The translations under genes were made by a program, and so were the position numbers. Below, piece after piece: positions 1 through 64,000 of a stretch of DNA of 64,000 bases (within the stretch, counting starts at the first letter, position 1; every line of letters begins with the position of its first letter). The stretch comes from Escherichia phage vB_EcoM_KAW3E185. The notes below the pieces were generated by a model. That model saw nothing but the letters and a program-made list of their open reading frames with translations. It had not been told where the DNA came from and did no database searches. The stretch is taken from the sequence record MK373782.1; one strand, written 5' to 3'.

Positions 1-411
1 AACCCGGGTCTTTTCAAACACCAGGTCAACAATCAGGAGCCCAAGGAAGGTGATTTAATATACTTCCCAATGGACAACAGTTTGTTTGAGATTAACTGGG
101 TTGAACCATATGACCCATTCTATCAAGTAGGTAAAAATGCGATTCGTAAAATTACTGCAGGCAAGTTTATTTACTCTGGCGAAGAAATCAATCCGGTGCT
201 TCAGAAAAATGAAGGTATCAATATACCTGAATTTAGTGACTTGGAACTTAACCCTGTTAGAAATCTTGACGGTATCCATGACATTAATATCGATGAATAT
301 TCTGAAGTTGAGCAAATCAATTCAGAGGCAAGTGAATACGTTGAGCCGTATGTAGTAGTTAACAACCGTGGTAGACAAAATTCACCATTTGACGATGGGT
401 TTATGAATTAA
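1..411 (+). CDS. 14: Neck protein gp14, C-terminal fragment (frame open to window start)
   Basis: Reading frame open from nt 1 to stop at 411; lies immediately upstream of gp15/16/17 in the conserved T4 order. Confidence 0.55.
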
Positions 412-460
412 TAAATAGATAAGATAAAGCAAACACCGGTCGAAAGGCCGGTTAGGAGAA

Positions 461-1285
461 ATGATGTTTGGCTATTTTTACAACTCGTCGTTCAGGCGAT
501 ATATCACAATGATGGGCGATTTGTTTTCAAATATCCAAGTTAACCGTCAATTGTCTACAGGCAATAAATTAATTAGAGTTCCTATTACGTATGCATCTAA
601 AGAGCACTTTATGATGAAACTTAATAAATGGACCTCTATAAACTCACAAGAAGATGTGGCTAAAGTCGAAACTATTCTACCACGTATAAATCTCCAAATG
701 GTAGATTTCGTTTATAACCCAACGTTTAAAACGAATATATTGAATAACTCTCTTTTGAGTAAATCGACTAAGGATATTGTAGACCAATACAACCCATCAC
801 CAATTAAAATGATTTTTGAACTGAGCATCTTTACTCGTTATGAAGATGATATGTTCCAAATCGTTGAGCAAATTATTCCATATTTTCAGCCGCATTTTAA
901 TACGACTATGATTGAGCAATATGGGCAGGATATTCCATTTGAAAGGGATATTAAAGTCGTATGGATGGCAGCAGCAATGGATGAACAAATAGACGGTGAT
1001 AATTTATCCCGTCGACGTTTAGAGTGGTCATTAACATTTGAAGTAAATGGATGGATGTATCCTCCGGTAGGCGCAGCTGAAGGCCTTATTAAAACGACTT
1101 ATCTTGATTTTCATGCTAACGAACGAGACCTTCAAACAGCCGCCAGTGTTTTTGAATCAGTTGATACAGAAATTAAACCGAGAGACGTTGAAGCACAAGA
1201 TTGGAATGGCGAAGTTGAACAAACTTATACTCATGATATTCCAATCCCGACTCCACCAACCCCTCCTGGTCCTAGAAAACAATAA
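461..1285 (+). CDS. 15: Tail sheath stabiliser / tail completion protein gp15
   Basis: 274 aa, SD aggag 5 nt upstream; size and position (14-15-16-17) match T4 gp15. Confidence 0.8.
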   Translation: MMFGYFYNSSFRRYITMMGDLFSNIQVNRQLSTGNKLIRVPITYASKEHFMMKLNKWTSINSQEDVAKVETILPRINLQMVDFVYNPTFKTNILNNSLLSKSTKDIVDQYNPSPIKMIFELSIFTRYEDDMFQIVEQIIPYFQPHFNTTMIEQYGQDIPFERDIKVVWMAAAMDEQIDGDNLSRRRLEWSLTFEVNGWMYPPVGAAEGLIKTTYLDFHANERDLQTAASVFESVDTEIKPRDVEAQDWNGEVEQTYTHDIPIPTPPTPPGPRKQ

Positions 1286-3611
<2,326 letters not shown>

Positions 3612-3638
3612 AAATAAAGCAAATTAAGAGGAATTAAA

Positions 3639-5621
3639 ATGTCACTTCTCTCTCCGGGCGTTGAGCTCAAAGAAACTACCGTACAGAGTACTGTAGTTAA
3701 TAACTCCACTGGTACTGCTGCCCTGGCTGGAAAATTCCAATGGGGACCTGCATTCCAGATTAAACAAATCACTGATGAAGTTGCATTAGTTGATATGTTT
3801 GGTACTCCTAATACGGATACAGCAGATTATTTCATGTCTGCTATGAACTTCCTTCAATATGGTAATGACCTTCGTGTTGTACGCGCAGTTGACCGTGATA
3901 CTGCTAAGAACTCATCTCCTGTAGCGGGCAATATTGAATTCACAATCTCTGCTGCTGGTAGTAACTATGCAGTTGGTGATAAAATTATCGTTAAGTATTT
4001 GACCGAAACTGTTGAAGCAGATGGTTATGTCACTTCAGTTGATGTCGATGGTAAAATTCTTAACATTTATATCCCAACCGGTAAAATTATTGCTCGTGCA
4101 AAAGAAATTAATGAATATCCGGCATTGGGTTCTAACTGGACCGCCGAAGTTGCCAGTTCTTCTTCTGGACTCTCTGGCGTTATTACAATTGGTTCTATCG
4201 TAACCGATTCGGGTATTCTGTTAACTGAAGTTGAAACTTCTGAAGAAGCTATTACTTCTCTAACTTTCCAAGAATCTATTAAAAAATATGGTGTCCCAGG
4301 CGTAGTTGCTCTTTATCCTGGTGAACTTGGCGACCAGCTCGAAATTGAAATCGTATCTAAAGCAGACTACGACAAAGGTGCTTCAGCCCAGTTAAAAATT
4401 TATCCTGATGGTGGTACTCGTGCATCTACTGCTAAAGCAATCTTTGGGTATGGCCCACAAACTGATGACCAATATGCAATTATCGTTCGTCGTAACGATG
4501 CTGTAGTTCAGAGCGTAGTTCTTTCTACTAAACGTGGTGAACGCGATATTTATGGTAGTAATATCTTTATTGATGATTTCTTTGCTAAAGGCGCAAGCAA
4601 TTATATTTTCGCTACTGCACAAGGTTGGCCAAAAGGTTTCTCTGGCGTAATCAAACTGGGCGGTGGTTTATCATCTAATGAAACGGTTGACGCTGGTGAT
4701 TTAATGGAAGCTTGGGATTTGTTTGCTGACCGCGAATCTGTTAATGCGCAGTTGTTTATTGCCGGTTCTTGTGCAGGTGAATCTTTAGAAGTTGCTTCTA
4801 CAGTTCAGAAACATGTTGTAGCAATTGGTGATTCTCGCCAAGATTGCTTGGTTCTTTGCTCACCGCCACGTGCAACTATAGTCGGTATTCCTGTTAATCG
4901 TGCAGTTGATAATCTGGTTGATTGGCGTACTGCATCAGGATCTTACACTGATAATAACTTTAATGTAAGTTCTACTTATGCTGCTATTGACGGTAACTAT
5001 AAATATCAATACGACAAATATAACGATGTGAATCGTTGGGTTCCGTTAGCTGCTGATATTGCCGGTCTTTGTGCTCGCACAGACAATATTTCTCAGCCTT
5101 GGATGTCTCCGGCCGGTTATAACCGTGGACAAATTCTTAACGTTATTAAGCTTGCAATTGAAACTCGTCAACCACAACGTGATCGTTTGTATCAGGAAGC
5201 TATTAACCCTGTTACTGGTACCGGTGGTGATGGATATGTTCTGTATGGTGATAAAACTGCCACTTCCGTTCCTTCACCATTTGACCGTATTAACGTTCGT
5301 CGTTTGTTCAATATGGTTAAAACGAACATTGGTTCAGCATCTAAATATCGCCTGTTTGAATTGAACAACGCATTTACCCGTTCTTCTTTCCGTACAGAGA
5401 CTTCTCAATATCTACAGGGTATTAAAGCTCTCGGTGGTGTATATAACTTTAAAGTTGTTTGTGATACTACCAATAACACCCCAGCAGTTATCGACCGTAA
5501 TGAATTTGTAGCTACTTTCTACTTACAACCTGCCCGCTCGATAAATTATATTACGTTGAACTTTGTAGCAACAGCAACTGGTGCCGATTTCGACGAACTG
5601 ATTGGTGCTGTAGGTGGTTAA
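3639..5621 (+). CDS. 18: Tail sheath protein gp18
   Basis: 660 aa, late promoter TATAAATA upstream, conserved order. Confidence 0.9.
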   Translation: MSLLSPGVELKETTVQSTVVNNSTGTAALAGKFQWGPAFQIKQITDEVALVDMFGTPNTDTADYFMSAMNFLQYGNDLRVVRAVDRDTAKNSSPVAGNIEFTISAAGSNYAVGDKIIVKYLTETVEADGYVTSVDVDGKILNIYIPTGKIIARAKEINEYPALGSNWTAEVASSSSGLSGVITIGSIVTDSGILLTEVETSEEAITSLTFQESIKKYGVPGVVALYPGELGDQLEIEIVSKADYDKGASAQLKIYPDGGTRASTAKAIFGYGPQTDDQYAIIVRRNDAVVQSVVLSTKRGERDIYGSNIFIDDFFAKGASNYIFATAQGWPKGFSGVIKLGGGLSSNETVDAGDLMEAWDLFADRESVNAQLFIAGSCAGESLEVASTVQKHVVAIGDSRQDCLVLCSPPRATIVGIPVNRAVDNLVDWRTASGSYTDNNFNVSSTYAAIDGNYKYQYDKYNDVNRWVPLAADIAGLCARTDNISQPWMSPAGYNRGQILNVIKLAIETRQPQRDRLYQEAINPVTGTGGDGYVLYGDKTATSVPSPFDRINVRRLFNMVKTNIGSASKYRLFELNNAFTRSSFRTETSQYLQGIKALGGVYNFKVVCDTTNNTPAVIDRNEFVATFYLQPARSINYITLNFVATATGADFDELIGAVGG

Positions 5622-5634
5622 TAAGACGCCTGAT

Positions 5635-5652
5635 GGGCTACCGAAATAGCCC
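5635..5652 (+). terminator. Stem-loop after gene 18 (gggcta-ccgaaa-tagccc)
   Basis: 6-bp GC-rich stem immediately before gene 19 promoter. Confidence 0.45.
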
Positions 5653-5653
5653 A

Positions 5654-5661
5654 TATAAATA
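5654..5661 (+). promoter_or_regulatory. Late promoter TATAAATA (gene 19)
   Basis: Exact consensus directly after gene 18 terminator hairpin. Confidence 0.6.
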
Positions 5662-5733
5662 TACTATATCGTTTAAAAATTAATTCTATGGGCATCCGGT
5701 TAATCCTAAGCCCATATTACTACAGAGGCTAAT

Positions 5734-6225
5734 ATGTTTGTAGATGACGTAACTCGCGCCTTCGAATCTGGTGATTTCGCTCGCCCTAACCTGTTCGAAG
5801 TAGAAATCTCTTATCTTGGGCAAAACTTTAGCTTCCAGTGTCGTGCTACGGCTCTTCCTGCTGCAATCGTTGAAAAGGTTCCTGTTTCTTATATGAACCG
5901 TAAAATTAACGTGGCCGGTGATCGTACATTCGATGATTGGACTATTACAGTAATGAACGACGATGCTCATAGTATTCGTCAGAAATTTGTTGATTGGCAA
6001 GGTATTGCAGCAGGACAAGGTAATGAAATTACCGGTGGTAAACCTGCTGAATATAAAAAGACTGCTATCGTTCGTCAATTTGCTCGTGATGCTAAAACGG
6101 TCACTAAAGAAGTTGAAATTGTCGGCTTGTGGCCTACTAACGTTGGTGAAGTATCTCTTGATTGGGATTCGAATAACGAGATTGAAACGTTCGAAGTAAC
6201 TCTTGCTCTTGATTGGTGGGAATAA
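5734..6225 (+). CDS. 19: Tail tube protein gp19
   Basis: 163 aa, own late promoter, conserved order. Confidence 0.9.
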   Translation: MFVDDVTRAFESGDFARPNLFEVEISYLGQNFSFQCRATALPAAIVEKVPVSYMNRKINVAGDRTFDDWTITVMNDDAHSIRQKFVDWQGIAAGQGNEITGGKPAEYKKTAIVRQFARDAKTVTKEVEIVGLWPTNVGEVSLDWDSNNEIETFEVTLALDWWE

Positions 6226-6232
6226 TCCGGTT

Positions 6233-6247
6233 GGGGAGAAATCCCCA
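6233..6247 (+). terminator. Stem-loop after gene 19
   Basis: tgggg-agaat-cccca. Confidence 0.35.
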
Positions 6248-6273
6248 GCTTCCCGTGATGACGGAGAAGTCCA

Positions 6274-6281
6274 TATAAATA
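6274..6281 (+). promoter_or_regulatory. Late promoter TATAAATA (gene 20)
   Basis: Exact consensus ~29 nt upstream of ATG. Confidence 0.6.
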
Positions 6282-6309
6282 TAACTATAATTCCCATTCG
6301 GAGAATACA

Positions 6310-7881
6310 ATGAAATTTAATATCTTAAGTTTGTTTGCTCCATGGGCAAAAATGGACGAACGTGATTACAAAGACCAAGAAAAAGAAAATTTAGAATCGA
6401 TCACCACACCAAAATTAGACGACGGTGCGAAAGAATACGAAGTATCTGAAAATGAAGCACAGCAAACATATAATGCTATGTTTCAGAGAATGTTCGGTAG
6501 CCAAGAACCAGGGCTCAAATCAACGCGTGAATTAATCGATACGTATCGAAATTTGATGACGAACTATGAAGTGGATAATGCAGTCTCTGAAATAGTTTCC
6601 GATGCTATCGTATATGAAGATGATACAGAAGTCGTTTCTATAAATTTAGACAACACAAAATTTAGTCCAAATATCAAATCAATGATGTTGGATGAATTTA
6701 ACGAAGTGTTAAATCATTTATCTTTCCAACGTAAAGGTTCAGACCATTTTAGACGTTGGTACGTAGATTCTCGAATTTTCTTCCATAAAATTATTGACCC
6801 TAAACGCCCTAAAGAAGGTATTAAAGAGCTTCGTCGTTTAGACCCACGTCAAGTTCAATATGTCCGTGAAGTTATTACAACCACTGAAGCCGGTGTTAAA
6901 ATAGTCAAGGGTTATAAAGAATATTTCATTTATGACACATCACACGAATCTTATGCTTGTGATGGTCGCATATATGAAGCTGGCACAAAAATAAAAATCC
7001 CTAAAGCCGCGATTGTTTATGCCCATTCTGGTTTAGTTGATTGTTGTGGTAAAAATATCATCGGTTATTTGCATCGGGCTATTAAGCCGGCGAACCAATT
7101 AAAACTTCTTGAAGATGCCGTCGTAATTTATCGTATTACTCGTGCTCCCGATCGTCGTGTATGGTACGTTGATACAGGTAATATGCCTTCAAGAAAAGCA
7201 GCAGAACATATGCAACATGTTATGAATACGATGAAAAACCGTATTGCATATGATGCTACTACAGGCAAGATTAAAAACCAGCAGCATATTATGTCGATGA
7301 CCGAAGATTATTGGTTACAACGACGTGATGGTAAAGCAGTAACAGAAGTTGATACATTACCGGGTGCAGATAATACCGGAAATATGGAAGATGTACGTTG
7401 GTTCCGTAATGCGCTTTATATGGCTTTACGTATTCCTATTACCCGTATTCCAAGCGACCAAGGTGGTATACAGTTTGATGCTGGTACTTCTATTACACGA
7501 GATGAATTGTCATTTGGTAAATTTATTCGTGAGCTGCAACATAAATTTGAAGAGATATTCCTAGACCCGCTTAAAACTAATTTAATTCTTAAAGGAATTA
7601 TTACAGAAGATGAGTGGAATGATGAAATAAATAATATTAAGATAAAATTTCATCGGGACAGTTATTTCTCGGAATTAAAGGATGCTGAGATTCTGGAGCG
7701 TCGTATTAATATGCTTCAGATGGCCGAACCATTTATTGGTAAATATATTTCTCACAGAACAGCTATGAAAGATATTCTTCAGATGTCTGACGAGGAAATT
7801 GAACAAGAGGCTAAGCAAATTGAAGAAGAGTCGAAAGAGGCTCGTTTCCAAGACCCCGACCAAGAACAAGAGGATTTTTAA
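6310..7881 (+). CDS. 20: Portal vertex protein gp20
   Basis: 523 aa, late promoter upstream, conserved order. Confidence 0.9.
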
Positions 7882-8117
7882 TGGACGATTTAATTCAAGC
7901 TATTAAATCAAACGACCTCGTTGCTACTCGAAAGTTTTTTGAAAGTGCAATGGCAGAAAAAGCGGTTCGTTTGATTGAAGCGCGTAAAGCAGAAATCGCT
8001 TCTCAATTTTTGATTGAAGGCGAAGAACCTGAAGAAGAAAAGAAAGCTAAAGCTTCGGAAGACGACGCTGATGAAGGCGATGACGACGAAGACGAAGATG
8101 ATGAGGACGATGAATAA
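7881..8117 (+). CDS. 67: Prohead core protein gp67 with poly-acidic C-terminus
   Basis: 78 aa ending [18 protein letters not shown]; ATGA-type overlap with gene 20 stop. Confidence 0.75.
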
Positions 8118-8542
8118 TGTATCTTATCCCTGAATCTTATGAATTGGTACTCGAAAATGTCGAAGCACTTATTCCTGAAGCACAGGGCCGAATCGATGCA
8201 TTGTCTTCTGCTCTCGATATTGACGATATAAATACTATTATCGAGAACATGCTTGAAACTGAAACGGATTTAGCTGTTGCAATGGCTTCCATTATTAATG
8301 AAGAACAGTTAAATGAGTTTATCGTTAAACATGTTTCTTCTCGTGGTGAAGTCACCCGCACTAAAGACCGTAAAACTCGTGAACGTAACGCGTTCCAAAC
8401 CACTGGTCTTTCTAAAGCAAAACGTAGACAAATCGCTCGTAAGGTCGTTAAAGCTAAAAAAGCTAACCCTTCAGGCCAAGTTAAAGGCTTGCGTAAGCGT
8501 AAAAAGGCTCTTAAACGTCGTAAAGCATTAGGATTAAGCTAA
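8117..8542 (+). CDS. 68: Prohead core protein gp68
   Basis: 141 aa, basic C-terminus, position between 67 and 21. Confidence 0.7.
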
Positions 8543-9189
8543 TGAATAAACCCGAGTTACTTATTGAAACTTGGGGTCAACCCGGTGAGATTATTGATGG
8601 CGTTCCAATGTTGGAATCTCATGATGGAAAAGATTCTGGCTTAAAACCAGGGCTTTATATAGAAGGTATTTTTCTTCAGGCAGAGGTTGTTAACCGAAAT
8701 AAACGTTTATATCCTAAACGCGTTTTGGAAAAAGCAGTAAGTGACTATATTAAAGAACAAGTCGCAACCAAACAAGCCCTTGGAGAATTAAACCATCCAC
8801 CTCGTGCAAATGTTGACCCTATGCAAGCCGCTATCATTATTGAAGATATGTGGTGGAAAGGAAACGATGTATATGGACGTGCTAGAATTATTGAAGGCGA
8901 CCATGGTCCCGGCGATAAATTAGCTGCTAATATACGAGCTGGTTGGATTCCAGGTGTTTCCTCTCGTGGTCTTGGTTCTTTAACCGACACCAATAAAGGG
9001 TACCGTATCGTGAACGAAGGATTTAAATTAACCGTCGGCGTAGATGCCGTATGGGGACCTTCTGCTCCAGATGCTTGGGTTACTCCTAAACAAATATCAG
9101 AATCAGAATCAGAAAATTCGGTGGAAATCACCAAAAACAGTGCTGACGAAGCATTTAAAGCTCTCGCAGAGAGTTTAAAAGCATTATAA
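8542..9189 (+). CDS. 21: Prohead core scaffold protein and protease gp21
   Basis: 215 aa; size/position as T4 gp21. Confidence 0.85.
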   Translation: MNKPELLIETWGQPGEIIDGVPMLESHDGKDSGLKPGLYIEGIFLQAEVVNRNKRLYPKRVLEKAVSDYIKEQVATKQALGELNHPPRANVDPMQAAIIIEDMWWKGNDVYGRARIIEGDHGPGDKLAANIRAGWIPGVSSRGLGSLTDTNKGYRIVNEGFKLTVGVDAVWGPSAPDAWVTPKQISESESENSVEITKNSADEAFKALAESLKAL

Positions 9190-9192
9190 ATA
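9185..9192 (+). promoter_or_regulatory. Late promoter TATAAATA (gene 22)
   Basis: Exact consensus ~31 nt upstream of ATG. Confidence 0.6.
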
Positions 9193-9222
9193 ATAATGTA
9201 ATCTAAACCACAGGACACTAAA

Positions 9223-10035
9223 ATGATCAAAGAACAACTTTTGAAAGAAGCTCAGAACATCGAGACTTCAGTTGCTCTTAATAGTGTTTTCGAATCAGTA
9301 GAACTGTCTCCGGACGTTAAAGCTAATTTCAGCACTGTATTCGAAGCCACCGTTAAGCAGGAAGCAGTCAAACTGGCTGAATCTCATATCAAAGCCATCG
9401 CCGAAAAGGCTGAAGAAGAAGTTGAAAAGGCCAAAGAAGATGCTGAAGAGAAAGCTGATAAAAAATTGGCTGAACAAGCTTCTAAATTCCTAGACCATCT
9501 TGCAAAAGAATGGCTCGCAGAAAACCAAATCGCAGTTGATAAAGGCATTAAAGCTGATTTGTTCGAATCCATGCTTGGTGGTCTGAAAGAACTGTTTGTT
9601 GAACATAACGTTGTTGTTCCAGAAGAATCTGTAGATGTTGTAGCAGAAATGGAAGAAGAGCTGGCCGAACATAAAGAAGAAACCGCTCGTTTGTTCGAAG
9701 AAGTTACCAAACGTGATGCATATATCAATTACGTTCAGCGTGAAACCGCTATTAATGAAAGCGTAAAAGACCTGACTGAATCTCAGAAAGAAAAAGTTAT
9801 TGGCCTGGTTGAAGGTATGGATTATTCTGACGCATTTGGTACTAAGTTAACTGCTATTGTAGAAATGGTTAAAGGTTCTACTAAAGAAGAAGCCGCTATT
9901 ACCGAAAGTATAAATACAGTTGACAATGACGCTGCCGGTCTTAATTTTGTTGCCGAAGCAGTTGACACTACCACAACTCAGGTAGAACAGAATTCTAATG
10001 TAAGTTTATATGCGAAAGTCGCATCTCGTTTCTAA
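9223..10035 (+). CDS. 22: Prohead scaffolding core protein gp22
   Basis: 270 aa, highly acidic/alpha-helical composition, late promoter upstream. Confidence 0.85.
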   Translation: MIKEQLLKEAQNIETSVALNSVFESVELSPDVKANFSTVFEATVKQEAVKLAESHIKAIAEKAEEEVEKAKEDAEEKADKKLAEQASKFLDHLAKEWLAENQIAVDKGIKADLFESMLGGLKELFVEHNVVVPEESVDVVAEMEEELAEHKEETARLFEEVTKRDAYINYVQRETAINESVKDLTESQKEKVIGLVEGMDYSDAFGTKLTAIVEMVKGSTKEEAAITESINTVDNDAAGLNFVAEAVDTTTTQVEQNSNVSLYAKVASRF

Positions 10036-10052
10036 TTTAAAGGTTAACACAA

Positions 10053-11621
10053 ATGACTACTATCAAAACTAAAGCTCAGCTCGTAGACAAATGGAAAGAA
10101 CTGCTGGAAGGTGAAGGCCTGCCGGAAATCGCTAATAGCAAGCAGGCTATTATCGCTAAAATCTTCGAAAACCAGGAAAAAGATTTCGAAGTATCCCCTG
10201 AATATAAAGACGAGAAAATCGCTCAGGCATTTGGTTCTTTCTTGACCGAAGCTGAAATTGGTGGTGACCACGGTTATAATGCTCAGAACATCGCAGCAGG
10301 TCAAACCTCTGGTGCAGTAACCCAAATTGGGCCGGCAGTTATGGGTATGGTTCGTCGTGCTATTCCTAATCTGATCGCTTTTGATATTTGTGGTGTTCAG
10401 CCTATGAACAGCCCGACCGGTCAGGTATTTGCTCTCCGTGCAGTATATGGTAAAGACCCTATCGCTGCTGGCGCTAAAGAAGCTTTCCATCCGATGTATG
10501 CTCCAGATGCGATGTTCTCTGGTCAGGGTGCTGCTAAGAAATTCCCAGCTCTGGCTGCTGACACTACTACTGTTGTAGGTGATATCTATACTCACTTCTT
10601 CCAAGAAACTGGTACCGTATATCTGCAAGCTTCTGCTATCGTAACACTTGATTCTAGTGCAACTGATGCAGCTAAATTAGATGCAGAAGTTAAGAAACAA
10701 ATGGAAGCTGGTGCACTGGTAGAAATCGCTGAAGGTATGGCTACTTCTATCGCTGAACTCCAGGAAGGTTTCAACGGTTCTACCGATAACCCATGGAATG
10801 AAATGGGCTTCCGTATCGATAAACAAGTTATCGAAGCTAAATCTCGCCAGCTGAAAGCTGCTTACTCTATCGAATTAGCACAAGACCTCCGTGCAGTACA
10901 CGGTATGGATGCTGATGCTGAACTGAGCGGTATTCTGGCTACAGAAATTATGCTAGAAATCAACCGTGAAGTTGTTGATTGGATTAACTACTCTGCACAG
11001 GTTGGTAAATCTGGTATGACCCTGACTCCGGGTTCTAAAGCTGGTGTATTTGACTTCCAGGACCCGATTGATATCCGTGGTGCTCGTTGGGCCGGTGAAA
11101 GCTTTAAATCTCTGTTGTTCCAGATTGATAAAGAAGCAGTTGAAATTGCTCGTCAAACCGGTCGTGGTGAAGGTAACTTCATTATCGCTTCCCGTAACGT
11201 AGTTAACGTACTGGCTTCAGTTGATACTGGTATTTCTTACGCTGCACAGGGTCTGGCTTCTGGTTTTAATACCGACACTACTAAGTCTGTATTTGCCGGT
11301 GTACTTGGTGGTAAATACCGCGTATACATCGACCAGTATGCTAAACAGGATTACTTCACCGTTGGTTACAAAGGCGCTAACGAAATGGATGCAGGTATTT
11401 ACTATGCTCCTTACGTTGCACTTACCCCACTGCGTGGTTCCGATCCTAAGAACTTCCAGCCGGTAATGGGCTTTAAAACTCGTTACGGTATCGGTGTTAA
11501 CCCGTTTGCTGAAAGTTCCCTGCAGGCTCCAGGCGCTCGCATCCAGTCCGGTATGCCGTCTATCCTGAACAGCCTTGGTAAGAACGCTTACTTTAGACGC
11601 GTCTACGTTAAAGGAATTTAA
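10053..11621 (+). CDS. 23: Major capsid protein gp23
   Basis: 522 aa, T4 gp23 length and position, followed by strong terminator hairpin. Confidence 0.95.
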   Translation: MTTIKTKAQLVDKWKELLEGEGLPEIANSKQAIIAKIFENQEKDFEVSPEYKDEKIAQAFGSFLTEAEIGGDHGYNAQNIAAGQTSGAVTQIGPAVMGMVRRAIPNLIAFDICGVQPMNSPTGQVFALRAVYGKDPIAAGAKEAFHPMYAPDAMFSGQGAAKKFPALAADTTTVVGDIYTHFFQETGTVYLQASAIVTLDSSATDAAKLDAEVKKQMEAGALVEIAEGMATSIAELQEGFNGSTDNPWNEMGFRIDKQVIEAKSRQLKAAYSIELAQDLRAVHGMDADAELSGILATEIMLEINREVVDWINYSAQVGKSGMTLTPGSKAGVFDFQDPIDIRGARWAGESFKSLLFQIDKEAVEIARQTGRGEGNFIIASRNVVNVLASVDTGISYAAQGLASGFNTDTTKSVFAGVLGGKYRVYIDQYAKQDYFTVGYKGANEMDAGIYYAPYVALTPLRGSDPKNFQPVMGFKTRYGIGVNPFAESSLQAPGARIQSGMPSILNSLGKNAYFRRVYVKGI

Positions 11622-11651
11622 TGCTTTAACGTTAAAAATACATAACCTTAT

Positions 11652-11669
11652 GGGAGACTCCGGTCTCCC
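11652..11669. terminator. Bidirectional terminator hairpin GGGAGAC-UCCG-GUCUCCC between genes 23 and SegD-like gene
   Basis: 7-bp GC-rich stem, tetraloop, T-run downstream; between convergent genes. Confidence 0.65.
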
Positions 11670-11679
11670 ATTCTTGTTT

Positions 11680-12339
11680 CTATAGCTTAAAACAATCATC
11701 GCGTTCATTAATCCAATTTCTTATAGTTTTTGCGGATACGTTAAAGAATTCGGCAGCGTAATCGTAGTGGTTAAATTCATGACCTTTAATAGAAATATCC
11801 ACAAATACAAATTTCTTACCTTTATTAGAATTCTTTCTAATTTTTGCTTTATGCTCTTCTGATAGTTTTCTACCTTTAAGATGAGAATCTCTATTTTTAT
11901 AAAACTTTTTATTTGCTATAGATTTGTTTTCTCGATGTTCTTTAGATTCTTTAGAACCTAATTTCTTTTTAGATATTTTGGCCCGAACTTCTTCAGTCAT
12001 ACCAGCTTTTGTCTTTTCGGATAACATCTCACGATACCCAGGTTCCTGTAAAGCTACTATAACAGGATTACCCTTGCCGCCTAAGGCTGCATTATAAGTA
12101 TCTGTTCTCATGACAAAAGCCTCGTCAACTAGTTCGGCTTCCTTAGCATACATCTCTTCAGATGTTTCGAAATTGAAAAGGATTTCCTTTTTAAAATTCT
12201 CTAAGCCGTATTTCTTTATGGATTTTACTATGTTAACCCCGGAACCCATATAAGAATCGTTAACATCTGTAGTGGCATGGGCTCCAACATAAATCTTGTT
12301 ATTAATGAGATTGGTTATTTTGTAAATTAAATAATTCAT
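11680..12339 (-). CDS. Seg-type GIY-YIG homing endonuclease (SegD-like by position between 23 and 24)
   Basis: N-terminal GIY-YIG motif (YLIYKITNLINNKIYVGAH ... SYMGSG), lysine-rich NUMOD-like repeats, C-terminal HTH-like segment. Confidence 0.8.
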   Translation of the reverse strand: MNYLIYKITNLINNKIYVGAHATTDVNDSYMGSGVNIVKSIKKYGLENFKKEILFNFETSEEMYAKEAELVDEAFVMRTDTYNAALGGKGNPVIVALQEPGYREMLSEKTKAGMTEEVRAKISKKKLGSKESKEHRENKSIANKKFYKNRDSHLKGRKLSEEHKAKIRKNSNKGKKFVFVDISIKGHEFNHYDYAAEFFNVSAKTIRNWINERDDCFKL

Positions 12340-12342
12340 ATT

Positions 12343-12609
12343 TTACGCTGCTTTGACACGACGGTTGATGATATCACGGAAGTCAATACGATTTTCTTGG
12401 ATTTTCAGCCAGTTACCAGATTTGTCTTTGGTATGGGTAGAATATTCACCGTTCCACCAGAAGTCAGTTTCATAAGCCAGGGCTTCGTATTTCTTAACCA
12501 ATGCATTAACTGCATTACCGTTAGGATTGGTGCCAAATTTTTCTACCAGAGCTTTGATGTCTTTGTCAAGGTTAGAAAGTGTGGTACGGATAAAGTTTAA
12601 TTTGTTCAT
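12343..12609 (-). CDS. Hypothetical protein (88 aa), start moved to MNKLNF with SD ggagat
   Basis: ORF with perfect SD-spacer-ATG; own early-type promoter upstream; no recognisable motif. Confidence 0.5.
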   Translation of the reverse strand: MNKLNFIRTTLSNLDKDIKALVEKFGTNPNGNAVNALVKKYEALAYETDFWWNGEYSTHTKDKSGNWLKIQENRIDFRDIINRRVKAA

Positions 12610-12638
12610 TTTTAATCTCCTCATGTTTTGATAGGTCT

Positions 12639-12668
12639 ATATTAACACGACGCTTTTTGCGTGTAAAC
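12639..12668 (-). promoter_or_regulatory. Early-type promoter (GTTTAC -35, TAATAT -10)
   Basis: GTTTAC-N17/18-TAATAT upstream of 88-aa ORF. Confidence 0.45.
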
Positions 12669-12674
12669 CACTTT

Positions 12675-12682
12675 TATAAATA
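12675..12682 (+). promoter_or_regulatory. Late promoter TATAAATA (gene 24)
   Basis: Exact consensus ~31 nt upstream of ATG. Confidence 0.6.
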
Positions 12683-12712
12683 AAATTATATTCTCAATAA
12701 GGAAAAAATGCA

Positions 12713-13996
12713 ATGAGTAAAATCCAAAAATTATTGCGTGAATCTACAACGTCTACTAGCAACTCAATTGGTCGCCCAAATCTCGTTGCTTTGACTCGCG
12801 CTACGACTAAATTAATATATTCTGACATTGTAGCAACACAAAGAACTAATCAACCTGTTGCTGCTTTTTATGGTATCAAATATCTTAACCCAGATAACGA
12901 ATTCACATTTAAAACTGGTGCTACTTATGCTGGCGAAGTTGGATATGTAGACCGAGAAAAAATTACTGAACTCACAGAAGAATCAAAAGTCACACTAAAT
13001 AAAGGCGATTTTTTCAAATATAATAATATCGTCTATAAAGTGTTAGAAGATACACCATTTGCAGATATTCAAGAAAGTGATCTAGAATTAGCTCTTCAGA
13101 TTGCAGTCGTTCATTTAAAGGTACGGTTATTTTCAGATGCAGCGGTAACAAGCAAATTTGAAAGCTCTGATAGCGAAATTTCTGATGCAAGATTCCAGAT
13201 TAATAAATGGCAAACTTCAGTCAAATCTCGTAAACTTAAAACTGGCCTCACGGTTGAATTAGCGCAAGATTTGGAAGCGAATGGATTTGATGCCCCTAAC
13301 TTCTTAGAAGATTTGCTTGCTACTGAAATGGCTGATGAAATTAATAAAGATATTCTTCAGTCTTTAATTACTGTATCGAAACGTTATAAAGTTACTGGAA
13401 TTACTGACACCGGATTTATTGACTTGAGCTATGCATCCGCTCCAGAAGCAGGTCGTTCATTATATCGAATGGTGTGTGAAATGGTATCACACATTCAAAA
13501 AGAGACAACTTATACTGCAACGTTTTGTGTAGCCTCAGCTCGTGCAGCTGCTATTCTTGCTGCTTCTGGTTGGTTAAAACATAAGCCAGAAGATGACAAG
13601 TATCTTTCACAAAATGCTTATGGATTCTTGGCAAATGGATTACCTCTTTACTGCGATACCAACAGTCCGTTAGATTATGTTATTGTGGGTGTTGTAGAAA
13701 ATATCGGCGAAAAAGAAATTGTAGGGTCCATCTTTTATGCTCCATACACTGAAGGAGTAGATTTAGATGACCCGGAACATGTCGGTGCTTTTAAAGTTGT
13801 AGTTGATCCAGAAAGCTTGCAACCGTCTATCGGATTATTGGTTAGATATGCTTTATCAGCAAATCCTTACACAGTAGCAAAAGACGAAAAAGAAGCGAGA
13901 ATAATTGATGGCGGGGACATGGATAAAATGGCAGGACGTTCAGACTTGTCTGTTTTATTAGGTGTTAAGCTACCAAAAATTATCATTGATGAATAA
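12713..13996 (+). CDS. 24: Capsid vertex protein gp24
   Basis: 427 aa, same length as T4 gp24, late promoter upstream. Confidence 0.9.
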   Translation: MSKIQKLLRESTTSTSNSIGRPNLVALTRATTKLIYSDIVATQRTNQPVAAFYGIKYLNPDNEFTFKTGATYAGEVGYVDREKITELTEESKVTLNKGDFFKYNNIVYKVLEDTPFADIQESDLELALQIAVVHLKVRLFSDAAVTSKFESSDSEISDARFQINKWQTSVKSRKLKTGLTVELAQDLEANGFDAPNFLEDLLATEMADEINKDILQSLITVSKRYKVTGITDTGFIDLSYASAPEAGRSLYRMVCEMVSHIQKETTYTATFCVASARAAAILAASGWLKHKPEDDKYLSQNAYGFLANGLPLYCDTNSPLDYVIVGVVENIGEKEIVGSIFYAPYTEGVDLDDPEHVGAFKVVVDPESLQPSIGLLVRYALSANPYTVAKDEKEARIIDGGDMDKMAGRSDLSVLLGVKLPKIIIDE

Positions 13997-14002
13997 AACA
14001 AA

Positions 14003-14018
14003 GGGACCGTAAGGTCCC
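14003..14018. terminator. Bidirectional terminator hairpin gggacc-GUAA-ggtccc between gene 24 and rnlB
   Basis: Flanked by A-run and T-run. Confidence 0.65.
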
Positions 14019-14025
14019 TTTTTCA

Positions 14026-15024
14026 TTATGATACTAATTCAATCCATGCAGGACGCAGAACATCTTGCACCATTCGGACTAATTCTTTCTTAACAAGATT
14101 CGGATTATCAGATGATGTTAATACAATACCTTCGCGAGAAGTTTCTTCCAGAATATCTTGAACAGTCAATCCCATCACTTTACCAAAATCTTTTGGCGTT
14201 ACAGCACCAATCTTAGAAATAACATTATTAACACGATTTAATGTAACATAACAAGCTAGAACATCAAGCAAGTTTTTGTCAATTTCGGTTAATGGAACCT
14301 GAGTTTTAATAGGCTTATCAGACTTTTTCTTTTCACTGAATTTAGAGTTCTTGCACTTAATAGCTACACGAGTACCGTTTGGCAGCCATTTAGGGAAACA
14401 AGGCTTCAGAACATAACCTTCTGCCGTATTATCACCAATAACATTAGCATCAAATACACAATTATTTGCTTCGACAAGGTCTTCTGACGCAGTAGCATTA
14501 TAAGCGGCTAAGACGGAATCAAGGTCATTTGGAATCATGATAAGAGAATCAAATGTTCCACGACCAAGCATTGGTGCCATTTTAAAACCGAATTCATTAC
14601 AGAAATCTTGCATTTCGTAATCGGTCAAATACGTATTATCACCACTTTCTGTATTGATAAGGATATCGAACACATAAAAATCTTTTTCACCGTAGTCAAC
14701 ACCTTTCTGGATTCCACCACCAGCGAATTCACCGAATACTTGATATGATACGGCTCGAGCTGTGTACATGAATTCCTGAGCGGCTTTAATAGCTTTATCA
14801 TACTTCTTGAGTACGATTTCATAACCATAAAAATCTTCTGCTGGAAGAATAGGGCCTGTGCGCTTGGCGCATGTGACGTTGTCACGTTCAATTATTAACG
14901 AGAAGTTAGTCCCATGGATTTTCTCACGTGCTACCCAAACACCAGTAGTCAAACCATTAGTGTAGAGTTTTTCAATAAACTTAGAGTTGTAGTGGTTTTC
15001 AAGACTGCTGTATTTCTTAAACAT
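14026..15024 (-). CDS. rnlB: RNA ligase 2 (RnlB)
   Basis: 332 aa; nucleotidyltransferase motif I KIHGTN near N-terminus; position after gene 24. Confidence 0.85.
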
Positions 15025-15061
15025 AAATCACCATTATAAATAATAATATCAAAATAATTAG

Positions 15062-15078
15062 CAGAGACTCTGTCTCTG
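15062..15078 (-). terminator. Stem-loop cagagac-tct-gtctctg downstream of 83-aa ORF
   Basis: 7-bp perfect stem. Confidence 0.4.
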
Positions 15079-15143
15079 ACCGGATGTTTAATTTGAATAG
15101 ATAGAACCTAGATTCATTATACCATCAAAAATTGTAAAGCATA

Positions 15144-15395
15144 TTAGAACTTGATTTCTATCCAATGACCATCACGCTGGTCGTGATTAATTTTGTACTG
15201 AAAGCCGTTATCACGAAGCCATTGACCGACTTGTTCAGTTATAGTTAAATCGTTCTTTGACGGGTAGTACGTGAATTGTGTCTGGCCTTTGTCAGCGGCT
15301 TTCTCTGCCATCACAGAGAAGTTAGTAATAAAATCACTCAACAAATTAGCTTTAGTGGCCAGTGCCCTTTCTCTTAATTCCTGTGCAAAACTCAT
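15144..15395 (-). CDS. Hypothetical protein (83 aa)
   Basis: ORF with SD, followed by terminator hairpin. Confidence 0.5.
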   Translation of the reverse strand: MSFAQELRERALATKANLLSDFITNFSVMAEKAADKGQTQFTYYPSKNDLTITEQVGQWLRDNGFQYKINHDQRDGHWIEIKF

Positions 15396-15592
15396 TTCTT
15401 CACCTTTTTGTTAATCAAACGTTTACGGTATACAACTTTTTCTTTTGCTTTAAACTTTGACCGAGCTGTCTCGGCTTTAGTCCATAGTAATCCAACTTCT
15501 TTAGGTTGTAAACCAATTTTTTGAGCAATTTCTACGAATGAAAATCCCGCCTCATGTAATGTATAAACTTCAACTTCAGCTCTCATAATCAA
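15392..15592 (-). CDS. Hypothetical small basic protein (66 aa), possible HTH
   Basis: ORF only; overlapping stop/start with downstream ORF. Confidence 0.45.
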   Translation of the reverse strand: MIMRAEVEVYTLHEAGFSFVEIAQKIGLQPKEVGLLWTKAETARSKFKAKEKVVYRKRLINKKVKK

Positions 15593-15667
15593 TCCCGTAT
15601 TATTTGGTTTGTGCCATTATATACATCAATCTCAAGTTGTGTTTTGTATGCTTTAAAAACGAAGAAA

Positions 15668-15681
15668 GGGGCCGAAGCCCC
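15668..15681 (-). terminator. UUCG-loop hairpin after hoc
   Basis: ggggc-cgaa-gcccc on plus strand. Confidence 0.5.
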
Positions 15682-15687
15682 TTACGA

Positions 15688-16818
15688 TTATGGATATGTA
15701 TAGATGATACCAGTTTCCAAAGCAGTTTTATGGATGATGTATCCATTACGTGATTCTTGAACATCAACTTCCGGATAGTCTTTCATCATCTTCTGAAGAG
15801 TGTAACGATGCAGGTAGTATTTACTATCTGGATCTTCAGTTTTCCAATCTTTACCTTCTTCAGTCATTTTTTGGATTTCATCCATAACCCACCATCCGCA
15901 CCAGATGTAAGCTGAAGTACGATGTGGAAGAGGATGAACATAAGGTAGTTCACCTTCTGGTTCTGGAGCAACTTTATCGGTTACCTGAACTTGACCTTCT
16001 GCTGTAATAGTTTTGCTATCGTAATCAGTTGCAGTAATAGTTGCAGTAACTTCAATAGTTTGACTTCCAATAGATGAGGTATCAACGGTATATACATTAG
16101 TTGACCCTTCTACAGGAGAAGAATCTTTCTTCCATGAATACGCAATTTGCGCTTCTTCTGGAGCATCCGTAACATTAGCCGTAAATATAGCTGAAGCATC
16201 TTGCTGAACGTTAATAGAAGGAGGAGTCAATGTAACCTGTGGATTCATTGTCTTCTTATTAACCGTTAATGATACTTCATTCGAAGTAACGCTTAGTGCA
16301 TCATAATCTGTCGCTGTTACTTGAGCTACACACTTGATTTTTTTAACTCCGCTTGTAGTTGGAGTATAGCTAAATGTAGAGTTAGTTTCTCCACCAACCT
16401 GTGAATCATCTACATACCACTGATACGTAGCAGACGCTCCAGCTGGTTGAGAAGCTAAGGCAGCAGTAAATTGAACTGGGGTTCCAATTACTCCAGCTGA
16501 AGGACTATTGGGAGTTACTGCCAACGTAGTTGACTGAGTTTTATTTTTAACCGTGATAGTCGTAGTAATTTCTGCTGTTTCAGCATCAGTATCAGGAATA
16601 GTATTTGTTGCAACAACTTTAATTGTTTTTGTTCCAGCAGGTCCTTTTAACACGTAATCAAAAGTTTCTGCCGATCCTACTTGAGGAGCATCGTCTACAC
16701 TCCATGCATAGGTAATAGTTCCACCTTCAGTTTGACCACTGGGTGCAGCAGTAAACTGCTTAGTCTCATCTATAACTCCAGTAGGTGTTTTAGGAGTTAT
16801 ATCAACTGTAAAAGCCAT
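15688..16818 (-). CDS. hoc: Highly immunogenic outer capsid protein Hoc (Ig-like repeats)
   Basis: 376 aa (T4 Hoc length), Thr/Ser/Val-rich repeated beta-strand pattern, position before inh. Confidence 0.8.
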   Translation of the reverse strand: MAFTVDITPKTPTGVIDETKQFTAAPSGQTEGGTITYAWSVDDAPQVGSAETFDYVLKGPAGTKTIKVVATNTIPDTDAETAEITTTITVKNKTQSTTLAVTPNSPSAGVIGTPVQFTAALASQPAGASATYQWYVDDSQVGGETNSTFSYTPTTSGVKKIKCVAQVTATDYDALSVTSNEVSLTVNKKTMNPQVTLTPPSINVQQDASAIFTANVTDAPEEAQIAYSWKKDSSPVEGSTNVYTVDTSSIGSQTIEVTATITATDYDSKTITAEGQVQVTDKVAPEPEGELPYVHPLPHRTSAYIWCGWWVMDEIQKMTEEGKDWKTEDPDSKYYLHRYTLQKMMKDYPEVDVQESRNGYIIHKTALETGIIYTYP

Positions 16819-16827
16819 AAGCTATCC

Positions 16828-17496
16828 TTATTTTAATGTTACGAAAGAAGAATTACGAGTTTCACGAATTAGAACTGATCCATCGCGATTAATATAATAA
16901 ATTAAGCTAAATAATGTTTGGTGAGCAGAAGCATGCACAAAACTAGTTGGGCGAGATTTCCAATCTGGGGTTTCGGCTATCCATTGATAAATCCACCAAG
17001 GAACAGTAACATATCCTGGGGCTTTGCCTAATTTAATTAGTGTAGGACTAAAATTTTCAGGCAGAACAAATTTTACTTCTTTATTTACCTCTGTCTCAGG
17101 CTCTTTTTCAGATTCAACAACCTGAGTAATTGCTTCTTCGAATTTATCATGGTCGAATTCTTTTTCTTGTTCGACAACTTCTAATACTTCAACTTGTTCT
17201 GTTGGAGAATCAAACAACAGAATAGCTTCTTCTTTAACTTCTTCGTTGGTGAAATTAACACCGTCCACATCATCTGCGGCAGTAATTAAATCGGTGATAG
17301 ATAATCCATCGGTTTCAGGTAATGGTTCATCAGCCAGTGCGTTAAGAGCTTCTTCGATATCAATAACAATATTATCGAATGATTTTGTTTTCTTAACACT
17401 AATGCCAAATTGTTTCGCATATTCGAACAGTTTAGCTTTGGCTTCCTTTTTATCAGAAAGAGCACGTAACTCTTCAATATAGTCTTTATCGATCAT
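16828..17496 (-). CDS. inh: Inh-like protein (inhibitor of prohead protease)
   Basis: 222 aa acidic protein in the hoc-inh position. Confidence 0.6.
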   Translation of the reverse strand: MIDKDYIEELRALSDKKEAKAKLFEYAKQFGISVKKTKSFDNIVIDIEEALNALADEPLPETDGLSITDLITAADDVDGVNFTNEEVKEEAILLFDSPTEQVEVLEVVEQEKEFDHDKFEEAITQVVESEKEPETEVNKEVKFVLPENFSPTLIKLGKAPGYVTVPWWIYQWIAETPDWKSRPTSFVHASAHQTLFSLIYYINRDGSVLIRETRNSSFVTLK

Positions 17497-17509
17497 GGTA
17501 TTTCCTCAT

Positions 17510-17517
17510 TATAAATA
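17510..17517 (+). promoter_or_regulatory. Late-promoter-like TATAAATA upstream of SegE-like gene
   Basis: Exact consensus ~29 nt upstream of chosen ATG. Confidence 0.4.
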
Positions 17518-17545
17518 TAACTATATTTATTACATGGAAAAGAGT

Positions 17546-18277
17546 ATGTATCACTTTGTTTATGAAACCGTAAATTTAATCAATGGTAAAAAGTACATTG
17601 GCAAACATTCTACAGAAAATTTAAATGATTCGTATCTAGGGTCAGGTGTTGCCTTAAATCGCGCTATCAAAAAATACGGAGAAGAATCATTTAAACGTTC
17701 AATAATTAAACAATTTGAAACTTCCGCTGAAGCTTTAGAATACGAAGCTCAGTTAGTAACAGATGATTTGGTCAAATCTAACGAGTATTATAATATGCGC
17801 CAAGGCGGTGAAGGTGGAAGGTATAAGTACACCGAAGCTGATAAGACTAAAATGTCTAATAGTGCTAAAGAACGAATAAAGAGGCTTGGTCATAATCTTT
17901 TAGGAAAACACAGATCGGAAGAAACAAAAAGAAAACTATCTGAAACAAATAAACGTCGATACTCTGAAGACCCAACATGCCACGGGCGGTATGGTACAGG
18001 AAAGCCAAAGATTGATAAAATTAAAGGTCCTAAAAATCCTACAACTCTAAATAAAATTTGTGTTAACAACGGTAAAGAAAACAGATTTATATCAGCCGAG
18101 GACCCGATGCCTGAAGGATTTGTAAAAGGAATGGTCCAACTTAATAGAAAATCTAGAAAGGGCTGTGAAGTAAAACCTACGACCACCGGCAGAATATGGG
18201 TGAATAACGGGGCTATAAATAAATTAGTAAATCCGTTATCCATCCCAGATGGATATGTTAAAGGCCGTTTAAGGTAA
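17546..18277 (+). CDS. Seg-type GIY-YIG homing endonuclease (SegE-like by position); start chosen at MYHFVY
   Basis: GIY-YIG motif (FVYETVNLINGKKYIGKH ... SYLGSG), paralogous to the 11680-12339 protein; NUMOD-like basic repeats. Confidence 0.75.
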   Translation: MYHFVYETVNLINGKKYIGKHSTENLNDSYLGSGVALNRAIKKYGEESFKRSIIKQFETSAEALEYEAQLVTDDLVKSNEYYNMRQGGEGGRYKYTEADKTKMSNSAKERIKRLGHNLLGKHRSEETKRKLSETNKRRYSEDPTCHGRYGTGKPKIDKIKGPKNPTTLNKICVNNGKENRFISAEDPMPEGFVKGMVQLNRKSRKGCEVKPTTTGRIWVNNGAINKLVNPLSIPDGYVKGRLR

Positions 18278-18282
18278 TTATT

Positions 18283-19797
18283 ATGACAGATATTAAAGTA
18301 CATTTTCACGATTTTAGCCATGTAAGAATTGAATGCGACGAAAGCGTGTTCTATGAATTACGCGACTTTTTTAGCTTTGAAGCCGATGGGTACAAATTCA
18401 ACCCGCGTTACAAATATGGGAACTGGGATGGTAGAATTAGACTTTTAGATTACAATCGTTTGTTACCATATGGACTTGTAGGTCAAATAAAAAAGTTCTG
18501 TAACAATATGAGTTATTCTGTATGGATTGACCCTAAAATCTTTGAGACTGAAGACCTTACCAGGGAAGATTTTGACGCATGGCTTTCTAAACAAGAAATT
18601 TATTCAGGCAACTCCAAAATCGAACCACATTGGTATCAAAAAGATGCAGTATATGAAGGACTAGTTAATCGTCGTCGAATTTTAAACCTTCCGACATCAG
18701 CAGGTAAATCACTAATCCAAGCACTTTTAGCTCGATATTATCTAGAGAACTATGAAGGTAAAATTCTCATTATCGTCCCTACAACAGCATTGACAACTCA
18801 GATGGCTAATGATTTTGTTGATTATCGCTTGTTTAGTCATTCGATGATTAAGAAAATTGGCGGTGGTGCTGATAAAGCAGACAAATCTAAAAACGACGCT
18901 CCAATTATTGTTGGCACATGGCAAACGGTAGTTAAGCAGCCTAAAGAATGGTTCTCTCAGTTCGGTATGATGATGAACGATGAATGCCACTTAGCAACAG
19001 GCAAAAGTATTTCTTCAATCATCTCAGGATTAAATAATTGCATGTTTAAATTCGGTTTATCCGGCTCATTAAGAGACGGAAAAGCCAATGTAATGCAGTA
19101 TGTAGGCATGTTCGGCGAAATCTTCCGTCCTGTTAGCACGTCTAAATTAATGGAAGACGGACAGGTAACTGAGCTTAAGATTAATAGTATTTTCCTTCGT
19201 TATCCAGACGAATTCGCCACCAAATTAAAAGGTAAAACATATCAAGAAGAAGTTAAAATTATTACCGGACTAAAACGTCGTACAAAGTGGATTGCTCAAC
19301 TTTCAGTAAAATTGGCTAAGAAAGACGAGAACGCCTTTGTAATGTTTAAACACGTTACACACGGTAAAGAAATATTTGAAGCTATTAAAGAGCTTGGATA
19401 CGAAAAAGTTTATTACGTATCAGGTGAAGTTGATACTGAAACACGTAACGCGCTTAAAGTCATGGCAGAAAATGGTAAAGGCATTATTATTGTTGCATCA
19501 TATGGAGTATTCTCTACTGGTATTTCAGTCAAGAATCTTCATCATGTTATTTTTGCCCATGGTGTTAAATCAAAAATTATCGTACTTCAAACCGTAGGTC
19601 GTGTGCTTCGTAAGCACGGTTCTAAAGCTGTTGCTACAGTTTGGGATCTCATAGATGACGCAGGTGTAAAACCTAAATCATTAAATACTAAAAAGAAGTA
19701 TACTCATCTTAATTACTTGTTAAAACACGGTATTGATCGTATCCAACGTTACGCTGATGAGAAATTTAACTATGTAATGAAAACAATTAATTTATAA
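18283..19797 (+). CDS. uvsW: UvsW DNA/RNA helicase
   Basis: 504 aa; helicase motif I LPTSAGKS and motif II DECH in translation. Confidence 0.9.
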   Translation: MTDIKVHFHDFSHVRIECDESVFYELRDFFSFEADGYKFNPRYKYGNWDGRIRLLDYNRLLPYGLVGQIKKFCNNMSYSVWIDPKIFETEDLTREDFDAWLSKQEIYSGNSKIEPHWYQKDAVYEGLVNRRRILNLPTSAGKSLIQALLARYYLENYEGKILIIVPTTALTTQMANDFVDYRLFSHSMIKKIGGGADKADKSKNDAPIIVGTWQTVVKQPKEWFSQFGMMMNDECHLATGKSISSIISGLNNCMFKFGLSGSLRDGKANVMQYVGMFGEIFRPVSTSKLMEDGQVTELKINSIFLRYPDEFATKLKGKTYQEEVKIITGLKRRTKWIAQLSVKLAKKDENAFVMFKHVTHGKEIFEAIKELGYEKVYYVSGEVDTETRNALKVMAENGKGIIIVASYGVFSTGISVKNLHHVIFAHGVKSKIIVLQTVGRVLRKHGSKAVATVWDLIDDAGVKPKSLNTKKKYTHLNYLLKHGIDRIQRYADEKFNYVMKTINL

Positions 19798-19809
19798 GGG
19801 CTTCGGCCC
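19798..19809 (+). terminator. UUCG-loop hairpin after uvsW (stability/processing hairpin)
   Basis: gggc-ttcg-gccc directly before SD of next gene. Confidence 0.4.
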
Positions 19810-19822
19810 TTAGGAGATAAAA

Positions 19823-20053
19823 ATGGTACTTGAATTTAAACAATTTTTATACGAAGCATCTATTGACGAATTCATGGGTAAAATTGCTAGTTGTCATACC
19901 TTAGAAGGGCTTGAAGAATTGGAAGCTTATTATAAGAAACGTATAAAAGAAACGGAATTAAAAGATACAGATGATATTTCTGTCAGGGATGCCTTAGCAG
20001 GTAAGCGTGCCGAACTTGAAGGCGATGATGAGGATGTGGAAGAAGACTTCTAA
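19823..20053 (+). CDS. UvsW.1-like small acidic protein
   Basis: 76 aa, SD aggag, position directly after uvsW. Confidence 0.7.
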   Translation: MVLEFKQFLYEASIDEFMGKIASCHTLEGLEELEAYYKKRIKETELKDTDDISVRDALAGKRAELEGDDEDVEEDF

Positions 20054-20311
20054 TTAAAAAAAGGCCCGACCTTTTTGGAAGGGCCAAAAACCATAGGCAA
20101 AAAAGGTAACACTATAGTAAAAGTTGGGTTTCGTTCAATTGCTCTTCTGAACTTTCTGAAACCGGCAATTGTTGGACATAATTATAACAAGGACCAGGAT
20201 GTGCTGGACCTTTGTCTGTTTCAACAACCAATGCAGAATCGATTGGAGTTTTACAGACAACACAAATCTTATCTGACATGATTGCCTCCTAAGTTGAAAT
20301 TACATATCTAT

Positions 20312-20536
20312 TTATACAACTCTCATATGCATATCAATGCCCATATCTTTAGAATAAAAATATTCATCAAGATATCCGGCAAATTTTCCTTTAATATAAA
20401 GGACGTCTTCACCACACGGGTGGTCTGCCAGGATACGAATATCCTGACGACGTAGACGATACTTTTCCATTAAGAATTTAATTTCAGTTTCAAATTCTTC
20501 GTCATTATTAAAGGCATCTTCAATTGAATAACGCAT
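20312..20536 (-). CDS. Hypothetical protein (74 aa) downstream of uvsY
   Basis: ORF with stop/start overlap with uvsY. Confidence 0.5.
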   Translation of the reverse strand: MRYSIEDAFNNDEEFETEIKFLMEKYRLRRQDIRILADHPCGEDVLYIKGKFAGYLDEYFYSKDMGIDMHMRVV

Positions 20537-20949
20537 TATTGCCCCGCTTCAAATTCTCGCATATCCTGGATATGTTTAAGTGCAAAACTACGAGACTTAA
20601 CTGCGTCAAGTGCACCACTACAGAACTCAAGTAAAATTCCCCAGTATTGTAAAGTAGTCTCTATTTTAAGCACATCTTTATCTGCAGCCAGGACAGTTTT
20701 CATTTCAGATTTCTCGTATCGGTCCATACTGAATTCATCACCGTCACCTCGTCCCGAGTAGTAGTCTAATCTTGCTTTTAGAGCAGTTTTCTTCTGAGTC
20801 TCTATACGCAACATTTCTTTACGAATAAATGAGTGCTTACGTAGCCATTTGCTGTATAACTTAACATTATTCGCCGTCTCATATTGCAACTTTGACATAT
20901 CAATAGCTAAGTCTGCGTCTAACTCTTCCTGTAAATCTTCCAGCTTCAT
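20536..20949 (-). CDS. uvsY: UvsY recombination mediator
   Basis: 137 aa (T4 UvsY length); MotA-type middle promoter upstream. Confidence 0.85.
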   Translation of the reverse strand: MKLEDLQEELDADLAIDMSKLQYETANNVKLYSKWLRKHSFIRKEMLRIETQKKTALKARLDYYSGRGDGDEFSMDRYEKSEMKTVLAADKDVLKIETTLQYWGILLEFCSGALDAVKSRSFALKHIQDMREFEAGQ

Positions 20950-21003
20950 AATATTCTCTCATTAACTAATAATCTCCCGGCTGTATCGGAAGGACCTAAA
21001 ACC

Positions 21004-21030
21004 ATTATACATAGGTCGCCTTGAAGCATT
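21004..21030 (-). promoter_or_regulatory. Middle (MotA-dependent) promoter of uvsY; candidate replication origin ori(uvsY)/oriF equivalent
   Basis: Minus strand aaTGCTTCA - 12 nt - TATAAT, ~48 nt upstream of uvsY ATG, overlapping gene 25 stop. Confidence 0.55.
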
Positions 21031-21427
21031 ACACTCTATTGCTTGACGCTAACTGAAGTTTAATTTGTTCAATATCGTCAGGGTTGTCTACGACTGAAAA
21101 TCTAATCTCTACTATAACCGTATAGTCATCATATACTGGCGTTACACTTACAGAAAGTTTGTCGATGCGTGGCTCATAGTTACGAACAGCTGCCTGGATA
21201 TTACGCTCAATCGTATCGGCTGTAAGTGGTGTCATGTTCTCGAAAAGTTCGTCGACCAAATCGCATCCAAATTCAGGGTCGAAGGGGCGTGAGCCTTTTC
21301 TAGTTGTCACTATGCCAAGAAGACTATTTTTAATAGAACGAAGTCCTACAGAACGAGCAACGTCCTTGTTCCAATCCATACGCATTTCTGGGTCGATATC
21401 TGAATAAAGTTTATTGATATTAGACAT
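21029..21427 (-). CDS. 25: Baseplate wedge protein gp25
   Basis: 132 aa, T4 gp25 length and position. Confidence 0.85.
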   Translation of the reverse strand: MSNINKLYSDIDPEMRMDWNKDVARSVGLRSIKNSLLGIVTTRKGSRPFDPEFGCDLVDELFENMTPLTADTIERNIQAAVRNYEPRIDKLSVSVTPVYDDYTVIVEIRFSVVDNPDDIEQIKLQLASSNRV

Positions 21428-22053
21428 TATAATAACTCAAAGAATTCTTTGAGGCCTCGTATTGTGTGAACGTGTGACGCCCCACATTTGGGACATTTAA
21501 TAGGGGTTGCCAGATAAATTGATGGCGACACCAAAAGATTTTTAATATTGATCATGTCATCTTCTGTTATAAGGCCGTAAAGGTCGTTTATTTCTGCTTC
21601 AGTTAAATCTTCAACAGGGATGGACTCTCCATTGACAAAAACGGCCTCAATACATGAAGCAATCATTAATGCGATATTTTTATCGTCAAATAATTTAGGT
21701 TGACGGAACTTAATTTTAATACCACTAAACGAATACCAGGGATCGGCCTGTTCATCTAATTGAGTGTGCAATAAATTCATATAGACTTGAAATGAATGCC
21801 CACAGGAACAATTCCAGGTGTGTTCTTGATTCACTTCACCTAACGAATGTGCCCACAGATTTACCAACAATAGCTCGGCTTCTTGTTTAGTCAAGTTTTT
21901 AGCGTTAGAGCAATTAGTGATAATATTGTTCACTGCTGATTCAATAGTACCGGTAGCCCGTGCACCTATGAGTCCTAAATATTCTTTTAAAGTAAAGGCT
22001 CTACAATTCACTTCTTTATCGCCTAAACGTACGGTAAACGTATATTTGTACAT
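21427..22053 (-). CDS. 26: Baseplate hub protein gp26
   Basis: 208 aa, position; late promoter upstream. Confidence 0.8.
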   Translation of the reverse strand: MYKYTFTVRLGDKEVNCRAFTLKEYLGLIGARATGTIESAVNNIITNCSNAKNLTKQEAELLLVNLWAHSLGEVNQEHTWNCSCGHSFQVYMNLLHTQLDEQADPWYSFSGIKIKFRQPKLFDDKNIALMIASCIEAVFVNGESIPVEDLTEAEINDLYGLITEDDMINIKNLLVSPSIYLATPIKCPKCGASHVHTIRGLKEFFELL

Positions 22054-22071
22054 GTTAACTCCTTTATTGTG

Positions 22072-22079
22072 TATTTATA
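22072..22079 (-). promoter_or_regulatory. Late promoter TATAAATA (gene 26), half of palindromic divergent pair
   Basis: Plus-strand TATTTATA; SD aaggag follows on minus strand. Confidence 0.55.
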
Positions 22080-22083
22080 AATA
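22076..22083 (+). promoter_or_regulatory. Late promoter TATAAATA (gene 51), half of palindromic divergent pair
   Basis: Exact consensus; overlaps the gene 26 box to form TATTTATAAATA. Confidence 0.55.
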
Positions 22084-22100
22084 ATAGAAAAGGAGTAATT

Positions 22101-22853
22101 ATGGCTAATATAATTCGTTGTAAATTACCGGATGGTGTTCATCGTTTCAAGCCGTTCACCGTGGCGGATTATAGAGACTTTTTACTAGTTAGAAATGATA
22201 TTGAACATCGTTCGCCACAAGAACAAAAAGAAATAATTGCCGATCTGATTGATGATTATTTTGGCGAGTACCCTAAAACATGGCAACCATTTATATTCCT
22301 GCAAGTTTTTGCAGGCTCTATAGGCAAAACAAAAGTTCCCGTTATTTTCACTTGCCCTAAATGCTCTAAAGAAAAAACTGCACCATTTGAGATATATCAA
22401 AAAGAACTAGTCGAACCTGAACTTGATGTTGCTGGTATAAAAATACGTTTTTCTTTCCCTGAAAAGTTTTATGACAACAAAGCATTAATGATAAGTGAAA
22501 ACATAAAAGAAATATATTATAATGATGAATGGTACCCATGGAATGATTTGACTGAAGAGAACCAAATCCAAGTAATAGAAGCAATAGACATTGACTCGCT
22601 CGAGAAGGTTATTGCTTCTATGAACCCTATTAATTTGACCCTTAGATTAGGTTGTTGTGAACGTCATGTTAAAACATATACTGATATCTTAGAGGTTTTT
22701 AAATTGTTAGTTAACCCTGATGAGATTTTTACATTCTATCAGATAAACCATTCACTAGTAAAGAGTCAATACACATTGGATTCTATTATGCAAATGATTC
22801 CTGTTGAACGTGGTATTGCTTTAACATTAGTAGAAAAGGACCATAAAAAATGA
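22101..22853 (+). CDS. 51: Baseplate hub assembly catalyst gp51
   Basis: 250 aa, divergent from 26, late promoter. Confidence 0.8.
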
Positions 22854-24022
22854 CAGTATTCCAACGTCCAGGATATCCTAACTTAAGCGTTAAATTATAC
22901 CAAGATTATTCGGCTTGGCAAGAAAATAGATACGTTGAACTCGCGGCAACAATAACAACTTTAACCATGCGAGATTCGCTATATGGAAGAAATGAAGGGA
23001 TTCTTCAATTTTATGACACTAAAAACATCCACACTAAAATGGACGGTAGACAGATAGTTCAAATCTCTGTTTCAAATTCAAACACACCTCTCCAAGTTAG
23101 AACTCGAATTTATGGATGTAGACATTATTCTGTGTCTGTGGACTCAAAAGGTGACAATATTATTGCAATTGAGCTTGGAACAATACATTCTATAGAGAAC
23201 CTTAAATTTGGGCGGCCATTCTTCCCAGACGCAGGCGAATCTATACGTGAAATGTTAGGTGTCATATACAAAGACCGCGCGTTAATTACTCCGCCAATAA
23301 ACACTATTAATGCTTATGTTCCTGATATCCCTTGGACAAGCACATTTGATGATTATTTGGCATATGTCAGAGAATTAGGACTTGCTACAGCGAGTGATAA
23401 GTTCGTATTCGTATGGCAAGATATTTTAGGCGTAAACATGATTGACTACGATACTCTTATTGGTCAGGAAGGCATTAAGATGATTGTAGGCGAGCCAAAT
23501 ACTGTAGGTCAGTATATTCAAGAGCTTGAGTATCCATTAGTATGGGATTTCACCTGGATGACTAAAGCTAACCAATTTACAAGAGACCCTATTAAAAACG
23601 CCACGATATTCGCTCATTCATTTTTAGATACATCTATTCCGGTTATTGTTACAGGCGATGGTGATAATGCTATTCTTGTGTCAAGATCCGGTGGATATTC
23701 CGAAATGACCTATCGTAATGGATTTGAAGAAGCAAGTCGTCTTCAGACAATGGCTCAATATGACGGATATGCTAAATGCACTACTACAGGTAATTTTAAC
23801 ATAACGCCTGCTACTAAAATTATATTTGTTGACCAAAAGAACCAATTCAAATCCGAATTTTACGTGGATGAAGTTATTCATGAGTTATCAAATAACAACT
23901 CACAAACTCATCTGTACATGTTTACCAACTCAATGGTGTTAGAACCTGTTAACCCAGTTAAGGTTAAAAATGAACTTAAATCTGATTCTACCTCTAAAGA
24001 AAATAATTCTACCACAGTCTAA
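22850..24022 (+). CDS. 27: Baseplate hub protein gp27
   Basis: 390 aa, position. Confidence 0.85.
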
Positions 24023-24503
24023 TAAAAAGGTAATGATTCCCAAATTAGGGCTCAAACATTATAATCTTTTAAAGGACGTTAAAGGTCCTGACGAAAACAT
24101 GAAAATCTTAGCTGATTCTATTTGTAAAAATATGAGTCCCGCAGATTTTGATTTTGCATGTCTACACATATTGGAATTTAATAACAAACTTAAGTCTGAA
24201 GTTGAAAAAGATGGATTCACTTATAAACTAGATGACGTCTATGTATGCCAACGAACAGAATTCCAATTTCAAGGTAATACTTTTTATTTTAGACCACCAG
24301 GCAAATTTGAACAATTCGCTACAATCAGTGAAATGCTATCAAATTGCTTAATAAAAGTTAATGACGAAGAGAAAGAAATTTCTTTCCTTGAGATGCCTGC
24401 TTTTGTAATCAAATGGGCAGAAGACCTTTCGACAACTATTGCTATTCCAGGCCCTAATGGTCCTATTAAGGGTATAGCAGAAATTATTGGATTGCTTGAA
24501 TGA
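23970..24503 (+). CDS. 28: Baseplate hub distal protein gp28 (start uncertain; alternative ATG at 24033)
   Basis: 177-aa ORF overlapping the end of gene 27. Confidence 0.7.
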
Positions 24504-26272
24504 AACCTGAAGAAATGAAATCCATGCGTAGAAATAAGGTCATTGCCGATAATAAACCACAAAAAGTAGCTGCAACAGCAGCTACCGATTCATTAGAAGC
24601 ATTGAATGACATTTCATCAAAACTAGACGATGTCCAAGCCGCGTCTGAACTCACATCACAAAGTGTAGAAGATAAAGGCAATGGAATCATTGAATCAATT
24701 GGAGACTTAAAGAATTCGACAGATAATACTGCTGAAGGCACAGAGCTTATCGCAGAAGTTATTGAAAAACAAACTGAAGTCACTAAAAGTATAAACGAAG
24801 TTTCTAGTGCAATAAGCTCTAAGTTAGACCGATTAGCTACATTATTAGAGCAAAAATTACAAACATCTACCGCTATTCAAAATACAGGAGGCACCTCTCT
24901 TGAAGTAATTGAGAACGCAATACCTGTTAAAGTGGTTGAGAATGAAACTTCTGATGAGTTGTTTAAAGCATTACCTACACCTGAAAAGATTGATAATAAG
25001 CCAGACGAAGATTTCTTCCCGGCCCCGGTTCAAGAAAGTGCTAATTCTACTTCCGATTCTAAAGGCGGAATTAGCTTTAAATTGAGCGATAAAATTGCAA
25101 TGCTCACCAAAACAGTTCAAACCGGGTTTAATAAATCAATATCAATTTCAGACAGAATTGCTGGAATGCTTTTCAAATACACTATAACAGCTGCTATTGA
25201 AGCAGCAAAAATGGCCGCACTTATTCTTGGTATTGTTATCGGTATTGATTTATTGATAGTCCATTTCAAATATTGGACAGACAAGTTCACTTCTGCCTGG
25301 GATTTATTTGATGAAAACTTTACTAAATTCTCCGATGAAGCTAAAGAGTGGGGTAAATTCTTAAGTGATATATTCACTTCTATTGACTCTATAAAACAAT
25401 TGTGGGAAGCTGGAGACTGGGGTGGTTTAACCGTTGCTATTGTCAAAGGTGTAGGAACAGCATTAATGAACTTAGGTGAACTAATTCAATTAGGAATGGC
25501 TAAACTCTCTGCGTCTATATTGCGTGCTATAGGTTTTGGCGATACCGCGGACGAAATAGAAGGACGTGCTTTAGAAGGATTCCAAGAAACTACTGGGAAC
25601 AAATTAAAGAAAGAAGACCAAGAGAAAGTCGCTAAATATCAAATGAAGCGTGACGATGGGGAATTAGGAACCGTTTCTAAAGGTCTTGATATGTTACAAC
25701 GCGGCAAAACATTCGTTACTAACTGGGTTCGTGGTAATGACAATAAAGAAGAGTTTAGTACAAGCGATGAGCGTGCTGCGGAATCAGCAAAATTAAAAGA
25801 GTTACCTGAAGAGGAACGTAAAGAGGCATACATAAAAGCGAATGAAACTCGTGCGGCACTGGTTAGATTTGAGGATTATATCGATAAAATCGATATGACT
25901 AATCCGGAAAATGCTAAAAACGTCGAGAAGTCTTATGCTGATTTAAGTAAACTTATTAAAGACCCTGAACTTAATAAAACTCCTGTTGTTAAAAAGGAAA
26001 TAGATGCTAGATTTGAAAAGCTAAATAATAAAATGGCTGAAGCCAAAAAGGCTCAGACAACAGTTAAGCCTGAATCTTCGACTAAATCTCCGGAAGCAAA
26101 ACAAGTTCAGTCAATAGAGAAAGGACGTGCTTCTGAATCTAAACAACAGCAACCGGTAGCGGCGATTAGTAACACAAATAATGTCGTCAAAAAGAATACC
26201 GTAGTCCAGAATATGAACCCTGTAACAAGTACAACGGCTCCTGGAATTTTCCATGCCACCGGTGTTAATTAA
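24500..26272 (+). CDS. 29: Tail tape-measure / baseplate hub protein gp29
   Basis: 590 aa, T4 gp29 length, helical/low-complexity. Confidence 0.85.
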   Translation: MKPEEMKSMRRNKVIADNKPQKVAATAATDSLEALNDISSKLDDVQAASELTSQSVEDKGNGIIESIGDLKNSTDNTAEGTELIAEVIEKQTEVTKSINEVSSAISSKLDRLATLLEQKLQTSTAIQNTGGTSLEVIENAIPVKVVENETSDELFKALPTPEKIDNKPDEDFFPAPVQESANSTSDSKGGISFKLSDKIAMLTKTVQTGFNKSISISDRIAGMLFKYTITAAIEAAKMAALILGIVIGIDLLIVHFKYWTDKFTSAWDLFDENFTKFSDEAKEWGKFLSDIFTSIDSIKQLWEAGDWGGLTVAIVKGVGTALMNLGELIQLGMAKLSASILRAIGFGDTADEIEGRALEGFQETTGNKLKKEDQEKVAKYQMKRDDGELGTVSKGLDMLQRGKTFVTNWVRGNDNKEEFSTSDERAAESAKLKELPEEERKEAYIKANETRAALVRFEDYIDKIDMTNPENAKNVEKSYADLSKLIKDPELNKTPVVKKEIDARFEKLNNKMAEAKKAQTTVKPESSTKSPEAKQVQSIEKGRASESKQQQPVAAISNTNNVVKKNTVVQNMNPVTSTTAPGIFHATGVN

Positions 26273-26280
26273 GGATTATT

Positions 26281-27390
26281 ATGATTAGTGTAAAAGAAAT
26301 AGTAGTAGATGCAAAGGATTTAAATAAAGCAATCCCAGTATCAGAAAGTGCTGGGCAAAGCACTAAAACCGAAACAACTACTAAAACTTATGTTGCTCAA
26401 TTTCCTACAGGAAGAGCAGCCGGAAATGACTCCACAGGAGACTTCCAGGTAACAGACCTTTATAAGAATGGATTATTATTTACCGCGTACAATATGTCTG
26501 CACGCGATTCAGGATCCCTCAGGAATTTACGTCCGGCGTATGCCGGGACTTCATCTAATGGTATCATATCAGATTTAACTGATAATGTGAAAGATGCAGT
26601 GACTAAATTCTCTAATGGGTTGCTTCCTGCCGGAGCTAATAAATCTACTATAAATAAAACTCCTGTTGCTAATATACTTTTGCCACGTTCCAAATCTGAC
26701 GTTGATACAACTTCACATCGTTTTAATGATATCGGTGATAGCCTTATTACTAAAGGTGGAGGTACTGCTACAGGTGTTTTAAGTAACATTGCTTCTACTG
26801 CAGTCTTTGGTGCATTAGATTCTATTACTCAAGGGCTTATGGCTGATAATAACGAACAGATTTATACGACTTCTCGTAGTATGTATGGCGGTGCTGAGAA
26901 CCGTACTAAAGTCTTTACATGGGATTTAACTCCACGTTCAACTGAAGACCTTATGGCTATTATAAACATTTACCAGTATTTTAACTATTTCTCATATGGT
27001 GAGACCGGTAAATCACAGTACGCCCAAGAGATTAAAAGTTATTTAGACGAATGGTATCGTTCAACGTTTATTGAGCCTATGACGCCAGATGATGCAGTAA
27101 AAAATAAGACATTGTTTGAAAAGATTACTGCGTCATTAACAAACGTATTAGTTGTAAGCAACCCTACAATTTGGATGGTTAAAAACTTTGGTTATACGTC
27201 TAAATTTGATGGATTAACTGACGTATTTGGTCCATGCCAAATTCAAAGCGTACGTTTTGATAAAACTCCAAATGGACAATTTAATGGTCTTGCTGTTGCT
27301 CCTAACTTACCATCAACATTTACGTTAGAGATAACAATGCGAGAAATTATTACATTAAACCGTTCTTCACTTTATGCGGGGACTTTCTAA
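26281..27390 (+). CDS. 48: Baseplate tail-tube junction protein gp48
   Basis: 369 aa, position 29-48-54. Confidence 0.85.
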   Translation: MISVKEIVVDAKDLNKAIPVSESAGQSTKTETTTKTYVAQFPTGRAAGNDSTGDFQVTDLYKNGLLFTAYNMSARDSGSLRNLRPAYAGTSSNGIISDLTDNVKDAVTKFSNGLLPAGANKSTINKTPVANILLPRSKSDVDTTSHRFNDIGDSLITKGGGTATGVLSNIASTAVFGALDSITQGLMADNNEQIYTTSRSMYGGAENRTKVFTWDLTPRSTEDLMAIINIYQYFNYFSYGETGKSQYAQEIKSYLDEWYRSTFIEPMTPDDAVKNKTLFEKITASLTNVLVVSNPTIWMVKNFGYTSKFDGLTDVFGPCQIQSVRFDKTPNGQFNGLAVAPNLPSTFTLEITMREIITLNRSSLYAGTF

Positions 27391-28352
27391 TGTACTCTTT
27401 AGAAGAATTTAATAACCAAGCTATAAATGCAGATTTCCAACGAAACAATATGTTTAGTTGTGTATTTGCTACTACACCATCAACCAAATCGTCTTCACTA
27501 ATTTCGTCAATTGGTAGTTTTGCTTATAATAACTTAGGGTTGGATTCAGATTGGCTAGGATTGTCTCAAGGTGATATCAATCAGGGCGTAACAACCCTGA
27601 TTACAGCAGGAACACAGAAATTAATTCGAAAATCGGGTGCAAGTAAATATCTGATTGGAGCAATGAGTCAACGTACGGTACAAAGCTTGTTAGGTGAGTT
27701 CACAGTAGGAACTTATCTGATAGACTTCTTCAATATGGCATATAATAATACAGGTTTAATGATTTATTCTGTAAAAATGCCTGAGAACCGATTATCTTAT
27801 GAAACGGACTTCAACTATAACTCCCCGAACATCCGAATTACCGGCCGTGAAATGGACCCGTTAGTAATAAGCTTTAGAATGGATTCTGAAGCATCTAACT
27901 TTAGAGCAATGCAAGACTGGGTAAACTCGGTCCAAGACCCTGTAACAGGTCTTCGCGCTTTACCACAAGACGTCGAAGCAGATATTCAGGTTAATTTACA
28001 CGCACGAAATGGTTTACCACATACCGCTGTCATGTTCACAGGATGTATTCCTGTTAGTGTCTCTTCTCCTGAGTTAACGTATGATGGTGATAATCAGATA
28101 ACAGTTTTTGATGTAACATTTGCTTATCGCGTTATGCAATCAGGTGCTGTAAATAGACAGGCTGCTTTAGAATGGCTGGAATCAGGACTTATTAGTAGTG
28201 TTTCAGGAATGTTTGGAAATAATCAGAATGATTCTGGACTAGGAAGTGCAGTATCAAGACTTTCTAGATTAGGTGGGACTGCTGGTGGTGTGTCTAATAT
28301 AAACACATTGACAGGTGTTGTGAATTCTGCGTCAAGAGTTTTAGGACTATAA
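27390..28352 (+). CDS. 54: Baseplate tail-tube initiator gp54
   Basis: 320 aa, T4 gp54 length. Confidence 0.85.
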   Translation: MYSLEEFNNQAINADFQRNNMFSCVFATTPSTKSSSLISSIGSFAYNNLGLDSDWLGLSQGDINQGVTTLITAGTQKLIRKSGASKYLIGAMSQRTVQSLLGEFTVGTYLIDFFNMAYNNTGLMIYSVKMPENRLSYETDFNYNSPNIRITGREMDPLVISFRMDSEASNFRAMQDWVNSVQDPVTGLRALPQDVEADIQVNLHARNGLPHTAVMFTGCIPVSVSSPELTYDGDNQITVFDVTFAYRVMQSGAVNRQAALEWLESGLISSVSGMFGNNQNDSGLGSAVSRLSRLGGTAGGVSNINTLTGVVNSASRVLGL

Positions 28353-28358
28353 GAAAAA

Positions 28359-28375
28359 GGGAGACGTTGTCTCCC
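28359..28375. terminator. Bidirectional hairpin gggagac-gtt-gtctccc between gene 54 and convergent ORF
   Basis: 7-bp stem, A-run/T-run flanks. Confidence 0.55.
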
Positions 28376-28384
28376 TTTAGTGGT

Positions 28385-28678
28385 TTATTTACGGAATGAA
28401 AGGAATGCTGGTGCTCGGAATGGAGTATCATCTTTAGAGTATTTAACTAATACGACCATTGGTACCTCTGTTTCTAAATGACCTGTCAGCACACCGATAA
28501 AAATTTGATCAGTGTGCTCAGGGTCACGAAAGTTTTTAAGAGGTTCCATAGCAATATGGAATGCACCTGGGAATACTCGATTCAATTCGTCAATCACAGC
28601 TTCGTTAAAAACATCATCCGCTGGGATAGCATCTTCAACTACTAGCTCTTGACCATTAAAGCGAAGCATAGATTTCAT
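28385..28678 (-). CDS. Hypothetical protein (97 aa; start moved to MKSML because an early promoter lies inside the longer ORF)
   Basis: SD gagg 8 nt upstream of the chosen ATG; promoter GTTTAC-N18-TACTAT at 28708-28737. Confidence 0.5.
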   Translation of the reverse strand: MKSMLRFNGQELVVEDAIPADDVFNEAVIDELNRVFPGAFHIAMEPLKNFRDPEHTDQIFIGVLTGHLETEVPMVVLVKYSKDDTPFRAPAFLSFRK

Positions 28679-28707
28679 AACGTTTTCCTCATGTTGTTGA
28701 TGGGATG

Positions 28708-28737
28708 ATAGTATCACACATCCGTGTGTTTGTAAAC
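28708..28737 (-). promoter_or_regulatory. Early-type promoter (GTTTAC-N18-TACTAT)
   Basis: -35 box abuts alt stop codon. Confidence 0.45.
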
Positions 28738-30824
28738 TATCCTTGGACAAATTTAAATGGAACTGATTCTAAATCCATTAAAGATGCTAACAATTTCAAA
28801 CCTTTAGGTGCACTAGTTTTTTCTACAAATGAGGCAAAAGATACCGGCTCATCTGATTCGATTTCACCCGTCATAGCAACTACCTCGCCTGTTTCCATGA
28901 GAACATCACCATCGTAAATGACAGCTTCGTCCAACTGGTCCGAGGACATGACTTCAGCTTGAATAAATTTAAGGTTGGATTCTAAACCTGCACCAGTGTC
29001 AGATGACGCATCTGTAATTTTATTTATCTGCAAGAGAATGCCTCTAGGCAAAATAATTTCTTGCTCATTAGGGTGATTACTCAACTGTCCGGGATAAATC
29101 ACGTTAACTTTATGAGCGCCATCAATAGCCCATCCAACATTAACACGAATTTGTTCTGGCGCATGCATAGCGGTACGTGCCAGGCTAGGAGAAATAGTAA
29201 CACCTTCGTCATTATTGTCAATGTTAAGCTCTTTGCGAACTTCTTCAGGAGCAAGTCCAAGGGCAACGTTCTCTTTAAACCCACCAAAAATAATAGGAGC
29301 TAATGAAGTAGAAACATAGTTTCTGAAGTAGAATACCTTATTTTTAACCATTGCTTCGTAAATAGGCATTCTGATAGACTGGGCTCTATACAACGTTAGT
29401 CCTTCAGGTAAACGGTCTCCATTTAAAAACGCCGAATCAAGACCATCAATAGCGCGTTTAACTTCATCTTCATCTGCAACATCATAAAAATCCGGTTTAT
29501 AACGGCCTAACAACATATTATTGATATCGGTATACGCAGAAGAGGCATATTCGCGAATAGCTCGTTTTTCAGCAACAGAGTATTGTTTAGGGTCCCGATT
29601 CATTGTTATATTAAAGGTGCCTCTAGCCGATTCTCGTGCATAAGTATACATCACATTAGACAAGAACGCTGATTTACGTTGTTTCCAAGTTTTTTCAGAT
29701 ACTTCAGCTAAAACATCGTCGGCCAGTTGGAAATTATCACGTCTAAAATCTTCAAACCATTCGTCTTTAATAGAGTCCGCAATTTCGTTTGCAGCTTCAA
29801 CAAAAGCAGCTAATGCTTTAACAGATGTTGTTTTTTCAGTTTTAATTTTCTTAGCAAACTTTTCTAAAGTTGGCTTAATAACACTACCATAAGAAACTTC
29901 ATCAGCAAATCTAAAGGATTCATCAATACGATTATAAATCTTATTTTCGATATCAGCAACTAAAGTGCCTTTTGCTGTGGATGATGCTTGGGCTAGTACG
30001 ATTTCATATGCTTCAGGAAGTAATTCGGCTGTAGCCGGGCCACTAACTTCTTTAGCAGAATTTTCGTATTTCTGGAATAACTCACCTTCTTGGCGGTCAG
30101 CTTCTAAAGATTGGCTTGCGGCAATAGCACGACGAGAAATTTTAGTACGAGCAATAACAGGCTTATCTTTACGTTTTTCTTCTACAGCAGCAATAGAACC
30201 AGCGATAGCCGTTTCTTTGGTGACTTTTTCGCCGGTCTTTTTACTCACATAAACTTCGCCAACATCAGAATCTACTTTCGTGTACAACTCTGTGTTAATG
30301 TTAGGGATGCCTTTAATATCTTCAATGTTGGCATTTTTACGAACCATCATCACATAGGTGTGTTTACCTGTGAATTGATACATTGCCGACAATACTTTAA
30401 AACGACCACCGGTTTTAGTAGAAACTAAACGAGCAAGAAGAGTTTGAAGCTGTTGTCCACGTCCTTTCAATTTCTTGGTAGGGAATCGGAACAGAACTGC
30501 ATCCATACGAAGAGCTTTAACTTGTTCATATACTGTATTGAAAATGGTGTTGATTGCATCAATAGGAGCAGGACCAAGGCCATTTTTCAATTCAGCGAGA
30601 TTACCCTTTTCAGACAGACTCATAATAACAACATGAGCGTATTTGTCGCCAAGTTTAACTTGTTTTACAGCGTCGCCTTCGGAAAGGTAAGAGAATAAAC
30701 GAACTACAATATTTGTATCGATATCACCAATTTTCCAGACTTGTGGAACTTTAGCTTTAGGGTTCAAATTGACGACAGGAAGACTGCCTTCAGATTCAAA
30801 CACTTCATTTAATTGTTCAGACAT
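28737..30824 (-). CDS. alt: Alt-like ADP-ribosyltransferase (virion-packaged)
   Basis: 695 aa (T4 Alt 682 aa), position between 54 and 30. Confidence 0.8.
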   Translation of the reverse strand: MSEQLNEVFESEGSLPVVNLNPKAKVPQVWKIGDIDTNIVVRLFSYLSEGDAVKQVKLGDKYAHVVIMSLSEKGNLAELKNGLGPAPIDAINTIFNTVYEQVKALRMDAVLFRFPTKKLKGRGQQLQTLLARLVSTKTGGRFKVLSAMYQFTGKHTYVMMVRKNANIEDIKGIPNINTELYTKVDSDVGEVYVSKKTGEKVTKETAIAGSIAAVEEKRKDKPVIARTKISRRAIAASQSLEADRQEGELFQKYENSAKEVSGPATAELLPEAYEIVLAQASSTAKGTLVADIENKIYNRIDESFRFADEVSYGSVIKPTLEKFAKKIKTEKTTSVKALAAFVEAANEIADSIKDEWFEDFRRDNFQLADDVLAEVSEKTWKQRKSAFLSNVMYTYARESARGTFNITMNRDPKQYSVAEKRAIREYASSAYTDINNMLLGRYKPDFYDVADEDEVKRAIDGLDSAFLNGDRLPEGLTLYRAQSIRMPIYEAMVKNKVFYFRNYVSTSLAPIIFGGFKENVALGLAPEEVRKELNIDNNDEGVTISPSLARTAMHAPEQIRVNVGWAIDGAHKVNVIYPGQLSNHPNEQEIILPRGILLQINKITDASSDTGAGLESNLKFIQAEVMSSDQLDEAVIYDGDVLMETGEVVAMTGEIESDEPVSFASFVEKTSAPKGLKLLASLMDLESVPFKFVQG

Positions 30825-30844
30825 AGTGTTTTCCTTTTAGTAAT

Positions 30845-30852
30845 AATTTATA
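30845..30852 (-). promoter_or_regulatory. Late-promoter-like TATAAATT upstream of alt
   Basis: 7/8 match to TATAAATA ~21 nt upstream of alt ATG. Confidence 0.35.
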
Positions 30853-30864
30853 TTTATGCCAAAA

Positions 30865-30880
30865 AGAGCCCGAAGGCTCT
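30865..30880 (-). terminator. UUCG-loop hairpin upstream of alt promoter region
   Basis: agagcc-cgaa-ggctct followed by T-run on minus strand. Confidence 0.5.
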
Positions 30881-31089
30881 TAATCCACAATCGGAAGCAA
30901 AGTACGATAAACTTCAAAATTAGAGCCTTTTTCGTACTTATCGAAATTGTCCATAAAAATATGATAGGAATCGTTATTAGGAAAATCTAATATAATCTGA
31001 GAGCAAGAGGTGGAAACATCTCCACCATCCTTCTTAGCTACAATAACTGTTTCTAAATAAGCTTTCATTATAAACCTGTCTGGGACCAC
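30880..31089 (-). CDS. Hypothetical protein (69 aa)
   Basis: ORF only. Confidence 0.45.
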   Translation of the reverse strand: MVPDRFIMKAYLETVIVAKKDGGDVSTSCSQIILDFPNNDSYHIFMDNFDKYEKGSNFEVYRTLLPIVD

Positions 31090-32561
31090 GGTCCAAATAC
31101 GTCTTCAAACGAATCCGCTTCTGTTTTATCAAAACGGAACCCTTTAATAATTGGGAGGAAAATACCTACAGTGCCTTCACGTCCTTTAGAATGAACCCAA
31201 CCATTGCATTCACAATCAGCAATACGTCCAATCAATTTACCTTCACGAGCTTCGGTCATTAATCGTTCACGGTCCAAATCATGTCGCTCATCTAAAGGAA
31301 TAAGAACCTTTACACCATCAACTGTTTTATGAGTTGTATCTTTAAACCCTGAACCACAATCGGTTGTAATACGACGACAACGTGATACGAGTTCGACACC
31401 ACCTAATTTGTTAGGGTCTTTAGAGTGTTCATAGTATCCTACAACTTCTAAAGCGATATCAATAACTTCTTTAAACTTAATTAGGTTCTTAGAGCGTTTG
31501 TTTTCCCAATATGAATCACGGTTTTTAAGGATAATACCTTCAAGACCTTGGTCAACATATTTTTTATAAACCACTTTAGCTTCGTCAAGATTACGAACTA
31601 ACTGATTTTCAATTGGCTCAATTCGTTTAAAGCCTTCAGCCATATTTTCAAGAGCAGCAAAACGAACATCGTATTTCTGACCTTTAATTTTGCCATCAGA
31701 ATAGACTTCATCTAAAGGAACATAGTCCCAGGCTTGAAGAACCATACCTTCAGCTTCTTTAGGAGAAATAGTCCCTTGAAGAGATTTATTTGCTAAACCG
31801 TTTGAAGTGCTACGGTCCGCAACTTGTACTTCTTCGGATTCTTCATTATCACCAAATAAGAACGACAGGTCATTTCCTGAGCTCACAGCCTTTTTAATAT
31901 CAAATGAATGGTAAACTAATTCACCGTCGATTAAAACCCCATTAGGGTGTCTTTCACGAGCTTCTTTAGTCATTTCCATTAGTTCATCCGCTAATAGAGT
32001 AAGACCATGATATTCGTTGCCGGCACGAGAAAAGAATTGAACACCATCATCGCGAACTTCAGCGAAACAACGAGCACCATCTGCTTTTAATTGGGCAAAT
32101 GCGGGCCATTTAATATTTTTAGTAATCAATTTCTCGTCATATGCAGATGCTAACATCTGTGGTTGCAATTGAATAAGTCCAGGCCACACCTTATTCGCGA
32201 TAGACACTGAAGCACCTACTTCAAGGTCGCGCATCATTACACGACGAAGGACTTCTACATCATCAGGTTTACCATCAGCGATATAACCCATGAGCTCTTT
32301 AATTGCAGCATTACCAGTGAGTTTACGAGTGGCTAATGTGAACTCAATAAAATCCAACATGTCATCTAATTCAAGAAGACCATACGCTTGAGACCTTTCA
32401 CCTGGTCCTGGCCATTTCTTAATATAATACTGGATACCACGTGCATATGTTAAACGATACACACGTTCAAGTAATTTGTTGTCCTTATTTTTCTTAAGGA
32501 TTTCCTGTTTTGTTTTAGTAGAACCGATCGCAGCTATTTGGTTTAAAATATCTAAAATCAT
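31068..32561 (-). CDS. 30: ATP-dependent DNA ligase gp30
   Basis: 497 aa; adenylation motif KADGARC present. Confidence 0.9.
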   Translation of the reverse strand: MILDILNQIAAIGSTKTKQEILKKNKDNKLLERVYRLTYARGIQYYIKKWPGPGERSQAYGLLELDDMLDFIEFTLATRKLTGNAAIKELMGYIADGKPDDVEVLRRVMMRDLEVGASVSIANKVWPGLIQLQPQMLASAYDEKLITKNIKWPAFAQLKADGARCFAEVRDDGVQFFSRAGNEYHGLTLLADELMEMTKEARERHPNGVLIDGELVYHSFDIKKAVSSGNDLSFLFGDNEESEEVQVADRSTSNGLANKSLQGTISPKEAEGMVLQAWDYVPLDEVYSDGKIKGQKYDVRFAALENMAEGFKRIEPIENQLVRNLDEAKVVYKKYVDQGLEGIILKNRDSYWENKRSKNLIKFKEVIDIALEVVGYYEHSKDPNKLGGVELVSRCRRITTDCGSGFKDTTHKTVDGVKVLIPLDERHDLDRERLMTEAREGKLIGRIADCECNGWVHSKGREGTVGIFLPIIKGFRFDKTEADSFEDVFGPWSQTGL

Positions 32562-32827
32562 TTGATGTCCTCGATTTTGGTTACGGTTCTATTATAAGCC
32601 ACTTCATCTAGAAGCGATTTCAGCGTTTTCTGATAAGTTGTAATCCATTTACCGAGTCCTTCAACATAGTATTCTGAAATGTAGATGAACCCTTGTTCAA
32701 CACACTCTTTAAATATTTCTGCGTCTTTTACTGAACGAAACAATGGCCAGTCTCGAAAGAACATGTTAACGTGACCGTAGTCACGTGTGGTATTTTTGCC
32801 ATCTGTAATATCATGAACTACAAACAT
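32558..32827 (-). CDS. Hypothetical protein (89 aa)
   Basis: ORF with stop/start overlap to ligase gene. Confidence 0.5.
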   Translation of the reverse strand: MFVVHDITDGKNTTRDYGHVNMFFRDWPLFRSVKDAEIFKECVEQGFIYISEYYVEGLGKWITTYQKTLKSLLDEVAYNRTVTKIEDIK

Positions 32828-32836
32828 AATTAACCC

Positions 32837-33661
32837 TTAACAATTTATAGACCAAGTCCATTTAGACGAATCTAAAGGAAAGTTTTGAATCGTCCACCAC
32901 GGCTGCATATCAGTTGGTCCTGGGGTTCGCCAGGTATATGGAGTACGTGTTGTCGAGGGGCCACCAATTTGATTAGGCCATGCACCTGGACTTGTTGCAC
33001 CAGATTCTTTAAGCAAATCCGCCAATCGTTTTAAAAGGTCTTCACGATCTGAATCTGAATTATTCTTAGGCAGAACCAAACGAGATTCAATATCATCCCA
33101 CGTGTGTACACGTTGTGCAGTACGAGGAATGGCATCACGTTCACCACGAGCCAACCAATAAATCGGTACATTAAGAATTTCTGCCGCATGGTCACAATGA
33201 TGAGCTAAATCGTCAACGTAACAAATTACGTTATATTTTGTTTTAGCTAGTTCGAATAATTGTTCCTTTGAAGAATCATGACCACACATCATTACTTCAG
33301 AGAAAGCGCCTGGGAACAAAGCATTCAAATTAAATTGTCTATTCAATCGAGCATCAATTGAATCACCTAGCGCCGTCACGGCTACAAAATTATAGTCTTC
33401 TTTTAGTTTATTGATAACTCGAAGAGCATCAGAATAAGGCGCTAAGTAACGAATAAAATCAGAGCTATTATATTTTTCTATTAATTGTTTACCAAGGTTA
33501 TCGTCGGTATTGAACAGTTTACCAGGAGAAATAAATTTTTCGTCCTGAATCATTTTTAAAATATGTTCTAATGGAAGGTTATATTTTTGGGCAAAATAAG
33601 GAAGTCCAGATTGCCAGCTTAAACATACACCATCAATATCAGTCAAAATAGTAGGCTTCAT
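32837..33661 (-). CDS. Hypothetical protein, possible HAD-like phosphatase (N-terminal DIDGV motif)
   Basis: 274 aa; motif LTDIDGV resembles HAD motif I; function tentative. Confidence 0.5.
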   Translation of the reverse strand: MKPTILTDIDGVCLSWQSGLPYFAQKYNLPLEHILKMIQDEKFISPGKLFNTDDNLGKQLIEKYNSSDFIRYLAPYSDALRVINKLKEDYNFVAVTALGDSIDARLNRQFNLNALFPGAFSEVMMCGHDSSKEQLFELAKTKYNVICYVDDLAHHCDHAAEILNVPIYWLARGERDAIPRTAQRVHTWDDIESRLVLPKNNSDSDREDLLKRLADLLKESGATSPGAWPNQIGGPSTTRTPYTWRTPGPTDMQPWWTIQNFPLDSSKWTWSINC

Positions 33662-34125
33662 AAAGAGTCTCTTAATAGGTTTAACACGTCAATAAATTCA
33701 TCTTCAGTTAGTATTGTATCATCTTTTGTTAGGTGGCTGGCCATGCTGTGCTTCAAAATTTTTCCTTTAGAGGCTTGTAAGGCATCACGAAACCCCTTGT
33801 TTTGGATCGCGGCTTCAAAATATGCATTTGTGTATAATTCTTTCCACGCTTCAGAGTATCTTGAAAATGGAACTCCTAACCAGAAGAGAGTCCCACGGTC
33901 CTGAGCTCTTGCATAAGACCTTCCAGCTTGCTGTGCAGCCAATCCAGACAACCCAAATATACGTCTTTGTTGTTCAACATTTTTCACCTTACATCCTTGG
34001 AGAAATCCTTCAAGACCTCCGAATTGAATACCATCCATAACAAAAGGCCATTGAGCAAAGTTACTTAATGCACATGACGGCCATTTGAAATTACTTCTTA
34101 TTTCTAATTCAGACATCTTTAACAC
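33658..34125 (-). CDS. NADAR/YbiA-like domain protein (tentative)
   Basis: 155 aa; segment LSNFAQWPFVMDG resembles the YbiA FSNFAAWP...DG core; tentative without a profile search. Confidence 0.45.
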   Translation of the reverse strand: MLKMSELEIRSNFKWPSCALSNFAQWPFVMDGIQFGGLEGFLQGCKVKNVEQQRRIFGLSGLAAQQAGRSYARAQDRGTLFWLGVPFSRYSEAWKELYTNAYFEAAIQNKGFRDALQASKGKILKHSMASHLTKDDTILTEDEFIDVLNLLRDSL

Positions 34126-34327
34126 TTATAATTTCAACATCAGCCCAATGTCCGTATCCAGGTATACGGTCTTCGATAGATAAATTTCTGTCATTTTTAG
34201 GCATTTTAATTGACGTAACGTATGGTTCTAAACGGTTTTCCGCGTAATATGGAAAAACGTCAGTTACACGATAAGTAACTTCAATCATTTCCGTACCAAA
34301 CAATTTCTGGATTAATTTATTCAACAT
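34109..34327 (-). CDS. Hypothetical protein (72 aa)
   Basis: ORF only. Confidence 0.45.
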   Translation of the reverse strand: MLNKLIQKLFGTEMIEVTYRVTDVFPYYAENRLEPYVTSIKMPKNDRNLSIEDRIPGYGHWADVEIISVKDV

Positions 34328-34514
34328 GTTTCAACCCTTTAATAGGAGATAACTCTTTACCCATACGTATGTCAGAAGTCCCATCAACCCATTGAACAGC
34401 ATACGCTTCATTGATAATTCCAGCGGCAGTTTTAAATTCTTTGAGAACTTTAAAAATCATCCCAGGGATTCCAACACCTTTTAATTGGACTGTTTGTGCT
34501 ATTAAAAATTTCAT
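34317..34514 (-). CDS. Hypothetical protein (65 aa)
   Basis: ORF only. Confidence 0.45.
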   Translation of the reverse strand: MKFLIAQTVQLKGVGIPGMIFKVLKEFKTAAGIINEAYAVQWVDGTSDIRMGKELSPIKGLKHVE

Positions 34515-34568
34515 ATTTTTCCACTTACTAAAGAAATCATTATACTCTAATCCGTCCTTGGATGTACA

Positions 34569-35183
34569 CTACTTAATGAAATTAATTTCTACCGGATGAA
34601 CAACAGGTTGAGCAGTGATATATTGAGTAATTGCTTTCATGACTAGAGCTTCAGAACCAGGATTTTTCTCAACGAATTCACGTGCTAGGTTATGAGCTTC
34701 GAGTTCACTCAATAAACCGGAACGCTGGCATCCACGGTCTTGAGTACCCTGTTCAGATAAAAGGACTACTACATATTTTTCATCGTCGTAGGGCTTAGCC
34801 AGTTGAGCAAATGTTCCTTTACTTCCAAAAGGAGAGTTATGTCGCCACATCACGCCGTGAGGAGTTTCAACCTTCGTATATTCGTGCGGTCCATTTTTCT
34901 TAGTTTCTTGATGTGGAACTTCATAGACCTTAGGGTTAGGACATTCAATAAAATGCTCATCTAAATCGGTCGAGAATATTAAAGTAAAACAATTACTGAA
35001 TTTACCAACACCGGCCTGATAAATTTTACCTTCAGAAGTTCTAATTTCACAAACTGAGCCGGCATCAGTAACTTCTAAAACTTCAAAAGGCTCAATAAGG
35101 TCATATGAGAACATGTTTTTAAGGCGTGGAGTAATATCCCCATTTTTAAAATTCATTTTATAAAAAGTATTAACTTTAAACAT
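34569..35183 (-). CDS. Hypothetical protein (204 aa; start moved to MFKVN because the longer ORF runs through a terminator hairpin)
   Basis: SD gaggaa upstream of chosen ATG. Confidence 0.5.
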   Translation of the reverse strand: MFKVNTFYKMNFKNGDITPRLKNMFSYDLIEPFEVLEVTDAGSVCEIRTSEGKIYQAGVGKFSNCFTLIFSTDLDEHFIECPNPKVYEVPHQETKKNGPHEYTKVETPHGVMWRHNSPFGSKGTFAQLAKPYDDEKYVVVLLSEQGTQDRGCQRSGLLSELEAHNLAREFVEKNPGSEALVMKAITQYITAQPVVHPVEINFIK

Positions 35184-35195
35184 AATTTCCTCAGT

Positions 35196-35211
35196 GGGAG
35201 CCGAAGCTCCC
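35196..35211 (-). terminator. UUCG-loop hairpin gggagc-cgaa-gctccc
   Basis: Between two minus-strand ORFs. Confidence 0.5.
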
Positions 35212-35218
35212 AATTAAT

Positions 35219-35584
35219 TTAGATATCAAATTCGTTAAGAACTACATCAAAGATTGCTTCGAGATGTTCAGGTTTAGCTCGGTTACTCAGGATATGACGA
35301 ATCCAAGTTTTAACCAGAAGTTTACGATTAACACCATTCCAGCAAGGATGAGTACCTAAATCACGCTGACGGAAATCATCATCTAATGCAATTTTAAAAT
35401 TTGAACCTTCCATCGTGATTGAAACCGTGATACCATTTTCAAATCGCATATAAACGTAATTAGGAGTCATGCACTGTTCGATTTCACAAACTGTACCGTT
35501 TTCGTGTTTCCATAAGCAAATAACTTCAGAAGAACCAGCAATACCGTTAGAAACATATTTACGTTCGAAGTTGGTGTAGTTCAT
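35219..35584 (-). CDS. Hypothetical protein (121 aa)
   Basis: ORF with early-type promoter upstream. Confidence 0.5.
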   Translation of the reverse strand: MNYTNFERKYVSNGIAGSSEVICLWKHENGTVCEIEQCMTPNYVYMRFENGITVSITMEGSNFKIALDDDFRQRDLGTHPCWNGVNRKLLVKTWIRHILSNRAKPEHLEAIFDVVLNEFDI

Positions 35585-35625
35585 TTTATTCTCCAGATGT
35601 TTAAGTTGTTTGTTGGTACAGGTCT

Positions 35626-35654
35626 ATAATAACATAACCTGTACCAAAGTAAAC
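35626..35654 (-). promoter_or_regulatory. Early-type promoter (GTTTAC-N17-TATTAT) embedded in 8-bp inverted repeat
   Basis: ggtacagg/cctgtacc arms flank the -10. Confidence 0.45.
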
Positions 35655-35658
35655 TGTT

Positions 35659-36027
35659 TTATGCAACTTTAATCCAATTGTCTAAATTTAAAACACCTTT
35701 GGCTTTCATTTTTTCGATCAGGTTATCTGCTGTAATGCGTCCATTTTGATACCATGTAACATCTTCAGAGTAACCAGTTTCTTCGTCAACATATGTTTCT
35801 GAACGAATTTTACCGGTAATAATAGTTTTTAATTCATATGTGTCACCTGTGAAAAAGTTTGCTAACACAATTTTCCAAGAGAAATCATCTGAAGGACCTT
35901 CAGGGGTCATACAACCTACGAACTCAAATTGCTCTTTGTATAACATCCACTGGAATTCTTTAATTTCGATAGCTTTATAACCGTCGTGGTCTTTACATTT
36001 GATGTATGAGTTCAGATTGATTTTCAT
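35659..36027 (-). CDS. Hypothetical protein (122 aa)
   Basis: ORF with early-type promoter upstream. Confidence 0.5.
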   Translation of the reverse strand: MKINLNSYIKCKDHDGYKAIEIKEFQWMLYKEQFEFVGCMTPEGPSDDFSWKIVLANFFTGDTYELKTIITGKIRSETYVDEETGYSEDVTWYQNGRITADNLIEKMKAKGVLNLDNWIKVA

Positions 36028-36069
36028 TTTGTTCTCCGGTTTGTTTTATCGATTAGGTGGTACAAGTCT

Positions 36070-36098
36070 ATAGTAACACATCCTACAGGAGAGTAAAC
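36070..36098 (-). promoter_or_regulatory. Early-type promoter (GTTTAC-N17-TACTAT)
   Basis: Upstream of 122-aa ORF. Confidence 0.45.
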
Positions 36099-36135
36099 AT
36101 CTTTTTTAAACTTTTTCTGCCCTAAACGCACAAAA

Positions 36136-36153
36136 GGGAGACCGAAGTCTCCC
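36136..36153 (-). terminator. Terminator hairpin GGGAGAC-UUCG-GUCUCCC after small basic ORF
   Basis: Identical stem to 11652, 53055 and 61379 copies; T-run on minus strand. Confidence 0.6.
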
Positions 36154-36158
36154 TAAAA

Positions 36159-36338
36159 TTATGCAACAACCTTTCCAAAACGAGAAGCATCATCTCGAAG
36201 AACTGCACGTGCTCTGCGCATGATCTTCTCAACTGTTTGATTAATACGAGAGTTCGACCCACGCTTGTATCCAGCGCGTTTAGAGGTACCATCAACTTTC
36301 TTTTCAACTGCTTTCTTTGCTTTAGCTTGTTTTGCCAT
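36159..36338 (-). CDS. Small lysine/arginine-rich protein (59 aa, MAKQAKAKKAVEKK...), not in the supplied ORF track
   Basis: Hand-translated; ends at TAA immediately before a GGGAGAC-CGAA-GTCTCCC terminator; preceded by ~150-nt leader. Confidence 0.4.
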   Translation of the reverse strand: MAKQAKAKKAVEKKVDGTSKRAGYKRGSNSRINQTVEKIMRRARAVLRDDASRFGKVVA

Positions 36339-36494
36339 TATAAATTCTCTTTAAATGAAAATGCAGGACTTATTGACATTGCCTGCGCAAGCCCTCAAGG
36401 GGAACATAGGTTTTGGATATTTAACGACAGGATAACCATAAACCCGTCATCATACCAACCACGACTTAGACAGATAACCTTTTTCTGACGCGTG

Positions 36495-36523
36495 ATAGTA
36501 CAAAATACATTCAAGAGGTAAAC
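36495..36523 (-). promoter_or_regulatory. Early-type promoter (GTTTAC-N17-TACTAT) starting a ~150-nt leader
   Basis: Upstream of the small basic ORF. Confidence 0.4.
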
Positions 36524-36601
36524 CGTAAAACTGCCGGGGACTTAAAACTATAATGATTCGCAAATCATTAATCAGACAGTTCGACGGCTCCTCGATTTAA
36601 C

Positions 36602-36850
36602 TTACTTTAGGGTAATAACAAAATGACGTACTGCTTTACGAGCTGCAGAAGCCAAAGGCTTAGCATATTTCAGTTCATCTTTTGCTTCCAGTTCAGAGGC
36701 CAAAGCTGCCTGGACCGGGTTCAGATGTTTGAAATATCGCAGGATTTCAAGAGCTTCGGCTTCAACATCGATAGATGCGCCATAGTTTTCGTGACCATTA
36801 TTCCATGCGTTACGTTGCAGTTCAAGAGCGTGTTGTAATTGTTTAATCAT
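36602..36850 (-). CDS. rIII: rIII lysis-inhibition accessory protein
   Basis: 82 aa (T4 rIII length), adjacent to gene 31. Confidence 0.75.
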   Translation of the reverse strand: MIKQLQHALELQRNAWNNGHENYGASIDVEAEALEILRYFKHLNPVQAALASELEAKDELKYAKPLASAARKAVRHFVITLK

Positions 36851-36974
36851 TTTAAATTCTCAATTCGAGATAATATTTAGTAGCCACGTTCGACTGAATT
36901 TCACCTTCTTTCGACAGGTCTCTCAGTTGTAGGCTACCGCTTAGAAGAGTGTTCTCTTCATATAGTTATTTATA

Positions 36975-37307
36975 TCACTTATAAAGACACGGAATAGCTT
37001 TATAATGGCATGTTACGAATTTCTGTTTAATTTCTTTAGGTTGTTTAAGTCCCAAAGCCACAAATGGATGTGGAACATTTCGAATTTGTCCAACTGGTAG
37101 TGGAGTCAAATCACCGACTTCAACAAAACCTTCAGGAACATCAGGACCTACAGAATGAACTACACATAGTTCAGGAACTTCACCTTGAACACGTTTACCA
37201 ATCACAAGTCCTGATTCGGTAACTTCTTCATCACCTGCTTGAGCGGGTTCAGAAACCAGAATGACATATTCACCAACAGCACGAATTGGGAGTTGTACTT
37301 CAGACAT
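36975..37307 (-). CDS. 31: Co-chaperonin gp31 (GroES analogue)
   Basis: 110 aa, position next to rIII, middle-type promoter upstream. Confidence 0.85.
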
Positions 37308-37337
37308 CTTATTTCCTTGTTGTTTGACGATAGATTA

Positions 37338-37363
37338 ATAATACCATACTATTCGTAAAGCAT
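37338..37363 (-). promoter_or_regulatory. Middle (MotA-box) promoter of gene 31
   Basis: Minus strand ATGCTTTAC - 11 nt - TATTAT, SD aaggaaa downstream. Confidence 0.5.
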
Positions 37364-37364
37364 A

Positions 37365-37673
37365 TTACATAAGAAGCAAACGTTCTACCGGAGTACCATC
37401 AACCGAAATTACTTTATCAAGGCGGAAAGAACGCCACTGACCTAACTTGGTATCGAATGCTCGAACTGATTCACGAGGTTCAGAACGAACTTCTGATGCC
37501 GGATTGTTATTTTCATATTTGACTTCAAGTTCATCGCGAGAAGCAAACATAGTGCGTACCTCACCGTTAGCCTTTTCAAATACAATACAATGAACGCCTA
37601 CAGACAGAATAGTTTTAATACGTTCACGAAGAACCATAGTTTCTTTTTCAGTTAAAATCATATTATTCACCAC
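37365..37673 (-). CDS. Hypothetical protein (102 aa)
   Basis: ORF overlapping start with cd. Confidence 0.5.
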   Translation of the reverse strand: MVNNMILTEKETMVLRERIKTILSVGVHCIVFEKANGEVRTMFASRDELEVKYENNNPASEVRSEPRESVRAFDTKLGQWRSFRLDKVISVDGTPVERLLLM

Positions 37674-38244
37674 AAAAGTTTCGGATTTGTTCCCAATTCA
37701 GAGAACGAAGATTATTACGAGAGTACTGAATTACTTCAATACCGGCTTGTTTTAGAATGTCTGCCCAATTTTCAGGAGATCTGTCATATAATTCTGCGTA
37801 TACAACCTTTTTAATACCTGACTGTGTAATAGCTTTAGTGCAATCAGGACATGGAGAAAGCGTCGTATATAATGTAGCACCTTCAATAGAATTACCTTTA
37901 CGAGCTGCAAACAAAATTGCATTCAATTCAGCATGGATTTCGTTATTAGCAGACCATGCACTATGAGCGGCCCGATGTTCTTTAGCCAAAACAAAATTAT
38001 CTGCCCGTCCAAATGCTGTAGTGCCTTCTTTATGCCCAGCAACGATGACCGGGCTTGGTTTATTCTTCAACCAACCGTTTTCGGATGCATGTTCGCAACA
38101 GTTTGTACCACCTGAAGGAGAGCCATTATAACCTGTAGAAATAATGCGTCCATCTTTTTCAATGACGGCGCCAACTTTCCATGAACAACATTTTGATTCT
38201 TGAGAAATCAGATATGCAATCTGAAGGTATGTGCTAGCTTTCAT
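37663..38244 (-). CDS. cd: dCMP deaminase
   Basis: 193 aa; zinc-binding motifs HAELNAI and PCPDC. Confidence 0.9.
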   Translation of the reverse strand: MKASTYLQIAYLISQESKCCSWKVGAVIEKDGRIISTGYNGSPSGGTNCCEHASENGWLKNKPSPVIVAGHKEGTTAFGRADNFVLAKEHRAAHSAWSANNEIHAELNAILFAARKGNSIEGATLYTTLSPCPDCTKAITQSGIKKVVYAELYDRSPENWADILKQAGIEVIQYSRNNLRSLNWEQIRNFCGE

Positions 38245-39236
38245 TATTGAACCTTATTAATATAAGTTAACAGCTCTTTAGTTTGTTCCCAACTGATGCA
38301 CGCATCGGTAACGGAAACGCCATAGGACATATTATCAGAAATTTTTTGATTTCCTTCATGTAGGAACGATTCTATCATAATTCCTTTGACCAAATCATTA
38401 GCTGCTAAATTTTTACCAATACCAATTTGATTGCTATAATGCCCATCAGCGTTTGCATGGCTACAGTCAACCATTACATAATGATTCAGACCTACTGCCC
38501 TTGCTTTGTTAGAAGCTTCTTGAATATCAGAAGAATGATAGTTCGGGCCGTTGGTCCCGCCACGCAATACGATATGCGTATTCTGATTACCTTCAGCTTC
38601 AACAATGCCTACAGTACCATCGACGTCCATACCCATATACCGATGAGGCCAGGCGGCACTATACATCGCGTCTGTAGCTACTTTAATAGAACCATTGGTT
38701 GCGTTCTTGAAGCCTACGCACATCGGTAGACCTGAAGCAATTTCACGATGTGTCTGACTTTCAGTCGTACGGGCGCCAATAGCAACCCATGAGAAAATAC
38801 CAGAAAGATACTTAATCGTGAATGGGTCTAATACTTCAGTTGCTAATGGAAGTCCCATACGTAGAAGTTTACGACACAATGTTCGTGCAACTATAAGACC
38901 GTGGTTCATATCAAAACTTCCGTCAAGATATGGATCATTTACAAGACCTTTCCAACCTACGGTAGTTCGAGGCTTTTCAAAATAAACGCGCATCACTAAC
39001 AGAACATTAGGAAGACGAGTTTGAAGTTCAGCCAGACGTTTGCCGTATTCAACAGCAGCAATAGGGTCATGAATTGAACAAGGACCTACAACAATAAGTT
39101 TGCGTGGGTCTTCACCATTCATAATCGAATTAACTTGTTCGCGATGAGAAGCCACTTGTGATGCGTAAGCTTCCGACAAAGGAATAATCTCAGCCAGTTC
39201 TTTTGGAGAAATAAGTTTTCCGACGACAGGTAACAT
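38244..39236 (-). CDS. 3-deoxy-D-arabino-heptulosonate-7-phosphate (DAHP) synthase, class I (AroG/F/H-like)
   Basis: 330 aa; motifs VVGPCSIHD, KPRTTVGWKG, GARTTESQ, VGFKN, HIVLRGG, DCSHANA, IESFLHEGNQ, VTDACISW; stop overlaps cd ATG (TAATG). Confidence 0.85.
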   Translation of the reverse strand: MLPVVGKLISPKELAEIIPLSEAYASQVASHREQVNSIMNGEDPRKLIVVGPCSIHDPIAAVEYGKRLAELQTRLPNVLLVMRVYFEKPRTTVGWKGLVNDPYLDGSFDMNHGLIVARTLCRKLLRMGLPLATEVLDPFTIKYLSGIFSWVAIGARTTESQTHREIASGLPMCVGFKNATNGSIKVATDAMYSAAWPHRYMGMDVDGTVGIVEAEGNQNTHIVLRGGTNGPNYHSSDIQEASNKARAVGLNHYVMVDCSHANADGHYSNQIGIGKNLAANDLVKGIMIESFLHEGNQKISDNMSYGVSVTDACISWEQTKELLTYINKVQ

Positions 39237-39244
39237 AACAATCC

Positions 39245-39370
39245 TTAGGAGATATAAACAGATTCTGATTCAACAATACCTTTAACCGGATTAGACAGGC
39301 TAAGTTGGTAGTGCTCAGATTTATGACCATTCTCGATAGTAATGAGATAGCTCTCATTATAGTGTTCCAT
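39245..39370 (-). CDS. Small hypothetical ORF (~41 aa, start uncertain)
   Basis: ORF only; longer version would overlap upstream gene by 77 nt. Confidence 0.25.
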   Translation of the reverse strand: MEHYNESYLITIENGHKSEHYQLSLSNPVKGIVESESVYIS

Positions 39371-39593
39371 ATACTCGAGTTGCTTCAACAAGACCATCAC
39401 TGCATAATTTAAGATTAGTAATTTGGTCACCATCTTTAGGATTAACGATTATGAGAAAAGAACGTGGAGATTCTTGAATAACTCGTAATGTTGCATCTTG
39501 GAAACGTTCAGACACTTTATTGATGAGTGCTTGAGCAAATTCTTTTACTTTAATCTGAAATTCGTGTACTGTAATTGGGTTTTCACTTAGCAT
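39357..39593 (-). CDS. Hypothetical protein (78 aa)
   Basis: SD gaggaaa; early-type promoter upstream. Confidence 0.5.
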   Translation of the reverse strand: MLSENPITVHEFQIKVKEFAQALINKVSERFQDATLRVIQESPRSFLIIVNPKDGDQITNLKLCSDGLVEATRVYGTL

Positions 39594-39620
39594 TTCTATT
39601 TCCTCATTTGTTGGTAGAGT

Positions 39621-39650
39621 TATAGTATCACAACTCCACCATGTTGTAAA
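39621..39650 (-). promoter_or_regulatory. Early-type promoter (GTTTAC-N18-TACTAT)
   Basis: Upstream of 78-aa ORF; flanking imperfect inverted repeat. Confidence 0.45.
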
Positions 39651-39653
39651 CCA

Positions 39654-39929
39654 TTAAATTGCTTTGCATTCAATTTTTTGTGTACCGAAATTGATATCAC
39701 ATTGGATAACTAAATCGCCGTCAAGATCAAATACCACGATGACGTGTGCAGACCCAGGGAGAAGAGTAATAGCAATAGAATCTACTTGGTCTGGGAGCAA
39801 AGCATTGAGTACATGAGTTACTTGAGCATGAACTCTGAGTTCGGCTGCGTTATCAAGCACTTCAAACATATTATTAGCAATAATCTGACTGAAGACTACC
39901 TTTACAATTTCAGAATAAGTTGGGAACAT
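39654..39929 (-). CDS. Hypothetical protein (91 aa)
   Basis: ORF only. Confidence 0.5.
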   Translation of the reverse strand: MFPTYSEIVKVVFSQIIANNMFEVLDNAAELRVHAQVTHVLNALLPDQVDSIAITLLPGSAHVIVVFDLDGDLVIQCDINFGTQKIECKAI

Positions 39930-39936
39930 AATTACC

Positions 39937-40161
39937 TCAGTGCACAGTATTTACTTTAACTCGAACAACAAATCGCTCGGTTGGTTCACCTACAGGAACA
40001 AACTCTACATGATATTCACCTTTGTAACGAGTATTCAGATCATTACGAATTCCTGCGAGTTTGTTGATTAATGTAGGACTCATATTAAGTCCCACTAGTT
40101 TACGAAGCATTTTGTATGCTTCATCTTCGATTTCATGATGTTTATCGTACATAGTTTTCAT
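39937..40161 (-). CDS. Hypothetical protein (74 aa)
   Basis: ORF only. Confidence 0.5.
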   Translation of the reverse strand: MKTMYDKHHEIEDEAYKMLRKLVGLNMSPTLINKLAGIRNDLNTRYKGEYHVEFVPVGEPTERFVVRVKVNTVH

Positions 40162-40332
40162 TTAACCATTCAATTGCCTGGTCGACGTTATCAAATACAC
40201 CGCCATCCAAACGTTCTTCATGCTCATAGTCCAGCACATCAATACCGAACTGTCCATTTACTAAAGGCCATGCTACAAACAAATATTCTTTATGATGTTC
40301 GATGGCCTCAATCACTTCATATAATCGTTTCA

Positions 40333-40333
<1 letters not shown>
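40142..40333 (-). CDS. Hypothetical protein (63 aa)
   Basis: ORF only. Confidence 0.45.
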
Positions 40334-41419
<1,086 letters not shown>

Positions 41420-41420
<1 letters not shown>

Positions 41421-41719
41421 TATTTGATTCCTAAGAAAGCTTCAAGAATACGAATGTTGAGTTCGCGCCGGTCTTTATTAATTTCAGCAACGTTTTTATT
41501 AATTGACGTACTTCTAACGTTTGAAGAAATAAATTTAATCATATGACTTTTGAGTTGTTGCAAATCCAACCCTTTTTCTTTAGCAGCTTTACGAAGAGCT
41601 TTACCTGCTTCATCTAGTGCCTTTGCTGCATCTTTGTCATAATCTACAAGTGTCATTCCACGGCAGATATCAATATACTCATCAGACCGTTTGATGTAAT
41701 TCTCTAGTAATGTTTTCAT
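41420..41719 (-). CDS. Hypothetical protein (99 aa)
   Basis: ORF with early-type promoter upstream. Confidence 0.5.
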
Positions 41720-41746
41720 TTAGATTTCCTCAATTATCCATAGGAG

Positions 41747-41776
41747 CATTATACTCTGCTCCCGAGAGTTTGTAAA
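41747..41776 (-). promoter_or_regulatory. Early-type promoter (GTTTAC-N18-TATAAT)
   Basis: -10 flanked by ggagca/tgctcc inverted repeat. Confidence 0.45.
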
Positions 41777-42001
41777 CTATTTTACTAAAGATTCAATATA
41801 CTCATGAAGAGCTTTAGTCGCTACTGCCCACTTATTCTGATATTCATTTTTCAGATTAGCACGAGACTGAACTAACAAGCGGTCATTAGTCGGAGGCAAA
41901 GATTCTAATCGTTGAATCTGGCGTCCATAAATCATAGCCGCCATTTCAGATTCATAGATAAGCCCTTTAATGTATTCATGCTGTTCTTTAGTCATTGGCA
42001 T
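41777..42001 (-). CDS. Hypothetical protein (74 aa)
   Basis: ORF only. Confidence 0.45.
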   Translation of the reverse strand: MPMTKEQHEYIKGLIYESEMAAMIYGRQIQRLESLPPTNDRLLVQSRANLKNEYQNKWAVATKALHEYIESLVK

Positions 42002-42282
42002 TTTTCCTCTTTTAAACCACTACGATAATAACATAACATAGTCTTCTGGTCATGTATATATCTTTTTACGTCGTTTAACCAGATACGAAATTCTTGAGAG
42101 TCTTCAAATGGCATTCCAACCCACGGATTACCATCAATAACCTTTACTTGCCATTTCTGGTTGTATTCGGAAATAGGCGTAGGCCATGAAGGATGTAAAG
42201 TTTCTTTAGGGCTTACTGGCACATCCTGAGTACATCCAACTAGGAGACCAATAGATAATACAGCCACAGTTAATTTAATCAT
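41992..42282 (-). CDS. Outer-membrane spanin-like lipoprotein (o-spanin candidate)
   Basis: Signal peptide with lipobox LLVGC; directly downstream of i-spanin candidate. Confidence 0.55.
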   Translation of the reverse strand: MIKLTVAVLSIGLLVGCTQDVPVSPKETLHPSWPTPISEYNQKWQVKVIDGNPWVGMPFEDSQEFRIWLNDVKRYIHDQKTMLCYYRSGLKEEKCQ

Positions 42283-42635
42283 TCTGAGAGCTTCCTGAGG
42301 TCTTCTGCAAAGGAATCGAAGGACCTGTTGATTTGTTTTTCGACCAATCCTGGCTTACTTGCCACCACGTTCTTCTTCTTCGAATCCTTACGGAGCTTTT
42401 CATTTTCAGCCTTAAGTTGGTCAACTAAAACACGGTTCTTATAAGTCATTTCTTCGATTGACTGATATTGAATCTTGAAGTCGTCTAATACTTTAGCATT
42501 GTTTTTAGCAGTCTCTTTAACAGAAGCCAATTCAGTATTCAGCGAATCGACTTTATGGTTCAGAAATGCTATTGTTACAGTAGCAACAACTGCAAAAGCT
42601 GCTACTATAGCGTAAATAGGATTTACTTTAAGCAT
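42279..42635 (-). CDS. Inner-membrane spanin-like protein (i-spanin candidate)
   Basis: 118 aa; N-terminal hydrophobic TMD (IYAIVAAFAVVATVTIAF) followed by charged coiled-coil-like segment. Confidence 0.55.
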   Translation of the reverse strand: MLKVNPIYAIVAAFAVVATVTIAFLNHKVDSLNTELASVKETAKNNAKVLDDFKIQYQSIEEMTYKNRVLVDQLKAENEKLRKDSKKKNVVASKPGLVEKQINRSFDSFAEDLRKLSE

Positions 42636-43123
42636 GTTTTAATAATCTCAATGATTTCATCTCGGGATAATCCATTGATAAGAACGGTTTTCGGACCATC
42701 ACACTGGATTTTGTATGATTCAAACAATACACACAACTCTTCTGCTGTATGATATGGACTTGAGATTCCGAGACGGTTGAATTTGTCGGTAAGAGGGTCG
42801 CAAATAATGTAAAATTTTATACCTGCGATATGTACGTTTGGTTGACTAATATTAATGAACACATTAGCGTCATATTTAGTCAAATTGTTTTGAAGAAATT
42901 CTACCATAGAATTAACTGCTTCTGGCATCGCTTCGCGTTTCTCTTCAGCGTATCGGGTTGAATACTCTTTTTGTTTTACTTTCTTTTTAAGATTTTTGGC
43001 CAGTGTAACACGTAGGTCAGTAAGATAACCAACTGGACGTCCTTTCTTAAAGACTCGGATTCCGTCAGTTGTGTCTCCAAAAGCGGTTACGACCATATCG
43101 TTAGTAATCAATTGCATATTCAT
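42623..43123 (-). CDS. alc: Alc-like protein (position-based; start moved to internal MNMQL downstream of promoter)
   Basis: 166 aa from chosen start with SD gaggag; lies between pseT cluster and rnlA as in T4. Confidence 0.5.
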   Translation of the reverse strand: MNMQLITNDMVVTAFGDTTDGIRVFKKGRPVGYLTDLRVTLAKNLKKKVKQKEYSTRYAEEKREAMPEAVNSMVEFLQNNLTKYDANVFINISQPNVHIAGIKFYIICDPLTDKFNRLGISSPYHTAEELCVLFESYKIQCDGPKTVLINGLSRDEIIEIIKTCLK

Positions 43124-43143
43124 AATTTTCTCCTCGTGTTGTT

Positions 43144-43173
43144 GATAAAAGCCATAGTAACACCTTCCTTGGT
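43144..43173 (-). promoter_or_regulatory. Early-type promoter (GTTTAC-N18-TACTAT) for alc
   Basis: In rnlA-alc gap. Confidence 0.45.
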
Positions 43174-43185
43174 GTTTGTAAACCA

Positions 43186-44319
<1,134 letters not shown>

Positions 44320-44335
44320 TCAGTTAGTTTTTTTA

Positions 44336-44365
44336 AATTGTACCACAATCCTTGTGGTGTGTAAA
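44336..44365 (-). promoter_or_regulatory. Early-type promoter (GTTTAC-N18-TACAAT) for rnlA
   Basis: -35 abuts denA stop. Confidence 0.45.
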
Positions 44366-44776
44366 CTACTTTTTCTTATGTTGGATATTCCAAGGCGGGT
44401 TGAACTTTTTGATAAAAAGCGGTTCTTCAAGGTCCATTGTTGCGATGGTCATTGAACCAAGTTCGTTGGTGACTGAAAGGTCAAAACATTGGCGGGCCCA
44501 GAATTCAACCTTTTTGCCTTGCATTAAGGCATCCAAAATCATAAGTGATTTTCTTGAATCTGAAGTCTGGTCTTTTCGATTTATGGCTGTTCGATAATAG
44601 TTAATGCGTTTCTTTAAATTCTTGGTTTTACCAATATACACAAGTTCGTCATCTATAGCAATAGCATATATGACATTTTTCTTATTAGGGACATCAACTG
44701 TTTTAATTGTTGCATCTTCTAATAGCTCCAATTCTGTATATTTAATAAAGGAATATTCGGCGGCGATATCTTTCAT
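44366..44776 (-). CDS. denA: Endonuclease II (GIY-YIG family)
   Basis: 136 aa (T4 EndoII length); VIYAIAIDDELVYIGKTKNLKKRINYY GIY-YIG-like motif; position before nrdB. Confidence 0.7.
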   Translation of the reverse strand: MKDIAAEYSFIKYTELELLEDATIKTVDVPNKKNVIYAIAIDDELVYIGKTKNLKKRINYYRTAINRKDQTSDSRKSLMILDALMQGKKVEFWARQCFDLSVTNELGSMTIATMDLEEPLFIKKFNPPWNIQHKKK

Positions 44777-44784
44777 AATAAAGT

Positions 44785-44798
44785 GGGACCGAAGTCCC
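44785..44798 (-). terminator. UUCG-loop hairpin after nrdB
   Basis: gggac-cgaa-gtccc. Confidence 0.45.
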
Positions 44799-44802
44799 GT
44801 CC

Positions 44803-45305
44803 TTAGAAATATTTTTTGTATGAATTGATTACATTTTGGTCTACATCATTATCAATTTGTGCAACAAGATAAGAACTGATTTCAACTTCTTGTGGGGCTG
44901 CTTGAACCAAATCAGAGTTCAAATACTCACGAATCCATGGAATAGGATGACGAGTTGATACGTCTTTAAGAGGACATGGCAGACCACAACTACGCATACG
45001 AGACACGGTAAGATAATCCACAAATTCACTTAGGATTTTAACATTTAGACCTGGAAGAGCACCATCTTTAAACAAGTGTTCAGCCCATTCTTTTTCTTGA
45101 GCGTTAACTTCCATGAAAATATCAACTGCTTCTTGTTCACACTCTTGAGCAATTTTGACCCATTCATCGCCGTCTTCGCCATCTTGTAAAGCACGAATAA
45201 TATATTGAGTGCCCTTGAGGTGGAGCTGTTCATCACGAGCAATGAACTTCATAATCTTGGCATTACCTTCCATGATTTCCATATTCTTATGGAAGTTAAA
45301 GGTAC
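44803..45305 (-). CDS. nrdB: Ribonucleotide reductase beta subunit NrdB, exon 2 (5' boundary inferred)
   Basis: Frame encodes (C)[29 protein letters not shown]..., matching the class Ia R2 block after the exon 1 end. Confidence 0.8.
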
Positions 45306-46396
45306 CGTTATGTTCGATTGAGCTCGCTAATTCTCAACCCGTTCTCTTATGAACTGCTACATATTACTATGCAGACCAGACTATATCACAATCCCAGAGG
45401 GATTCTCCCCATTTCGAGTCGCTTGACCCTACGTCCGAAGACTAGTCGTTGAACCTTGCTTTGCAATTGTCGCCGTGCCATCGTTTATATGTTGATGGTG
45501 ATAAATCTTTCTTATCACAATATGGACAATTCAATTGAATTCTATTTGGATTTAATTTACATCTGTCATTATGTTTTAGATAAAATCCAGGACCTTTACC
45601 AATGTGACCGCAGAAATCACATGTGATTTCTTTTTGTGCAGGATGGGTCCCGTTCTTAACCATTTCTAATGTTTTTGCTGATGTTCTTTTCTTATGGTCT
45701 TCTGACAAGAAATGATGTGAACCGTCATTTACCCGTTTTGATTGAGTTTCTGACTGCATTTTACCACCGCAAAATACATGAGTACCTTCTTTTATAGCTG
45801 CAATATTGCGTTCTTTAACTTTTGCAATATGCTCAGCTTGTTGAAAATTATGTATACCTAATGCAACTCTATTTAAATTAGATTTACGCTGTATTTCACC
45901 GTCTAAAAGATGAAATGTACCATTTTCTATCTTAGATTTAATAGAGGCAATATTTTTAGCTCGTACTTCAGGGATATTAAAAATCTGGATTTCTCTAGAT
46001 TTTGCGGCTTTAGAAGCTAATTCAGAAATTTCTTCAGGAGAATATTTCATTCTAAGCTTTATAGCATGACAAGCCTGGTAATCTTTTTGAGCTAAATGTA
46101 TATCATAATGTTCCTGTATAGAAAGGCACATCAAATTATCTAAATCATTATTTTCACGGTTACCGTCTTTATGATGGATTTCGTATGTTCTTCCATCAGA
46201 ATCTTTAGGTATAGGTCCGTTAGCATCTATCCAAATTTTTCTATAGTTCAATTGTGCATCCTCTTAAAAGTATAATCATATTTATATTATACTAATTAAA
46301 GGTGCAAGCAAAACCTTGGCTGCTAGTTTTCCTATAAAGGACTTTCCAGCAATTAAAGGAGTTTTCGATAAACGTTACCGTTTAAAGGCGCATTTT
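45306..46396 (-). mobile_element. Group I intron in nrdB carrying an intact HNH homing endonuclease ORF (boundaries inferred, ~1091 nt)
   Basis: nrdB reading frame interrupted; exon 1 ends in U, inferred intron ends in G; joining restores [12 protein letters not shown]...MEGNAK colinear with bacterial NrdB. Confidence 0.7.
45442..46251 (-). CDS. I-TevIII: Intron-encoded HNH homing endonuclease (I-TevIII-like, full length)
   Basis: 269 aa; HNH motif EIHHKDGNRENNDLDNLMCLSIQEHYDIH; C-terminal Cys pairs. Confidence 0.8.
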   Translation of the reverse strand: MNYRKIWIDANGPIPKDSDGRTYEIHHKDGNRENNDLDNLMCLSIQEHYDIHLAQKDYQACHAIKLRMKYSPEEISELASKAAKSREIQIFNIPEVRAKNIASIKSKIENGTFHLLDGEIQRKSNLNRVALGIHNFQQAEHIAKVKERNIAAIKEGTHVFCGGKMQSETQSKRVNDGSHHFLSEDHKKRTSAKTLEMVKNGTHPAQKEITCDFCGHIGKGPGFYLKHNDRCKLNPNRIQLNCPYCDKKDLSPSTYKRWHGDNCKARFND

Positions 46397-47072
46397 ACGC
46401 AAAAGATACATAAAAACGAATAGCTTCTAAGGCATTAATAACGTGTAAACAGAGGTAAAGAGACTTCATTAAAGCACGTTTAGCTTCGGCTTCTTGTTTA
46501 ATAGCTCGGTTTAAACGAAAGTCGGCATCAGGAGATTCTTTAGCTAGTTCTACAAATTCTTTAGCGTTTTCCCAATAACGAGCTTTAACCAGAACATCAT
46601 CATAATATCGTCCGATAGATTCGGCACGCTTCATAATAGCTTCATCTAATACAATCTCATCAAACACCTTCGATGGATCTGTATAAAGATTTCGCATAAT
46701 ATGAGTATATGAACGAGAGTGAATAGTTTCACTGAAAGTCCATGTAGCAACCCATGTATCTAATGAAGGGTCTGAAAGCAATGACATAAGTACCGCAGAT
46801 GGTGCTCTACCTTGGATAGAATCTAATAATGATTGATACTTAAGGTTGTTGGTAAAGATGTCCTGTTGGAACTGTGGAAGCTTATTAAACTGGGCCGAAT
46901 CCAACATCAAGTTTACCTCTTCGGGGCGCCAGAAAAAACTGATCTGCCGCTCAATGAGTTCTTCAAATACTCGATGTCGTTGAATATCATATCGAGCTAA
47001 ACCTAATCCAGAACCAAAGAACATCGGTTCATTCAAAACATCGACTTGTTGTGTGTTAAAAACTGTACTCAT
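46397..47072 (-). CDS. nrdB: Ribonucleotide reductase beta subunit NrdB, exon 1 (3' boundary inferred)
   Basis: Ferritin-like R2 N-terminal region ending ...ALEAIRFYVSFA. Confidence 0.8.
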
Positions 47073-47767
47073 TTAGAATCCTTAAATTTACATTTATCAT
47101 AATGCCATCTTAAAGCATTGCCTTTATTAACTTTCTTACCACAGTGCGGGCAAGGTGGATACTCAGTCCTTTGTTTAGTCTTCAAAGAAATTAAATCACG
47201 CGTTTCTTTGCTATGAGGAACATCTCTTGTAGGAGAAATTGTACCATACATAGGGTTAAGCACACCAACTTTAGCAGAAGATATGTTCTTTTTAGCTTCC
47301 TCTGATTTGGGCTTTCTCATCTTTTTCTTAGTTTCTTCGCTTTTAGCCCTTCCTTTGGTTGCCGCCGATATTTTGTGTTTGGTTTCTTCTGTTAAACGCA
47401 GACCTGTTTTCGCTTTTGATATTTTCAGTCTCGTTTCTTCAGAAATGACCGTACCTTTGCGAAATTGTGAATTTAACTTCTTTGCATGGGCATATATTTT
47501 AGAATGAACTTTATAATGACGTTTCTTAGTTCCTTTCATATTGCACATCATGAAAAATGCGAATATAACAGATTTTACCGGATAAATCTTTGATAAAATA
47601 GCATGCGCTATAAAATGTTCTCTAGCTGTTAATTCAACTAAATTTTCCTTATCATCAGTACCTCCCATACATCTAGGTAAGATATGATGATTCTCTTTAT
47701 ACCCTGATAAAGGTTCCCGAGCCTGAGCTCGGGAAATTAGGTCGTTATAGATTTTTTGATAATTCAT
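47069..47767 (-). CDS. mobE: Free-standing HNH homing endonuclease (MobE-like, between nrdA and nrdB)
   Basis: 232 aa; HNH motif HHILPRCMGGTDDKENLVELTAREHFIAH; position. Confidence 0.75.
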   Translation of the reverse strand: MNYQKIYNDLISRAQAREPLSGYKENHHILPRCMGGTDDKENLVELTAREHFIAHAILSKIYPVKSVIFAFFMMCNMKGTKKRHYKVHSKIYAHAKKLNSQFRKGTVISEETRLKISKAKTGLRLTEETKHKISAATKGRAKSEETKKKMRKPKSEEAKKNISSAKVGVLNPMYGTISPTRDVPHSKETRDLISLKTKQRTEYPPCPHCGKKVNKGNALRWHYDKCKFKDSK

Positions 47768-50022
47768 TACAATTTACAAGCAGAACAATCTTCAGCTTTA
47801 GGTGTTTCTAATTCATAGTCATCAGTACCAGAACCATCACGAGTGTTATGATAGTAGAGGTTTTTTCCGCCAAAGTACCAGAAGTAAAGCAGATCGTCAA
47901 GCATTACTGACATTGGCACTTTACCTTTCTCAAATACTGCAGGGTCATAGTAAGTATTAGCAGAAGCAGATTGGCACACCCATTTCAACATGATAGCAAC
48001 TTGGGTCAAATAAGGTTTATTACCTTTCTTAGCAAGTTTCCACGCGTAGTCGTAAAGACCCATGTTATGTTCGATATTAGGAACAACCTGACGGAAGTTG
48101 CCTTCTTTAGATTCTTTAATACTTACTGGACCGCGCGGGGGCTCAATCCCGTTTGTAGAGTTTGATACTTGACTGCTTGACTCACAAGGCATGAGTGCAG
48201 ACAACGTTGAGTTACGAATTCCATGTTCTTTGAGTTCAGCTCGAAGTTCTTCCCAATCACATACGTAGTTCGGGGCTGCGATTTGGTCAATCTTTTTATT
48301 GTACCAGTCAATAGGTAATTCGCCTCTAGACCATTTAGTGTCTGAATAATACTCGCAACATCCTTTTTCTTTGGCGAGTTTGATTGAAGCTTTGATAAGG
48401 CCATATTGCAATCTCTCAAACAATTCATGAGTCAAATCGTTAGCGTCTTCATATGAAGCGAAGTTAGAAGCTAACCATGCAGCATAGTTCGTAACACCAA
48501 CACCAAGATTTCGACGCTTTTTAGCTTTTAAAGCTTCCGGAACCGGATAATCTTGATAGTCTAGCAGGTTATCAAGTGCACGTACTTGTACTTCAGCAAG
48601 TTCATTAATTTTATCTTGGTCTTGCCAATCAAATTTATCTAATACAAAGGCAGATAACGTGCATAAACCAATTTCAGCATCAGGACCATTCACATCATTA
48701 GTTGGAATAGCGATTTCACAACATAAGTTACTCTGACGAATTGGAGCTTTTTCACGAATAAACGGAGTGTAGTTATTCGTGTTATCAACAAACTGTGGAT
48801 AAATTCGAGCAGTACCAGAGCGTTCAGTCATGAACAATTCAAAGAGTTCTAGTGCTTTGATTCTTTTCTTTCTGATTGTTGGGTCTTTTTCAGCTTTCTC
48901 ATAAAGCTCACGGAATTTATCTTGATCTTCAAAGAACGAGTAGTATAGTTCGCCTGACATTTCGTGAGGGCTAAATAAAGTAATATAATCATTTTTACCA
49001 AGGCGTTCCATCATAAGGTCATTAATCTGAATTCCGTAGTCCATATGTCGAATACGGTTTTCATCCACGCCTTTGTTATTTTTCAGAACTAATAGGTTCT
49101 CTACTTCTAAGTGCCACATCGGATAATACGCTGTAGCAGCACCACCACGAATACCACCTTGAGAACAAGATTTTACTGCAGTTTGGAAATGTTTCCAGAA
49201 TGGAATAACACCCGTATGTCGAACTTCACCCATACCGATCTTAGAACCTTCTGCACGAAGCATACCAACGTTGATACCTATACCAGCTCGTTTAGAAATA
49301 TATTCAATAATTGATGCTGAAGTTTTGTTAATAGATTTTAATGAATCACCGGCTTCAATAACTACACAACTAGAGAACTGGCGAGTTGGAGTACGAGCAC
49401 CTGCCATAATTGGAGTAGGCAATGAAACTTGATGAGTAGAAACGGCGTCATAAAAACGAATAATATGTTTCAAACGGTCATGAGTTTCGTCTTGATGTAA
49501 GGCCATACCAATAGCCATGATAGCAAACTGGGGAGTTTCATAAATCTTCCCAGTTGTTTTATCTTTAACTAGATATTTTTCTTTAAGCTGCATAGCACCA
49601 GCATAAGTCAGGTCAAAGTCTCGTTCATGTTTAATCTGTGAATCGAGATAAATGATTTCTTCTGCTGAATATTGAGACAACAGCTCAGGGTCATATTTGC
49701 CTTCATTAACACAATAAGAAATATGGTCGATAAAAGCAGGCGGCTCAAACTGCCCATATACATCTTTACGAAGTGCAAACATTAGCCCTTTGGCGGCGAC
49801 ATACTGATAATCAGGTTCTTCGACAGAAATCGAGTTAGCTGCAACTTTAATACAAATCTTCTGAATATCTTTGGTGCTCATCCCATCGACAAGATGGGTC
49901 TTAATTTCTTCGTACAATTCATATGGGTCGATTTGTGTTCCTTCACATTGCCAAGTTAATACTTGAATAATTTTCTGTGCATCAAAATTTTGGGATACCC
50001 CACTGCTCTTAGTTACTTGCAT
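47767..50022 (-). CDS. nrdA: Ribonucleotide reductase alpha subunit NrdA (class Ia)
   Basis: 751 aa; active-site motifs SNLCCEI and PCESS. Confidence 0.92.
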   Translation of the reverse strand: MQVTKSSGVSQNFDAQKIIQVLTWQCEGTQIDPYELYEEIKTHLVDGMSTKDIQKICIKVAANSISVEEPDYQYVAAKGLMFALRKDVYGQFEPPAFIDHISYCVNEGKYDPELLSQYSAEEIIYLDSQIKHERDFDLTYAGAMQLKEKYLVKDKTTGKIYETPQFAIMAIGMALHQDETHDRLKHIIRFYDAVSTHQVSLPTPIMAGARTPTRQFSSCVVIEAGDSLKSINKTSASIIEYISKRAGIGINVGMLRAEGSKIGMGEVRHTGVIPFWKHFQTAVKSCSQGGIRGGAATAYYPMWHLEVENLLVLKNNKGVDENRIRHMDYGIQINDLMMERLGKNDYITLFSPHEMSGELYYSFFEDQDKFRELYEKAEKDPTIRKKRIKALELFELFMTERSGTARIYPQFVDNTNNYTPFIREKAPIRQSNLCCEIAIPTNDVNGPDAEIGLCTLSAFVLDKFDWQDQDKINELAEVQVRALDNLLDYQDYPVPEALKAKKRRNLGVGVTNYAAWLASNFASYEDANDLTHELFERLQYGLIKASIKLAKEKGCCEYYSDTKWSRGELPIDWYNKKIDQIAAPNYVCDWEELRAELKEHGIRNSTLSALMPCESSSQVSNSTNGIEPPRGPVSIKESKEGNFRQVVPNIEHNMGLYDYAWKLAKKGNKPYLTQVAIMLKWVCQSASANTYYDPAVFEKGKVPMSVMLDDLLYFWYFGGKNLYYHNTRDGSGTDDYELETPKAEDCSACKL

Positions 50023-50318
50023 ATGTCCTCTATATTAAATTCGTCTTTAAAAAGTTTATTAACCACTAGAGCTATTATATCACCATGACAGGCTTTTGGT
50101 TTACATGTGCATCCCAGACGCATACCACGTAAAGGTTCTAGATGAGCTTTTGTGATTTCTCCACACTTAATTCTCTTAATAAAATCCTTTTTGAAAAGCT
50201 CAATAGCTTCTTCTCGGGAAGAGGCATCCTTGCCTACATAATTTCCCCAGAATGTGCCACGATGAATATTAACATCAAAATCGGATTTATATTTATTCAC
50301 AACGCGGCACATTTTCAT
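50013..50318 (-). CDS. Hypothetical Cys/His-rich protein (101 aa)
   Basis: Motif LGCTCKPKACHGD suggests metal binding; function unknown. Confidence 0.5.
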   Translation of the reverse strand: MKMCRVVNKYKSDFDVNIHRGTFWGNYVGKDASSREEAIELFKKDFIKRIKCGEITKAHLEPLRGMRLGCTCKPKACHGDIIALVVNKLFKDEFNIEDICK

Positions 50319-50572
50319 TACATGTCCTCTGCAATAATTTCTTCATATTCTTTAGGTGTCAAGACTGTGATATTGAAATAAACCAACGGTTCTTTTTCTA
50401 TACCGAATCCACCACAGAATTCACGATATTCATAAATTCGTTCATGTGAATAACAAATGAATCGTTCACCTTTAACTGTGATTTCACTATTCGGTGAAGG
50501 GATATCTAGTTCGGTAGGATTTTTCATTTCAAAAATTGTGGTGCCATATGAATTAATAAAACGTAAAATCAT
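50318..50572 (-). CDS. Hypothetical protein (84 aa)
   Basis: ORF only. Confidence 0.5.
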   Translation of the reverse strand: MILRFINSYGTTIFEMKNPTELDIPSPNSEITVKGERFICYSHERIYEYREFCGGFGIEKEPLVYFNITVLTPKEYEEIIAEDM

Positions 50573-51433
50573 TTATACCGCCATTTTAGCTTTGATAGTT
50601 GGATGAGATTCGTAATTTTTAAGAACGAAATCAGAATGTGTCATCGTTCCAGTAACCCAGTCCACTTGGATTTTTGTAGGCCAATTCTCAAAATTACTAG
50701 GCCAATTAATTTCAAGAGAACACAACTCTTTAGGTTCACGACGAAGAACTTCTTTGCATTGTTCTACATGATTGCTGTAGATATGCGTATTGCCGCCTGA
50801 GAACACTAAATCACCTGGGATAAGGTTACACATCTTCGCTACAATATGCGTCAAGGCAGCGTACGAGGCAATGTTGAACGGCAGGCCCAAGAAAACATCT
50901 ACACTGCGTTGATACCATTGTAAATCAAGATGCCCATTACGCACATTAAATTGATAGAACATATGACAAGGAGGAAGAGCCATTTGGTCAATTTCGGCTG
51001 GGTTCCATGCAGAAACTATTTGACGACGATCATTAGGAAGAGCTTTAATACGGTCGATAGTTTTGACCAATTGGTCTACACCACCAAAATCACGCCATTG
51101 CTTACCATAAATAGGACCAAGTTCGCCGCTATGATATCCAAGGTCTTTTGCCTGATTTTCATAGTTGTCGTCCCAAATAGTTTTACCTTGAATAAGACTA
51201 CCATGAGTACGAATACGCAAATCATTAACATTGGTAGAACCAGACATGAACCACAGTAACTCGGCAATACAAGCTTTCCATGCTAATTTCTTAGTTGTTA
51301 CTGCAGGGAATCCTTTAGTCAGATCCCAACGTAATTTAGTTCCGAACAGGGCAATAGTGCCGGTACCTGTACGGTCGTCTGTTTCGTAGCCATTTTCTAG
51401 GATATCATTAATCAGGTATTGGTATTGTTTCAT
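50573..51433 (-). CDS. td: Thymidylate synthase (uninterrupted, no intron)
   Basis: 286 aa contiguous; active-site LPPCH motif. Confidence 0.92.
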   Translation of the reverse strand: MKQYQYLINDILENGYETDDRTGTGTIALFGTKLRWDLTKGFPAVTTKKLAWKACIAELLWFMSGSTNVNDLRIRTHGSLIQGKTIWDDNYENQAKDLGYHSGELGPIYGKQWRDFGGVDQLVKTIDRIKALPNDRRQIVSAWNPAEIDQMALPPCHMFYQFNVRNGHLDLQWYQRSVDVFLGLPFNIASYAALTHIVAKMCNLIPGDLVFSGGNTHIYSNHVEQCKEVLRREPKELCSLEINWPSNFENWPTKIQVDWVTGTMTHSDFVLKNYESHPTIKAKMAV

Positions 51434-52017
51434 TTATATACGCTCTCAGTAATTTCGGTGAGTTCATCGATTCTGTAGTAATGAGATTCTACCATAGAAC
51501 GTTGAAGCATAATATCTTGGACGAAATCTTTATCAAGTTGAACATCGGAATTAACACGACATTTCTTAATGATTTTAGTCATCACGATTTCATCGGCATA
51601 AGGCAGTGCTTGTTTAAGTAGAGCAGGACCGCCGATAACAGATACATTAACATGTTCAGTAGAAAGTTTAAACGGTACATCAGTTGCAGGGCTAAACAGG
51701 TTAATTTCACCACCTGTTACCAAGGTAATAAATTCAGATTGGGTGATATAGAACCGTGCAAGTTCATCAGTTTTAGTCCTAGGCAGTTTTCTGGCCATAT
51801 CAGTGACAACCACATGAGTACGATCTGGGAGTAGACGAGGTAATGATGCAAAAGTCTTAGCACCCATAACCATTACAGTGTTTTTAGTGCGAGCAACAAA
51901 GTTACTCATATCTTGTTTGATATGCTTCCATGGAAGTCTATCACCTAATCCAAAAGCATATTCCAGTTTATCATCAACTGTTTTAGATGGTGCGCATGCG
52001 AATACTAATTTAAGCAT
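51430..52017 (-). CDS. frd: Dihydrofolate reductase
   Basis: 195 aa; position td-frd, overlapping stop/start. Confidence 0.85.
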   Translation of the reverse strand: MLKLVFACAPSKTVDDKLEYAFGLGDRLPWKHIKQDMSNFVARTKNTVMVMGAKTFASLPRLLPDRTHVVVTDMARKLPRTKTDELARFYITQSEFITLVTGGEINLFSPATDVPFKLSTEHVNVSVIGGPALLKQALPYADEIVMTKIIKKCRVNSDVQLDKDFVQDIMLQRSMVESHYYRIDELTEITESVYK

Positions 52018-52258
52018 TTTTAAGTCCTTTAATAACTTTTTGGATTTGTGATTTAGACGAAACTAGTTCTGTCTGAATTTCCAAACCATCGGTTTGGTCA
52101 AATGTTGTAACACAAACACGAGGTTTTGTTGTGTATCGTCCAGACAAATCAAATGCATCACCAATGAATTCGGCCAAATCCGGATGGTCTAAATTAACTG
52201 AAGTATAAACTTCATATCCGACATCAGCGCCTTGAGAGTATTCAACAACAACATTCAT
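52010..52258 (-). CDS. Hypothetical protein (82 aa)
   Basis: ORF only. Confidence 0.5.
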   Translation of the reverse strand: MNVVVEYSQGADVGYEVYTSVNLDHPDLAEFIGDAFDLSGRYTTKPRVCVTTFDQTDGLEIQTELVSSKSQIQKVIKGLKNA

Positions 52259-52260
52259 AA

Positions 52261-52509
52261 TTATTTCCTCAGATTTTTCTTAACAACTTTCCAATCGGCT
52301 TTGAACATTTCAACATCAGAGTGGCAAATCCAGAATCCTGCACTTTCACCATCTTCGTAGAGTGGACATCCATCACATTCTTCGTTCCAACCCATTTCGC
52401 GTAAAGCTTCTTCAGCTTGTTCAAGGAGTTCAGCATCTTTACCAACGATGTTGAAGTACCATTTACCTCTAACTTCCAAATCTTTGATGCTCTGGCGTTG
52501 CAATCTCAT
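52261..52509 (-). CDS. Hypothetical protein (82 aa)
   Basis: ORF only. Confidence 0.5.
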   Translation of the reverse strand: MRLQRQSIKDLEVRGKWYFNIVGKDAELLEQAEEALREMGWNEECDGCPLYEDGESAGFWICHSDVEMFKADWKVVKKNLRK

Positions 52510-52538
52510 TTTATTCTCCTCTTCACTTTTATTTTATA

Positions 52539-52558
52539 GGGCTATGTTATAGTAGCCC
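52539..52558 (-). terminator. Stem-loop gggcta-N8-tagccc overlapping next promoter
   Basis: 6-bp stem between two minus-strand ORFs. Confidence 0.35.
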
Positions 52559-52572
52559 TATCTTGTTATAAA

Positions 52573-52965
52573 CTACTTTTTAAAAGTTTTTTGCAAAAGT
52601 TTGATGATTTCGTCGACGTTAGTTTCATCTACGATACAATGGATTTTTGTTACACCTAAAGCTATACCTTCGTTAGTAGGTTGAGGCTTTACTATATCTA
52701 CCTCAGTAAAGTATTTGAACTCGTCAGGATAAATCTCAAAATAAGTTTCAATTTCACCACCGGCAGAACATACAGTACCATCTTCCATAGTTACACTTAC
52801 TACGTTTGACGTATCGCTATCATAATCAGGTTCCATTCCGTTTACAACAAAACTAGGCCCGTGGAGTTCAATCAATTTTAACATCTTAGCGTTATTGTGT
52901 GGTGCTTCTTGAACAAAGTCATCTTTAAATAAAGGGTTAATGATATAAGATTTTCCGATTTCCAT
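52573..52965 (-). CDS. Hypothetical protein (130 aa)
   Basis: ORF with early-type promoter upstream. Confidence 0.5.
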   Translation of the reverse strand: MEIGKSYIINPLFKDDFVQEAPHNNAKMLKLIELHGPSFVVNGMEPDYDSDTSNVVSVTMEDGTVCSAGGEIETYFEIYPDEFKYFTEVDIVKPQPTNEGIALGVTKIHCIVDETNVDEIIKLLQKTFKK

Positions 52966-52994
52966 TTTGATTTCCTCATGTTGTTGATAGGTCT

Positions 52995-53023
52995 ATACTA
53001 ACACATCCAGGGAAGAAGTAAAC
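52995..53023 (-). promoter_or_regulatory. Early-type promoter (GTTTAC-N17-TAGTAT)
   Basis: Upstream of 130-aa ORF, just downstream of gene 32 terminator. Confidence 0.45.
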
Positions 53024-53054
53024 AACTTTTTCGGCAATTTACAGATACTCAAAA

Positions 53055-53072
53055 GGGAGACCGAAGTCTCCC
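53055..53072 (-). terminator. Terminator hairpin GGGAGAC-UUCG-GUCUCCC after gene 32
   Basis: Directly downstream of gene 32 stop, T-run follows on minus strand. Confidence 0.65.
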
Positions 53073-53078
53073 AATTTA

Positions 53079-53981
53079 TTATAAACCAGCTAACAGGTCA
53101 TCGAGGTCGCCATCATCAGAGGATGAGGTAGAGCTCATGAAGTCATCTTCAGTTTTTGCAGAACTAAAGGCTTCCATGTCTTTATCAAAATCGTCAAGGT
53201 CAGAAGCAACTTTATCTGCAACAGAAGCTGCTGCGGCTGCTGCACCACCAAGAGCGGCAGTACCAAGAACCTTAGCGAAAGATTCATTTAATTTTTCAAA
53301 GGATTTGAACTGGTCTTTAGCCGTCAAAGTAGTAAGGTCTACCATCTGGTCATATAGTTCTTTCTGGAATGCTTCATCATTAATACGAGGAATTTCAGAT
53401 TGACCCAAGAATTTAGATTCGTCATAGTTGCTAAAACCGGAAACCTGCTTAGCTTTCAGAACGAAGTTGGCACCTTCAAACGGACAAGTAACATCAACTG
53501 GAGTTTCACCCATTTCGGTATCAACAGCAATCATTGCATTGATTTTGTCCCAAATCTTTTTACCGAAACGATATTTAAATACTTTACCTTCGTTATCTGG
53601 AGCTTGAGGGTCTTTAACAACCAGAATATTAGCCCAATAAGAAGTTTTACGTTTCAGTTGAGAATATTCATTTTTGTTGGTATTGTACAGGTCATTTTTA
53701 CTAATGTACTGACATACAGGACAAGAGTCATAATCACCGTGTGTAGAAGAGCAATTTTCAATATACCATTTACCATTTTTCTTGAAACCGTGGTTAACAA
53801 GAATTGCAAATGGTAGTGCATCATCAGTTTTTGCTGGCAAGAAACGAATTACCGCTTGACCATTACCGGATGCATCTAGCTTCAGCTTCCATTCGCCTTT
53901 ATCTTCTGAAGAGAAACCTTTGTTACCATTCAGTTTAGCCATTTGAGCAGCGAGGTCAGCAGTAGATTTACGTTTAAACAT
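53079..53981 (-). CDS. 32: Single-stranded DNA-binding protein gp32
   Basis: 300 aa; zinc-binding H/C cluster ([15 protein letters not shown]), acidic C-terminus; operator/pseudoknot leader upstream. Confidence 0.92.
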
Positions 53982-54050
53982 TATATTTACCTTTATTTAG
54001 ATTATTTAATTTATTTACAGTTGGTTGCTACGACACTTATACCTCGTAGC
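53982..54050 (-). promoter_or_regulatory. Gene 32 translational operator: A/U-rich unstructured leader plus upstream hairpin (pseudoknot region)
   Basis: Hairpin gctacga-N10-tcgtagc at 54027-54050 (-46 to -69 from AUG) followed by ~45 nt almost pure A/T leader. Confidence 0.55.
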
Positions 54051-54060
54051 TGGTATGTTT

Positions 54061-54068
54061 TATTTATA
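54061..54068 (-). promoter_or_regulatory. Late promoter TATAAATA (gene 32)
   Basis: Plus-strand TATTTATA upstream of the gene 32 leader. Confidence 0.5.
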
Positions 54069-54097
54069 TGGTAATTCTAACACAGATAAAATAAAGC

Positions 54098-54751
54098 TTA
54101 ATACTTACATGATTTGATTGTTTCTATGAACAATTTCTTAGCAGCATTTCCATCGATTTGAAGTATTTTTCGATATGCCTTTAATTTGGTAGAATAATTT
54201 TGCCAAACTAAGTTATCGGTGAGTTCGTCGTGCTTATCTATAATATTCAAAAATGAGTCCAACAATAAGAAAGTCTCAAATGAAATTATATTGCTTTGTA
54301 GCAATTTGAATATGTAGCTCGACTGAACGTTGTTATTATAATCAAATATCTCTTGAAGCGCACTAACTTCAACTTTCTTACTGAAATAGTAGATGTTACG
54401 TACGTCTTCAGCAAACGACTCTTTAGCTTGTTTGAGACGTCCAATATATTCCCTATAGAAAACTAATGCATCAGCGTCCGATATCTCACCAATCCATGCG
54501 TCTTGGTTAGCAACTAAGTTGCTTATGAATATCAAGGTGAGTTCCTTCAATTTATATTTCTCTGCTAGTTTTTCAAAGAAATATTTATCTCGGCGTTTTT
54601 GATACGCATTATCAGAAACACGCATGCACCAGTTATATTTGATTACGTCATACCGACCACCAAAGTGGTTTTTGCACATCAAGTATAGTTTATATACTGA
54701 TTTACCATTAATATAACGTTCTCCGTCAGGAGGCATACGTATTTTAATCAT
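54098..54751 (-). CDS. 59: Helicase loader gp59
   Basis: 217 aa (T4 gp59 length); position next to 32 and 33. Confidence 0.88.
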   Translation of the reverse strand: MIKIRMPPDGERYINGKSVYKLYLMCKNHFGGRYDVIKYNWCMRVSDNAYQKRRDKYFFEKLAEKYKLKELTLIFISNLVANQDAWIGEISDADALVFYREYIGRLKQAKESFAEDVRNIYYFSKKVEVSALQEIFDYNNNVQSSYIFKLLQSNIISFETFLLLDSFLNIIDKHDELTDNLVWQNYSTKLKAYRKILQIDGNAAKKLFIETIKSCKY

Positions 54752-55086
54752 AATAAGAAATCTAACGTATTAGTTTTTTCACCACGAGCAACTGATGGGC
54801 GAAGCATGTTTTCGTCAATTGCTTCGCTTGTAATTTTTTCAACAATTCCTGTAGGAATAAATTTAGCAAATTGTGTTTCTGGAATAGAATTTTCTTCCAA
54901 GAAAGCAGTTGTTGCTTCTAAATAAGACATACCAAATTGTTCAACCATGGATTCGATAATGAATCCGTTTTCTTGTCGGTCAAGCAATTTAGCGATATCA
55001 TCTTTATCATGTTTTACTGCTAATTCTTGTTCAGATAAACCGGCCTCATCAACCGGTTTAATATCACTTAGTGAAAACTGTGTCAT
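54748..55086 (-). CDS. 33: Late transcription co-activator gp33
   Basis: 112 aa (T4 gp33 length), position. Confidence 0.8.
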   Translation of the reverse strand: MTQFSLSDIKPVDEAGLSEQELAVKHDKDDIAKLLDRQENGFIIESMVEQFGMSYLEATTAFLEENSIPETQFAKFIPTGIVEKITSEAIDENMLRPSVARGEKTNTLDFLL

Positions 55087-55351
55087 AAAGCTCGACTACC
55101 TCTTCATTTTCAGCTTCAAATTGGTCACGAGCGTCTTTATGATAAAGAGCTAACAAACGATTAAACATTTTTCCATCGACACCAAGCTCTTCTTTAGCAC
55201 GAGTACGAATGTCTTTAATCAGTTCATTATAACCAGAAATTTTAAGTTTGTTATCGGAAGCTTCCTTGACTAGTTTAGCCAGTTCTTCACCATGCACATC
55301 TTGATTAAATTCAACTGCTTCTTTCTTAGCCATGTTTACCTCAGAATTCAT
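55064..55351 (-). CDS. dsbA: dsDNA-binding protein DsbA-like
   Basis: 95 aa, position between 33 and rnh. Confidence 0.65.
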   Translation of the reverse strand: MNSEVNMAKKEAVEFNQDVHGEELAKLVKEASDNKLKISGYNELIKDIRTRAKEELGVDGKMFNRLLALYHKDARDQFEAENEEVVELYDTVFTK

Positions 55352-56258
55352 TAATTACACTTGTTAATTTAGAAAGACCAGATTTTACAAAATATGAATA
55401 AATCTTGCCTTTAGGTTGTTGTTTATATGAGTTATAATACTCTATAATGGTTGAAGCAATATTATCAGGGATATAATCGAAATCAATGAGAACCAAATTT
55501 TCTTGATACCGTTTATATTCTTCTGCACTTAATAATACTTCAGCTTGAGAACGGTCATTAGCAATTGCTTCAATAATCGTTGTTTTCATGCTCGGAGTTC
55601 GTTCACCATCAACTCTGGTAAACCAGAAGTCGCCACGAACTCGAACAGATGCAACACCATCCTTACGGTCACCTTTAAGAATTTTAGTCATGCAATCAAT
55701 TTCAGCAGAACCGTTCTTAATTTTAACCCATTTTTTCTGTGGTGGCGACCACTGTTTGACATTAGGGTATTTGTGTAATTGTGTAAAGTCACCATCTGAT
55801 GCAACAATACATACTTTATGTCCAGCTAATGACAAATATTTAGTTAATACACCGATATGGTCATCCGCTTCATACTTGTCAATATCCATTACAACGTATG
55901 GCATGTATTTCTTAATCTCATCAACAACTTGATGGAGTGCAGTAAAATATCCTTCCCAATCCCACTTTGAAGCTTCACGATCTGTTTTACGATTTTTCTT
56001 GTAATAGTAAGCAAAATCACGTCGCCAATAACCTGAAGTAGCATTATCCATACACAATACAAATTTTGTATAGCCTTGCTTACGGAACATCACTACGTTT
56101 TTACGAATTGAGTTCAAGATTACATGTCGAACCATTGGAACAGTAATTTTATCGCCGTCTTCAAAGTTGTTTAATGCGGCTGCCAATGCAATGTTACTAA
56201 AGTCGGCAAGTGCAATACCTTCTTTGTAATCTTCATCCAACATCATTTCTAAATCCAT
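55341..56258 (-). CDS. rnh: RNase H / 5'-3' flap exonuclease
   Basis: 305 aa (T4 RNase H length), position before gene 34. Confidence 0.88.
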   Translation of the reverse strand: MDLEMMLDEDYKEGIALADFSNIALAAALNNFEDGDKITVPMVRHVILNSIRKNVVMFRKQGYTKFVLCMDNATSGYWRRDFAYYYKKNRKTDREASKWDWEGYFTALHQVVDEIKKYMPYVVMDIDKYEADDHIGVLTKYLSLAGHKVCIVASDGDFTQLHKYPNVKQWSPPQKKWVKIKNGSAEIDCMTKILKGDRKDGVASVRVRGDFWFTRVDGERTPSMKTTIIEAIANDRSQAEVLLSAEEYKRYQENLVLIDFDYIPDNIASTIIEYYNSYKQQPKGKIYSYFVKSGLSKLTSVINEF

Positions 56259-56290
56259 ATGAACCTCTTGTTCAGTTAGTCAACTTGTCT

Positions 56291-56320
56291 ATAGTAACAC
56301 ACTCATTTGAAAGCGTAAAC
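56291..56320 (-). promoter_or_regulatory. Early-type promoter (GTTTAC-N18-TACTAT) for rnh, back-to-back with gene 34 late promoter
   Basis: -35 lies 3 nt from the divergent TATAAATA. Confidence 0.45.
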
Positions 56321-56323
56321 TGG

Positions 56324-56331
56324 TATAAATA
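56324..56331 (+). promoter_or_regulatory. Late promoter TATAAATA (gene 34)
   Basis: Exact consensus ~31 nt upstream of ATG. Confidence 0.6.
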
Positions 56332-56361
56332 AGTATTATTGAAACAATAAAGGAAAAACGA

Positions 56362-59300
56362 ATGGCCGACATCAAACGTAAGTTCAGAGCCGAAGACGGT
56401 CTGGACGCCGGTGGCGACAAGATTGTTAACGTAGCATTAGCCGACCGTACAGTAGGTACTGATGGCGTAAACGTTGACTTCCTGGTACAAGAAAACACCG
56501 TTCAAGTATATGATTCTACGCGTGGATATAACAAAGGATTTGTTGTTCTTTATGACAACCGTTTATATCAAGCAATAAATGATATCGTGTCTCCTTCCGG
56601 GGCATTTAACCTTTTACAATGGCGTGCAGTTCGTACCGATGCACAATGGATAACTGTCGCTTCTGGGACTTATCAACTTTCTTCAGGTGAATCTATTTCG
56701 GTTAACACTGGTGCCGGCAATGATATGGTTTTCACGTTGCCGAATACGCCGGTTGATGGCGATACTGTTGTTTTGGCTGATATTGGCGGAAGAACCGGAA
56801 CAGTTAAAGTACAGATTAACGCGTCTGTGCAGAGTATTTTAAACTTTAGAGGTGAACAAGTTCGTACAGTTTTAATGACGCGTCCGCGTTCACAACTATT
56901 GTTTGTGTTTAGTAATCGTTTGTGGCAGATGTATATTATCGATTATGGTAAAGAATCAATCACTGTTACACCTGCGACACCATATCAAGCACAAGCAAAT
57001 GATTTTATCGTTCGTCGTTTTACTAGTGCAGCACCAATCAACATTACACTTCCACGTAATGCCAACAATGGTGATATAATCCACCTAGTTGATTTAGATA
57101 AATTAAACCCACTGTATCATACAATTGTTAAAACATTTGATGATACAACGTCTATTGGTGAAGTCGGGACTCATATTGCCGAAGGCAGAAATGACTCTGA
57201 CGCGTTTTTTGTTTTTGATGCTGCGAATAGTTTATGGCGTATATGGGAAGGCGACCAGAAATCGCGTCTTCGTATTATCCGTGCGGATTCAAACATTCGT
57301 CCAAATGAAGAAGTTCTTATTTTTGGCACAAATAACGCTACAGCCGGAACTATTAATCTTACGCTGCCTACCGGAATTTTGAGTGGTGACACTGTTAAAA
57401 TTTCAATGAACTACATGCGTAAAGGCCAAACAGTAAAAATTAAAGCTGCCGAAGGTGATACAATTGCTTCTTCTGTTGCATTGCTTCAGTTCCCTAAACG
57501 TTCTGAATATCCACCTGATGCTCAATGGGTCTCTGTTACTGAACTAGAATTCAATGGCACTACTTCATATGTTCCTGTATTAGAATTAGCGTATATCGAA
57601 GACACCGTTGCTGGTACACGTTATTGGGTTGTGCAACAGAATGTCCCTACGGTAGAACGTGTTGATGCTGGATCTGATGCTACACGAGCTCGTTTAGGTG
57701 TTATTGCTCTTGCTACTCAAGCGCAAGCAAATGTTGATTTAGAGAATACTCCAGCTAAAGAAGTGGCTATTACTCCTGAAACGTTGGCAAATCGTACAGC
57801 AACTGAAGCTCGACGTGGTATCGCTAAAATTGCTACAACAGCACAAGTTAATCAGAATTCCACAGCATCATTTGTGGACGATACTATTGTTACGCCTAAA
57901 AAACTAAATGAGCGTACAGCAACTGAAACTCGTCGCGGTCTTGCTGAAATTGCTACTCAGGCCGAAACCGATGCTGGTCTTGATGACACAACGATTATTA
58001 CACCTAAGAAATTGCAGGCACGTCAGGGTTCTGAAACACTATCTGGTATAGTTAAATATGTATCAACTACTTCTGCTACTCCTGCTGAAACTCGTGGGGC
58101 CGCAGGCACTAACATTTATAATAAAACCGTAAATAATTTAACTATTTCTCCTAAAGCCCTTGACCAATATAAAGCAACTTATGCTCAACAAGGTGCAGTA
58201 ATTTTAGCTGTTGATAGTGAAGTAATTGCTGGTCAATCCCAAGCAGGTTATTCTCACGCTGTAGTAACTCCTGAAACACTACATAAGAAAACTTCTACTG
58301 ATGGACGTATTGGTTTAATTGAAATTGCTACGCAAGCAGAAACTAATGCTGGGACTGATTATACACGTGCAGTAACGCCTAAGACGTTAAATGATAGGAG
58401 AGCGACGGAAGGATTATCCGGCATAGCCGAACTTGCTACGCAAGTCGAATTTGATACTGGAACTGATGATACTCGTATCTCGACTCCACTGAAAATTAAA
58501 ACTCATTTTGATTCTTCTGACCGTACCAGTGTTAATTCTGATTCCGGACTTATTGAAGAAGGAACCTTGTGGAACCATTATACTCTTGATATTTCTAAAG
58601 CAAATGAAACACAACGTGGTACACTTCGCGTAGCGACCCAGGCAGAATCTAATGCAGGAACTTTAGATGATGTTCTTATTACTCCTAAAAAGCTTTTAGG
58701 GACTAAGTCCACTGAAACGTCTGAAGGCGTAATTAAGGTTGCTACTCAGGCTGAAACTGTAACAGGAACTTCTGCTAATACTGCTGTATCTCCTAAGAAT
58801 TTAAAATGGATTGTCCAGAACGAACCAACATGGGCTGCTACTACAGCAATTCGCGGATTCGTTAAAACTTCATCCGGTTCTATTACATTCGTTGGTAATG
58901 ATACAGTTGGTTCAACACAACCTTTAGAATCATATGAAAAAAATAGCTATGCTATATCTCCATATGAATTAAACCGTGTACTTGCTAACTATTTGCCATT
59001 GAAAGCTAAAGCCGTAGATAGTAATTTATTAGATGGCCTAGATTCATCTCAGTTCATTCGTAGGGATATTGCACAGACGGTTAATGGTTCACTAACCTTA
59101 ACCCAACAAACGAATCTGAGTGCCCCTCTTGTATCATCTAGTACTGCTACGTTTGGTGGTTCAGTTTCGGCAAATAGTACATTAAGTATTTCTAATACTG
59201 GAACGGCAACTCGTCTGATTTTTGAGAAAGGACCTCAAACTGGAACTAACCCAGCACAGACGATGACTATCAGAGTTTGGGGAAATCAGTTTGGTGGCGG

Positions 59301-60237
59301 ATCAGATACAACACGTTCTACTGTATTTGAAGTTGGTGATGAAACGTCTAATCATTTTTATTCTCAACGTAATAAAGATGGGAATATAGCGTTTAGCATT
59401 AATGGTACTGTAATGCCAATAAACATTAATGCTTCCGGTTTGATGAATGTTAATGGCGTTGCAACATTTGGTCGTTCAGTCACAGCCAATGGTGAATTCA
59501 TTAGCAAGTCTGCAAATGCTTTCAGAGCAATTAGCGGTGATTACGGATTCTTTATTCGTAATGATGCTGTTAATACCTATTTTATGCTTACTGCATCAGG
59601 TGATCAGACCGGTGGATTTAATGGATTACGTCCTTTGGCTATTAATAATGCATCTGGCCGAGTAACGATTGGTGAAGGCTTAATCATTGCCAAAGGTGCT
59701 ACTATAAATTCAGGTGGTTTAACTGTTAACTCGAGAATTCGTTCTCAGGGTTCTAAAACATCTGATTTATATACCCGGGCGCCAACATCTGATACCGTAG
59801 GATTCTGGTCAATCGATATTAACGATTCAGCCACTTATAACCAGTTCCCGGGTTATTTTAAAATGGTTGAAAAAACTAATGAAGTGACTGGGCTTCCATA
59901 CTTAGAACGTGGCGAAGAAGTTAAATCTCCTGGTACATTGACTCAGTTTGGTAATACACTTGATTCGCTTTACCAAGATTGGATTACTTATCCAACAACT
60001 CCAGAGGCACGTACAACCCGTTGGACACGTACATGGCAGAAAACTAAAAATTCTTGGTCAAGTTTTGTTCAGGTATTTGATGGTGGAAACCCTCCTCAAC
60101 CTTCTGATATTGGTGCTTTACCTTCTGATAATGCAACAATCGGAAACTTGACAATAAGGGATTTCTTAAGGATTGGTAATGTCCGCATTATTCCAGACCC
60201 TGTGAATAAATCTGTTAAATTTGAGTGGATTGAATAA
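56362..60237 (+). CDS. 34: Long tail fibre proximal subunit gp34
   Basis: 1291 aa; internal repeats T-P-(E/K)-x-L-x-x-R-x-A-T-E...IAT-Q-A-E; late promoter upstream. Confidence 0.9.
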   Translation: MADIKRKFRAEDGLDAGGDKIVNVALADRTVGTDGVNVDFLVQENTVQVYDSTRGYNKGFVVLYDNRLYQAINDIVSPSGAFNLLQWRAVRTDAQWITVASGTYQLSSGESISVNTGAGNDMVFTLPNTPVDGDTVVLADIGGRTGTVKVQINASVQSILNFRGEQVRTVLMTRPRSQLLFVFSNRLWQMYIIDYGKESITVTPATPYQAQANDFIVRRFTSAAPINITLPRNANNGDIIHLVDLDKLNPLYHTIVKTFDDTTSIGEVGTHIAEGRNDSDAFFVFDAANSLWRIWEGDQKSRLRIIRADSNIRPNEEVLIFGTNNATAGTINLTLPTGILSGDTVKISMNYMRKGQTVKIKAAEGDTIASSVALLQFPKRSEYPPDAQWVSVTELEFNGTTSYVPVLELAYIEDTVAGTRYWVVQQNVPTVERVDAGSDATRARLGVIALATQAQANVDLENTPAKEVAITPETLANRTATEARRGIAKIATTAQVNQNSTASFVDDTIVTPKKLNERTATETRRGLAEIATQAETDAGLDDTTIITPKKLQARQGSETLSGIVKYVSTTSATPAETRGAAGTNIYNKTVNNLTISPKALDQYKATYAQQGAVILAVDSEVIAGQSQAGYSHAVVTPETLHKKTSTDGRIGLIEIATQAETNAGTDYTRAVTPKTLNDRRATEGLSGIAELATQVEFDTGTDDTRISTPLKIKTHFDSSDRTSVNSDSGLIEEGTLWNHYTLDISKANETQRGTLRVATQAESNAGTLDDVLITPKKLLGTKSTETSEGVIKVATQAETVTGTSANTAVSPKNLKWIVQNEPTWAATTAIRGFVKTSSGSITFVGNDTVGSTQPLESYEKNSYAISPYELNRVLANYLPLKAKAVDSNLLDGLDSSQFIRRDIAQTVNGSLTLTQQTNLSAPLVSSSTATFGGSVSANSTLSISNTGTATRLIFEKGPQTGTNPAQTMTIRVWGNQFGGGSDTTRSTVFEVGDETSNHFYSQRNKDGNIAFSINGTVMPININASGLMNVNGVATFGRSVTANGEFISKSANAFRAISGDYGFFIRNDAVNTYFMLTASGDQTGGFNGLRPLAINNASGRVTIGEGLIIAKGATINSGGLTVNSRIRSQGSKTSDLYTRAPTSDTVGFWSIDINDSATYNQFPGYFKMVEKTNEVTGLPYLERGEEVKSPGTLTQFGNTLDSLYQDWITYPTTPEARTTRWTRTWQKTKNSWSSFVQVFDGGNPPQPSDIGALPSDNATIGNLTIRDFLRIGNVRIIPDPVNKSVKFEWIE

Positions 60238-60245
60238 GAGGTATT

Positions 60246-61373
60246 ATGGAAAAATTTATGGCTAAGTTTGGACAAGGATACGTCCAAACGCCATTTTTAT
60301 CGGAAAGCAATTCAGTACGATTTAAATTAAGCATAGCGGGCTCTTGTCCGCTATCAACATCTCCTACTTATATTAAGTTCCAAGATAATCCACTTGGGTC
60401 CCAGGTTTTTTCCGTTGGATTAAACGTTCGTGTAATAAATCCTACAACAGGTGCAGTAGTTGAATCTAAGACATATAATTTCTCTACTGAAAACGACGCC
60501 ACGTCAAGTGCATTTGTTACTTTCATGGACACGTATGCTTCAAATTTTATATTTGCTCTTGTTACTAATGCTAAAACAAACTTTCCACCCGAAGTTCTTG
60601 CATGGTTTACTAAAGCTGGGAGTTCTGCTATTCCATTAGCTCAACAAGTTTTAAATATAGTTGACATTTCTTATTCGGCATTTTATATTTCTGGTAAGAA
60701 CGCTATAGCACTAGAACATATTAAGTATAGTAATAAGAAAACTTCAACCGACTATAGTACACCACTTGATGTTGTGTACGACACTATCGATGATATTGGT
60801 GCTACCGGCTTCCCTAGTCGTACGTATGAATCGTCAGACACATTTTTATCTGCCGTTGGAGGTACTAATAATGAAATTAAAAGGATGCCTACAACGTCCA
60901 TTATTACACCTCTCGCTGGGTATAAATTGAAGCCTGGAGATTTCCTTTATACGAAATTCCAACTAATGGCCGATGCCGATTTGTTAGCACAAGGGACGAC
61001 ACGACTTTCTATTCGTTTCTTTAAATCTCCTTCTACTTCACCTATTTCATTTAAGGATACAAACTTTGATGGGGCTGCAGGTGAATGGAAGATATATGAA
61101 GACTACATAGAAATTCCTGCTGGTGCTGACGGGTTCACGATTTATTGTTATCGTACAGCTCCAGTCGGGCAAGGTGGATTAAGAAACGTTATATTCACTG
61201 AAGTATCATGTAATGGAAGCGTTTCAAAACCTGCTGAGTTTGGTATAAATGGTATTCGTGTAAATTATGTTTCAGAATCTTTAAGTGCTCCAGACATAAT
61301 GACATTACCTACTCAATCTTCAACTTATACCGGTAAGGTATTTGGACAAGAATTTAAAGAAGCATCAGAATAA
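60246..61373 (+). CDS. 35: Long tail fibre hinge protein gp35
   Basis: 375 aa, position. Confidence 0.85.
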   Translation: MEKFMAKFGQGYVQTPFLSESNSVRFKLSIAGSCPLSTSPTYIKFQDNPLGSQVFSVGLNVRVINPTTGAVVESKTYNFSTENDATSSAFVTFMDTYASNFIFALVTNAKTNFPPEVLAWFTKAGSSAIPLAQQVLNIVDISYSAFYISGKNAIALEHIKYSNKKTSTDYSTPLDVVYDTIDDIGATGFPSRTYESSDTFLSAVGGTNNEIKRMPTTSIITPLAGYKLKPGDFLYTKFQLMADADLLAQGTTRLSIRFFKSPSTSPISFKDTNFDGAAGEWKIYEDYIEIPAGADGFTIYCYRTAPVGQGGLRNVIFTEVSCNGSVSKPAEFGINGIRVNYVSESLSAPDIMTLPTQSSTYTGKVFGQEFKEASE

Positions 61374-61378
61374 ATTTA

Positions 61379-61396
61379 GGGAGACTTCGGTCTCCC
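61379..61396 (+). terminator. Terminator hairpin GGGAGAC-UUCG-GUCUCCC after gene 35
   Basis: Followed by ATTTTT; gene 36 late promoter immediately downstream. Confidence 0.65.
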
Positions 61397-61403
61397 ATTT
61401 TTG

Positions 61404-61411
61404 TATAAATA
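61404..61411 (+). promoter_or_regulatory. Late promoter TATAAATA (gene 36)
   Basis: Exact consensus after gene 35 terminator. Confidence 0.6.
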
Positions 61412-61435
61412 TGGTATACATATAAGGAGACAACT

Positions 61436-62101
61436 ATGGCCGATTTAAAAGCTGGTAGTACAACTGGCGGTGCCGTTATATGGCATCAAGGTAATTTCCC
61501 TTTAATGCCAGCAGGTGATGACGTCCTGTATAAAACGTTTAAACTCTATTCAGAATATAATAAACCACAAGCTGCCGATAACGATTTCGTTTCTAAAGCT
61601 AATGGTGGTACTTATGCATCAAAGGTAACATTTAACAGCGGTGTTCAAATACCATATGCTATAAACAATACAAATCAATCTGGTATTTATCCTGGTAATG
61701 GAGATGCAGCTACTTTTGTTACAGCAAATATTGATATTGTTTCGTGGTATGGTATTGGTTTTAAATCATCACAAGGAACAGCGGGTAGAACTGTAGTAAT
61801 CAATACACGTAATGGCGATATTAATACAAAGGGCGTTGTATCTGCTTCAGGACAAGTAAGAAGCGATATGACTGCTCCGGTTGCAGCAAATGATCTCACA
61901 AGAAAAGATTATGTTGATGGAAGAATAAATATTGTTACGGATAACGCAAATTCCCGTGTATTGCGTAAAGGCGATACCATGACTGGTACTTTAACAGCAC
62001 CAAACTTTTTCTCACAGAATCCGGCGTCTGAGGCTAATCATGTTCCTCGTTTCGACCAGATTGTAATTAAAGATTCTGTTCAAGATTTCGGCTATTATTA
62101 A
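61436..62101 (+). CDS. 36: Long tail fibre distal connector gp36
   Basis: 221 aa (T4 gp36 length), late promoter upstream. Confidence 0.85.
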   Translation: MADLKAGSTTGGAVIWHQGNFPLMPAGDDVLYKTFKLYSEYNKPQAADNDFVSKANGGTYASKVTFNSGVQIPYAINNTNQSGIYPGNGDAATFVTANIDIVSWYGIGFKSSQGTAGRTVVINTRNGDINTKGVVSASGQVRSDMTAPVAANDLTRKDYVDGRINIVTDNANSRVLRKGDTMTGTLTAPNFFSQNPASEANHVPRFDQIVIKDSVQDFGYY

Positions 62102-62109
62102 GAGGACTT

Positions 62110-64000
62110 ATGGCTACATTAAAACAGATACAATTTAAAAGAAGCAAAGTGGCAGGAGTTAATCCTACTGCAGCACAATTAGCCGAAGGCGAATTAGCGA
62201 TAAACTTAAAAGACCGAACTCTTTTTACTAAAGATGACCTCGGTAATATTATTAGCCTAGGCTTTGCTAAGGGCGGGGATATTAACGGTAATGTAACTCA
62301 AACTGGTGATTATTTACAAAACGGCGCGTATAATCTCAATGGAAATCAGTTTGTTTATGCAGGAAAATACATTGAATTTTTACCTAAAACCACTGGAAAT
62401 GGCGCTTGGGCTAACCAACATTCGAATAAAGCCCCTATCTTTACAGATTTAAGTTCAACTACTTCTGTTTCAGAATACCATCCACTGATTAAACAACGCT
62501 ATAAAGATGGAACTTTTTCTGCCGGTACATTAGTAAACGAAGGTAGTTTTAAATTCCATTATATTGATGAAACCCGGACTTCAAAATACTGGACTTTTAA
62601 TCGAAACGGTAATTTTCAAGTTGATTCCGGAAGTTTATTAGTATCTAATGGATATTTAGTTACTCAAAGTAATATTGAAACTAAAGCTGGTTCTTTAATT
62701 GGTCCTAAAGTTATTACCAAAAATATCAATGTGAGCACTAAATCTTGGGACACTAATATTGATACTGCATATGATTTAGTTTCATTACCGACTTGGCAGT
62801 ATACTCCAACCGAAACGGATTTGGATACTAATGGTATAAACTACCTTCGTAAATTCCGCGGACATGTTTCTTCTGCTATTTTCCATGAAGTTGCTGATGC
62901 TCGTTCAGGTAAACCACAGAATATTTCGTATTGGACGGGACGTAATGCCGAAGTTTATCAATGGTCTTATACCACAGATGGGCGTATGTCTGTTGCTAAT
63001 TCGATAGGTATAGGTCTTGCTGATGTTGGTGACCAAGGACGTTATCCATTGGTTTCGTTTGGTAAAGGTATTGCAATTGGTGACAATGATACTGGTATTA
63101 AATGGGTTCGTGACGGCGTTATTGATTTGATTGCTAACGGGGTTTCGACCGGTACAATAAACAGTACTGGTATTAACAGCACTAAGAAATTGATGGTCGG
63201 TTATAGCCGCGATTCTGGTACTACTTGGGATTACCCAAATAACAACCAAGCAATGTTTACTGCGCGCACCGATGTTGATGGTAATAATAACGGCGATGGA
63301 CAGACTCATATCGGTTATAGCAGCAATGCCAAGATGTATCACTATTTCCGTGGTACAGGTCGTATGTCCGTTAGTATGGGCGATGGACTTCTTGTTGAGC
63401 CCGGCATTTTAGATATTAAAACCGGTTCAAATTCGCTAAATTTGCGTGCTGATGGTACCATCGCTTCTGTTCAAACGTTAAAACTTAATAACGGATTATA
63501 TTTTAATGGTGATGGAACTAATGCTTCTCTAGTTTTTAAAGCAGCTTCAGGTATTGATGGCACTAAGCAAATAATGTGGGAAGGCGGTACTCGTGCAGGT
63601 CAGAACAAAAGTTATGTGACCGTGAAAGCATGGGGTAACTCATTTAATGCTACTGGTGATAAAGCTCGAGAAACCGTATTTGAGGTTTCTGATGGCCAAG
63701 GTTATTATTTCTATTCTCAACGCGTAGCTCCGACCGGTTCTGAAACTACAGGCCCTGTTGTAACCCAGTTCAATGGACAAGTTAATGCTAGAGGAAGTAT
63801 TATTACTGACGGAAGTTTTAAAGTTAATGGATTAAGCACTTTAGTCGGTAATGTTACTATGTCTAATGGTTTGTTTGTCCAAGGTGGTTCTTCTATTACT
63901 GGACAGGTAAAAATTGGTGGAACGGCTGATGCATTAAGAATTTGGAATGCTGAATACGGTGCTATTTTCCGTCGTTCTGAAGATAAGCTTTATATTATTC
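62110..64000 (+). CDS. 37: Long tail fibre distal subunit gp37, N-terminal ~630 aa (truncated by window end); not in ORF track
   Basis: Open frame from ATG 62110 to window end; starts MATLKQIQFKRSK; conserved block ...THIGYSSNAKMYHYFRGTG...KAWGNSFNATGD...NVTMSNGLFVQGGSSITGQVKIGG...IWNAEYGAIFRRSE. Confidence 0.85.
   Translation, partial: MATLKQIQFKRSKVAGVNPTAAQLAEGELAINLKDRTLFTKDDLGNIISLGFAKGGDINGNVTQTGDYLQNGAYNLNGNQFVYAGKYIEFLPKTTGNGAWANQHSNKAPIFTDLSSTTSVSEYHPLIKQRYKDGTFSAGTLVNEGSFKFHYIDETRTSKYWTFNRNGNFQVDSGSLLVSNGYLVTQSNIETKAGSLIGPKVITKNINVSTKSWDTNIDTAYDLVSLPTWQYTPTETDLDTNGINYLRKFRGHVSSAIFHEVADARSGKPQNISYWTGRNAEVYQWSYTTDGRMSVANSIGIGLADVGDQGRYPLVSFGKGIAIGDNDTGIKWVRDGVIDLIANGVSTGTINSTGINSTKKLMVGYSRDSGTTWDYPNNNQAMFTARTDVDGNNNGDGQTHIGYSSNAKMYHYFRGTGRMSVSMGDGLLVEPGILDIKTGSNSLNLRADGTIASVQTLKLNNGLYFNGDGTNASLVFKAASGIDGTKQIMWEGGTRAGQNKSYVTVKAWGNSFNATGDKARETVFEVSDGQGYYFYSQRVAPTGSETTGPVVTQFNGQVNARGSIITDGSFKVNGLSTLVGNVTMSNGLFVQGGSSITGQVKIGGTADALRIWNAEYGAIFRRSEDKLYII

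What the first reader, a model, noticed from the sequence alone, without database searches (positions are those of the whole stretch)
36339..36601. 263-nt ORF-free leader between rIII and a 59-aa highly basic ORF that the ORF track missed
In a genome where most genes overlap or are separated by under 60 nt, this stretch has no ORF of meaningful length on the coding (minus) strand. It contains an early-type promoter (GTTTAC-N17-TACTAT, 36495-36523) that would give a ~150-nt 5' leader before a small Lys/Arg-rich ORF (MAKQAKAKKAVEKKVDGTSKRAGYKRGSNSRINQTVEKIMRRARAVLRDDASRFGKVVA), which ends directly at a perfect GGGAGAC-UUCG-GUCUCCC terminator. A long structured leader plus a tiny basic protein could be a regulatory RNA element or a small nucleic-acid-binding protein; I could not assign it to a known family.
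Basis: seen in the sequence. Interest (0 to 1): 0.45.

Follow-up and report, generated by a model that had tools for sequence, protein, structure and literature searches.

The report
Structured RNA leader of gene 30.9
The "empty" 263 bases between phage genes rIII and 30.9 are a strongly conserved, folded stretch of messenger RNA (a long hairpin, a pseudoknot and smaller hairpins) that T4 and its relatives share, that appears in no annotation or RNA family library I could search, and that probably controls how the downstream small basic protein is made.

Summary
Window 36339-36601 (minus strand) has no conserved ORF. It lies between rIII (36602-36850) and a 59-aa basic ORF (36159-36338) that ends at a GGGAGAC-UUCG-GUCUCCC terminator. 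The ORF is not new: it is T4 gene 30.9, a conserved protein of unknown function found only in T4-like phages.

The gap is the interesting part. It is present in 773 phage records. Window versus T4, it is 97% identical, while third codon positions of the flanking genes differ by 19-29%. It is built from RNA modules on the mRNA strand:
- Block A, a 24-bp hairpin: 99% of cells paired, 5 compensatory pairs.
- M1, an H-type pseudoknot, in every locus where rIII directly precedes 30.9. Both stems covary across lineages, but the second stem is weak in this phage.
- Hairpins M6, M3a and M3b, with weak covariation support.

Related phages shuffle these modules. Some carry a 137-nt kissing-loop RNA (M2) at the M6 position. 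Another module (M7) sits in this window's gp31-rIII gap.

Rfam 15 and the papers searched describe none of this.

Most likely it is a structured intercistronic leader acting after transcription. The function is inferred, not shown.

The parts
36602..36850 (-). rIII (lysis-inhibition accessory protein), the upstream cistron. No terminator separates it from the leader.
   Evidence: ORF list. phrog_1457 at E 3.8e-43. Annotations in relatives.
36515..36593 (-). Block A: a long irregular hairpin made of P1 GAGG/CCUC, P2 GCCGU/ACGGU, P3 AACUGUC/GGCAGUU and P4 UAAUGAUU-UGCG-AAUCAUUA. It occurs in the T4, Mosigvirus and related lineages. It is missing from some close relatives (L007, L067).
   Evidence: 24 pairs, 99.2% of 384 cells paired. 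Five pairs show changes on both sides; 1 of 500 shuffles reaches this. Slid controls pair 22-60% (alignment A4). 31 G-U cells against 3 unpaired cells place the fold on the mRNA strand. RNAalifold recovers the same helices.
36495..36523 (-). T4-early-type promoter-like motif GTTTAC-N17-TACTAT. The -35 lies in an internal loop of Block A and the -10 at the Block A/M6 junction. It is specific to this lineage.
   Evidence: Sequence. It fits the PST/T4 PeSL promoter consensus TTTACW...TAYWAT except for the last -35 base (PMC4122927). GTTTAC occurs only in the window among 17 Block A variants. T4 has no -10. The strict motif occurs in 2 of 59 distinct gaps.
36460..36494 (-). M6: hairpin CACG...CGUG enclosing CAGA-AAAAGGUUA-UCUG. 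It is an exchangeable cassette. T4 has nothing at this site and G3F8-type phages carry the 137-nt M2 RNA there.
   Evidence: Alignment with T4, G3F8 and PhAPEC2. Related copies in L007, L009 and L028 change the inner stem from CAGA/UCUG to CAGC/GCUG. Only one compensatory pair, so support is weak.
36405..36448 (-). M1: H-type pseudoknot, the near-universal core of the gap. S1 is GACGGG (36443-36448) with CCUGUC (36426-36431). S2 is UAUGG (36436-36440) with CUAUG (36405-36409). Loop 3 is the conserved GUUAAAUAUCCAAAAC.
   Evidence: Covariance model R1 scores 67.6 bits (E 1e-12) at 36400-36453. That is the only hit below E 0.1 in the window with default filters. An unfiltered scan of 30000-64000 gives 13.1 bits (E 0.28) as the next best. 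There is one hit per related locus and none below E 0.6 in 27 decoy loci. S1 pair types are UA18/AU14/GC1 and CG21/GC8/UA4, with no unpaired cells at these two pairs. S2 shows 7/7 contiguous pairs in six distinct sequence versions. Mean contiguous run is 4.43 against 2.91 +/- 0.27 for permuted partners; 0 of 20000 permutations reach it. In this window S2 is only 5 bp, two of them G-U.
36388..36405 (-). M3a: small hairpin GUU-CCC-CUUGA-GGG-CUUG with conserved flanks. In other phages it sits before M1 or directly after the rIII stop codon.
   Evidence: Found in most distinct gaps examined. The stem changes to CCUC/GAGG in L019 and GCC/GGC in L046. Within the window's lineage the stem does not vary.
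36363..36386 (-). M3b: hairpin GCAGG-CAAUGUCAAUAAGU-CCUGC, the last hairpin before the ribosome-binding site.
   Evidence: L025 and L030 carry the same loop on a different stem, AACUGG/CCAGUU. One pair reads AU6/UA2/GU1 and the helix is 100% paired. Other lineages have an unrelated GC-rich hairpin at this position. The loop (UGUCA, UGCCA in T4) could also pair with the start region UGGCA; this last point is inference only.
36339..36361 (-). Translation initiation region of 30.9. The Shine-Dalgarno GAGAA may pair weakly with UUUUC (36345-36361). Other lineages have UCUCC-N5-GGAAGA or CCUC-N4-GAGG here.
   Evidence: Sequences. Mean pairing probability of positions -14..-5 is 0.40-0.79 in 14 leaders and 0.63 in the window. 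There was no control set, so this is suggestive only.
36159..36338 (-). Gene 30.9: a 59-aa basic protein with the invariant core SKRAGYKR-x-(S/T/K)N-x-R and a C-terminal helix. Function unknown.
   Evidence: phrog_1427 at E 2.4e-31. PhAPEC2 and T4 annotations. 116 homologues; every named one comes from a T4-like phage of enterobacteria. The MAKQ start is conserved, whereas T4's old 72-aa extension is out of frame here. No Pfam or PDB relative. AlphaFold2 gives pLDDT 68.7, with a helix at 34-52.
36132..36153 (-). Intrinsic terminator GGGAGAC-UUCG-GUCUCCC-UUUU, ending the rIII-30.9 transcription unit.
   Evidence: Sequence. Annotated as a terminator in G2469 (-16.3) and PhAPEC2 (ARNold). T4 has a compensated version, GGACUCC-UUCG-GGAGUCC. 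The simple scan missed it.
36070..36098 (-). Early promoter GTTTAC-N17-TACTAT of gene 30.8. Together with the terminator above it forms a PeSL-type terminator-promoter cassette.
   Evidence: Sequence. PeSL definition and consensus from PMC2839356 and PMC4122927.
36879..36938 (-). M7: a three-tier hairpin in the neighbouring gp31-rIII gap. It belongs to the same module pool: in other phages it lies in the 30.9 leader.
   Evidence: nhmmer hits from 17 foreign 30.9 leaders, E down to 3.5e-7. 16 pairs, 8 with compensatory changes, none broken.

Best explanation
The 263 nt are the structured intercistronic leader of T4-type gene 30.9.

How it is made. Transcription entering from rIII reads through, because no terminator lies between the two genes, and stops at the hairpin just after 30.9. 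On that mRNA the gap folds into independent modules:
- a long irregular hairpin (Block A);
- a small hairpin (M6);
- an H-type pseudoknot (M1);
- two further hairpins (M3a, M3b);
- a weakly occluded ribosome-binding site.

What constrains it. Selection acts on the RNA fold. The segment is more conserved than neighbouring synonymous sites, and stem changes are compensated.

Proposed function (inferred). The modules act in cis, after transcription. They would insulate the 30.9 cistron from rIII, act as barriers to or processing points for host and phage RNases, and set ribosome access to a weak Shine-Dalgarno. This would give 30.9 its own expression level and timing on a shared transcript. The conserved loops with covarying stems suggest that at least M1 is also read by a protein.

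Shown versus inferred. Shown: the gap is real, it is under RNA-level constraint, the fold is on the mRNA strand, it is modular, and it tracks rIII-30.9 adjacency. Inferred: the cis-regulatory role and any binding partner.

The confidence of 0.5 is for the whole statement including the cis role. For 'a selected RNA structure' alone I would say about 0.9.
For: 1. Conservation beyond neutrality. Window versus T4: 97.2% identity over 212 aligned gap columns, against third-codon-position divergence of 29% in rIII and 19% in 30.9. Window versus L035: 94.3%, against 26-42%. 773 phage records hold the gap, once each.
2. RNA structure.
- Block A: 24 bp, 99.2% paired, 5 compensatory pairs, slid controls 22-60%.
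- M1 S1 has three pair types at each of two positions with no unpaired cells there.
- M1 S2 beats 20000 partner permutations.
- 31 G-U cells against 3 unpaired cells in Block A put the fold on the sense strand.
3. Not coding: no conserved ORF, and frame-breaking 1-nt indels.
4. Co-transcription. None of the 59 distinct gaps has a late or MotA promoter motif, and none has a run of five T outside the ribosome-binding region. A terminator follows 30.9. T4 rIII is transcribed from early, middle and late promoters (PMC9409239). T4 30.9 RNA is classed as early (PMC9697503 supplement).
5. Link to gene arrangement. M1 is found in every locus tested where rIII directly precedes 30.9, including distant ones (L115, L116, L119). 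It is absent from the four loci where the 30.9 homologue has its own promoter or other neighbours (L045, L111, L117, L118).
6. Shared leader grammar. The rIII leader in the same window and in all relatives also consists of covarying hairpins followed by an anti-SD/SD hairpin (CCUC-N4-GAGG). Module M7 swaps between the two leaders.
Against: - No experiment or transcript map was available, so processing, stability and translation effects are all untested.
- Single-sequence folding is unremarkable (z = -1.49).
- In the window's own lineage the pseudoknot's second stem is only 5 bp with two G-U pairs. Some close variants weaken it further (L010, L025, L038).
- M3a, M3b and M6 have little covariation.
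- Module order and the distance from M1 to the start codon vary from about 70 to 300 nt. This argues against a classical aptamer-plus-expression-platform device and fits autonomous, possibly trans-acting RNAs equally well.
- Block A is missing from some very close relatives (L007, L067), so it is dispensable.
- The sequences are phylogenetically related, so the shuffle statistics overstate independence.
- The link to rIII-30.9 adjacency rests on only four negative loci, all phylogenetically distant.
Confidence: 0.5

Rival explanations
1. Protein-binding operator. M1 alone, or M1 with the other conserved loops, is the binding site of a specific protein that represses or activates 30.9 translation. 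The most economical version is autoregulation by the basic gp30.9 itself, as gp32 does at the gene 32 pseudoknot. Other candidates are gp32, ribosomal protein S1, or the RIII-S1 complex.
For: - M1 has invariant loop nucleotides with freely covarying stems, the usual signature of a recognised motif.
- gp30.9 is small and very basic, with an invariant SKRAGYKR motif.
- T-even phages already use a leader pseudoknot for autogenous control of gene 32 (PMC3014915).
- RIII, encoded immediately upstream, binds S1 (PMC9409239).
Against: - Nothing shows that gp30.9 binds RNA. It has no Pfam or PDB relative, and the model is one helix plus a disordered tail.
- M1 lies at a variable distance from the ribosome-binding site, and structured GC-rich hairpins separate the two. 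The gene 32 operator instead has an unstructured A+U-rich tract.
- gp30.9 sequence types differ between lineages while M1 stays the same.
Confidence: 0.2
2. Autonomous non-coding RNAs. The modules are independent functional RNAs: ligand sensors, ribozymes, or decoys and sponges for host factors or defence proteins. They merely reside in, and are released from, the rIII-30.9 transcript. The gap is a landing pad where such RNAs are exchanged between phages.
For: - Modules shuffle in order and number, and move between the rIII and 30.9 leaders.
- M2, a 137-nt RNA with 7 helices including a kissing loop, occupies the M6 site in relatives. It is present or absent between near-identical phages: T4 versus G3F8, L115 versus L116.
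- M1 has the topology and A-rich third loop typical of small ligand-binding pseudoknots.
- No host counterpart exists.
Against: - No module has its own conserved promoter or terminator.
- Each module is single-copy and confined to this locus.
- A hairpin and an occluded Shine-Dalgarno always abut the start codon, which points to cis action.
- No Rfam riboswitch or ribozyme model matches.
Confidence: 0.2
3. An early promoter at 36495-36523 starts a separate transcript, so the functional unit is a ~150-nt 5' leader of a monocistronic 30.9 mRNA.
For: - GTTTAC-N17-TACTAT uses the same hexamers and spacing as the promoter upstream of 30.8 in this window.
- It fits the T4-type PeSL promoter consensus.
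- Relatives that carry M6 have the one-mismatch version, GTGTAC.
- A start there would put the M6 hairpin at the extreme 5' end of the transcript.
Against: - GTTTAC is unique to this genome among 17 Block A variants.
- T4 and most lineages have no -10 at all, yet they keep the structured gap.
- Block A, which lies upstream of this start, is itself under RNA-level constraint.
Confidence: 0.1
4. A DNA-level or non-functional explanation. Either the conservation reflects recent recombination that spread one version of the segment, or the segment is a DNA element such as a recombination hotspot or an origin. The hairpins would then be incidental.
For: T-even genomes are mosaic and the locus clearly recombines at module boundaries. 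Very high identity between genera could partly be recent exchange.
Against: - Compensatory changes keep helices intact across lineages.
- G-U pairs are tolerated on one strand only.
- The same excess conservation is seen against two different genera.
Confidence: 0.05
5. The gap encodes one or more unannotated small proteins, or an N-terminal extension of gp30.9 as in the old 72-aa and 97-aa T4 annotations.
For: Automatic annotations place 36-60-aa ORFs here in some genomes (G3F8). T4 record M37882 starts 30.9 42 nt further upstream.
Against: - The T4 extension is out of frame in the window because of a 1-nt indel.
- The only start shared by all homologues is MAKQ/MSK.
- The longest ORFs differ in frame, strand and length between close relatives and mostly use TTG or GTG starts.
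Confidence: 0.02

Closest known systems
Autoregulatory pseudoknot operator of T4/T2/RB69 gene 32 mRNA
   Same: An H-type pseudoknot in the 5' leader of a T-even phage gene that encodes a nucleic-acid-binding-like protein, conserved among T-even phages. A UUAAA motif follows stem 1 (for the gene 32 description; for M1).
   Different: - The sequences are unrelated. Model R1 does not hit the gene 32 leader of this same window at 53982-54060.
- In gene 32 the pseudoknot lies 67 nt upstream of the start codon and is followed by an unstructured A+U-rich tract up to the ribosome-binding site.
- Here the distance varies from about 70 to 300 nt, and the intervening RNA is made of GC-rich hairpins.
- Protein binding is untested.
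preQ1-I riboswitch aptamer (Rfam RF00522) and other small ligand-binding H-type pseudoknots
   Same: Compact pseudoknot. A 2-nt first loop with invariant U residues. A long A-rich third loop (GUUAAAUAUCCAAAAC) followed by the 3' strand of stem 2.
   Different: - No Rfam hit, even at E <= 10.
- The stems are longer.
- The 3' strand of stem 2 does not overlap a Shine-Dalgarno.
- No queuosine-related genes lie nearby.
- The resemblance is one of topology only, recalled from general knowledge.
PeSL (promoter-early stem-loop) cassettes of T4-like phages (PMC2839356, PMC4122927)
   Same: Small regulatory cassettes that drive modular shuffling in T4-type genomes. The terminator at 36132-36153 and the promoter at 36070-36098 downstream of 30.9 fit the PeSL definition.
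   Different: PeSLs are multi-copy terminator-plus-promoter DNA motifs that flank variable ORFs. The modules described here are single-copy, lie inside one transcription unit, lack terminators and conserved promoters, and show RNA-level covariation including pseudoknots.
Inhibitory hairpins at T4 translation initiation regions (genes e, soc, 49, I-TevI)
   Same: The Shine-Dalgarno or AUG is sequestered in a local helix (PMC3014915). The rIII leader here has a clear CCUC/GAGG-type hairpin, and the 30.9 leader a weaker one.
   Different: In those cases a single hairpin is bypassed by a late promoter located inside it. Here there are 120-416 nt of additional conserved structure upstream, and no such internal promoter.
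RNase III processing hairpins between phage T7 early genes
   Same: Long irregular intercistronic hairpins with internal loops on a polycistronic phage mRNA. Block A has 24 bp in four tiers.
   Different: There is no evidence of cleavage, no sequence similarity was tested, and T4 is not known to depend on RNase III. This comparison rests on my general knowledge only.

Membership tests
T4 gp30.9 protein family (phrog_1427) | Significant profile match over the full length | tested here: met
   phrog_1427 at E 2.4e-31, residues 1-57. 93% identity to T4 gp30.9 over the tblastn-aligned residues 17-60.
T4 gp30.9 protein family (phrog_1427) | Position between rIII and 30.8 on the same strand | tested here: met
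   gp31-rIII-30.9 in all 61 related loci that carry both genes. 30.8 follows in most of them.
Any Rfam 15 RNA family | Covariance-model match at or near the gathering score | tested here: not met
   No hit inside 36339-36601 at E <= 10. No hit in the gaps of 20 related loci at E <= 1.
Gene 32-type autoregulatory pseudoknot operator | H-type pseudoknot in the leader | tested here: met
   S1 and S2 covary. The topology is 5'S1-5'S2-3'S1-3'S2.
Gene 32-type autoregulatory pseudoknot operator | Unstructured A+U-rich tract with UUAA(A) repeats running from the pseudoknot to the ribosome-binding site | tested here: not met
   GC-rich hairpins M3a and M3b lie between M1 and the start codon. Compare the gene 32 leader in the same window.
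Gene 32-type autoregulatory pseudoknot operator | Sequence or profile similarity to the gene 32 pseudoknot | tested here: not met
   R1 scores only 7.7 bits, on the AU-rich tract of the gene 32 leader.
Gene 32-type autoregulatory pseudoknot operator | Bound by the protein encoded downstream | not testable with these tools
   Needs a gel shift or footprint of gp30.9 on M1 RNA.
preQ1-I riboswitch | Match to RF00522 | tested here: not met
   No hit at E <= 10.
preQ1-I riboswitch | 3' strand of stem 2 overlaps the Shine-Dalgarno, or a terminator follows | tested here: not met
   S2 3' strand is CUAUG at 36405-36409, about 65 nt from the start codon. There is no terminator in the gap.
PeSL cassette | Stem-loop terminator immediately followed by an early promoter (TTTACW-N17-TAYWAT) | tested here: met
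   This applies to 36070-36153, downstream of 30.9, not to the gap itself.
PeSL cassette | The same feature applied to the modules inside 36339-36601 | tested here: not met
   No terminator in the gap. The promoter motif is unique to this genome. The modules are single-copy.
T4 early promoter | Hexamers and spacing of the T4-type consensus | tested here: met
   GTTTAC-N17-TACTAT at 36495-36523, identical in hexamers and spacing to the 30.8 promoter.
T4 early promoter | Conserved in related phages, as expected of a functional promoter | tested here: not met
   The other 16 Block A variants have GTGTAC. T4 lacks the -10. The strict motif occurs in 2 of 59 gaps.

The most novel reading that the evidence does not exclude
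The gaps on both sides of rIII in T4 and its relatives form a cassette site for a previously unrecognised set of autonomous phage non-coding RNAs: pseudoknot M1, the 137-nt kissing-loop RNA M2, the three-tier hairpin M7, and others. On this reading at least one of them works as more than a passive mRNA leader, for example as a ligand sensor, a ribozyme, or a decoy for a host or defence factor. That would give T4 the riboswitch or small regulatory RNA that the 2010 review said had not been functionally characterised from it.
Probability: 0.2. Interest if true: 0.85.

Novelty: new member of a known kind. Interest (0 to 1): 0.6.

Why it matters
T4 is the most thoroughly studied phage. [quoted passage not shown]

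Here a 244-263-nt segment, present in T4 itself at 130541-130784, shows clear RNA-level selection. It contains a covariation-supported pseudoknot and a long hairpin. In sister phages it also carries a 137-nt multi-helix RNA with a kissing loop. None of these is annotated in the records examined or listed in Rfam 15.

Why that is useful:
- It gives concrete, mutable targets for asking how T-even phages tune expression of the many small early genes of unknown function.
- It allows a test of whether gp30.9 is an RNA-binding autoregulator.
- It allows a test of whether structured RNAs are exchanged between phages as cassettes, as promoter-terminator PeSLs are.

It also shows that ORF-free gaps in compact phage genomes can be triaged by comparing their conservation with neighbouring synonymous sites.

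Tried and rejected
- Rfam scans of the window region and of 20 related loci found nothing relevant.
- Single-sequence folding of the leader gave z = -1.49, which is uninformative.
- Coding potential is rejected: no conserved ORF, frame-breaking indels, and the 10-aa AUGAUG mini-ORF over M1 is not conserved in frame.
- A conserved internal promoter is rejected. The generic promoter and terminator scan was uninformative.
- Mimicry of a host sequence is rejected: no match in 5,426 E. coli genomes. The M2 signature is absent from 185,579 bacterial and archaeal genomes.
- M1 or M2 as multi-copy mobile elements is rejected: one copy per genome.
- My pattern scan for M1 in viral contigs was mis-specified, because the gap range excluded the window type. 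Beyond two T-even contigs it returned only matches that R1 later scored as non-hits. I re-used those 27 loci as decoys for model R1.
- The covariance-model alignment did not repair the one-base register differences in stem 2. I therefore tested S2 with a register-tolerant permutation test instead.
- gp30.9 has no Pfam or PDB relative. The AlphaFold2 model is too poor and too simple, a single helix, for a fold search to mean anything, so none was run.
- P0110 sits in a bacterial gene context (L113, L114) and looks unrelated. P0111 and P0102 (L117, L118) are not next to rIII and lack M1, so I used them as negative loci.
- Literature searches found no description of this RNA. One untraceable 2003 paper on rIII and 30.9 expression (Driukas & Nivinskas, Biologija) is cited in PMC9409239 and may hold relevant transcript data.
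Full report
**What is there**

The window is a Mosigvirus (RB69-like T-even phage). An 801-nt segment around the finding is 99.8% identical to phage vB_EcoM_G2469 and matches 767 phage records. On the minus strand the order is as follows:
- gp31, 36975-37307
- rIII, 36602-36850
- a 263-nt gap, 36339-36601
- a 59-aa basic ORF, 36159-36338
- a GGGAGAC-UUCG-GUCUCCC-UUUU hairpin, 36132-36153
- an early promoter, 36070-36098
- gene 30.8, 35659-36027

**The ORF is known**

It is T4 gene 30.9.
- PhAPEC2's depositors call it similar to T4 gp30.9.
- It matches phrog_1427 at E 2.4e-31, a family of unknown function.
- The T4 record places 30.9 at 130364..130540 and rIII at 130785..131033, with 244 unannotated bases between them.

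The start shared by all homologues is MAKQ/MSK. The older 72-aa T4 reading is thrown out of frame in this window by a 1-nt indel.

Every named homologue comes from a T4-like phage of enterobacteria. The family has no Pfam or PDB relative. AlphaFold2 gives only a disordered basic N-terminus, carrying the invariant SKRAGYKR motif, and one helix. T4 omics data class its RNA as early and give no protein class. A 2003 paper on rIII and 30.9 expression exists, but I could not read it.

**The gap is conserved more than its neighbours**

Used alone as a query, it finds 773 phage records, one place each.

| Comparison | Gap identity | Third-codon-position divergence of flanking genes |
|---|---|---|
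| Window vs T4 | 97.2% over 212 aligned columns | rIII 29%, 30.9 19% |
| Window vs L035 (another lineage) | 94.3% | 26-42% |

It is not coding. The longest ORF changes frame, strand and size between close relatives, and single-base indels sit inside near-identical blocks.

**It is a mosaic of RNA modules**

I aligned 61 related loci that carry both genes. In this window the order is Block A, M6, M1, M3a, M3b, then the ribosome-binding site.

Block A (36515-36593) is a four-tier hairpin of 24 bp.
- 99.2% of 384 cells are paired.
- Five pairs carry changes on both sides; 1 of 500 shuffles reaches this.
- Slid controls pair only 22-60%.
- 31 G-U cells against 3 unpaired cells place the fold on the mRNA strand.

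M1 (36405-36448) is an H-type pseudoknot.
- Stem 1 reads UA18/AU14/GC1 and CG21/GC8/UA4 at two positions, with no unpaired cell at either.
- Stem 2 forms 7 of 7 contiguous pairs in six different sequence versions.
- Stem 2 also beats 20000 partner permutations: mean run 4.43 against 2.91 +/- 0.27.
- A covariance model finds M1 once in the window at 67.6 bits, once in each related locus, and never in 27 decoy loci.
- In this phage stem 2 is only UAUGG/CUAUG, two of its pairs G-U, so the pseudoknot is weaker here than in several relatives.

M6, M3a and M3b are hairpins with only slight covariation inside this lineage. Unrelated GC-rich hairpins occupy the same position in other lineages.

**Context that bears on function**

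- No gap has a terminator, a late promoter or a MotA-type promoter. T4 rIII is transcribed from early, middle and late promoters. The gap is therefore read through from rIII in all lineages.
The other 16 Block A variants have GTGTAC, and T4 lacks the -10.
- M1 is present in every tested locus where rIII directly precedes 30.9, including distant ones (L115, L116, L119). It is absent from the four loci where the 30.9 homologue has its own promoter or other neighbours.
- The neighbouring gp31-rIII gap follows the same grammar. Covarying hairpins are followed by an anti-SD/SD hairpin. In this window that gap contains module M7 (36879-36938), which in other phages lies in the 30.9 leader. M7 has 16 pairs, 8 of them compensated and none broken.
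- Modules change order, number and host leader between phages. At the M6 site some relatives carry M2, a 137-nt RNA with 41 pairs in 7 helices, including a 6-bp kissing loop. It is 98% paired with 21 compensated pairs, and 0 of 500 shuffles reach that. M2 is present or absent between near-identical phages.

**Interpretation**

The best-supported reading is a structured intercistronic leader under RNA-level selection that acts in cis on the rIII-30.9 transcript. It could work through insulation, RNase barriers or processing, and control of ribosome access to a weak Shine-Dalgarno. M1 is probably read by a protein as well.

I put about 0.9 on the statement that this is a selected RNA structure. 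I put about 0.5 on a cis post-transcriptional role.

Rivals are:
- a specific protein operator, for example autoregulation by gp30.9;
- autonomous or trans-acting RNAs;
- DNA-level or hitch-hiking conservation;
- hidden coding.

The variable distance and order of the modules is the main argument against a classical riboswitch-like device. It keeps the autonomous-RNA reading alive.

**Comparison with what is known**

- The nearest analogue is the gene 32 pseudoknot operator. The topology and setting agree. The A+U-rich tract, the sequence and the fixed spacing do not, and model R1 ignores the gene 32 leader of this same window.
- The resemblance to preQ1-I is topological only, with no Rfam hit.
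- PeSL cassettes describe the terminator-promoter pair downstream of 30.9, not the modules.
- No E. coli sequence resembles the gap, and the M2 signature is absent from 185,579 bacterial and archaeal genomes.
- The 2010 T4 review says no riboswitch or trans-acting small RNA has been functionally characterised from T4. My literature searches found no description of this RNA.

**Verdict**

The ORF is a known gene of unknown function. The promoter idea is specific to this lineage. The 'leader' is a real, previously undescribed, conserved structured RNA region, present in T4 itself. It is a new family within a known kind, structured mRNA leaders. There is a modest chance that it, or its sister modules, is something more unusual.

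Noticed in passing
window 36851-36974 (minus strand): M7 at 36879-36938, SD hairpin at 36856-36871, hairpin GAAGAG..CUCUUC at 36944-36959, TATAAATA at 36967-36974: The 124-nt gp31-rIII gap is also a structured leader. It holds a late promoter, a small hairpin, the three-tier hairpin M7 (16 pairs, 8 compensated, conserved loops UACAAC / GAAA / GAACGUG), and an anti-SD/SD hairpin. In other phages M7 sits in the 30.9 leader instead. All relatives keep a CCUC-N4-GAGG or UCUC-N5-GAGA hairpin over the rIII Shine-Dalgarno.
   Followed up: partly
L006 905-1041 (phage vB_EcoM-G3F8, a Tequatrovirus); L012 1251-1387; L115 2184-2320; absent from the window: M2 is a ~137-nt RNA inserted in the rIII-30.9 gap of many T4-like phages. 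It has 41 pairs in 7 helices, including a 6-bp loop-loop kissing helix and a GAAA-capped hairpin. It is 98% paired with 21 compensated pairs. It has no Rfam match. It is single-copy per genome and present or absent between near-identical phages. Its signature is absent from bacterial genomes. It is a strong candidate for a new complex-folded phage RNA.
   Followed up: partly
related loci, e.g. L012 1135-1170 (M4), L012 1225-1250 (M5), L004 1352-1385 (T4, M5-like): Further small modules have conserved loops and covarying stems. M4 is a hairpin with loop UGUACG (stems CCAUG/CAUGG, CUCUG/CAGAG, CUUUG/CAAAG). M5 is a hairpin with loop UACYWWAGU (stems CGC/GCG, UGC/GCA, AGC/GCU). Their position within the gap differs between phages. 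I judged these by eye only.
   Followed up: no
window 36521 (the middle T of GTTTAC at 36518-36523): A single G-to-T difference from every other Block A variant, including the 99.6%-identical G2469, creates the perfect T4-type -35 hexamer. It lies in an internal loop of Block A, so it does not disturb the fold.
   Followed up: yes
window 36363-36386 versus 36330-36345: The apical loop of M3b (UGUCA; UGCCA in T4) is complementary to the 30.9 start region (A)UGGCA. Adjacent AUAAGU could pair with AUUUAU. MFE folds of the initiation region use this pairing instead of the M3b stem in the window and in T4. This could be an alternative start-codon-sequestering conformation, or it could be chance.
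   Followed up: partly
window 53982-54060 (minus strand): The gene 32 leader of this phage carries the RB69-type autoregulatory pseudoknot (ACCAGCUACGAGGUAUAAGUGUCGUAGC). UAAAU/UUAAA repeats follow it up to the start codon. I used it as a comparison for M1.
   Followed up: partly
T4 records: L004 (M37882) 1554-1772; UniProt-derived name (P0031, 97 aa): Older T4 annotations give gp30.9 as 72 aa or as an '11.1 kDa' 97-aa protein. These N-terminal extensions run into the conserved RNA modules and are not conserved in frame. The 58-aa reading in AF158101 is the one that comparison supports. Several recent phage genomes still propagate the long form or the spurious label '1,4-alpha-glucan branching enzyme'.
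   Followed up: yes
L111 1814-2503 (metagenomic T4-like phage): In a distant relative, rIII has its own terminator. A 161-aa ORF of unknown function is inserted, and the 88-aa 30.9 homologue has its own GTTTAC-N17-TATAAT promoter. None of the RNA modules is present there.
   Followed up: partly

Follow-up and report, generated by a model that had tools for sequence, protein, structure and literature searches.

The window, a 64,000-nucleotide stretch of DNA from Escherichia phage vB_EcoM_KAW3E185 (MK373782.1), contains a gene whose product is, as judged from its sequence, a class I-α DAHP synthase with a complete set of catalytic residues that is probably insensitive to feedback inhibition. The distribution of this gene among T4-like phages nearly coincides with that of a peptidase-U32 gene (RB69 gp50), which adjoins the gene for 5-hydroxy-dCMP synthase and is encoded in this phage elsewhere in the genome, outside the window. 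Going by gene association only, we lean toward a role of the DAHP synthase in raising the supply of prephenate for an O2-independent hydroxylation of cytosine.

Profile searches with the 330-aa protein yielded 252 bits for PF00793 (Pfam, cut-off 25.5, E = 5e-75), 428 bits for TIGR00034 (aroFGH, NCBIfam, cut-off 173), and 455 bits for NF009395 (NCBIfam, cut-off 343); the closest solved structure retrieved from the PDB was that of E. coli AroF (6AGM, E = 5e-105). The amino acid sequence identities to E. coli AroF, AroG, and AroH were 51%, 47%, and 43%, respectively. These data bear out the assignment made in the first-pass annotation, which had recognized a minus-strand ORF of 330 aa and ascribed it to class I DAHP synthases on the basis of AroG/AroF/AroH signature blocks, all of which were found again and in the same order. 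The metal and substrate ligands, described there as intact, were invariant in an alignment of 13 sequences that included E. coli AroG, AroF, and AroH: C61, H268, E302, and D326 of AroG correspond to the metal ligands C53, H260, E289, and D311 of the phage enzyme, and R92, K97, R99, T100, R165, K186, and R234 of AroG correspond to the phosphoenolpyruvate (PEP) and erythrose 4-phosphate (E4P) ligands R83, K88, R90, T91, R156, K177, and R225. The roles of the AroG residues are those in PDB entries 1QR7/1KFL. No KDO8P synthase (KdsA) model was among the NCBIfam matches, and the KPRT motif of DAHP synthases is present instead of the KANRS-type motif that KDO8P synthases carry at this position.

The features of the locus are compiled in Table 1. 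By sequence reading, the stop codon of the DAHP synthase gene and the start codon of cd have one nucleotide in common (TAATG), as annotated before. The functional coupling to cd that had been proposed along with this overlap is not supported: the overlap is a local feature, the two genes being separated by one or two ORFs in phages of Serratia and Proteus. In T4, this place is taken by cd.1 and cd.2 alone, in line with the earlier statement that only small cd.x genes are found there. Comparison by blastn set the boundaries of a 1094-bp segment (38248..39341) that comprises the DAHP synthase gene and the spacer fragment and is absent from RB69; the cd.2 homologue shares ~95% DNA identity with RB69 cd.2. 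The DUF7320 match in the spacer covers profile positions 43–76 only (Pfam), and this fragment is probably a relic brought along with the DAHP synthase cassette. The region from pseT to cd is hyperplastic. The promoter-like site, flanked by the cd.3 and cd.2 homologues, occupies the location of the T4 early promoter Pe133295, and matches to its consensus were not enriched versus shuffled sequence. On the minus strand, no terminator-like site was present between the promoter-like site and cd, and the cd.2 homologue is the first gene of a probable early transcription unit.

Table 1. Features at the DAHP synthase locus (window coordinates).
Feature	Position	Strand	Details
cd (dCMP deaminase, 193 aa)	37663..38244	-	PF00383, E = 1.6e-26
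Class I-α DAHP synthase CDS (predicted), phage-specific clade	38244..39236	-	330 aa, ATG start; ORF list and profiles
Shine-Dalgarno AAGGA	39242..39246	-	5 nt 5' of the DAHP synthase ATG; read from sequence
Spacer encoding a C-terminal piece of a diverged cd.2/DUF7320 gene	39245..39356	-	Pfam DUF7320, E = 2e-6
cd.2 homologue (78 aa, DUF7320)	39357..39593	-	PF24005, E = 7e-35
Promoter-like site, T4-early-promoter-like (GTTTACA, 17 nt, TGATACTAT)	39622..39650	-	consensus match only

The conserved inhibitor pocket and N-terminal arm of the feedback-regulated enzymes AroF, AroG, and AroH were not found in the phage enzyme. In the alignment, its N-terminus is 8 residues shorter than that of AroG and 9 shorter than that of AroF, and the counterparts of AroG D6 and D7 are missing. 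The deficit versus AroG amounts to 20 aa in total, and not to about 20 aa at both ends as first annotated, the remainder being accounted for by small gaps within the sequence and a C-terminal shortening. In addition, the pocket changes P150I, Q151K, S180P, and F209Y (AroG numbering) are fixed in 27–28 of 28 phage sequences; bacterial relatives keep P, Q, S, and F at these positions in 91–98 of 98 sequences. A Gly is found at the position of AroG S211, as in the Tyr-sensitive AroF. The isoenzyme-specific NCBIfam models were missed (AroG, 363 versus a cut-off of 568; AroH, 386 versus a cut-off of 463). In AroG, D6 and D7 are part of the Phe site (PDB 1KFL), and D6X-D7X and S180F variants are Phe-resistant (PMC6520568). 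Thus, the phage enzyme is altered at the same positions as engineered feedback-resistant AroG, including loss of the N-terminal Asp pair, but its changes are natural, multiple, and invariant throughout the clade. Since the N-terminal inhibitor-binding residues are missing and four pocket residues are replaced, the phage DAHP synthase is probably insensitive to feedback inhibition, and the replacements lend this suggestion, initially derived from the N-terminal loss, additional support at the sequence level. The invariant, remodeled pocket may also bind another ligand or a new effector.

Homologues of the DAHP synthase were found in 212 phage records, many of them already annotated as DAHP synthase, aroF, or AroG. 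The family corresponds to PHROG 5045, and a phage homologue has been named as an auxiliary metabolic gene (PMC11845039). The gene as such is already known in phages, contrary to the novelty initially attributed to it, and what is new is its context. A full-text literature search retrieved neither work on the function of a DAHP synthase from phages nor a paper joining prephenate, U32, and phage. In a tree with bacterial relatives, the phage enzymes formed a single clade (200/200 bootstraps), separate from AroF, AroG, and AroH, with a top identity of 55% to any bacterial enzyme. A recent capture from a host was rejected because identity to the closest bacterial homologues is only 50–55%, the phage enzymes are monophyletic, and the GC3 value of 0.30 is phage-genome-like. 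The dN/dS values of 0.18–0.25 point to purifying selection, and the same locus is kept across at least seven genera. Class I-α matches in giant-virus MAG bins are unrelated.

Co-occurrence of the DAHP synthase and U32 genes in T4-like phages was compared via organism-name counts, identity-band accounting, and sampled accessions. The numbers of records were 212 for DAHP synthase and 221 for U32, with 124/136 for Escherichia, 25/26 for Klebsiella, 12/14 for Shigella, 7/7 for Proteus, 6/7 for Serratia, 4/4 for Enterobacter, and 3/3 for Edwardsiella; in the sampled lists many accessions were common to both. This co-occurrence could partly result from shared ancestry. An AroQ chorismate mutase gene is located between the U32 and ThyA-like genes in 51 records from more than eight host genera, the product from Entb_45 (ENTB45_105) scoring 40.9 bits with PF01817 (cut-off 27). 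Mosigviruses, to which this phage belongs, lack this mutase, and a tblastn search with it gave no record from the genus. The 79-aa RB69p049, which occupies the chorismate mutase slot, was rejected as a diverged mutase: it showed no similarity to the Entb_45 enzyme and no Pfam (CM_2 included), NCBIfam, or PDB signal, and phages of Yersinia and Pectobacterium have a gene of this type in addition to a true mutase. In phages of the strictly aerobic Acinetobacter, the arabinose and ThyA-like module is present, but the genes for U32, chorismate mutase, and DAHP synthase are all absent, and Klebsiella Jiaodaviruses contain these three genes without arabinose-5-phosphate isomerase; these patterns indicate that the three genes track each other and not arabinosylation. 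RB69 has 5-hydroxycytosine in its DNA, yet it lacks DAHP synthase and chorismate mutase, so the DAHP synthase is dispensable, at least aerobically.

RB69 gp50 matched the Pfam family Peptidase_U32 (PF01136) with 42.2 bits (cut-off 22.4), and the top PDB match of its AF2 model (pLDDT 89) was the U32 peptidase 5D88 (E = 4e-8, target-normalized TM 0.69). RlhA (ho5C in 23S rRNA) and TrhP (ho5U in tRNA) likewise belong to Pfam U32 and have a U32 fold. In contrast to these enzymes, the phage protein presumably acts on a deoxynucleotide or on DNA; its Cys pattern is different, and its identity to RlhA, TrhP, UbiU, and UbiV is as low as 14–23%. Pairwise BLASTP with these four proteins and comparison with PDB sequences gave nothing significant; membership in the U32 family is based only on the Pfam profile match and on fold similarity. 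The canonical Cys-rich stretch of RlhA, TrhP, and UbiU/UbiV is missing in the alignment, and the phage subfamily has 10 invariant Cys residues, including a C-x4-C-x3-C-x2-C motif near the C-terminus. The authors of a study in NAR 2026 referred to gp50 as a 'sugar or heterocycle reductase'.

The same U32 subfamily was also identified in viral contigs that are not T4-like, at a distance of 0–620 bp from class I-β DAHP synthases. These comprised two bare cores of 248 aa and four fusions of DAHP synthase with chorismate mutase, the fused mutase domains being detected with E values of about 1e-12. The same two activities are joined in the bacterial bifunctional DAHP synthase/chorismate mutase (NF009239); the mutase domain is C-terminal in the viral proteins, and the enzyme encoded in the window differs from both in being class I-α and unfused. 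In a reverse scan starting from viral class I-β DAHP synthase loci, chorismate mutase fusions accounted for 13 of 15, and a U32 gene was adjacent in 7 of 14 contigs. The assumption that every phage DAHP synthase is linked to U32 was rejected, as Aeromonas HJ05 and unverified fecal contigs have none nearby.

The U32 enzymes RlhA and TrhP hydroxylate pyrimidines at C5 using prephenate. To form ho5C2501 in 23S rRNA, RlhA requires prephenate, which donates the hydroxyl group; TrhP likewise depends on prephenate, and TrhO depends on O2 (PMC13602947, PMC12783734). The 5-hydroxy-dCMP synthase already known from phages works with FMN and O2 (PMC13326640). The position of the gp50 homologue beside this O2-dependent cytosine C5 hydroxylase resembles the logic by which O2-dependent TrhO is paired with O2-independent TrhP (PMC13602947). 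In the role that we favor, the DAHP synthase would be expressed early, probably on one transcript with cd, and would form DAHP from PEP and E4P. With the remodeled pocket, Phe, Tyr, and Trp would probably no longer be inhibitory, and the host shikimate pathway would be re-opened during infection, rendering prephenate plentiful. As suggested by the adjacency of chorismate mutase and DAHP synthase genes, the phage U32 protein would use this prephenate as hydroxyl donor, with cytosine as the putative substrate. The cytosine substitute of Mosigvirus DNA, 5-hydroxycytosine, would in this way be formed along an O2-independent path running parallel to the FMN/O2-dependent ThyA-like hydroxylase as TrhP does alongside TrhO in tRNA modification. 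Consumption of prephenate in the modification of cytosines in phage DNA has a precedent in the CmoA/CmoX carboxymethylcytosine pathway of Synechococcus phage S-B43, the authors of which raised prephenate availability as an issue (PMC12783734); there, however, the chemistry proceeds via Cx-SAM, and no DAHP synthase was reported for the pathway.

It is unlikely that the gene instead serves general metabolism, with a deregulated DAHP synthase raising chorismate to feed the formation of aromatic amino acids (for phage protein synthesis) or of pABA/folate (dTMP synthesis, virion folate). An intact and probably deregulated enzyme encoded in a nucleotide-metabolism region beside cd would suit such a function, a role in aromatic amino acid supply has been proposed for the KLB31 homologue (PMC11845039), and the DAHP synthase of Aeromonas HJ05, which occurs without U32, implies that other uses exist. 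The first-pass annotation had favored this purpose, citing the phage's own DHFR and thymidylate synthase, an argument graded as weak here: T4 and hundreds of T-even relatives, which make up most of this group, share frd, td, and the virion design with the carriers of the DAHP synthase but lack this enzyme, the distribution of which follows U32 and not DHFR or thymidylate synthase. Tracking with the U32 gene and chorismate mutase points to prephenate and away from the pABA/folate branch, since the recurrent and often fused mutase partner would commit carbon to prephenate at the expense of pABA/folate and Trp. Moreover, the cytosine analogue of 5-hydroxycytosine phages needs no methylene-THF (PMC13326640).

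A passenger or moron gene without an infection role of its own, or one acting mainly as a drain on host PEP and E4P, would fit the hyperplastic location, the absence from RB69, and the cd.2 relic as the mark of a mobile cassette. We regard this as improbable in view of the conserved locus with a dN/dS of about 0.2, the invariant active-site and clade-specific pocket residues, and the independent recruitment of a second DAHP synthase class beside U32. A use of arabinose 5-phosphate with PEP in a KDO8P synthase-like reaction, or a diversion of pentose phosphate flux to UDP-arabinose for DNA, was suggested by the arabinose-5-phosphate isomerase of many carriers and by the presence of KDO8P synthase in the same Pfam family, but has very little to commend it, as the KPRT motif and all E4P/PEP ligands are DAHP synthase-type, the aroFGH equivalog and no KDO8P synthase model was matched, and the link to arabinosylation was rejected on the isomerase-free Klebsiella Jiaodaviruses and on 57 Acinetobacter phage records with the isomerase and without a phage-type DAHP synthase homologue.

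The proposed prephenate supply for cytosine hydroxylation can be extended to a tentative scheme, to which we assign slightly less than an even chance: 5-hydroxycytosine phages of facultative anaerobes would possess a dispersed system made up of a deregulated DAHP synthase (that of the window), a chorismate mutase present in many genera, and a divergent Fe-S U32 hydroxylase. The system would form 5-hydroxy-pyrimidine nucleotides without O2 and with prephenate as oxygen donor, and two DAHP synthase classes would have been independently recruited for it. RB69-type phages prey on gut Enterobacterales. Their known route to 5-hydroxycytosine needs molecular oxygen (PMC13326640), and the proposed link of the DAHP synthase to cytosine hydroxylation, if true, would explain how their DNA is modified anaerobically. 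It would also assign functions to the conserved 'peptidase' gp50 and the small chorismate mutase, make what is routinely annotated as a metabolic gene a member of a pathway for DNA hypermodification, and add DNA precursors to RNA and quinones as targets of prephenate-dependent hydroxylation. The fitness of the phages, and how sensitive they are to modification-dependent defenses, would then depend on oxygen and on the state of the host shikimate pathway, which would be relevant to phage therapy with Mosigviruses, and a naturally deregulated DAHP synthase would be on offer for metabolic engineering. With ~64,000 cytosines per genome, the demand on such a dispersed system would be one of bulk metabolism.

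The 330-aa product of the window gene was assigned to class I DAHP synthases by profile searches (Pfam DAHP_synth_1, E=5e-75; NCBIfam aroFGH equivalog TIGR00034, 428 bits versus a cut-off of 173), in accord with the first-pass annotation. Its closest solved structure was E. coli AroF (6AGM, E=5e-105; residues 8-327 versus 17-344). In an alignment with E. coli AroG, AroF and AroH (from NC_000913) and nine phage-type homologues, the metal ligands C53, H260, E289 and D311 and the PEP and E4P ligands R83, K88, R90, T91, R156, K177 and R225 were invariant, as the motifs picked out earlier by eye had indicated. The accompanying claim of about 20 missing residues at each end relative to AroG was wrong: the phage enzyme has 20 aa fewer overall, and its N terminus is shorter by eight (by nine versus AroF). 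The gene is genuine, intact and previously annotated; its product is a class I-alpha DAHP synthase of a separate phage type, with predicted activity.

Homologues were found by tblastn in 212 phage records (139 at ≥95% identity, 47 at 60-80% and 26 below 60%). Many of these are already labelled 'phospho-2-dehydro-3-deoxyheptonate aldolase', aroF or AroG, the gene belongs to PHROG 5045 (category 'moron, auxiliary metabolic gene'), and a 2025 paper (PMC11845039) counts the homologue of Klebsiella phage KLB31 among auxiliary metabolic genes, relating it to aromatic amino acids. The identity assigned here is therefore not new. Literature searches retrieved no functional study of a phage DAHP synthase. 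Over window positions 37000-41300, identity was 99.4% with Escherichia phages vB_EcoM_WFK and WFL6982 and 98-99% with many Mosigviruses (RB69 relatives). The best 120 database homologues split into a phage type (319-343 aa, 55-98% identity) and a bacterial type (341-388 aa, ≤55%), and 28 phage-type sequences formed one clade in all of 200 neighbour-joining bootstraps. With 41% GC and a GC3 of 0.30 the gene is phage-like and unlike E. coli (GC3 of the Proteus-phage copy, 0.18); dN/dS between genera was 0.18-0.25, with dS saturated. Class I-alpha enzymes of 40-48% identity also occurred in dozens of giant-virus MAG bins (IMG/VR GVMAG contigs L097-L160), where they could be true giant-virus metabolic genes or binning contamination.

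What appears new in the enzyme is the remodelled allosteric site of the phage variant, together with its functional context. Compared with E. coli AroG, the phage clade is changed at P150 (Ile in 27/28, versus Pro in 91/98 bacterial relatives), Q151 (Lys or Arg in 28/28, versus Gln in 98/98), S180 (Pro in 28/28, versus Ser in 97/98) and F209 (Tyr in 28/28, versus Phe in 97/98); these positions, P150, Q151 and F209 among them, line the AroG inhibitor pocket. The N-terminal arm is missing, with 8-12 residues before the invariant Pro versus at least 16 in the 98 bacterial relatives. The Phe site of AroG includes D6 and D7 (PDB 1KFL), and D6X-D7X and S180F variants are Phe-resistant (PMC6520568). 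The predicted feedback insensitivity of the phage clade is thus well supported by inference from the lost arm and the fixed pocket substitutions. Because the new pocket residues are invariant rather than degenerate, the remodelled pocket may bind a new effector.

The proposed survey of spread and flanking synteny placed the gene between pseT and cd (dCMP deaminase) at every locus examined. It lies directly before cd in Mosigviruses, Klebsiella phage kv_tblp8 and one divergent metagenomic T4-like contig; Serratia X20 has one ORF in between, and Proteus PM2 has two. The TAATG overlap noted earlier is present at 38244, but it is therefore positional, and the suggested coupling to cd is not conserved. 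T4 carries cd.1 and cd.2 at the corresponding place, in line with the first-pass annotation. RB69 lacks the gene and its cd.2 abuts cd; relative to RB69, the window holds a 1094-bp insertion (38248..39341). TAATGA occurs at both junctions of this segment, and the cd.2 fragment in its spacer reads SYLITIENGHKSEHYQLSLSNPVKGIVESESVYIS, the intact cd.2 just upstream SFLIIVNPKDGDQITNLKLCSDGLVEATRVYGTL. The fragment and the repeated TAATGA suggest that T4-like phages exchanged this cassette through recombination. No terminator-like site was found on the (-) strand between the promoter-like site and cd. RB69 cd as annotated (locus L013:4243-4752) has 169 aa and ends '...ILKPSWY*', whereas the longer window cd runs on '...ILKQAGIEVIQYSRNN...'. 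The short form apparently results from a frameshift or an error of sequencing in the RB69 entry, like the split ORFs described by others in its genes 46/47 and 52/53.

Coordinates of features in the window and of viral fusion genes
Feature	Position	Strand	Basis or context
DAHP synthase ORF, 330 aa, ATG start, TAA stop	38244..39236	-	ORF call
AAGGA ribosome-binding site	5 nt upstream of DAHP synthase ORF	-	read from sequence
cd, dCMP deaminase, 193 aa	37663..38244	-	ATG shares 1 base with DAHP synthase stop (TAATG)
Spacer, 111 nt, C-terminal ~36 aa of divergent cd.2/DUF7320	39245-39356	-	upstream of DAHP synthase gene; fragment encoded by first 111 nt of 1094-bp insertion
T4-early-promoter-like site, GTTTACA, 17 nt, TGATACTAT	39650..39622	-	position of annotated T4 early promoter
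I-beta DAHP synthases with C-terminal AroQ domain	L046:8399-9430; L049:7290-8354; L051:8323-9384; L048:3-968; L069-L080		IMG/VR contigs, 13/15 viral loci

The DNA of RB69 and its relatives contains arabinosylated 5-hydroxycytosine, and dCMP is hydroxylated by the FMN- and O2-dependent ThyA homologue gp48 (PMC13326640). RB69 gp50, encoded in the same module, is a Pfam Peptidase_U32 protein; PMC13326640 enters it only as 'sugar or heterocycle reductase' and mentions neither prephenate nor the shikimate pathway nor U32. An AF2 model of a gp50 homologue (pLDDT 89) gave U32 peptidase 5D88 as top PDB match. The U32 proteins characterised so far depend on prephenate for hydroxylation: RlhA forms 5-hydroxycytidine in 23S rRNA and TrhP 5-hydroxyuridine in tRNA, with TrhO as the O2-dependent alternative to TrhP (PMC13602947, PMC12783734). 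Unlike RlhA and TrhP, the highly divergent phage subfamily (282 homologues) lacks the 'GALCxAYSGRC' stretch and has its own ten invariant cysteines, including a C-terminal C-x4-C-x3-C-x2-C cluster (subfamily alignments A4 and A6), which suggests a different Fe-S arrangement.

The U32 gene was present in 221 phage records; for scale, cd at ≥60% identity occurs in about 1000 T-even-like records. Counted by the first word of the organism name, its spread almost equalled that of DAHP synthase (DAHP synthase/U32: Escherichia 124/136, Klebsiella 25/26, Shigella 12/14, Proteus 7/7, Serratia 6/7, Enterobacter 4/4, Edwardsiella 3/3), and many accessions were common to both lists (among them Entb_45, R3_1, kv_tblp8, Kpn BM7, Clarke_MM3, phiP4-3, Pm5461, EcS1, WFK). 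Enterobacter phage Entb_45 has an AroQ chorismate mutase gene (79 aa; PF01817, 40.9 bits versus a cut-off of 27) between the U32 and ThyA-like genes, and it overlaps both neighbours at its ends. The mutase was found in 51 records, each time in this U32/ThyA-like slot, from phages of Klebsiella, Serratia, Yersinia, Enterobacter, Edwardsiella, Erwinia, Pectobacterium, Providencia, Morganella, Kosakonia and Shewanella as well as coliphage EcS1; Proteus phages gave a weaker match. In Mosigviruses an unrelated 79-aa protein fills the slot. This conserved protein, RB69p049 (L003:4257-4496, phrog_8601), follows the U32 gene and recurs in five other loci (L021, L023, L028, L031, L036); Pectobacterium PM2 and Yersinia phages carry both, in the order U32, p049, mutase, ThyA-like. 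Identity-band accounting indicates U32 and mutase without DAHP synthase in phages of Yersinia and Shewanella; RB69 has only U32 of the three.

Arabinose-5-phosphate isomerase occurred in 57 Acinetobacter phage records. Acinetobacter Lazarusvirus Kimel has isomerase, pyrophosphorylase, phosphatase and ThyA-like genes in matching order, with no gene between the last two and no U32 or mutase match, whereas Klebsiella Jiaodaviruses have U32, mutase and DAHP synthase without the isomerase. DAHP synthase, chorismate mutase and U32 thus track each other and facultatively anaerobic hosts, not arabinosylation. Klebsiella was missing among the top organism names of the isomerase search, and no isomerase lay within 10 kb of the Klebsiella Jiaodavirus and Marfavirus modules (L026, L027, L022), which hold U32, ThyA-like and DAHP synthase genes, with the mutase additionally in Jiaodavirus. 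Cytosine in these Klebsiella phages may be hydroxylated but otherwise decorated, or left bare.

In the best-supported model, the phage enzyme, if active and uninhibited, would re-open the shikimate pathway at its feedback-controlled first step and so make prephenate available for hydroxylating cytosine nucleotides without O2 by a U32-type reaction; prephenate use and substrate of the U32 protein are likewise inferred. The demand would be large: with 37.9% G+C and about 169 kb, a genome has about 64,000 cytosines, giving several million hydroxylations per burst by our arithmetic. Against the model, RB69 manages without the DAHP synthase gene, Mosigviruses lack the mutase, the U32 protein has diverged strongly, some phage DAHP synthases have no U32 link, and co-occurrence in T4-like phages is in part phylogenetic. 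A supply of aromatic amino acids or folate, as first suggested, is possible, but accounts for neither the gene distribution nor the chorismate mutase partner. The prephenate context is new and testable, with no match in the searchable literature.

An IMG/VR scan for the U32 subfamily gave 44 loci, about 28 of them outside T4-like phages, to which three separately fetched contigs (L018-L020) were added. In six of these non-T4-like loci (L019, L035, L046, L048, L049, L051) a PF00793 gene lay 0-620 bp from U32. All six were class I-beta DAHP synthases by NCBIfam (TIGR01361, 114-216 bits), two as bare 248-aa catalytic cores and four fused to a C-terminal chorismate mutase domain; by the same scoring they are not KDO8P synthases (30-63 bits). 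The reverse scan from the I-beta enzymes yielded 15 viral loci in 14 contigs, 13 of the 15 being mutase fusions, with U32 adjacent in 7/14 contigs and elsewhere on one more. In NF009239, the bacterial bifunctional model, the DAHP synthase region lies towards the C terminus (positions 114-357, approximately, of the 360 in the profile) and the mutase region presumably towards the N terminus, the reverse of the viral order. Going by these I-alpha (T4-like) and I-beta (other contigs) associations, two DAHP synthase classes have been recruited next to or along with one U32 subfamily and a chorismate mutase. To our knowledge, prephenate is the sole metabolite that requires exactly these two enzymes.

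In two further contigs, U32 was translationally coupled to a dCMP deaminase gene amid DNA-precursor genes. The homologue directly follows the deaminase (L018:7447-9086, with a 4-nt overlap; L020:7504-9083) on large viral contigs outside the T4-like group that also encode a DnaE-type polymerase, UDG and thymidylate kinase. No ThyA-like gene was found near U32 in either, and U32 may be the sole enzyme that hydroxylates pyrimidines in these contigs, perhaps with dUMP or dCMP as substrate.

Follow-up and report, generated by a model that had tools for sequence, protein, structure and literature searches.

The 1091-nt insert that interrupts nrdB in the genome of Escherichia phage vB_EcoM_KAW3E185 is very probably (at a probability of about 0.97) the mobile, full-length version of the self-splicing T-even nrdB intron (group I, subgroup IA-type), located at the canonical site in the Cys codon that follows RFYVSFA. 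The phage is a T4-like Tequatrovirus, and in the window, i.e., the whole 64,000-nucleotide stretch of DNA that was analysed, the minus-strand gene order is frd, td, nrdA, mobE, nrdB, denA, and rnlA. The hallmarks of group I introns were found in the insert, including a catalytic core, compensatory substitutions, an exon U engaged in a U.G pair, and the omega-G. The feature is already known: the RB3-type nrdB intron was described in 1991 and is present in dozens of phage genomes in GenBank, and the longer nrdB intron of RB3 and its endonuclease are credited to Eddy & Gold 1991 where that work is cited in PMC1865063 and PMC2988022. The locus is correctly annotated as a single spliced minus-strand nrdB, join(47072..46397, 45305..44803), which is split by a mobile group I intron with the I-TevIII gene. 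The value of this result is mainly annotational, many genomes of this phage group listing nrdB as two genes plus a 'hypothetical protein'.

The predicted spliced nrdB gene and its junction

The first-pass annotation had described nrdB as encoded in two pieces, with exon 1 ending in ...RFYVSFA and a stop, and had delimited an intron at 45306-46396 with a U/G junction. Both reading frames were present where it had placed them and its intron coordinates proved exact, the boundaries being equal to those of the joined T4 coding sequence and of intronless alleles. The locus is composed as follows.

46397..47072, minus strand: nrdB exon 1, 676 nt, from Met1 through base 1 of the Cys226 codon; ends in GCGU, with the intron directly after
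45306..46396, minus strand: full-length nrdB intron of the RB3 type, 1091 nt; group I (Rfam RF00028), without mismatch to JK45 and G2469 and 1 nt from RB3
44803..45305, minus strand: nrdB exon 2, 503 nt with the stop codon counted; Pfam Ribonuc_red_sm profile positions 174-271
46410..46412, no strand: literature-mapped position from PMC1865063, coordinates computed; not a feature of intron-containing DNA itself

The exon 1 reading frame (46395..47072, minus strand) closes with ...RFYVSFA and TAA, and its product, which matches profile positions 9-141 of Pfam Ribonuc_red_sm, represents the N-terminal part of nrdB. The exon 2 frame, which reaches 44803 and opens with the (C) codon completed at the junction, encodes the C-terminal part. 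Excision of exactly 46396..45306 (1091 nt) generates a 1179-nt ORF for a 392-aa NrdB. Exon 1 ends in U (GCGU, followed by AAAAUGCGCC) and the intron ends in G (CAUAACG, followed by GUACC), and the predicted ligated junction reads GCGU-GUACC, i.e., ...UUUUGCGU-GUACCUUU. The terminal G of the intron (omega-G, 45306) was kept in 10 of the 10 homologues read, and the flanks ATGTATCTTTTGCGT and GTACCTTTAACT are the same in the window, T4, and RB3.

Alignment of the spliced 392-aa protein with E. coli NrdB (HMMER; residues 3-388, E=5e-127) was continuous through the junction, and the junction Cys aligned with E. coli Cys214 (index 215 in the chain with one extra N-terminal residue). The conserved Cys that the first-pass annotation had assigned to the restored stretch was thereby recovered, but its equal length to the E. 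coli stretch was not: the phage stretch has 24 residues and that of E. coli 23, with a gap of one residue placed 6-10 positions after the start of exon 2. This one-residue insertion is a lineage feature that intronless phage alleles share, rather than a boundary problem. Candidate alleles of this kind were obtained from 116 phage records, in each of which one place covered 80% or more of a 300-nt query spliced in silico. The two intronless alleles that were read in detail, those of vB_Eco_Geo and LZ2, aligned without gaps across the junction and gave the same 20-residue reading, and the uninterrupted nrdB CDS of vB_Eco_Geo measures 1179 nt, the length of the spliced window CDS. In T4, nrdB is a two-piece joined CDS that spans 1765 nt, and the same anchors delimit an intron of 598 nt.

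In the Rfam alignment, P1 contains non-canonical pairs, the conserved P1 U is set a few bases upstream, and the 3' end past P9 is unmodelled. Because P1 and the 5' splice site are placed imprecisely in this alignment, the exact boundaries rest on the frame, homology, the intronless alleles, and the U/G rule. The shifted P1 U and the unmodelled 3' end could also be taken to suggest a group I intron with true splice sites other than 46396/45306, which we consider extremely improbable, since only these positions fit the reading frame, the exon U of the U.G pair, the terminal G, collinearity with the intronless alleles, and the 598-nt length of the T4 intron. The neighbouring in-frame junctions, at +1 and -1, were ruled out by the U/G rule and homology; they would end the exon in A or G, with Tyr or Gly as the junction codon.

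RNA structure and predicted splicing of the intron

A structure drawn by hand comprises P1, P2, P3, P4, P5, P6, P6a, P7 (pseudoknot), P7.1, P7.2, P8, P9, P9.1, and P9.2, in addition to a hairpin before the ORF. Its elements, with the support for each, are listed below.

46388..46400, minus strand: P1, exon GCGU (46400..46397) with the internal guide GCGC (46391..46388); read from the sequence
46369..46384, minus strand: P2 hairpin UAAACG-GUAA-CGUUUA with a GNRA loop; covariation, MFE
46321..46361, minus strand: P3 5' strand 46361..46356, P4 46351..46346 with 46326..46321, P5 46341..46338 with 46333..46330; Rfam alignment of the identical SP21535 sequence, MFE
46304..46320, minus strand: P6 5' strand GCC (46320..46318) and P6a 5' strand UUGCUUGC (46311..46304); partners 45455..45453 and 45464..45456
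45379..45447, minus strand: 3' half of the catalytic core, with the P7 strands GACUA (45447..45443) and UAGUC (45383..45379) forming a pseudoknot with respect to P3
45442..45433 (P7.1), 45429..45416 (P7.2), 45410..45405 (P3 3' strand GGGGAG), and 45403..45391 (P8), minus strand: further elements of the 3' core half
45306..45374, minus strand: peripheral 3' domain, with P9 45374..45357, P9.1 45354..45341, P9.2 45339..45316, then GAACAUAACG to the terminal G 45306; MFE

The positions of the P6 and P6a partners (45455..45453 and 45464..45456) place the endonuclease ORF in a loop that projects from P6a. In total 81 pairs were counted across nine ORF-deleted homologues, which are closely related sequences in which most pairs never vary; standard pairs occupied 99.3% of the cells, versus 34-42% when the 3' partners were slid. 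Compensatory double changes were found in five pairs (two in P2 and one each in P5, the hairpin before the ORF, and P9), compared to zero in every slid control. For example, P2 displays compensatory A-U to G-C and G-C to A-U changes in S16 and SG1, together with one C-G to U.G change, and in P5 a U-A pair is replaced by A-U in SG1, again as a compensatory change. P9 contains a compensatory G-C to A-U pair (four versus five of the nine sequences) and one G-C to G.U change. All pairs of the 3' core half are standard in 9/9 sequences, and one C-G pair of P6a is a C.A mismatch in four of the nine, including T4. P1 is short (4-5 bp) and invariant in the nine sequences; within it, the splice-site U46397 and G46391 form a U.G wobble, which is also present in the MFE structure. 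Every nested helix (P2-P6, P7.1, P7.2, P8, P9, P9.1, and P9.2) was recovered when the ORF-deleted construct was folded without constraints (MFE; z=-2.6). A search for P10, in which the first exon 2 bases (GUACC) would pair with the loop of P1 (AAAAU), revealed no convincing pairing.

The first-pass annotation had classified the insert as a group I intron and had proposed a scan with the Rfam covariance model. The classification is borne out by the paired P1-P9.2 structure and by RF00028; of the scan, the expected match to the core was obtained, but the gathering score (50 bits for RF00028) was not reached in the window. No Rfam match was found at the gathering threshold in the whole window. 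At relaxed thresholds, the 3' core of the window (GUUCAACGACUA, P3', P8, GAUAUAGUCU, and P9) matched RF00028 with 33.9 bits (E=1.5e-6), the R and S elements GUUCAACGACUA and GAUAUAGUCU being aligned with high posterior probability. The T4 nrdB intron, included as a control, gave the same picture with 35.7 bits, also below the gathering score. The low score of the window is due to the 785-nt ORF that splits P6a. A natural ORF-less intron of 300 nt with the same core, encountered in Shigella phage SP21535, matched the full model with 69.1 bits (E=3.5e-16), and an ORF-decayed intron of 420 nt that shares the core, in Salmonella phage SG1, did so with 57.9 bits. The SP21535 intron equals the window intron minus 785 nt (between the ACAATTG repeats 46255..46249 and 45470..45464) and minus 6 nt in the P6a loop, and the ORF-deleted construct of the window differs from it solely by these 6 nt. 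As the T4 intron fails the gathering threshold too and the ORF-less derivatives pass it, the lack of a match at this threshold was not counted against the intron. A sub-threshold placement of the 5' half of the model within the I-TevIII coding sequence (45597..45470) was rejected, the true 5' core being 46396..46304, and the other sub-threshold Rfam matches (rseX, ceN113, and Atu_L1; E=4.6-6.8), which lie inside the ORF, were regarded as chance.

Self-splicing, which has been described for the T4 nrdB intron (PMC2790892), may be expected in this phage, as may endonuclease activity and homing, by analogy with the work on T4 and RB3. The nrdA-mobE-nrdB transcript would fold into the P1-P9.2 core, in which an exogenous guanosine would attack after U46397, held in the U.G wobble of P1. 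The freed exon 1 would subsequently attack after the terminal G45306, yielding ligated exons and thus an mRNA for the 392-aa NrdB. The alternative that the insertion does not splice, and that nrdB now consists of two separately translated fragments or is a pseudogene, could be read from the in-frame stop that closes exon 1, from the ATG-started 159-aa ORF in exon 2, and from the records of JK45, G2285, and others, which annotate two NrdB CDSs. However, these two-CDS annotations stem from pipelines without intron modelling, the ATG-started ORF lacks the residues CTFNFHKN, the compensatory pair changes show selection on RNA structure, and the core is (near-)identical to that of the T4 nrdB intron, which has an annotated joined CDS and is described as self-splicing. 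The probability of a non-splicing insertion is accordingly negligible, and a spliced nrdB is the reading that we retain.

The I-TevIII reading frame and its predicted expression signals

The loop of P6a contains the gene of a homing endonuclease with an HNH domain and a double zinc finger, and this gene is preceded by a region with candidate control elements.

45442..46251, minus strand: I-TevIII gene (homing endonuclease) of 269 codons, from a UUG start to a UAG stop; Pfam HNH_3
46257..46304, minus strand: I-TevIII expression control region, with a hairpin of AGUAUAAU (46293..46286) and AUUAUACU (46276..46269)

The intact 269-aa HNH protein of I-TevIII type that the first-pass annotation had reported was fully supported: Pfam HNH_3 matched residues 4-48 of the product (E=6e-13), and 268 of the 269 residues are identical to those of RB3 I-TevIII. 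The sole change is at position 23, with Tyr in this phage in place of the Asp of RB3 (D23Y). Biochemical work has characterised the RB3 enzyme as an HNH endonuclease that has two zinc fingers, and the roles of individual residues have been derived from alanine mutants (Robbins et al. 2007, PMC1865063). When checked singly, H26, H27, N39, and H48 were all present in the window ORF, as were two zinc fingers of the form CX2CX12-13HX3C, i.e., CDFCGHIGKGPGFYLKHNDRC at residues 211-231 (C211/C214) and CPYCDKKDLSPSTYKRWHGDNC at residues 242-263 (C242/C245). A Pfam FlgM match to residues 74-114 (26.2 bits, with a cut-off of 25) was taken as compositional, this linker being rich in Lys, Ser, and Ala. 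Translation can start only at the UUG at 46251, the one start available, 8 nt past AAGAGG. At the other end of the gene, the UAG stop spans the P7/P7.1 boundary, and the final ~25 nt of coding sequence double as P6a', P6', J6/7, and the 5' strand of P7.

The Shine-Dalgarno sequence AAGAGG (46265..46260) is covered by an outer stem in which CACCUUUAA pairs with UUAAGAGGAUG, and the ribosome-binding site is paired in the MFE structure. The change in this hairpin is a compensatory A-U to G-C pair in SG1. A sequence resembling a T4 late promoter, TATAAATA (46286..46279), begins with the final base of the 5' stem arm and continues into the hairpin loop. The same layout of a late promoter and a sequestered ribosome-binding site has been published for I-TevI, II, and III (PMC2988022). 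By analogy, the late promoter and the hairpin may be used for regulation in this phage as well: the ribosome-binding site of I-TevIII would be sequestered by the hairpin in read-through transcripts, and transcripts from the late promoter inside the hairpin would leave it free.

It is conceivable, though improbable, that the intron splices but is no longer autonomously mobile, I-TevIII being inactive or unexpressed owing to D23Y or the UUG start, and that it persists by vertical descent or by trans-homing through MobE as in T4. The single amino acid change from RB3 lies three residues before the catalytic H26/H27, the start codon is UUG, and a T4-type mobE adjoins upstream, trans-mobilisation of the T4 intron by MobE having been reported (PMC2790892). 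However, Tyr23 is the common allele, which is also encountered in JK45, S16, SF6, SF4, and Bp7, and the Asp of RB3 is the outlier; moreover, the annotated I-TevIII CDS of RB3 has the same 810-nt length and the same UUG codon as its start. Every residue required by mutagenesis is intact, and the ORF is maintained at full length and >99% identity in many genomes, decayed copies being those that delete the ORF. The full-length mobile form remains the preferred reading.

Relatives, mobility, and neighbouring genes

The intron is identical over 1091/1091 nt to those of Shigella phage JK45 (MK962757) and Escherichia phage vB_EcoM_G2469 (MK327934), and BLAST showed that of vb_GEC_SH_GT to be likewise 100% identical. 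In the phage collection, intron sequence was detected in 128 records and was essentially full-length in 84 of these, the T4-type records covering 55-56%. The same intron is present with at least 97% identity in Tequatrovirus, Mosigvirus (AV115, 97.5%), and Dhakavirus (Bp7, 99.2%), and with 89.5% in Gelderlandvirus (S16). As a separate observation, Pseudoalteromonas phage pYD6-A carries an 87-nt match to the 3' end of the intron in a split 'ATPase' gene; no Rfam match was found in this region at E<=0.01.

Comparison with the nrdB loci of RB3 and T4, which the first-pass annotation had suggested, revealed the same site and the same core in both. RB3 shares the gene, the insertion site, the intron length of 1091 nt, the 269 codons, the UUG start, the HNH motif, and the two zinc fingers, and its ORF is annotated as I-TevIII. 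The two introns are identical at 1090/1091 nt, the one differing nucleotide (window 46185) accounting for Tyr23 here and Asp23 in RB3. In contrast to this 99.9% identity of the introns, exon 1 is only 85.4% and exon 2 only 77.1% identical to RB3, with the first exon mismatches at 50 and 23 nt from the junctions. A near-identical intron within divergent exons and in several phage genera is, on sequence grounds, the signature expected of a mobile element. On homing, the recipient would acquire the intron plus part of the adjoining exon sequence through repair.

The T4 nrdB intron has the same insertion site, flanking exon bases, and P1-P9.2 core, and the parts outside the ORF are 99.3% (5') and 95.6% (3') identical to the window. 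It differs in its length of 598 nt and in its defective I-TevIII, in which 491 nt (window 46187..45697) are missing and the HNH domain is gone. Alignment with the window intron showed gaps of 491, 1, and 1 nt (1091-493=598), the 491-nt deletion falling between the imperfect repeats GAAGAACATA and GAAGACCATA. The td and nrdD (sunY) introns of T4, which encode I-TevI and I-TevII, resemble the window intron in residing in a gene of nucleotide metabolism, in accommodating an endonuclease ORF in a loop outside the core, and in their control by a late promoter and a hairpin over the ribosome-binding site (PMC2988022). I-TevI and I-TevII of T4 are monomeric GIY-YIG enzymes, whereas I-TevIII is an HNH dimer (PMC1865063).

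T4 also has an intron in td, and the td gene of this phage has none: as the first-pass annotation had noted in pointing to an intron complement unlike that of T4, td (50573..51433, minus strand) encodes a contiguous thymidylate synthase of 286 aa that spans the full Pfam profile (positions 1-266 of 266). Directly upstream of nrdB lies a mobE of T4 type, of which only the N-terminal ~105 aa of the product align with RB3 MobE, at 60% identity; MobE has been reported to mobilise the defective T4 nrdB intron in trans (PMC2790892). The phage might be a natural mosaic that combines a fully active RB3-type I-TevIII intron, an adjoining upstream T4-type MobE, and an intronless td, with nrdB defended and spread by two independent HNH homing endonucleases and with Tyr23 as the wild-type and possibly more active form; we would give this broader proposal even odds. 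If true, it would represent a new combination of known parts and no new kind of element. The locus illustrates known biology, with near-identical introns, divergent exons, several phage genera, and natural decay products, and opens no new question.

Among deposited genomes, no record identical to the window over 24 kb was found, and the nearest over this length was that of JK45 (98.7% identity, 96% covered). At the nrdB locus, JK45 shares 100% of the intron, 95.7% of exon 1, and 99.0% of exon 2, but is without mobE between nrdA and nrdB. In exon 1, the positions at which it differs from the window are concentrated at 46917..47000, around the region reported as the MobE target.

mobE and the 5' part of nrdB exon 1

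The gap between nrdA and nrdB is occupied by mobE, with stop and start codons overlapping at either side:

window 47069..47767 (-): mobE, free-standing HNH endonuclease gene (232 aa)

Its product combines an N-terminal HNH domain with NUMOD3 repeats (Pfam) and ends in a CX2CX12HX3C finger, CPHCGKKVNKGNALRWHYDKC, to which the second zinc finger of I-TevIII, the endonuclease encoded by the nrdB intron, is similar. The gene is of the T4 type (95% nucleotide identity to T4T mobE), and alignment of its product with RB3 MobE is limited to the first ~105 aa, at 60% identity. Unlike the window, the nearest relative, Shigella phage JK45, lacks mobE, and the differences between the two genomes in nrdB exon 1 fall nearly all within 46917..47000 (-), around codon 42 (CGG, Arg), immediately upstream of FFWRPEE. 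The nrdB region around this codon has been reported as the nicking target of MobE, and its sequence to differ between phages that carry mobE and phages that do not (PMC2790892). The cluster of differences looks like a co-conversion or immunity tract associated with mobE.

Deletion derivatives of the nrdB intron

In T4, I-TevIII was disabled by a deletion of 491 nt. The full-length copy in the window carries imperfect direct repeats on either side of the segment that is missing from T4:

window 46205..46175 (-): region with the repeat GAAGAACATA
window 45715..45680 (-): region with the repeat GAAGACCATA

The position of these repeats suggests that the T4 deletion may have arisen by slippage or illegitimate recombination between them. 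An ORF-less version of the intron was encountered in Shigella phage SP21535, and a second pair of direct repeats brackets the I-TevIII ORF in the window:

SP21535 (L006) 801..1100: ORF-less nrdB intron, 300 nt
window 46255..46249: ACAATTG, direct repeat
window 45470..45464: ACAATTG, direct repeat

As judged from sequence comparison, the SP21535 intron could have arisen by deletion of 785 nt between the two ACAATTG repeats, together with a further loss of 6 nt within the late-promoter-like TATAAATA. Further states of decay are represented by introns of 420 nt in Salmonella phage SG1, and of 591 and 592 nt in 215Ecol030PP and AV115, respectively.

Database annotation and distant matches

In many deposited genomes, including that of JK45, the nrdB locus is annotated as two separate NrdB coding sequences rather than as a joined coding sequence with an intron, and the intron ORF is labeled 'hypothetical protein' or 'homing endonuclease'. 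For td, the deposited record G2469 bears the remark 'unable to determine exon/intron boundaries'.

An 87-nt stretch of the Pseudoalteromonas phage pYD6-A (Schitoviridae; L007 2501..2587) matches the P9.1-P9.2 region at the 3' end of the intron with 86.5% identity. The gene in which it lies is annotated as an 'ATPase' in two pieces, with an ORF inside it. Rfam returned no match at E<=0.01 for this 'ATPase' locus; the similarity is a hint that this distant marine phage may carry the 3' domain of a related group I intron.

Finally, residues 74-114 of I-TevIII, whose gene occupies window 45442..46251 (-), are located in the linker and matched the Pfam FlgM family (anti-sigma-28 factor) with 26.2 bits, barely over the cut-off of 25 bits, and this match is probably compositional, stemming from a Lys/Ser/Ala-rich helical segment.
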